Below, piece by piece: positions 1-21,677 of a stretch of 21,677 nt of DNA. The stretch lies in the NCBI GenBank assembly GCA_031372065.1, contig JANMKN010000086.1, positions 1-21,677 of the forward strand, written 5' to 3'. Each line of letters opens with the position of its first letter. The first letter of the stretch is position 1. Under the pieces are notes generated by a model. The model saw only the letters and a list, made by a program, of their open reading frames with translations, searched no databases and was not told the origin of the DNA. The stretch is from Abditibacteriaceae bacterium (lineage in GTDB: Bacteria; Armatimonadota; Abditibacteriia; Abditibacteriales; Abditibacteriaceae). The position numbers and the translations under genes are program-made.

Positions 1-132
1 AACCTCAACTTTCGCACCCATCTCAAGCGATTGCAGCGCAAAACCATTTGCTTTTCCAAATCACTCGAAATGCACCAAGCCGTCATCAAACTATACATCC
101 ATGCCCTCAATTCAAAACAGCATCACTTCTGA
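1..132 (+). CDS. IS1-family transposase (InsB-like), 3' end only; runs off the window start
   Basis: Frame 1 translates NLNFRTHLKRLQRKTICFSKSLEMHQAVIKLYIHALNSKQHHF*, matching the InsB C-terminal motif NLNLR.HL.RL.RK..SFSKS.E.H..VI. The stop lies inside the terminal inverted repeat. Not in the ORF track. Confidence 0.9.
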   Translation, partial: NLNFRTHLKRLQRKTICFSKSLEMHQAVIKLYIHALNSKQHHF

Positions 133-141
133 AACACGACC
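118..141 (+). mobile_element. Right terminal inverted repeat of the IS1-family element
   Basis: CAGCATCACTTCTGAAACACGACC (outer end reads GG, IS1-like); 22/24 identical to the MITE IR at 877-900. Confidence 0.85.
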
Positions 142-403
142 GGATAAAGCGCAGCGTGGCGGCAAGTCTGACAGGGCAAAGCCTTTACACGGTTTTGGTG
201 GCGCCAGTGTTTTGGAGGTTGTTGAAAATTTTCAGGGTGACACTTATCGCGCCGTTTACACGGTGCGTTTGGCTGATGTGGTTTACGTCCTGCATTGCTT
301 TCAAAAGAAAAGCAAGAGCGGCATCAAAACTCCAAAGCAGGATTTAGATTTAATCAAGCAGCGGTTGCGCGAAGCGGAATTATTGCACAAGGAGCAAAAG
401 TGA
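142..403 (+). pseudogene. RelE/ParE-superfamily (Gp49-like/HigB-type) toxin, 5'-truncated by the IS1 insertion
   Basis: DKAQRGGKSDRAKPLHGFGGASVLEVVENFQGDTYRAVYTVRLADVVYVLHCFQKKSKSGIKTPKQDLDLIKQRL is typical of this family. Homology begins right at the IS end and the usual N-terminus is absent. The ATG at 101 is IS-derived. Confidence 0.85.
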
Positions 404-726
404 TGAGCGAGACAAAACATACTGCTGGAAGTGGAAACGTGTTTGCGGACTTGGGTTTGGCAGACGCGGACGAATTGTTTTTTAAATGCGAATTGATGCA
501 CTGCATTTCGCATTTGATCGCCATAGAGAAGTGGACGCAGGCCCAAGCCGCGCAAGAATTAGGCATCACACAACCGCGAGTCTCGCAGATTATGAATGGC
601 CGGGCGACTGGCTTTTCTATAGATATGCTGTTGGGGATTTTGAATCGCTTAGGCTGCGATGTGGAAGTGAAGGTGAGACCTCGCAAATCGACACCCGGCC
701 AAACACGTGCCTTCGTGATTGCATAA
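403..726 (+). CDS. XRE/HTH antitoxin (HigA-like), 107 aa
   Basis: ATG overlaps the toxin TGA (TGATG at 401-405); SGNVFADLG motif and HTH WTQAQAAQELGITQPRVSQIMNG. Confidence 0.9.
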   Translation: MSETKHTAGSGNVFADLGLADADELFFKCELMHCISHLIAIEKWTQAQAAQELGITQPRVSQIMNGRATGFSIDMLLGILNRLGCDVEVKVRPRKSTPGQTRAFVIA

Positions 727-768
727 GCAACTAACTCAAACCGGATGAACCACGAAACGGACAAATTG

Positions 769-900
769 GGTCGTGTTTCAAAAGTGTTGCTGGGCATATT
801 TTGGTAAAACTTCTAATCGCTAAAACCCTTGCTATTGCTGAAGTGTTCGGCACTGTTATCAAGCCCTAAATTACCTCAGCAACACTTTTGAAACACGACC
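769..900. mobile_element. MITE derived from the IS1-family element (132 bp, no ORF)
   Basis: Perfect 24-bp TIR GGTCGTGTTTCAAAAGTGTTGCTG (769-792 / 877-900). Complementarity extends into the flanks AATTG/CAATT (764-768 / 901-905). Same IR as the IS1 end at 118-141. Confidence 0.85.
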
Positions 901-918
901 CAATTATCATGCTTTTGA

Positions 919-1078
919 GAGCGTGTTATGCACTTATTTGGATGGCTTTAAAGACTAAAGTTGAAACACATTGCCCTTGATTGCCGATTTCAATGGCGTC
1001 AAAAGGCGCTGTTCGCTCGGTTTTGGCATTTATCGGCCCGAAATGGCCGATTTTCAAGCAAAAGTTCATAACACGCTC
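919..1078. mobile_element. MITE, IS5 family IS1031-group-like (160 bp)
   Basis: 17-bp TIR GAGCGTGTTATG(C/A)ACTT (919-935 / 1062-1078, one mismatch) flanked by a 3-bp TGA direct repeat (916-918, 1079-1081). GAG ends with a TNA target duplication are the IS1031-group signature. Confidence 0.8.
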
Positions 1079-1096
1079 TGAGTTTTCAAACTGATT

Positions 1097-4000
1097 CTAA
1101 AGAGTGGTAACAGCCAAACCCTGACTATCAATTGTGAAGTGGAAAAATCGAGCGTGAGCATTGGGCGGGTCATTTTGCAATTCGCGTAGAATCTGGCCGG
1201 CTGTCATTTCATCGCGCGCGATCAATAACATAAAGCCACCTCCGCCAGCACCACACAGCGAATAAGCAGAAGTGTAAGGCTGAACCCGCTGCAAAATCGC
1301 CTCAATTTCGGCATTTGTGCTACTGGGGTCAACGGCCTTTTTCAATTCCCAATACTCCGCGACGCGATCCGCAAAAGCTGCTATGTCATTGGCTTCCAAA
1401 GCCAATTTCGCTTCCATGGCACCTTGTTTCAAGCGATCAATAATCGCCAGCAATGCGGGTTCGCGCGCTAAATAACGCCCCACTACGTTTTGCAAAATAT
1501 TCTTCGCAAGCCGCTTCTGACCGGTGTAATACAACAACAAGCGACGCGATAATAAGTCCGCCGCATTTTCGGCACCAGTGCCAGAGCGTTCAACCCGGCC
1601 CGGCGCGCCAAAGACCGACCATTGCGTCGAAGGCGTTTGACTAATGCCGGGTTCGGTGCGAATCAATTTCACGCCGGCCAGAACGCCGCCGATTTGGTCT
1701 TGCCAACCGCCGCCGGTAGTCATACGTTGTTCCAACAAACTCGTTTGAGTTATCAATTCAGCGTGCGTGAGTTCCTGTCCTAAAACGCGCGTCAGACACG
1801 CCAAAGTAGCCGCGCCTAAAATGCTGCTGGTGCCCATGCCGCTGCCTTTGGGCAAACCGCTGAACAAAGTCAGATCAAGCCCGCCGCCTAAGACATCCAT
1901 CCAATGTTCCAGCGATTGCGGCGCGCTTGAATTTTCGCGGCGCTCCGGCACGATGCCGGATAACACCAAAGCCGCTTTCGCCAGACTGCTCCAATGACCC
2001 AAATCGGGCGTGCCGTTGATTTCTTCGGCGGTGCGGAAAATGGCCTGACTGCCTAAATCAATGCTGGTCAAACGGATACATCTGTCTTTGTTCAGTTTGG
2101 CAACGACTTGAATGGGATACTGGCGATTAATCGTCACGGCAGCATTGAGAACCGTGCCGCCGCGCTCGAAGCAAATCGGCGGCGTATCCGACCAGCCGCC
2201 CGCAAAATCAATGCGTGCTGGCGCTGTGACCCAAACCACTTGATCTTCCAGAATTTCCGCCGGACGTGGCTCATGAGGCAGTTCAATAGCGCTTTCCATG
2301 GCGCGCGAAATCGAATGAAACGCGATGTGGTTGAAGGTTGCCGAACGCAAGGTTGCCGAAAGCAACGACGCATCGCCGGGAGTCGTCTTTTGTTCGATTG
2401 CTTCCGCGATTAGAGCGCCCGCGCGCATAATGCGCGCTTCGGTGAGCAAACGCGTGCCTGTTTCTGCTTTTTCGAATGGCTCCGTTTGGCGTTGCTCGTG
2501 CCAATGCTGAATTTTATCCAGCAAACGTTGATGAATCACTATGTCGTCAAAGCTGTTTAAACGCGCTAAAGCCTCGTCTGCTGGATAATTGTCGTAACGC
2601 AACAAGTCATCAAACAAATGCTCGCCTTCAAAATGCGCGGCCACGTTTTCACGATGGCGCACCAGACGCGCATAATCAAGCTGCGCCAACAATTGCGGCC
2701 AATTAAATCGCTCCTGTCCTTGCCATAATTTCAATAGGGCCGCCGCCGCATTTTGCCGTGATTTTTTGTCGTTTGTTGTGACTCCGACAGCCTCCAAAAG
2801 CAAAGATAATGCTGAATTACCCGCATCGCCAGCCAGCCACAAACGCGCTGTCCATGTCGAATGCTCGCCTTCATCGTCCCACAAAAACGAGGGCGAAATG
2901 CCGGCTTCAAAAAGACGCTCAATGGGCTGATTTAAAAACTGGCACAGCCCCGATTCCGCAGTCGCTTTATTATCATCGTCCACACCAAATAAAACGGGCA
3001 CGGTTTGTGAAAAATCACCATTTTGCACCGGCAAAAAGGTGATTCCGATGCCTGTTGGCAAGCCTGATAGTCCGGTAGGCGGACTTTTCCATTCGGTGAT
3101 GATATTGTCGCCGGATAAAGTGAAATTCTGAGTGGAATCCGCTTTTAAATCACAGCTTTCCAAATAAACAGTGCCCTGCGTCGAAAAGCCGTCCCATGAA
3201 CCGCTGTTGTTAAAAAACACCGATTCGCTGCCACTGGATTTCGCGGCATTGCGCAGCGCCTCCAATAAATCGGGTGTTACACGACAGCCATTTTGAAATC
3301 CGCTTTGGCGACGCGTGCGACTGGGCTGCGTAAAACGCGCTAACAAATCGCGATTGGTGCCCACATGAAAAAACTCGCCATCCGGCACCGCGACAACGTA
3401 AAAAGGAAGCGATGCCACGCGCAATTTTTCGAAAAATTCACCCAACGATTGGCGCGCTTCGGGCGTTTGATTGGCGGGCGCGATGCTTTGCAAATACTCT
3501 TCTCGATTCGTATTGCGCGGCAACGCCAAAGCGATTTCCTGATACAAATCCACCAAACTAACTTTGCCACTTAAAACATCTGCATAAACGCCAGTTCCGC
3601 GTTGGGCCACGCCGTTGTCCCATTGAAAGCCAGCCGCTTCCATCAAAGTCAAAGCCGCATCAGGCGACAAACACAAAACGCCACTATCAATCAAAACGCG
3701 GCCCGATAAATCCAGCGCCGCATGACGTCGCAATTCTTCGACGCCGGGCTTTTGCAAAAAGCCCGTCACTCTGCCGCCTTCGCTGGAGTTGGGCGTGATA
3801 TAAACGCCATGATGGCGCCCCAATTCAGGCGCGGCGGGGAAACCCAAGCCCGTAATGCCATTGCCGCCGGGGATATCCAAAGAAGTCGCATCAAAAGTCA
3901 GCAAAACATCGCCGGAACAAATGACAATCTGCCCTTCGGCAGGACAAGGCAACTGCACAAGACGTTGAAGCAACAAATCAAATAAGGCCGCCGGGAAACG

Positions 4001-4366
4001 ACGCCACGGCGCAGCTTGAGACGGCGTTACATCGCACGGCATCGGCAAAAAAATCTTGCCGAGCGGCGCATAAGCGGGCAAACGGCGCGCGTCACCGCCC
4101 GAATGCGCAATCAGAATACAGCGCCCGGCAAACGGATTAGCGCCTTCTGTTTTGAAGTGGCCTGACAACTCGGCCAAGACCACCAACGTGCTGGTGCCCG
4201 ACCCTACGCGGCGACCTGCCGGATCAGCAATCACTAAATATTCCGTGCGCTCATCCAACAAACCCGACGTGCGCCGCGCATTCAATTGGGCACGATAACC
4301 TTGCGCCTGCGCTTCGTTGGCAGCAGTCAGCACGACGACATCAAAAGCCGGACGTTGATGGAGCAT
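1097..4366 (-). CDS. fkp: Bifunctional L-fucokinase / GDP-L-fucose pyrophosphorylase (Fkp/FKGP-like), ~1089 aa
   Basis: N-terminal nucleotidyltransferase motifs (DPAGRRVGSGTST, HSGGDARRLPAYAPLGKIF, SGDVLL, HGVY, FLQKP, IDSG). C-terminal GHMP kinase motifs (APARIDFAGGWSDTPP, LPKGSGMGTSSIL, TTGGGWQDQIGG, CGAGGGGF). Start taken at ATG 4366 rather than 4444. Confidence 0.88.
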   Translation of the reverse strand: MLHQRPAFDVVVLTAANEAQAQGYRAQLNARRTSGLLDERTEYLVIADPAGRRVGSGTSTLVVLAELSGHFKTEGANPFAGRCILIAHSGGDARRLPAYAPLGKIFLPMPCDVTPSQAAPWRRFPAALFDLLLQRLVQLPCPAEGQIVICSGDVLLTFDATSLDIPGGNGITGLGFPAAPELGRHHGVYITPNSSEGGRVTGFLQKPGVEELRRHAALDLSGRVLIDSGVLCLSPDAALTLMEAAGFQWDNGVAQRGTGVYADVLSGKVSLVDLYQEIALALPRNTNREEYLQSIAPANQTPEARQSLGEFFEKLRVASLPFYVVAVPDGEFFHVGTNRDLLARFTQPSRTRRQSGFQNGCRVTPDLLEALRNAAKSSGSESVFFNNSGSWDGFSTQGTVYLESCDLKADSTQNFTLSGDNIITEWKSPPTGLSGLPTGIGITFLPVQNGDFSQTVPVLFGVDDDNKATAESGLCQFLNQPIERLFEAGISPSFLWDDEGEHSTWTARLWLAGDAGNSALSLLLEAVGVTTNDKKSRQNAAAALLKLWQGQERFNWPQLLAQLDYARLVRHRENVAAHFEGEHLFDDLLRYDNYPADEALARLNSFDDIVIHQRLLDKIQHWHEQRQTEPFEKAETGTRLLTEARIMRAGALIAEAIEQKTTPGDASLLSATLRSATFNHIAFHSISRAMESAIELPHEPRPAEILEDQVVWVTAPARIDFAGGWSDTPPICFERGGTVLNAAVTINRQYPIQVVAKLNKDRCIRLTSIDLGSQAIFRTAEEINGTPDLGHWSSLAKAALVLSGIVPERRENSSAPQSLEHWMDVLGGGLDLTLFSGLPKGSGMGTSSILGAATLACLTRVLGQELTHAELITQTSLLEQRMTTGGGWQDQIGGVLAGVKLIRTEPGISQTPSTQWSVFGAPGRVERSGTGAENAADLLSRRLLLYYTGQKRLAKNILQNVVGRYLAREPALLAIIDRLKQGAMEAKLALEANDIAAFADRVAEYWELKKAVDPSSTNAEIEAILQRVQPYTSAYSLCGAGGGGFMLLIARDEMTAGQILRELQNDPPNAHARFFHFTIDSQGLAVTTL

Positions 4367-4442
4367 GAAATGGAAACACTTTCTCTGACACGATGGAAAT
4401 GGAAAAGCAAATTCAGTTTCGCCTAATGGAACGTGGCAACGC

Positions 4443-4470
4443 AAAGGGCGACCCCAAAGGAGCCGCCCTT
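4443..4470 (-). terminator. Probable intrinsic terminator after the giant peptidase gene
   Basis: Minus strand AAGGGCGGCTCC-TTT-GGGGTCGCCCTT-T: 12-bp GC-rich stem (two G-U pairs), ~20 nt after the stop at 4490; short U tract. Confidence 0.65.
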
Positions 4471-4489
4471 GAACTTCAATTGTAAAGTG

Positions 4490-7400
4490 CTAATTGGCAG
4501 TCACCGATGAGTCGTCATTGTTGATGGTGCCAATGCCGCGTGCGCGTGCGATGGTCGCATTTTGACCCGCACTGAGCAGAACGAACAAGGTTTCGTCGTT
4601 TTCAACGATGGTGTCACCGTTAATCACCACGCTGATCGTTTTGCTGGTTTGACCGGCTGCAAAAGTCAACAAACCCGTTTTCGCTGCGTAATCGCTCGCA
4701 GACAGCGCCGTGCCATTGGCCGTCGCGTAATTCACACTAACTGCTTGGGCACTGGCCTTCGAAAGCGTGACTGTGAAGGTCAAGTTTTTAGTGCCGGGTG
4801 CCCCGTTAGAGGGCGGATTTCCTTCGGCAATGCTAACATCGTTGATACTCAAGGCTGGAGCGGAGTCATCATTGAGAATGGTGCCCGTCGCTTGCGGTTG
4901 CATAATAGTCGCGTTGGCAGGAGTCGTTAAATTCACCACAAAGGTTTCATCGGCTTCGTTCAGCAAGTCGCCATTAATCAAAACCCGCGCGTAAGCGTAA
5001 ACACTGCCCGCCGAAAAAGCCACTGAGGTAGCAGGAACCGCCACATAATCCTCGCCGGATTTAGCTGTTCCGTTAGCGGTCGCATAATTCACTTTCACGA
5101 CTTGACCGCTGGGTGCTGACAGTTTCAAACGAAACGCCGCCGTGCGTTGGCCACTGTTGCCTTCGCCGATGCGCACAGCATCAATGGAGATCGAAGGCAG
5201 AACATCGTCATTCACAATGGTGCCCACACCGCGCCCGCGTCCAATGGAGCAGTTGACAGGCGAAGACAACACCACAAAGAAGGTTTCATTCGTTTCGGCT
5301 TGCAAATCGCCTTTGACCGGCACGCTGAAAGTCTTGGTGGTTTCGCCCGGCGCAAAGATGATTCGTAGGCCACCGCCGGTGTAATCGGAGGGCGAAAGAG
5401 CCGAACCATTATAAGGAATGGCATTGATCGAGATGGTTTTGTCGCTGGGCCATGACAATTGAACCGTAAAGTTGGCGTTAATGAAGCCGCTATTGCCTTC
5501 TACTACGCTCACATCGTCAAGTGTCACCGCAGGCGTTTTGATCGTCGCTGCCAAAATCGGCGTGGTCGGATCACCAAATAATATCCAAGTGCGCTGCACA
5601 TCACTATCGGTTGAAGTGGCTTTGGCATTCTTGATGGCATCACCCAAGGTGGCTGGTTTTCCGCTGCCTTGTTTGAAGAGTTGACGATGCATTTCTTGGC
5701 TTAAAGCCAGTTGCGATTCTGGATTCGTCATGCCCGACGAGGCCCAAACCGCTGCGCCGCCACCATTAGGCGCTTTGAGTAGCACTTCCGCCAAACCGTC
5801 CAAATTGGGGTCTTGGAAGTAACCATTTAAACACGTCATCGGCAGAATCACCGATAAATTAGCGCTGTTAGTCAAAGCACTGGCGTCTTCGTTCGCCAGC
5901 AAACGCGCGCCCGTCCAAATATCTATCGAGCCGTGACCAAAGAAACTGGCGAGCAGCGGCCCTTGGTTGATGTCTTGAATAAGCTGTGCTTTGACTGTCG
6001 CTGTATCGCCGTCATCCCGCTTCAAAAATTGCTTGGAGACAGTTGGCGGCAGCAAACCGGCGACTGTGGTGCTGGCCGCATTGAAATCAAAGCCGCGCTC
6101 TGTATCCGACACAAAGAGCGCTTTCTTGCCTTCTTTCACCTGAAAGCCCGCATAGCCGACGATCTTATTGATAATAGCGCTGGCTTCGCCTGCCGAGCGA
6201 ACCGGCAAACGGCCCAGCGACATTTCAGCCAAGCCGTTGTCATCAAAATCGGCCAGCCACTCGTCGGAAGCCGTTTCCATAGTGGCCGTATCAATCAAGC
6301 GCGTCGGCACTAAATCGAAATCGCCTTGCCCGCCGTAATTGCGTGGATCAAGACTGCTATCGCCGACCAGCAAGCCAAAACGCGGCGCTTTTTGCCAGCG
6401 GCTTTTGGCGTTTGCCAGAAAATCTTTCAGCGCCTGTGGCGTGTGCGCGCCGCCGCTGAACTCATCGTAAATGTCTTCTACATCCACCACTTGCACAACG
6501 TAGCCTTGCTTGCGACGCAAAGCAGCCAGCGGTTCGACACTGCCCTTCACACTCGCATGGGCGATGATGACTAAATCCGCTGATTTGGCATTATGCCAAT
6601 CGGAAGGCTGATTCGCGGCCACCGTTGGAGAGTCGAATTGCCCTTTAGCAAAGGCGATGATTCTGGAAGAAGTGGCGCTGGCCTTGAAAGTCAAGCTGCG
6701 ATCACTGCTGCTGGTTTGCACTTGGCCTTGAATCTCGATGGGATTAGAAGGATCGCTGACATCTACCAAGCGCAAGGGCGCCGTGCCCAGACTAAAGCCT
6801 GCAATGCGCACCGTATCGCCGCTCTTGGCCGAGAAGATCAGGCGATCATTGACTGCCCGATAAGTGCGCGGATAAGTCAGGCGCAGCGAATCCAGCAAAC
6901 TCGCATCGCTGCCCCCCGAAGAAGTCAGCGTTACGCTATTGCTGCCTGCAATCAGCGCCGCAAGCGGAACCGTCAAGAGCGCGATTTTATGAGCGCGGTC
7001 AGTGAAGTTCACCGTGCCAAGCAGCTTGCCATTGAATTGCACTTGCACTTGGTGTGCGCCGCTGGAAACGCCTTGCAGAGCCACTTCCAATCGAACAATG
7101 CCGCTGGAAGCCAAGTTTTGCACCGGCAAAGTTTGCGTGACGGCTTGGGTGTAAATCGCCGGGCCAAAGAAGTTTTCGGCCTCGCCATTGAGCAACGAAC
7201 TGTAGTAAATGCTGCGCGGTTTGCTTTCTACCACACAGGGGAAACTGGCAGCGAAAGTGGCGCCCGGCGCGCCGCTTGATTGCGAAGCAATGCGCGCCCT
7301 GCCGCTGCCGGTGACTAACCAGTAAATATGCGTGTCGGTAGTCGGCGTATCGAACGCGACGCCATAAAATTCAAAGTAGCTGCTGCCAACTGAAACGGGC

Positions 7401-10400
7401 ACAGGCAGACCATCAGCGTAAAGTTGCAGATTGTTGAAATCCGTCACATCCAAACCCGCCGCCGTTAATTGCGACTTCGTGACGCGATACCAACCCGTTT
7501 TGCGCACCGCAATCTTGACCGCTTGCTGCCCAGCCAAACTCCATTGTTGCCCCCGATTGCCCGCTGGAATAGAAGTCAGCACGAAGGGCATTTCAACCGA
7601 AGTAACCGTGCTGGCAGTGACGGCTTTGGTAAATGGGCCTGTGGCGGCCTGATTTGCAGGTGAGGCGCCCAATAACGGCGAACTTTGCAGCGCCGCCTTG
7701 CCATTGGCCGCCGAAACTTTAATTGGGCCGTGCCATGTGGAAGTGCCGTTCAAATCCACATCTTCCAACCAATACTGCGAATTCACATCGCCACTCTCAT
7801 CCGGCCACGCATACGAGCCGCCAGCGACAAGATGTGTCCCGTTACCCACGCGCAAAGCTGAACCCGCAATCAACGATGAGTTTAAGCGCACCTTTTTGCC
7901 GTTTTGCACGCGATAAACGTTGAAGCCCAAATTGTCCACTTCATCGCCCGTTTCCCATTTGAGCCACAAGCCATCTTTGTAATGGGTGGCTGTAAAGGAA
8001 ACCAAATCCACCGCAGTGCTGTTGGCATCAAACGGAATGCTGGTTAAAACCACATCATTGCCGTCGCCGCCAACGTAGCTGATTTGGAAGGTGTAGTTCG
8101 TGTTCGAAAAGGGCAAGTTGAAGGTGGCGCCTTCTTTAATGCCATTGAAGGTGCCAACTACAGCATCAGACAAATTATTATCAATAAGGGTAAACGTCTG
8201 CACGCCATCAGCAGCGGGCGCGAAGCCCAGCGTGAAACCGAGATTCGGATTATTCAGCGTGACTGTGCCGTTGACTACTACCTGATCATATTCAGTGCCC
8301 GCCGTCGCGCCGTTAATCTCAATTTGCAGTTTGGAGCCGGAATTAAGCGTGTAATTTCCGGCCACCGTCTGAATTCCGGGACTATTTCCCGGCGAGTGAA
8401 CGGTGCTACTGGCAAAGGTCGCCGTCCCCTGAATCGTGCCGCTGCCACCCAAAGTCCCCGCGTTCACTATTGTGCTGCCTTGATGAGTGTTGGCACCGTT
8501 CAACAGCAATGTGCCGTTTCCAATTTTCGTAATTCCGTGAAAGGAGGAATTAATATTGGAAATCACACCACCATAAGTGAGCGTTGTCCCAGACGCCACA
8601 TCAAAAGTGGCGCGGCCTGTGGTGTCAATAGCCACACTTCGATTGGCATCAAGCGTCATGGTTGCTGTAGTTTGAAGTGTGCCGCTGCTAATAGTTAAAG
8701 CCTGCGCTGTTGCCACACCGGGCGCTGTTCCAAGATTGTTATCTGCCGAAATGCTTAAAACGCCGCCGGTGATAGTTGTCTTGCCAGAATAGGTATTTGT
8801 ATTGGTTAAAATCGTGGTGCCGCCGATTTGCCTAACCAAACCCGTGCCGCCAATGGCGTTGCCAACTGTAATTGTGTCGCTGCGGTTAAAGCTCAAAGCT
8901 GCATTGTTGGTGACAGCACCCGAACCTAAAGTGCCGGTAGTTCCTGCATTGCCGACTTGCAAAGTGCCTGTACTGACCGTTGTTGTGTCGTAACTATTTG
9001 TTCCAGCTAAGATGGTGGTTCCTATTCCGGCTTGTGTTAAGGAACCGGTGCCGCTAATATCGTTCGACACAGTCAGCGAGTTGGTGCGATTGAAGCTCAA
9101 CGTAGCATTGTTAGTAACAGCGCCCGAACCTAAAGTCCCGGTAATGCCAGCGTTGCCAATTTGCAGTGTGCCCGCGCTGATGCTTGTCGCGACATAGCTG
9201 TTGGTGGCGATCAAAATGGTGGTGCCACTTCCAGCTTGAGTCAGAGTGCCCGTGCCGCTGATTTCGTTTCCAACCGTCAACGAGTTAGTGCGGTTAAAGC
9301 TTAACGTCGCATTATCAATCACAACACCAGCCGCCAACGTGCCGCTCGTGCCGCCATTGCCAATTTGAAAAATACCCGCAGAAATAGTCGTCCCACCGCT
9401 GTAGGTGTTCGCACCCGCAAGTATCATCGTGCCGTTGCCTGTCTTCGTGATACTTCCGCTCGCTGTAAATCCGGCGTCAAATTCAGTTGTAGCGTTATCA
9501 ATCTGAAATGTCCTCGCACCAGTGCCAATTGATGCAGACGTGGTATTGCTGAAGGTCAGATTGCCTGTGCCGCCCGTGGTATTGCCAAAAGCGTAGGTTG
9601 CGGTCGATCCCGCAAAAGTTCCAAAGGCATTAGACAGGGTGCGGGCTGTGGCATCTGCGCTTTGGATTCTCGTGGTATCCGAAGCGGTTGTATTGCTCAT
9701 CGTAAACGAGCCAGTGCCCAACGCTGAGTTATTACCAACCGCCAATGTTCCCCGGTTAAGCGTTGTGCCGCCTGTGTAAGTATTCGTTCCTGAGAGTGTT
9801 TGCGTTCCTGTTCCTGTTTTAATCAATGCCACAATGCCGGTGCCGCCGCTATTCGTGTTGGCTATAATGCCGCCGAAGCTACCACCGGTGGCATTGTTAT
9901 TACCGACCGTCAAAGTTGAGGTATTACTGTTGACGCTGTTATAAACGGCGTTGCCAGCCACAGATGTGCCGCCGAGTTGCCCAACACCTTGATTGACACC
10001 GTTCAAATCCAGCGCGCCGCCTGTATTGATCGTGAGATTGTTGTTAACCGAACCGATGGTGCTGGTTGCGCCGCTCATCTGAATCGGGCCGCCGCCGATT
10101 GTGGTTCCACCCGTATATGTGTTCGCACCACTAAGGATAAGCGTGCCACTACCACTTTTTGTGAGACCGATATTGTTATTGTTTGTCCCAATGCCACCGA
10201 TAATACCACCGAACGTATTCGTGGTGGAATTATTAACGACCAACGCTGAAGCCGTTGCACTGTTGCCTACAATGCTGTAACCGCCAGTGTTTAAGGAAGC
10301 AACACCCACAGCTACGCCGCCTATGGTTTGGCTAATACCATTAAGTTTTAAAGTCACATTTTGGTTAAACGTGCCTGTTGGTGTTCCGGCTGGCGTGCCG

Positions 10401-11923
10401 CCGTAAGTCACAGTAGTTCCAGTGGGGAGCGCGTTGGCTACGGCTAACTCCACTTGCATGGGACTGCCCGTTGATGAACCGGATGTCAGGATTGTGTTCT
10501 GACTGCCTGTGCCATAAGTATTTGCGGCGCTGAACTTGAATAAGGGTGTGCCTGTGCTGCTATTTTGGTTAAAAAGCGTCAACGAGCCTGCACCTGAAAT
10601 AACTCCTCTGAAGTCAATGGGGCTGGTTTGACCGACCGGATCAATGCGAATCGTCGTATCAGAGGCGAGATTGATGGTGCCCGTTAATCCTGTGCTTGCA
10701 TTGCCAAATCCGCTGTTGAAAAAGTTAAGCGCGCCGTTGCCACCAATTCCGCTGCCATTAAGCGTAAAGTTGTTGGGAATGCTTGGAACTCCGCCAGCGT
10801 GATCCTGAATCGTCAATCGCGAACCAGTAGCTACGGAAACGGCTCCTGTGCCAAGCGAGTTGCCTGTGGCGCTTTTAGCGACCAGTTCACCTGCCACTAT
10901 AGTAGTGCCTCCCGTATAGGTGTTGTTCGTCGTGTTCCCTGCATTACCTAATGTCCAAGTCCCGGAGCCGTCTTTAACGATACCGTAAGTAGCTTGAAGC
11001 GGAATTGTCCCCGTGATGGAGCCATTTCCCACACCTAAAAGGTTGAGTTGACGAGTCGTAATAGAGCCACTAAGAGTAAGAGTTCCAGCGTCAGAACGGA
11101 TTGACACCTGACCACCACCGGAGCCGCTGGTCAAATTAGAAGATAAAGAGTTGCTTCCACTTAAGTTAACTATGTGAGGTGAGGCGTAAGTTCCAACTGA
11201 ATTGCGAGAGGCATTAAGGTTAAGGGCTGTCGTCACGGCAATGTTTCCCGCACTCCCATCCAATTCAAGGCGTGCCAGATCACCATTCCCACCAGAACCC
11301 ACCGTGACGGTTCCAGTTCCTAATGCGTTGGAGTGCGAAATTCGCAGAATGTTGGTTGCAGTAAGATTTCCTACAATCGAAGTCGTGTTGCTTCGCGTGC
11401 TGTTGTTACCAGAGATGATTAATAAGCAGGTGACGACACTGGCGCTGGCGGTTCCGACAGTCGTCGTGCCAGAGTAGGTGTTCGCGCCGGAGAGTGTCAA
11501 AGTGCCGCCCGCTCCGTTCATGGTGAGAGATCCTGCTCCGCCAATAATCAGCGAAACGGTGCTGGTGCCGGAGATATGGCTGGCCGTCAGGCCAGTAGTC
11601 AAGCTAACCGAGTTCCCAGCAAGCGTGTAACCACCCGCTGAAATCGTAATCGAGTTGAAGACTGTGCCGGCGGCGAAGTCATTGGTGTTGGAAAGGTTAG
11701 CGGTGCCAACATTGCTGAACACTAAATCATCACCGGCAACAGGCGCCCCGTTCGTCCAGTTACCGATGTTGGTCCAGTTCGCGTTAGTGTTTCCCGTCCA
11801 GACACGGCTGGTCGCATTCGCCGAACCCGCAAACGCGAATAGCAAACCAAACAGGCACAGCGCGGCGAGGCTGGGCCGAATAGGATGCGGCATACGACGC
11901 AGTTTCGTTAAGGGTTTCAACAT
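4490..11923 (-). CDS. Giant secreted protein (2477 aa): signal peptide + autotransporter-associated beta-strand (PATR) passenger + C25 (gingipain-family) cysteine peptidase module + 3 Calx-beta domains
   Basis: Sec signal (LAALCLFGLLFAFAGSANA). About 10 G(T)L.L.G.NTY.G.TT repeats (~8040-11800). AVDLVSFTA...WETGDEVDNLGFNVYR linker. C25 motifs VEDIYDEFSGG, LLVGD, LGRLPV, FFGHGS (His 5933-5935), MTCLNGYF (Cys 5831-5833), LFGDP. Three EGNSG...GTIxNDD Calx-beta units (~4500-5530). Confidence 0.9.
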   Translation of the reverse strand: MLKPLTKLRRMPHPIRPSLAALCLFGLLFAFAGSANATSRVWTGNTNANWTNIGNWTNGAPVAGDDLVFSNVGTANLSNTNDFAAGTVFNSITISAGGYTLAGNSVSLTTGLTASHISGTSTVSLIIGGAGSLTMNGAGGTLTLSGANTYSGTTTVGTASASVVTCLLIISGNNSTRSNTTSIVGNLTATNILRISHSNALGTGTVTVGSGGNGDLARLELDGSAGNIAVTTALNLNASRNSVGTYASPHIVNLSGSNSLSSNLTSGSGGGQVSIRSDAGTLTLSGSITTRQLNLLGVGNGSITGTIPLQATYGIVKDGSGTWTLGNAGNTTNNTYTGGTTIVAGELVAKSATGNSLGTGAVSVATGSRLTIQDHAGGVPSIPNNFTLNGSGIGGNGALNFFNSGFGNASTGLTGTINLASDTTIRIDPVGQTSPIDFRGVISGAGSLTLFNQNSSTGTPLFKFSAANTYGTGSQNTILTSGSSTGSPMQVELAVANALPTGTTVTYGGTPAGTPTGTFNQNVTLKLNGISQTIGGVAVGVASLNTGGYSIVGNSATASALVVNNSTTNTFGGIIGGIGTNNNNIGLTKSGSGTLILSGANTYTGGTTIGGGPIQMSGATSTIGSVNNNLTINTGGALDLNGVNQGVGQLGGTSVAGNAVYNSVNSNTSTLTVGNNNATGGSFGGIIANTNSGGTGIVALIKTGTGTQTLSGTNTYTGGTTLNRGTLAVGNNSALGTGSFTMSNTTASDTTRIQSADATARTLSNAFGTFAGSTATYAFGNTTGGTGNLTFSNTTSASIGTGARTFQIDNATTEFDAGFTASGSITKTGNGTMILAGANTYSGGTTISAGIFQIGNGGTSGTLAAGVVIDNATLSFNRTNSLTVGNEISGTGTLTQAGSGTTILIATNSYVATSISAGTLQIGNAGITGTLGSGAVTNNATLSFNRTNSLTVSNDISGTGSLTQAGIGTTILAGTNSYDTTTVSTGTLQVGNAGTTGTLGSGAVTNNAALSFNRSDTITVGNAIGGTGLVRQIGGTTILTNTNTYSGKTTITGGVLSISADNNLGTAPGVATAQALTISSGTLQTTATMTLDANRSVAIDTTGRATFDVASGTTLTYGGVISNINSSFHGITKIGNGTLLLNGANTHQGSTIVNAGTLGGSGTIQGTATFASSTVHSPGNSPGIQTVAGNYTLNSGSKLQIEINGATAGTEYDQVVVNGTVTLNNPNLGFTLGFAPAADGVQTFTLIDNNLSDAVVGTFNGIKEGATFNLPFSNTNYTFQISYVGGDGNDVVLTSIPFDANSTAVDLVSFTATHYKDGLWLKWETGDEVDNLGFNVYRVQNGKKVRLNSSLIAGSALRVGNGTHLVAGGSYAWPDESGDVNSQYWLEDVDLNGTSTWHGPIKVSAANGKAALQSSPLLGASPANQAATGPFTKAVTASTVTSVEMPFVLTSIPAGNRGQQWSLAGQQAVKIAVRKTGWYRVTKSQLTAAGLDVTDFNNLQLYADGLPVPVSVGSSYFEFYGVAFDTPTTDTHIYWLVTGSGRARIASQSSGAPGATFAASFPCVVESKPRSIYYSSLLNGEAENFFGPAIYTQAVTQTLPVQNLASSGIVRLEVALQGVSSGAHQVQVQFNGKLLGTVNFTDRAHKIALLTVPLAALIAGSNSVTLTSSGGSDASLLDSLRLTYPRTYRAVNDRLIFSAKSGDTVRIAGFSLGTAPLRLVDVSDPSNPIEIQGQVQTSSSDRSLTFKASATSSRIIAFAKGQFDSPTVAANQPSDWHNAKSADLVIIAHASVKGSVEPLAALRRKQGYVVQVVDVEDIYDEFSGGAHTPQALKDFLANAKSRWQKAPRFGLLVGDSSLDPRNYGGQGDFDLVPTRLIDTATMETASDEWLADFDDNGLAEMSLGRLPVRSAGEASAIINKIVGYAGFQVKEGKKALFVSDTERGFDFNAASTTVAGLLPPTVSKQFLKRDDGDTATVKAQLIQDINQGPLLASFFGHGSIDIWTGARLLANEDASALTNSANLSVILPMTCLNGYFQDPNLDGLAEVLLKAPNGGGAAVWASSGMTNPESQLALSQEMHRQLFKQGSGKPATLGDAIKNAKATSTDSDVQRTWILFGDPTTPILAATIKTPAVTLDDVSVVEGNSGFINANFTVQLSWPSDKTISINAIPYNGSALSPSDYTGGGLRIIFAPGETTKTFSVPVKGDLQAETNETFFVVLSSPVNCSIGRGRGVGTIVNDDVLPSISIDAVRIGEGNSGQRTAAFRLKLSAPSGQVVKVNYATANGTAKSGEDYVAVPATSVAFSAGSVYAYARVLINGDLLNEADETFVVNLTTPANATIMQPQATGTILNDDSAPALSINDVSIAEGNPPSNGAPGTKNLTFTVTLSKASAQAVSVNYATANGTALSASDYAAKTGLLTFAAGQTSKTISVVINGDTIVENDETLFVLLSAGQNATIARARGIGTINNDDSSVTAN
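8820..9430 (-). repeat. Three tandem 204-bp (68-aa) repeats inside the passenger domain
   Basis: LSFNR anchor recurs at 8882, 9086 and 9290 (period 204); unit NATLSFNRTNSLTVGNEISGTGTLTQAGSGTTIL...GTLGSGAVTN. Confidence 0.85.
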
Positions 11924-11957
11924 GAAGTCTCTTTAAATGGACAGAACGCCGTTTTAA

Positions 11958-12665
11958 TTAAGGATTGGGTGGTGCAGGAGTGGTATCTTCGCTGGGGCCG
12001 CCGATGCGACGGGCGTTGAAATAAGCGTCTACGAACAAGTCATGCGCCGCGCTCAGGCCGCGCAGACTCAGAATTAGGTCGTCCATGTCGGCTAAAATGC
12101 CATCCAAGACGCGAAAACGTGGGCGCAACGCGGTGGTTTTCGCTTTGCGCCCACTGCGAGCGGCCACAGGAGCGCCAATCACATCGCCGTAATCGTCAAC
12201 CAAGTCGAGAAAAGCGCCCACTCTGGCCGTCGTGACGCCAAAATGCGGCGCCAAAGGCGGCGTGGTTTCCGTTAGCGCCTCCTGTGCTGCCGTGTGCAAA
12301 GCCGTGGCTTTGCTCAATAAGACGTTTTCCGCCAACTGCGTCCACTCGGTGATGGTCAAGTCCCAAACGGCGGCTTCGGCCAATTGCTCATGCTGCCGAT
12401 AATACAAGCGCAAGGCGCGTCCCAACGGATGCGCGGCGGCTTCGAGTGCGGTTTCCGCCAGATTCTGCTGCTGCGTGATGCCCGTCAACGTTCCCGATTG
12501 CGCGTTGCCAAAAGCGCCTAAATCCGTCGCGCCCGTCTCGAAATCGGCGACACGCTGCGTCAAATACGGCGGCTGGTCGAGCCACAACGCTTCATTGGCC
12601 GGTTCGCGGAGCAGCGTATGAACGCCACTATACATCCTCAATTTGCGTGCAAATTCGTCAATCAT
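11958..12665 (-). CDS. Hypothetical protein, 235 aa, probably all-alpha, with Pro-rich tail
   Basis: Long Ala/Leu-rich ORF with GGAGG RBS at 12674-12678. Ends ...MDDLILSLRG...FVDAYFNARRIGG...PAPPNP. No catalytic motif recognised. Confidence 0.85.
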   Translation of the reverse strand: MIDEFARKLRMYSGVHTLLREPANEALWLDQPPYLTQRVADFETGATDLGAFGNAQSGTLTGITQQQNLAETALEAAAHPLGRALRLYYRQHEQLAEAAVWDLTITEWTQLAENVLLSKATALHTAAQEALTETTPPLAPHFGVTTARVGAFLDLVDDYGDVIGAPVAARSGRKAKTTALRPRFRVLDGILADMDDLILSLRGLSAAHDLFVDAYFNARRIGGPSEDTTPAPPNP

Positions 12666-12709
12666 AATCTAAACCTCCGTTAAATCCCCTATTTTTATGC
12701 TTAACGGGC

Positions 12710-12982
12710 CAATAATTGACTCGAAGAGTTCAATTATTGGCCCGAAGAAACCGATAATTGGCCCGAAGACCTCAATAATTGAGGCAAAGCGGCCAATAAT
12801 TGGCTCGAAGTGGCCAATAATTCACCCGAAGAGTTCAATAATTGGCACCGAGGGTTCAATAATTGACCCGAAGTCCTCAATAATTCACCCGAAGAGTCCA
12901 ATAATTGGCACCGAGGGTTCAATAATTGGCTCGAAGAGAGCGATAATTGACCCGAAGTCCTCAATAATTGGCCCGAAGGCGT
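12710..12982. repeat. Tandem array of 13 exact 21-bp units; consensus CAATAATTG(G/A)CCCGAAGnnnT, with palindromic core CAAT-A-ATTG
   Basis: Unit starts 12710, 12731, 12752, 12773, 12794, 12815, 12836, 12857, 12878, 12899, 12920, 12941, 12962; degenerate 14th at 12983; no indels. Confidence 0.95.
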
Positions 12983-13045
12983 CAATGTTTGGCTATAAAT
13001 TGTTGTTTTCATTGTTGCGGTAGATAACGATTTAAAGTCTTGTTT

Positions 13046-13522
13046 CTACATACAAGCGCCATTGTCACAAATTCCGGGAGATTGGCATTGTCCCCCACTT
13101 GTGCAACTGGCCCCGCTGGGCAACAGGGACGCCGCTTGTGCTGCGGTGGGCGCCACGATGCTGGTGACAACCGCCGCTGCTGCCACGGCGCCCGCTCTAC
13201 GAAACAAATCACGCCGTGAAAGCGACGCGGCTACCGGGCGGCTAACCGTGGATTCCAGCAAGTCGGCGCGACGCAGTTGCTCTAAGGCAAAAGCCACCAC
13301 ATCCACCGTCACTGGAGTTTTAAGCGCGGTAGAGGCACGCGCGGCCACTTCATCAAGCGAAGTTTTGCCGTCGCAAAACTTCCACACCACGGCGGCAGTG
13401 TGACCCAAACAATGCGCTTTATTGCATTTTAGGTCGTAGATTAAAACTTCGTCTGACAACTCTTCTACGACTAATTCCGTCTGGCGGGCACGGGGCACAA
13501 AATCCTCTGTGACATTACTCAT
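13046..13522 (-). CDS. PqqD/RRE-domain protein fused to a Tat-like leader and a 28-aa Cys-rich C-terminal peptide (158 aa)
   Basis: PqqD pattern PRAR..LVVEELSDEVLIYDLKCNKAHCLGHTAAVVWKFCDGKTSLDEVA...ALEQLRRADLL, then SRRDLFRRAGAVAAAAVVTSIVAPTAAQA|ASLLPSGASCTSGGQCQSPGICDNGACM. AAGGAAG RBS before ATG 13522. Confidence 0.88.
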   Translation of the reverse strand: MSNVTEDFVPRARQTELVVEELSDEVLIYDLKCNKAHCLGHTAAVVWKFCDGKTSLDEVAARASTALKTPVTVDVVAFALEQLRRADLLESTVSRPVAASLSRRDLFRRAGAVAAAAVVTSIVAPTAAQAASLLPSGASCTSGGQCQSPGICDNGACM

Positions 13523-13570
13523 AACAGCTTCCTTAGCGATATATTCTGACAAAAAATGTTTAACGTTGCA

Positions 13571-14440
13571 TTAGTTACACAATAATTTTAAATCGGCCTT
13601 TGGCTTGCCTATGCCGCCTAAAATAAGCGGCGCGATTTCATCGGCCTCGCCGCGTGCGCTTTGCACAATGGTAGCGTTGGCTACAGCGCGCTGCAATGTG
13701 GCTAAGGCCAATTGCGGAGCGCGCCGCGCCGAGACGGTATTTTCCAGCAACATCAAAACGCCCCGTCCCGCCGATAATTGACGCGGACGCCACAAAGCGC
13801 CTGCTTTGAATGAACTAATCAGCACCAAACCAATCGGCAACGGCGTTTTCCCGGCGCGGCCCCCGAATGTAGAAAGTGGATATTCCGTCGCATATTGACT
13901 GCCTTCTTCGCGCAAAGAAATCGGCTTATTATAAGGATACACACGGCCCGCTTTGTCCAAAACGGCATATTCATCCGAGTAATAGGTGGCTCCCGCGCGC
14001 ACCAAAGCCGCCGTCAAGGTGGATTTGCCGCTGAAACTGCGGCCCGGAATGACAATCGCCCTACCCTGCCAACCAACCACGCCTGCATGAACAAAAACCC
14101 GATGCGGCGCGTGTTCGGCCACGAAAAGTTGAACATCGGTTTTAAAGGATTCGGTAACATCCGCCGCCACTTCCGAGCGCGCCACACGCTGATGATTCGC
14201 ATAAAGCAAATTGAAACGGCGAATGGCCGATGATTTTTGCGACAAATCAGCCTCAAACGACGGCAACACCACCGAATACAGGCGCTCCACCACCGAACGC
14301 GAGGAAACTTTCCATCCCGCCGGTAATAAACTCAGCAAAAAGTTCAGCGCTGCCTCATTCTTGGCTCTGATACCAAAGCGCACGCCATGAACCAGCACCG
14401 AAACACCCACCGCCCAACCTAAGCGGTCAATGCTGTCCAT
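13571..14440 (-). CDS. HPr-kinase-related P-loop kinase (289 aa)
   Basis: FVHAGVV...AIVIPGRSFSGKSTLTAALVRAGATYYSDE: His + Walker A + SDE signature of HPrK-like kinases. Confidence 0.85.
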   Translation of the reverse strand: MDSIDRLGWAVGVSVLVHGVRFGIRAKNEAALNFLLSLLPAGWKVSSRSVVERLYSVVLPSFEADLSQKSSAIRRFNLLYANHQRVARSEVAADVTESFKTDVQLFVAEHAPHRVFVHAGVVGWQGRAIVIPGRSFSGKSTLTAALVRAGATYYSDEYAVLDKAGRVYPYNKPISLREEGSQYATEYPLSTFGGRAGKTPLPIGLVLISSFKAGALWRPRQLSAGRGVLMLLENTVSARRAPQLALATLQRAVANATIVQSARGEADEIAPLILGGIGKPKADLKLLCN

Positions 14441-14501
14441 TCAAGTGCTGTTCCATTTCAGGCGCACTTGAGCCGAATTCTTCAATACGGGTTGCTCACC
14501 A

Positions 14502-15638
14502 TCAAACATTTTCACTACGACCTTTAAAGGTAAAAGCGCGACTCAAAAAATACCAACATAATTTGGTATACCAAACGCACTGCCACGGCAAAGGCGAAGA
14601 AACGCTCAACGGCACACGCATCGTCACCAACGTTTCAATGGGATTGGGCCAGCGATTTTTCAGCGCACGCATCAAAACAAGAGGATTGCGCAAAGATTTT
14701 CGCAAAGACTTAGCTATCAATTCAGAGGGCGCATGATCAACAATACGAGGCGCATTCCACTGCTTCCAAACTTCCGCCAGCAACCAACGCGGAACCGGCT
14801 GGCTTTTATATTTCACAGGCACACCTTCAAGATCAGCACCCAAAATGCGCTGCGCTAACCCGATGGCAGCGATGATGACTTCCGCTGTTCGCCGGTTTGC
14901 CCCTATACAAACTCGCCAATCAAAATCGCTGGGCCTGTTTTCCAAAGCCACCGCGATATCACAAAGCCACAACGGACGCCACGCTCCGTGACGCATAAAA
15001 TGAATACACAAAACACGTAAATGATCTTCGGGACTGGGAATTCTTATATTGGTCTCGCCCAAAGAAACCACCTGTGAACGCGCAAATAAAGCCTCAATCG
15101 TCAAATCGTAACAACAAGGCAACGAACTTTTGAGGTCAATTTCATGACCTATCACCGAAGCATTAACCGGAATGTCTAACGCTACCGCCGCTACGCTTAG
15201 ATGCTGAGGCCGCACATAAATATCAATATCGCCTAACGGCCTCAAGCCTTTTTGCGGATAAAGCCGCGCACAAGCCCAACCTTTGAGCAGCAAAGCTTCA
15301 ATTCCAGCGTCCTGCAATTTTTGAAAAACCTCTTGGATTTTGCGCTCGCTCAACGACGCCTGCAAAATCTGCATCCGATAATTCTCTTTTAGCTCGCCAC
15401 CAGCCGCGCTCTCACGCATCTCCGTTTGCCCAATGCGCCACCAACCCAAACCCGCCGCCCCAGAACCCGTGAGCAACGGTGCAACTGCCGCTAACGCAAC
15501 TGAATCAAAATGAACCAGAGACGGTTCAAAGCGCCATGAGCTGGACAAAATCTCAGCTACTTTTCTACCCGCTCCCAATCTCAAAGCATTGCCCCAATTT
15601 TTAGTTTCAAACTCTTTAGTTTCAGACTCTATCGCCAC
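14502..15638 (-). CDS. Nucleotidyltransferase family protein (NTP_transf_5-like), 378 aa
   Basis: LLLKGWACARLYPQKGLRPLGDIDIYV and PSPEDHLRVLCIHFMRHGAWRPLWLCDIA motifs; GTG start. Confidence 0.85.
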   Translation of the reverse strand: MAIESETKEFETKNWGNALRLGAGRKVAEILSSSWRFEPSLVHFDSVALAAVAPLLTGSGAAGLGWWRIGQTEMRESAAGGELKENYRMQILQASLSERKIQEVFQKLQDAGIEALLLKGWACARLYPQKGLRPLGDIDIYVRPQHLSVAAVALDIPVNASVIGHEIDLKSSLPCCYDLTIEALFARSQVVSLGETNIRIPSPEDHLRVLCIHFMRHGAWRPLWLCDIAVALENRPSDFDWRVCIGANRRTAEVIIAAIGLAQRILGADLEGVPVKYKSQPVPRWLLAEVWKQWNAPRIVDHAPSELIAKSLRKSLRNPLVLMRALKNRWPNPIETLVTMRVPLSVSSPLPWQCVWYTKLCWYFLSRAFTFKGRSENV

Positions 15639-15756
15639 TATATTGCCTTAGGAAGAAACATCAAGACTACAGTCGGCAATACGCGTTGCTTCGTGGCTGA
15701 CCATGTGCAAATGAGACACATATTTCCACTCCTTTCGCCATACCAACTTGCCCATT

Positions 15757-15790
15757 TTGACACTCCCCCACGGCTAAAGCCGGGGGATTC
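15757..15790 (-). mobile_element. IS200/IS605-family right end (subterminal hairpin + TCAA)
   Basis: Minus strand GAATCCCCCGGCTTTAGCCGTGGGGGAGTGTCAA, the canonical right-end hairpin and terminal tetranucleotide of TnpB elements. Confidence 0.88.
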
Positions 15791-15847
15791 TTGGTTCAAC
15801 GAGAACCGCTTCCGTTGCCGAAAGTCTGTCATTCTCTCCCCAAGCGT

Positions 15848-16006
15848 TTAACTTTCCGAGTGCCCCTCGGTTGTTGTTGCCCAAAATTCCAAGCCTTTTG
15901 CAAGGATATTCAGGGCTGCGTTTTCGTCTCGGTCTAAGACCAATTCGCATTTCGGACATTGATGGGTGCGTTCCGAAAGAGACTTTTGCACTCGCGTTCC
16001 ACAACC
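15848..16006 (-). pseudogene. tnpB: TnpB C-terminal remnant (Zn-ribbon + RuvC-III)
   Basis: GCGTRVQKSLSERTHQCPKCELVLDRDENAALNILAKGL; everything upstream is missing. Confidence 0.88.
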
Positions 16007-16057
16007 CCGATTTGGTAAACGAACACATACAGTCGGCATAATTTATCTTTCCCCGTT

Positions 16058-16582
16058 TTATTCTTCAAAGCTCTCTCGCAGTGTTTTGTAGGAGAGGAAA
16101 AGCCGCATTGGGTTCTCCGAGGCGGTTATCATATCAAAGCGTTCATAGAAGGCTTTAGCTTCTTCGTCTTTGGCATCCACCATAAAAAAGCGGACGGGTG
16201 CTGCGCCGGATTGCATGACAGCCCAAGTGCGCCGTGTGGCATCCATAAACAGATCGTGCCCCATGCCATGCCCTTGCCAATTCCGATCAACGGCAAAGCG
16301 CGCCATGAGCATAGCGGGAATGGAAGACGGCATACCGCGCCCCAGTTTTTTAGGCGCTTCCGATTGCAAAACCGAAGCGTGTGTAAGTGTGTAATAGCCG
16401 ACCACAACCACGCCGCTTGTCGCTACATAAGTGCGCGACAGCATGGCGTTTTGCTTATCGAAGGCGTGCCGTTTGAGGAACTCGTTTAAGGGCGCTTTGC
16501 CACAATCGAAAGCCGTCGTATCATGTTCGGCAGCGAGAGGCTGCGGTGGATTGACCGGCTCAATTGGATTAATTTTAGACAT
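16058..16582 (-). CDS. GNAT acetyltransferase toxin (TacT/AtaT-like), 174 aa
   Basis: HDTTAFDCGKAPLNEFLK, VGYYTL, IPAMLMARFAVDRNWQGHGMG (acetyl-CoA motif), VDAKDEEAKAFYERF. ATG 16582 overlaps the antitoxin end. Confidence 0.92.
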   Translation of the reverse strand: MSKINPIEPVNPPQPLAAEHDTTAFDCGKAPLNEFLKRHAFDKQNAMLSRTYVATSGVVVVGYYTLTHASVLQSEAPKKLGRGMPSSIPAMLMARFAVDRNWQGHGMGHDLFMDATRRTWAVMQSGAAPVRFFMVDAKDEEAKAFYERFDMITASENPMRLFLSYKTLRESFEE

Positions 16583-16862
16583 CCCAGATAGGTTTCTTGG
16601 CAAGAGCCGCTTTCAAGCGCGGTGCTGGTGCGGGGGGGGCATCCATGACACGGCAAAGCTGTTCGTATTCTTCGGGCGAAACGATAATTTGCGTTTCTTC
16701 TTTGATAACGCGCTCGGCTTCATTGAGTGACACTTGCAGCACAAATTGGCTGACATTCATGTGGCGCGCTTTGGCAGCTTGTGCCAGCACGTTCTTTTGA
16801 TTGGGATTGGCGCGAATGGAAAGGCGCTCTTCTTTTGGGTTTTTAGCAGCTAAACGGGGCAT
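16575..16862 (-). CDS. DUF1778 RHH antitoxin (TacA/AtaR-like), 95 aa
   Basis: KEERLSIR...LAQAA...VSQFVL...EAERVI...MDAPPAPAPRLKAAL; AAGGAG RBS. Confidence 0.92.
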   Translation of the reverse strand: MPRLAAKNPKEERLSIRANPNQKNVLAQAAKARHMNVSQFVLQVSLNEAERVIKEETQIIVSPEEYEQLCRVMDAPPAPAPRLKAALAKKPIWDV

Positions 16863-16890
16863 GATGCTCTCCTTTACTAAAATTCAGCAT

Positions 16891-16919
16891 AGCATATTGT
16901 ATTCCCAATGTATAGCCAA
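16891..16919 (-). promoter_or_regulatory. Putative sigma70 promoter of the DUF1778/GNAT operon
   Basis: -35 TTGGCT (16919-16914), 17-bp spacer containing ATACAT/ATACAA repeats, -10 TATGCT (16896-16891). Confidence 0.5.
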
Positions 16920-17060
16920 ACATAATGAAAGGGTAGTTTCATTTAGCCTTTAGTTTCGCTTTCAGGTGACAATTGTCCGTGCAAAAAGGATGAGAGATAG
17001 CAAAAGAGTCGTTTTAGCGTTAGGTTGAGCTTGCCCCACGACAGAACGTAAAACGACTCC

Positions 17061-17310
17061 ATGCCCATTCTACCGCAAGTTTTGTTCTTACTGTTGCGCT
17101 CGGGTGCCATTTCTGGCCCGCAACACAAGTTTGTCTTTCACAAGTTTGTCTTTCACCTGATGCAGCTCTGGCTGGGTTTGCGCGGACGCTTCAATGTCAC
17201 CAACCTGAGCCGCTATAGCCCCTACCACGAGCAAACCTTTCGCCGTCACTTTGAGCGTTCCTGCCCGTGGGGCACCTTCAACGCGCATCTGTTCACACAA
17301 GCTCTGCCAT
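17061..17310 (+). pseudogene. N-terminal fragment of a DDE transposase (IS701/IS4-like)
   Basis: ISGPQHKF...LGLRGRFNVTNLSRYSPYHEQTFRRHFERSCPWGTFN resembles the N-terminus of that group as I recall it. Similarity ends before the catalytic domain. Carries a 15-bp tandem duplication (17124-17153). Confidence 0.6.
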
Positions 17311-17449
17311 GTCTTGCAACGATTCACGCAACGTGCGATAGCCTTCCTGTCGCCCGCCAATGCGGTATTCTTTGCCTAAATTTTCAACGGAAATTGCGAC
17401 GTCGCTCATTGCTTTTTATTTTTGATTCACCACTGCGAACGCGGAGAAA

Positions 17450-17698
17450 TTAACGCGTGTTTAACCACTTCTTCACATCGGAAATCGTCGTAATGCTAAA
17501 CAGCGCCTCGCCCAGCGATTCCAGTTCATCAGCAGAAAGTTGGCTCACTTGCTTTTCAAGATTTAGCGGCAACTCGCCCACCCGCAAATGGAGCAGGCGC
17601 AAGACAAAAGAAAGGGCCTCTGCCTGACGACCTTCTTGAAGGCCTTGCTGACGGCCTTCTTCTAACCCTTCGCGTTTCCAACTTGTCATCAGTTCCAT
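17450..17698 (-). CDS. Candidate nested in-frame small protein (RpnS-like antitoxin), 82 aa
   Basis: GGAGG (17712-17708) lies 9 nt upstream of an in-frame ATG at 17698 (MELMTSWKREG...), just before the EG repeats. Confidence 0.55.
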   Translation of the reverse strand: MELMTSWKREGLEEGRQQGLQEGRQAEALSFVLRLLHLRVGELPLNLEKQVSQLSADELESLGEALFSITTISDVKKWLNTR

Positions 17699-18382
17699 GA
17701 CTTTTTCCCTCCGGGGAGGTGGCAATTCCTCTAAACCAGTCTGATACTCTTGTTCCTCCGCAGCATTCAGTGCCAAATAGGTATCCACAAAACCTGATAT
17801 AAGTCTCTCGCGGGCTGCATCTAATTGCAATGTTGTCAACAAGCGCAAGCACTCCAGCTTAACCCGCGCCCGGTCTGGCGGCGCGATTTTCATTTTGGAC
17901 ATCAAGGCACTGGCGACCGGGTTAGAGTGCCTCACATAATCGCGCCATGATAAGCGATTCAATTGAATAGCGTGATAGCGAAAATCTAAAATCAGGTGAT
18001 CCTGCAACTTTACCTGAAAGCGATCCGGCTCGGCGCGGTAGGGAGCGTCATAAGAAAAAATCACCACTGGGTAAATTGGCACATTATGCTTTTCGTGCAA
18101 ACGCGCAAAGTAGCGAAACATTCGTTTGCCAAACTCCGCCTGCGGCGCTGCCTGATGTTCGACATGAATCAGGAAAAAAGCCTCTTCTCCCCTCAACCGC
18201 GCTTGCACAACCAAGTCTGCTTCGCGGGGCTCACCCGCCGTGACATCAGTGAATACTTCCTTATCGAGAAATGTGATGCTATCACGGTCAAGATTCTCAC
18301 TTACTTCGGGCAGAAACAGTTCCACAAACTCCCCGAAGAAAGTGGTGATCAATTCCTTGAAAAGCCGGTCATGGTCTGTCAT
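17450..18382 (-). CDS. Rpn-family PD-(D/E)XK nuclease (YhgA/YadD-like) with C-terminal DUF4351, 310 aa
   Basis: HDRLFKELI, READLVV...IHVEHQ, RMFRYF, EG(L/R)xxG repeats, LRLLHLRVGELP...LESLGEALF...WL. Confidence 0.9.
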   Translation of the reverse strand: MTDHDRLFKELITTFFGEFVELFLPEVSENLDRDSITFLDKEVFTDVTAGEPREADLVVQARLRGEEAFFLIHVEHQAAPQAEFGKRMFRYFARLHEKHNVPIYPVVIFSYDAPYRAEPDRFQVKLQDHLILDFRYHAIQLNRLSWRDYVRHSNPVASALMSKMKIAPPDRARVKLECLRLLTTLQLDAARERLISGFVDTYLALNAAEEQEYQTGLEELPPPRREKVMELMTSWKREGLEEGRQQGLQEGRQAEALSFVLRLLHLRVGELPLNLEKQVSQLSADELESLGEALFSITTISDVKKWLNTR

Positions 18383-18437
18383 TGAGTCGGTAGCGTATGA
18401 GTTGGTAACGTATTGATTCCATCAAACCACACCCAGC

Positions 18438-19052
18438 CTACACCACATCGGCAAAGGTCTTTTCCATACGCCGGAAGTAAAAAGCGCCACTAATCAACAA
18501 CATAATCGCCGCCAGCGACGATGCAGCAATAATTGGCCCCGGCGCCGTATCAGTGCCCAGTAGCGCCCAGCGAAAGCCTTCGACTACGCCCACCATCGGA
18601 TTCAAGCCGTAGAGCGTGCGCCACAGTTGTTCCAGCAAGCTGGAAGGATAGGCAATGGGCGTAGCAAACATCCACACCTGCGTAATAAAGGGCACCACAT
18701 AGCGCACGTCGCGAAATTGCACGTTCAACGCCGAAAGCCACTAACCCACGCCCAACGATGTGATTAAAGCCAACAGCAAAAACAATGGCAACCAGATGAT
18801 GTTTATCGTTGGCAGAATGCCATAATAGACCATCATGCCCAGCAACACCACGAACGCTAAAGCAAAATCAATAACGCCCGATAGCACCGTCGAAATTGGA
18901 ATCGTCAGGCGCGGAAAATAAACTTTGGTAATCAGGTTCGCACTACCCACCAAACTGTTGGAGGAATTGCCTAAGCCCGTAGCGAAAAACGTCCACGGCA
19001 CTAAAGCGGCGTAACTGAAAATCGGATACGGAATGCCATCGGAGGGAATTTT
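18438..19052 (-). pseudogene. ABC-2 polysaccharide export permease (Wzm-like), 5'-truncated with an internal stop
   Basis: KIPSDGIPYPIFSYAALVPWTFF...NLITKVYFPR...LGVG*WLSALNVQFRDVRYVVPF...NPMVGVVEGFRWALLG...FRRMEKTFADVV; in-frame TAG at 18741-18743; N-terminus missing. Confidence 0.9.
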
Positions 19053-19491
19053 CGTAGAAACCAGCACACAGTGTGCGCGGGCCATGGCAGAGGGCCGCTA
19101 CTCCACCGCTACTTTACATTGTCATACAGCGCACAGTTTACGAGGCTTTTTCAAGTGCGATAGCAAGTGCGATAATAGGCAATAGACCGCGTTGCGTCCT
19201 GCATCGTCAGCATCGCCGTCTCCTATCCATCTGCCCGAATCTCACGAGCCTTTGGGGGCTGCTTGCAGCGGGTCTAAAATTGGGTTGTTGGGGCTTGTTG
19301 CTGCATCCACACCCACAAAACCTACAAATTTACGCCTTATAGAGAAAACATAAGACCTTTGGGGGCAAAACTAATTCTCCCTGAACGAAGAATTCCCTGG
19401 CTTTAAACGTGGGAAGTGTCAAAAATATCTGCTTTATTGCTGTGAGTTTATTGTTGCGGGCTGACCAGCAAAACTATTAAACTATCAAAAT

Positions 19492-19863
19492 GTGTTACCT
19501 AAGATAACAAGGAATAGCTTGCAATCCAATAATCTTGAAATTGAAGACGAACTTCCCGGAGTGGTCTGTTCTCAAATGGTGCGCTGTAGCCGTGCAAATT
19601 GTCGTTGTGCCAAGGGCCATCTCCATGGACCTTACCATTATCGTTTCTGGCGAGAGAGCGGTGTTTTAAAAAAGGAATATGTGCCATGCAAGAACGTGGA
19701 AAAAGTAAGCGCAGCGTGCGCACGGCGTCAGGCGCGCGAAACCAGCGAACGCGAAAACCTTCAAGTGAAGGAGAAAGAGATCAGACAATGGTTCCAGGAA
19801 ACGAAGACATTTCTTCGCCAAGTCGAAGCCGAACTGCACCGCGAAAAAGAGCATCAAAAGTAA
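19492..19863 (+). CDS. DUF6788-like Cys/His protein
   Basis: LPGVV..QMVRCSRANCRCAKGHLHGPYHYRFWRESGVLKKEYV motif plus coiled-coil tail; start codon uncertain. Confidence 0.7.
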   Translation: MLPKITRNSLQSNNLEIEDELPGVVCSQMVRCSRANCRCAKGHLHGPYHYRFWRESGVLKKEYVPCKNVEKVSAACARRQARETSERENLQVKEKEIRQWFQETKTFLRQVEAELHREKEHQK

Positions 19864-19928
19864 AGAGCCTTGCAAAAACAATTGAGCAACCCAGCGGAGA
19901 AAGTGGAGGAAATGGCTCTACCAATACA

Positions 19929-20699
19929 ATGGCCGAAATCGTCAAAAATGAACCAACAGCACAGACGATCAAGCCGGTAAAGCCGTTGTCTTTGCCGCCG
20001 GAAGAACGTAGTTCATTGATTCATGAAATGATGCAATCCTTCTGCGATGACTTGGAATATTCAATAACCAAGGAACATACTGACCCAGCCACTGCCTTAG
20101 AAAACCTCAGAAGCATGGATGCAACGGTGCGCTTTGGTGAACTAACACAGACGCCACTAAGGGATGTCAGTTGGCGCCATTTACGTGCGTTGGAAATGGA
20201 TGATCCAAAGCTGATGGAACAATACTGGATCGAGATGAAAAACGTCGCACGTGACCAAATTCGTAGCGGGCATTTTGCGGCACGCGGCGCGGGCGTTGCA
20301 AACCAGCATCCTTGGGAACGCGCAACCTTTTTAGCCTTGCGTGAAGAACTATCGGAAGAATGGAAACCTCGTGATAGCATCGAACAAACCTTGATCGATC
20401 AGATGGCTCAAGCCTATTATCAATACATACTCTGGTCTGAGCGAGCTGCTCTGTGGGGCGTCTTGCAACCAAAGCGAAAAGATCTTCGTGAACAATCCGC
20501 ACGGTTACCTCAATTGACCGAGGCGCAGGCTATGGAACAGGATTCCAACATGGCAGAACGCTACCATCGGATGTTCCTTCGTTGCCAGCGGGCCTTGCGG
20601 GATTCCAGGCGCTACTCGGTCAACATTCAAGGGGCCAAGCAGGTCAATATTGGAGACCAGCAAATTAATGTCACGCAAGAGACAGACGAAAAACAATAA
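19929..20699 (+). CDS. Hypothetical protein (~256 aa; start uncertain)
   Basis: Open frame with WKPRDSIEQTLIDQMAQ...MAERYHRMFLRCQRALRD...VNIQGAKQVNIGDQQINV. The ORF-track start (19599) overlaps the upstream gene and is unlikely. Confidence 0.7.
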   Translation: MAEIVKNEPTAQTIKPVKPLSLPPEERSSLIHEMMQSFCDDLEYSITKEHTDPATALENLRSMDATVRFGELTQTPLRDVSWRHLRALEMDDPKLMEQYWIEMKNVARDQIRSGHFAARGAGVANQHPWERATFLALREELSEEWKPRDSIEQTLIDQMAQAYYQYILWSERAALWGVLQPKRKDLREQSARLPQLTEAQAMEQDSNMAERYHRMFLRCQRALRDSRRYSVNIQGAKQVNIGDQQINVTQETDEKQ

Positions 20700-21095
20700 C
20701 TGCCAACAGGGGGTATTTTGAACCCTTTTTCAACTTTCAACAAAAAACGAGGATTTGATTCATCGGCCAATAGCACGGAGCAGGCACGACATTGTTCTGC
20801 ACAACAAGCGGGCTATTTTTCCTGCCCTACCCGCAGGGAGCGCCGCGTCTTATCAGCCCACCAAAACCTAATTACGCAACTCGTGAAATATGCCAGCCAC
20901 GTTGCCAGCGCTGGTTTTCAAACGGGGCACCTCGCTCACGCCCACCAATCTGTGGTTTGCCAAGGGCCTCAACCCACCCTGCACATTTATAGTGGCACCA
21001 TCACAAGCCTTTTTAACCAGCCATATTTACTGGCACACTGGCACCATTGAAGTTTTTGGTCAAGGTGACTTGTGAACCCGTCTGAGGTGAACCTT

Positions 21096-21359
21096 ATGGC
21101 AACAGCAAAAACCGAAAAAGTAACTTTCTCTTTGCCCGCTGATTTGGTGAGGCAAATGCGCGAGGCGGTGCAAAAGGGCGGCGTGGCATCGCAGAACGCG
21201 CTGGTGCGCGAAGCAGAATTCGAGCGCGAAATGGAAGAGGCGGCCCGTGACCCTTTGTTCATGCAGGACTTAACCGAATGTATGCACGACTTTCGTTTTG
21301 TAGATGCGGAAAGCTCCCATCTGATAGCGGAGGATGAGGAGTTCGAGGCCCAACCCTGA
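21096..21359 (+). CDS. RHH/CopG-type antitoxin (87 aa)
   Basis: KVTFSLPADLVRQMREAVQKG...SQNALVREA...AARDPLF; GAGGTG RBS at 21084-21089; overlaps the MazF start. Confidence 0.75.
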   Translation: MATAKTEKVTFSLPADLVRQMREAVQKGGVASQNALVREAEFEREMEEAARDPLFMQDLTECMHDFRFVDAESSHLIAEDEEFEAQP

Positions 21360-21546
21360 CAATACTCCCGCCGCAGCCCCGTGGCAGTGGCAATTGGTGC
21401 GTGCCGACCTCGATCCGGTGCGGGGCTGTGAACAGGCTGGCGTGCGTCCGGTGCTGATCATCTCCACCGAAGCGAGTAACCGTGCCTTACCGGTGGTGAC
21501 GGCCTTGGCGGTGACTTCACTCAAAGTAGGGCGGCGCCTTTACGAA
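21334..21546 (+). pseudogene. PemK/MazF-family toxin, 3'-truncated
   Basis: WQLVRADLDPVRGCEQAGVRPVLIIS...N..LPVVTALAVTS is the MazF N-half. Homology stops at RRLYE, where the hairpin element starts. Confidence 0.85.
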
Positions 21547-21677
21547 ATATTCCAGAATGCCCCACTGCTTGCGGTGGGGATGAATGGCCGAGTTTGAAAC
21601 AGGCTCGATGCCTGTTTCAAACTCTTCCTGAGTCTGTCGAGTGGACTCGATGTCCACTCGACAGACTGTTTGGTCGT
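21547..21677. mobile_element. End of a hairpin-rich element (IS200/IS605 end or REP-like cluster); runs off the window
   Basis: Three consecutive hairpins: CCCCACTGC-TT-GCGGTGGGG (21560-21579), a perfect 15-bp stem (21590-21624) and a perfect 16-bp stem (21631-21667). Confidence 0.6.

Follow-up and report, generated by a model that had tools for sequence, protein, structure and literature searches.

An RRE domain fused to an internal twin-arginine-like leader and a cysteine-rich tail beside an HprK-related kinase gene in Abditibacteriaceae

The closest known system to the gene described here is that of the linear polyphosphorylated peptides (LPP) found in Bacillota, with the components LppA/K/B/S/D/N (PMC13381572; Popov et al. 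2026). As described in the available sections of that paper, LPP combines an RRE, an HprK-like kinase and an NTP transferase in a capsule-locus context, with no macrolactam cyclase. The RRE is a discrete protein and the precursor a separate one, with a conserved leader, a variable C-terminus and a signal-peptidase-type cleavage; a SipW-like peptidase and an MsbA-like exporter complete the system. The leader carries a YxxPxV motif; the Ser that becomes (poly)phosphorylated, close to the start of the core, is located 15 residues after the Pro (P-13 to S3). In LppB-LppA crystals, this Pro is fixed by N33 of LppB, the last residue of the strand with which the leader pairs; the N33A replacement almost abolishes leader binding, and LppK did not phosphorylate the S3T variant. 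A second group comprises phosphorylated or phosphoglycosylated lasso peptides such as paeninodin and pseudomycoidin, for which the accessible text of PMC8498205 indicates a B1-type RRE fold, an HPr-kinase homologue and a nucleotidyltransferase, the latter adding a nucleotide or a sugar to the phosphate in pseudomycoidin.

Other systems resemble parts of the gene. Tat substrates show twin arginines, a moderately hydrophobic h-region, an AxA motif and signal peptidase I cleavage (PMC9360617, available excerpts), all of which the family leader described below matches. TorA/TorD and DmsA/DmsD add a signal-binding protein, and the signal is not necessarily N-terminal, an internal Tat signal being known in the Streptomyces Rieske protein (excerpts of PMC13186574 and PMC9360617). 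Bufferins, in the portion of PMC11626156 available, are Cys-containing small-protein RiPPs with a general export signal cut by signal peptidase and an RRE-like partner. Finally, the HPr-rel-A families (TIGR04352/TIGR04353) place an HprK-related kinase beside a PqqD-family protein.

The gene that we describe (Table 1) lies in a 21,677-nt stretch of an Abditibacteriaceae genome, the whole of which is called the window. The order there, all in minus-strand direction, is NTP_transf_5, HprK-related kinase, precursor, 21-bp repeats, a 235-aa ORF, the C25 protein and fucokinase/fucose pyrophosphorylase. RRE and precursor are not separate genes, since one ORF encodes both, here and across homologues. 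Translation agrees with the sequence-only reading in placing SRRDLF at 13219-13202 and AQA at 13141-13133, followed by 28 residues. An internal restart at the signal was rejected, as there is no Met between residues 2 and 157 (ATG starts), and promoter and terminator scans stayed at chance level.

Table 1. Coordinates of the precursor gene, its parts and its neighbours in the window
Feature	Position	Strand	Basis or remark
Fused precursor gene, RRE + internal twin-arginine leader + Cys-rich tail	13046..13522	-	158 aa; single copy in genome
AAGGA, ribosome-binding-like, upstream of precursor ATG at 13522	13530..13534	-	Sequence
RRE/PqqD domain, residues 9-89	13256..13498	-	Pfam, model, alignment; strand 3 = K35-L39; Gly40 in place of family Asn (95%)
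Twin-arginine-like motif SRRDLF, S102-F107	13202..13219	-	Leu where Tat signals usually have Phe
Hydrophobic region, candidate RRE recognition segment, A114-A124 (positions -17 to -7)	13151..13183	-	V119-I122 = strand in model
c-region P125(-6)-T-A-A128-Q-A130, predicted signal peptidase I site	13133..13150	-	Predicted cut after A130; AQA = A128-A130
28-aa tail, four Cys (C140, C146, C152, C157)	13049..13132	-	Cystine-knot-like minus Cys I and IV
Ser132 (+2), candidate phospho-acceptor	13127..13129	-	Putative; same register as LPP Ser3
HprK-related kinase, 289 aa	13571..14440	-	TIGR04352 E 1e-17, under cut-off; alignment; Walker A + SDEY motifs intact
NTP_transf_5 nucleotidyltransferase, 378 aa	14502..15638	-	PF14907 E 1.4e-27
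2477-aa secreted protein: PATR repeats, Peptidase_C25 (gingipain/PorU-like) at 5558-6571, Calx-beta repeats	4490..11923	-	Recurrent family neighbour
21-bp direct-repeat array, ~16 units, between precursor and 235-aa ORF (11958-12665)	12668..13035	.

The likeness to LPP covers several features: RRE, HprK-like kinase, NTP transferase and capsule-locus context recur, no cyclase is seen, and a conserved leader precedes a variable C-terminus, with a signal-peptidase-type cleavage that is here predicted. Several differences stand against membership. The RRE is fused in cis; the recognition motif begins with an aliphatic residue, with no Tyr among the residues listed at that position, and this gene lacks the Pro; the leader combines a twin-arginine n-region with a hydrophobic h-region and with Pro(-6)/AxA; neither a SipW-like peptidase nor an MsbA-like exporter occurs in the window or, as judged by an S26 profile and an ABC-ATPase motif, in 40 related loci; the cargo is disulfide-rich or a long protein; and the hosts are Armatimonadota and Acidobacteriota genomes. 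By analogy, the fusion would work like LPP, but it is not an LPP member. The lasso systems differ in that, as PMC8498205 describes them, the modified Ser is C-terminal and the precursor is separate from the RRE. A lasso peptide reading was rejected: the lasso B2 peptidase PF13471 was not found in the genome (93.9% complete) and no Asn_synthase (cyclase) match appears among the scanned neighbours. PQQ biosynthesis was rejected likewise, with no pqq neighbours in the Pfam scan. Tat chaperones are not covalently placed in front of the signal, as the RRE fold is here, and in this family the Phe usual in Tat signals is rare; in the Rieske protein, as far as the excerpts describe it, the signal follows membrane helices, whereas here it follows a soluble domain. 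Bufferins differ, in the text available, by an N-terminal Sec signal, MNIO chemistry and an RRE on a separate protein. Matches to the HPr-rel-A models reach 64.1/200 and 15.3/35 bits, far under the cut-offs, and the 73-position PqqD model covers the RRE part only.

We favour, at a probability of about 0.55, the reading that the gene encodes a precursor with its own recognition element, working like the tailoring module of LPP and phosphorylated lasso peptides. The architecture of RRE, leader and tail is real, conserved and apparently undescribed. Indeed, no description of an RRE-twin-arginine-cargo fusion was found in the full-text literature, in which few subscription journals are covered, nor in the available parts of two RRE-Finder papers and of the LPP paper. 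These proteins may nevertheless be included in the RRE data sets of PMC12710340, whose accessible text reports that 21% of PF05402 proteins are larger than the discrete size and carry no other annotation.

The family is large. A word-indexed search retrieved 143 relatives among 799 candidates, an Abditibacteriaceae-labelled homologue is 58% identical to the precursor, and a profile search gave 2,567 clusters at 50% identity (E<=1e-30). The full-length fusion occurs in 19 of 201 genomes of the host-phylum sample, with RRE-only matches in 8 more, and fusion matches occur in 63 of the 121 genomes of the class of genome G201, with up to six copies each. For the 40-locus set, the locus with the highest score was taken from each of 40 of these 63 genomes, with ~8 kb on each side. 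Searching for stand-alone leader-plus-tail proteins of 35-112 aa gave 2 matches, both apparently truncated fusions, and at least one match was obtained for longer fusion forms.

Conservation was assessed on 301 of 304 sequences anchored by HMM columns, two long-cargo proteins and one sequence cut by a contig end having been dropped for want of an aligned anchor; the sequences used are top search matches and so biased to conservation, with at least one duplicate among them. In this set, the twin arginines are conserved in 296, Pro(-6) in 298 and AxA-type small residues at -3/-1 in 284 of the 301 homologues, far above chance, with Ala at -1 in 275 and an RR-to-cut distance of 28-32 residues in 296. 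The hydrophobic region follows the pattern [VIL]xxPx[VI]xS[IL]xA, with V/I/L/A at -17, P(-14) in 285, V/I(-12) in 299, S(-10) in 265 (Thr in a further 20) and A(-7) in 272 of 301. The sequence-only reading had anticipated conserved RR and AxA motifs ahead of a hypervariable tail; this holds across homologues, and the lack of conservation that it had named as grounds for giving up the idea is not what we find.

On the structure model, the N-terminal domain is a lasso-type RRE/PqqD fold. Residues 28-89 match PF05402 in Pfam at 23.8 bits, against a cut-off of 23.4. The AlphaFold2 model (85-row alignment, mean pLDDT 85.5) predicts three strands (17-21, 26-30, 35-39) followed by three helices (41-48, 56-67, 73-85) in a winged-helix arrangement and, beyond the RRE, a helix at 103-117 and a strand at 119-122. 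The top structural match is the lasso RRE in PDB 6jx3 (VIA-align Z 8.7, rmsd 2.7, 83 aligned), and the TbiB1 lasso RRE is recovered at Z 8.4-8.7 by VIA-align and E 6e-4 by Foldseek. A PDB sequence search with the precursor gave nothing below E 0.05, with PqqD, small disulfide peptides and the AioB N-terminus as weak matches only, and in the ESM Atlas its clusters are unnamed or called just 'PqqD family protein'. The PqqD fold noticed from the letters is thus confirmed by Pfam, AlphaFold2 and the lasso RRE matches, but not its extent of ~95 residues from the start, as the domain spans residues ~9-89. DNA-binding domains of ToxR (Z 5.5) and CadC (Z 4.9) also came up in the fold search, and the domain order would suit a ToxR/CadC-like, uncleaved single-pass membrane protein, with a cytoplasmic winged helix, an anchor and a periplasmic disulfide-rich sensor. 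We regard such a sensor as very unlikely: the lasso RREs score higher, the would-be anchor shows co-variation with the RRE cleft, the hydrophobic region, short at a median of 17 residues in the family, ends in Pro(-6)/AxA, and the tails are hypervariable.

The hydrophobic segment of the leader is likely to bind the RRE as an extra strand beside strand 3, as suggested by co-variation and the structure model. The family pattern at -17 to -12 matches the class of RRE recognition sequences given as W/Y/LxxP-L/I in the available part of PMC12710340. In a mean-field coupling analysis (303 rows, Neff 257, 7503 pairs), N40-P(-14), H37-S(-10) and Y29-V(-12) rank 2, 3 and 7 among all pairs, and 4, 2 and 7 when nine rows close to the query are removed. 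Their z values of 7.2, 6.2 and 4.3 compare with top inter-domain values of 3.3-4.1 in five shuffles, which do not preserve relatedness. Two expected contacts rank low, L39-V(-12) at 945 and K35-V(-8) at 6681, and the pair F49-F107, at rank 4, is without explanation. Of the rows, 281 have both Asn40 and Pro(-14), 10 from three separate clades have neither, and 9 lack one of the two. This pair is the counterpart of the contact between LppB N33 and the leader Pro in LPP. The model can also be superposed, as far as its residue 126, on NisB chain 4wd9_A, where the matched positions reach number 1020; this chain has 1006 residues, versus 996 for a NisB chain offset by three, so its residues beyond NisB are probably the bound NisA leader. 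The earlier proposal that the RRE holds its own leader in cis is therefore supported by co-variation and the model, though the co-variation would fit a swapped dimer equally well.

The precursor of the window is itself one of the double losses, having Gly40 and no Leu-Pro, and thus lacks both the Asn and the Pro, the residues that weigh most in LppB binding. The sequence-only reading had missed the lasso/LPP-type recognition motif within the hydrophobic stretch, the absence of the family Leu-Pro from this gene and the four-Cys version of a cystine-knot-like pattern in the tail.

Beyond the RRE, the family shows twin arginines, then an h-region and a signal peptidase I site, which is the arrangement of Tat substrates. 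A TatFind-like rule is satisfied by 276 of 301 members. The consensus is nevertheless atypical: this gene shows neither RRxFLK nor a TIGR01409 match above cut-off (12.4 bits vs 16.7), TIGR01409 matches 9 of 24 segments and passes its cut-off in 2, and Phe is found at RR+2 in 9 of 301 family members vs 18 of 21 N-terminal RR candidates of the same genome. TatC, two S26 peptidases and VKOR are present in the genome. In the 40 loci, SpI, the S26 profile and the ABC-ATPase motif each gave 0 matches; S26 genes, three in all, are found at a distance of 0.3-6 kb from the fusions of L045, L059 and L066. Export of the tail appears likely, and that it proceeds via Tat is fairly probable.

The same atypical consensus, together with the helical state of residues 103-117 in the model, would also suit twin arginines that are no Tat signal but part of an amphipathic helix docking the kinase, binding a phosphate chain or read by C25, the tail leaving the cell otherwise. 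C25 genes lie within 2.5 kb of the fusion in 16 of 40 loci and adjoin it in 4 of the 6 fusion genomes having C25, and the C25 domain encoded in the window carries its His and Cys motifs, 34 residues apart. Against this, C25 was not found in 13 of 19 fusion genomes, no ABC exporter motif occurs in the 40 loci, and the twin arginines are kept in G033, G059 and G197, where neither a close kinase orthologue nor C25 was found. Moreover, the spacing, Pro(-6) and AxA suit a cleavable Tat signal, and we consider the non-Tat explanation quite improbable.

The tails point in the same direction as export. An even number of Cys is found in 286 of 294 Cys-bearing tails, and paired cysteines imply an oxidising destination. 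The six-Cys knot framework C-C-CC-C-C occurs in 116 of 301 family tails. In inhibitor cystine knots, the Cys are connected I-IV, II-V and III-VI. The tail here, with four Cys and without I and IV, falls short of the six-Cys set. Among 156 short tails, 81 keep Cys I and IV, six more also keep both with the CC pair present, 19 lose both together and 50 are outside the pattern. Other tails are Lys-rich, Pro-rich, Gly-rich, made of GxT repeats, intein-like (below cut-off) or proteins of 250-330 aa. Because some relatives carry such a protein as tail, the RRE and leader together behave as a portable N-terminal module. The layout of RRE, Tat-like signal and core in cis that the sequence-only reading had described thus stands, but for the last part a folded mini-protein with disulfide bonds is a better description than a classical RiPP core. 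Of the 40 loci, 7 contain MauE-thioredoxin fusions.

Cys is found at +3 in 153 of 300 homologues, which would permit a Tat lipoprotein lipidated at the Cys after AAS/AAT. This is hardly tenable: the +3 Cys disappears along with Cys IV (19 tails), as expected of a disulfide partner, the residue at -3 before that Cys is Ala and not the lipobox Leu, and the gene of the window was rejected as a lipoprotein since it has Leu at +3 and no Cys to lipidate.

Some cargoes show features of their own. In L044, L045 and L047, the RRE-leader is fused to a G-rich repeat cargo of 260-330 aa with a conserved C-terminal domain, and next to it comes, each time, a conserved gene of ~415 aa that has an HELxH motif but no Pfam match; long cargo falls, in the ESM Atlas, into unnamed clusters and, at 0.90, a Peptidase_G2 cluster. 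Collagen-like GxT tails are found on fusions beside a GT7-type glycosyltransferase and a kinase (L046 5861-9427; L002 6528-7139), and in L002 a 2OG-Fe(II) oxygenase is located between fusion and kinase.

The precursor, with its adjacent kinase and nucleotidyltransferase, looks like a self-contained modify-then-secrete peptide system. In line with the modifying enzymes that the sequence-only reading had invoked, a kinase and a nucleotidyltransferase accompany the precursor: of the 40 loci, 35 contain NTP_transf_5 and 34 the kinase, 31 of them within 600 bp on the same strand, while 18 have C25 and 11 Wzc. Genes for O-antigen ligase, polysaccharide export and glycosyltransferases also recur near the fusions in these loci. 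In the phylum sample, a kinase orthologue is present in 16 of 201 genomes and the fusion in 15 of these 16, although kin are not independent. A profile of the kinase found no solved relative in the PDB. Four of the 19 fusion genomes, and G203 with its six copies, gave no close kinase orthologue, G166 being cut by a contig end; the long-cargo genomes G033, G059 and G197, like G203, give only weak partial kinase matches or none. NTP_transf_5 genes are found elsewhere in G033, G059 and G197. By analogy with LPP, the precursor is probably a substrate of the kinase.

Position +2 is Ser or Thr in 272 of 300 homologues, versus 19% across the remaining tail positions, and lies 15 residues after P(-14), the register of the LPP Ser. 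Ser132 would thus be the analogous phosphorylation site, an assignment that we hold tentatively, with some doubt, because Thr occupies +2 in 103 of 300 homologues and Asn in 16. Asn is found in 7 of 45 proteins of the 40 loci, several adjoining a kinase; given this and the rejection of Thr by LppK, the S/T/N preference is perhaps structural or one of the peptidase.

The occurrence of Asn beside kinases would equally suit a portable export module and nothing more, in which the RRE would be a tethered, TorD-like signal-peptide chaperone, while kinase and nucleotidyltransferase act on other targets, for example C25/PEP-CTERM surface proteins or the polysaccharide pathway. One family has a PEP-CTERM-like gene between kinase and fusion, and an exosortase is nearby in two loci. 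The diversity of the cargo (Lys-rich, Pro-rich, GxT-repeat, Gly-rich and 260-330-aa tails) agrees with such a module, as do the long-cargo copies of G033, G059 and G197, in which RR, Leu-Pro and AxA are retained although these genomes gave no close orthologue of the kinase. These kinase-less copies are, however, two residues shorter in register and have S/T(+2) in 2 of 4, a small number from related genomes. As the kinase orthologue is nearly confined to fusion genomes, mostly adjacent and on the same strand, and S/T(+2) falls in the LPP register, this explanation seems unlikely.

For the preferred reading, a precursor tailored as in LPP, we propose the following sequence of events. The N-terminal RRE would fold in the cytoplasm, grip the leader and present the precursor to the adjacent HprK-like kinase, which would phosphorylate it, and the NTP_transf_5 enzyme would add a nucleotide or sugar to the phosphate. 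The leader, once freed from the cleft, could engage TatBC through its twin arginines as an internal signal, the RRE staying cytoplasmic; a housekeeping signal peptidase I would then cut after AQA, and the tail would form two disulfides outside, with a presumed role at the capsule or the surface of the cell. Since a segment paired with the RRE as a strand is not free to insert into the membrane as a signal, the RRE could control when export happens; such gating is possible but doubtful. The most extended version makes the RRE and leader a portable 'modify, then export' tag, in which one stretch switches from RRE-bound strand to Tat signal and the tethered RRE is a proofreading chaperone; the new N-terminus of any cargo, in most cases a bacterial cystine-knot peptide, would be phosphorylated or phosphoglycosylated, and the cargo would be exposed on the capsule or surface layer or attached to it, C25 perhaps serving as sorting enzyme. 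Taken as a whole, we judge this version somewhat improbable.

If the preferred reading is true, thousands of small 'PqqD family proteins' in Acidobacteriota and Armatimonadota genomes would gain a defined role, and RiPP leader recognition and Tat proofreading would be united in one 158-aa protein. It also makes testable the product and purpose of the HprK-like kinase/NTP_transf_5 pairs in capsule loci. Three genes would suffice for a test in a laboratory host, since a single gene encodes substrate, RRE and export signal. The tails themselves would represent a sizeable natural collection of disulfide-rich mini-proteins from bacteria.

The C25 gene of the window is the only one in the genome. 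In L037 the precursor gene and the C25 gene are immediate neighbours, and the repeat array and 235-aa ORF between them here are probably an insertion. The ORF has no Pfam match and a GC content of 0.59 vs 0.52-0.53, and the array is read through as a 92-aa ORF on the minus strand and a 108-aa ORF on the plus strand. C25 genes are also found near loci with a discrete RRE and a kinase (L137-L139).

Other genes of the window deserve mention. A bifunctional fucokinase/fucose-1-phosphate guanylyltransferase is encoded at 1097-4444, and a sugar-donor link is possible. In the relative G046, its homologue is located near NTP_transf_5 (L156), and another copy of the fusion is found beside two GDP-mannose dehydratases (L038). 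After a remnant of an ABC-2 (Wzm-like) permease with in-frame stops (18438-19085) come a gene of Rpn/YhgA-like type (17450-18382) and what may be a transposase fragment (17061-17453). A TacA-like antitoxin with a GNAT partner occupies 16058-16862, and a small gene pair at the left end of the window (2-726) reads like a RelE/Gp49-type toxin with an HTH antitoxin. Elsewhere in the genome are a second, discrete PqqD gene (G000:C210:3697-4122) and a piece of a second NTP_transf_5 gene (C323:5462-5773).

Two loci show related genes in separate form. In L140 (6882-11553, G037), an 83-aa ORF with RR, YxxPxI and AWA adjoins a radical SAM-SPASM gene, a discrete RRE, a kinase and Wzc; judged from its sequence, it appears to be a split analogue of the fusion, seen once. 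In L068 (5369-13783, G167), a short WxxP-type precursor is found with a kinase, an S24/S26-like peptidase, a discrete RRE, NTP_transf_5 and a PMT_2 glycosyltransferase, which, by its predicted gene content, is an LPP-like cassette outside Bacillota.
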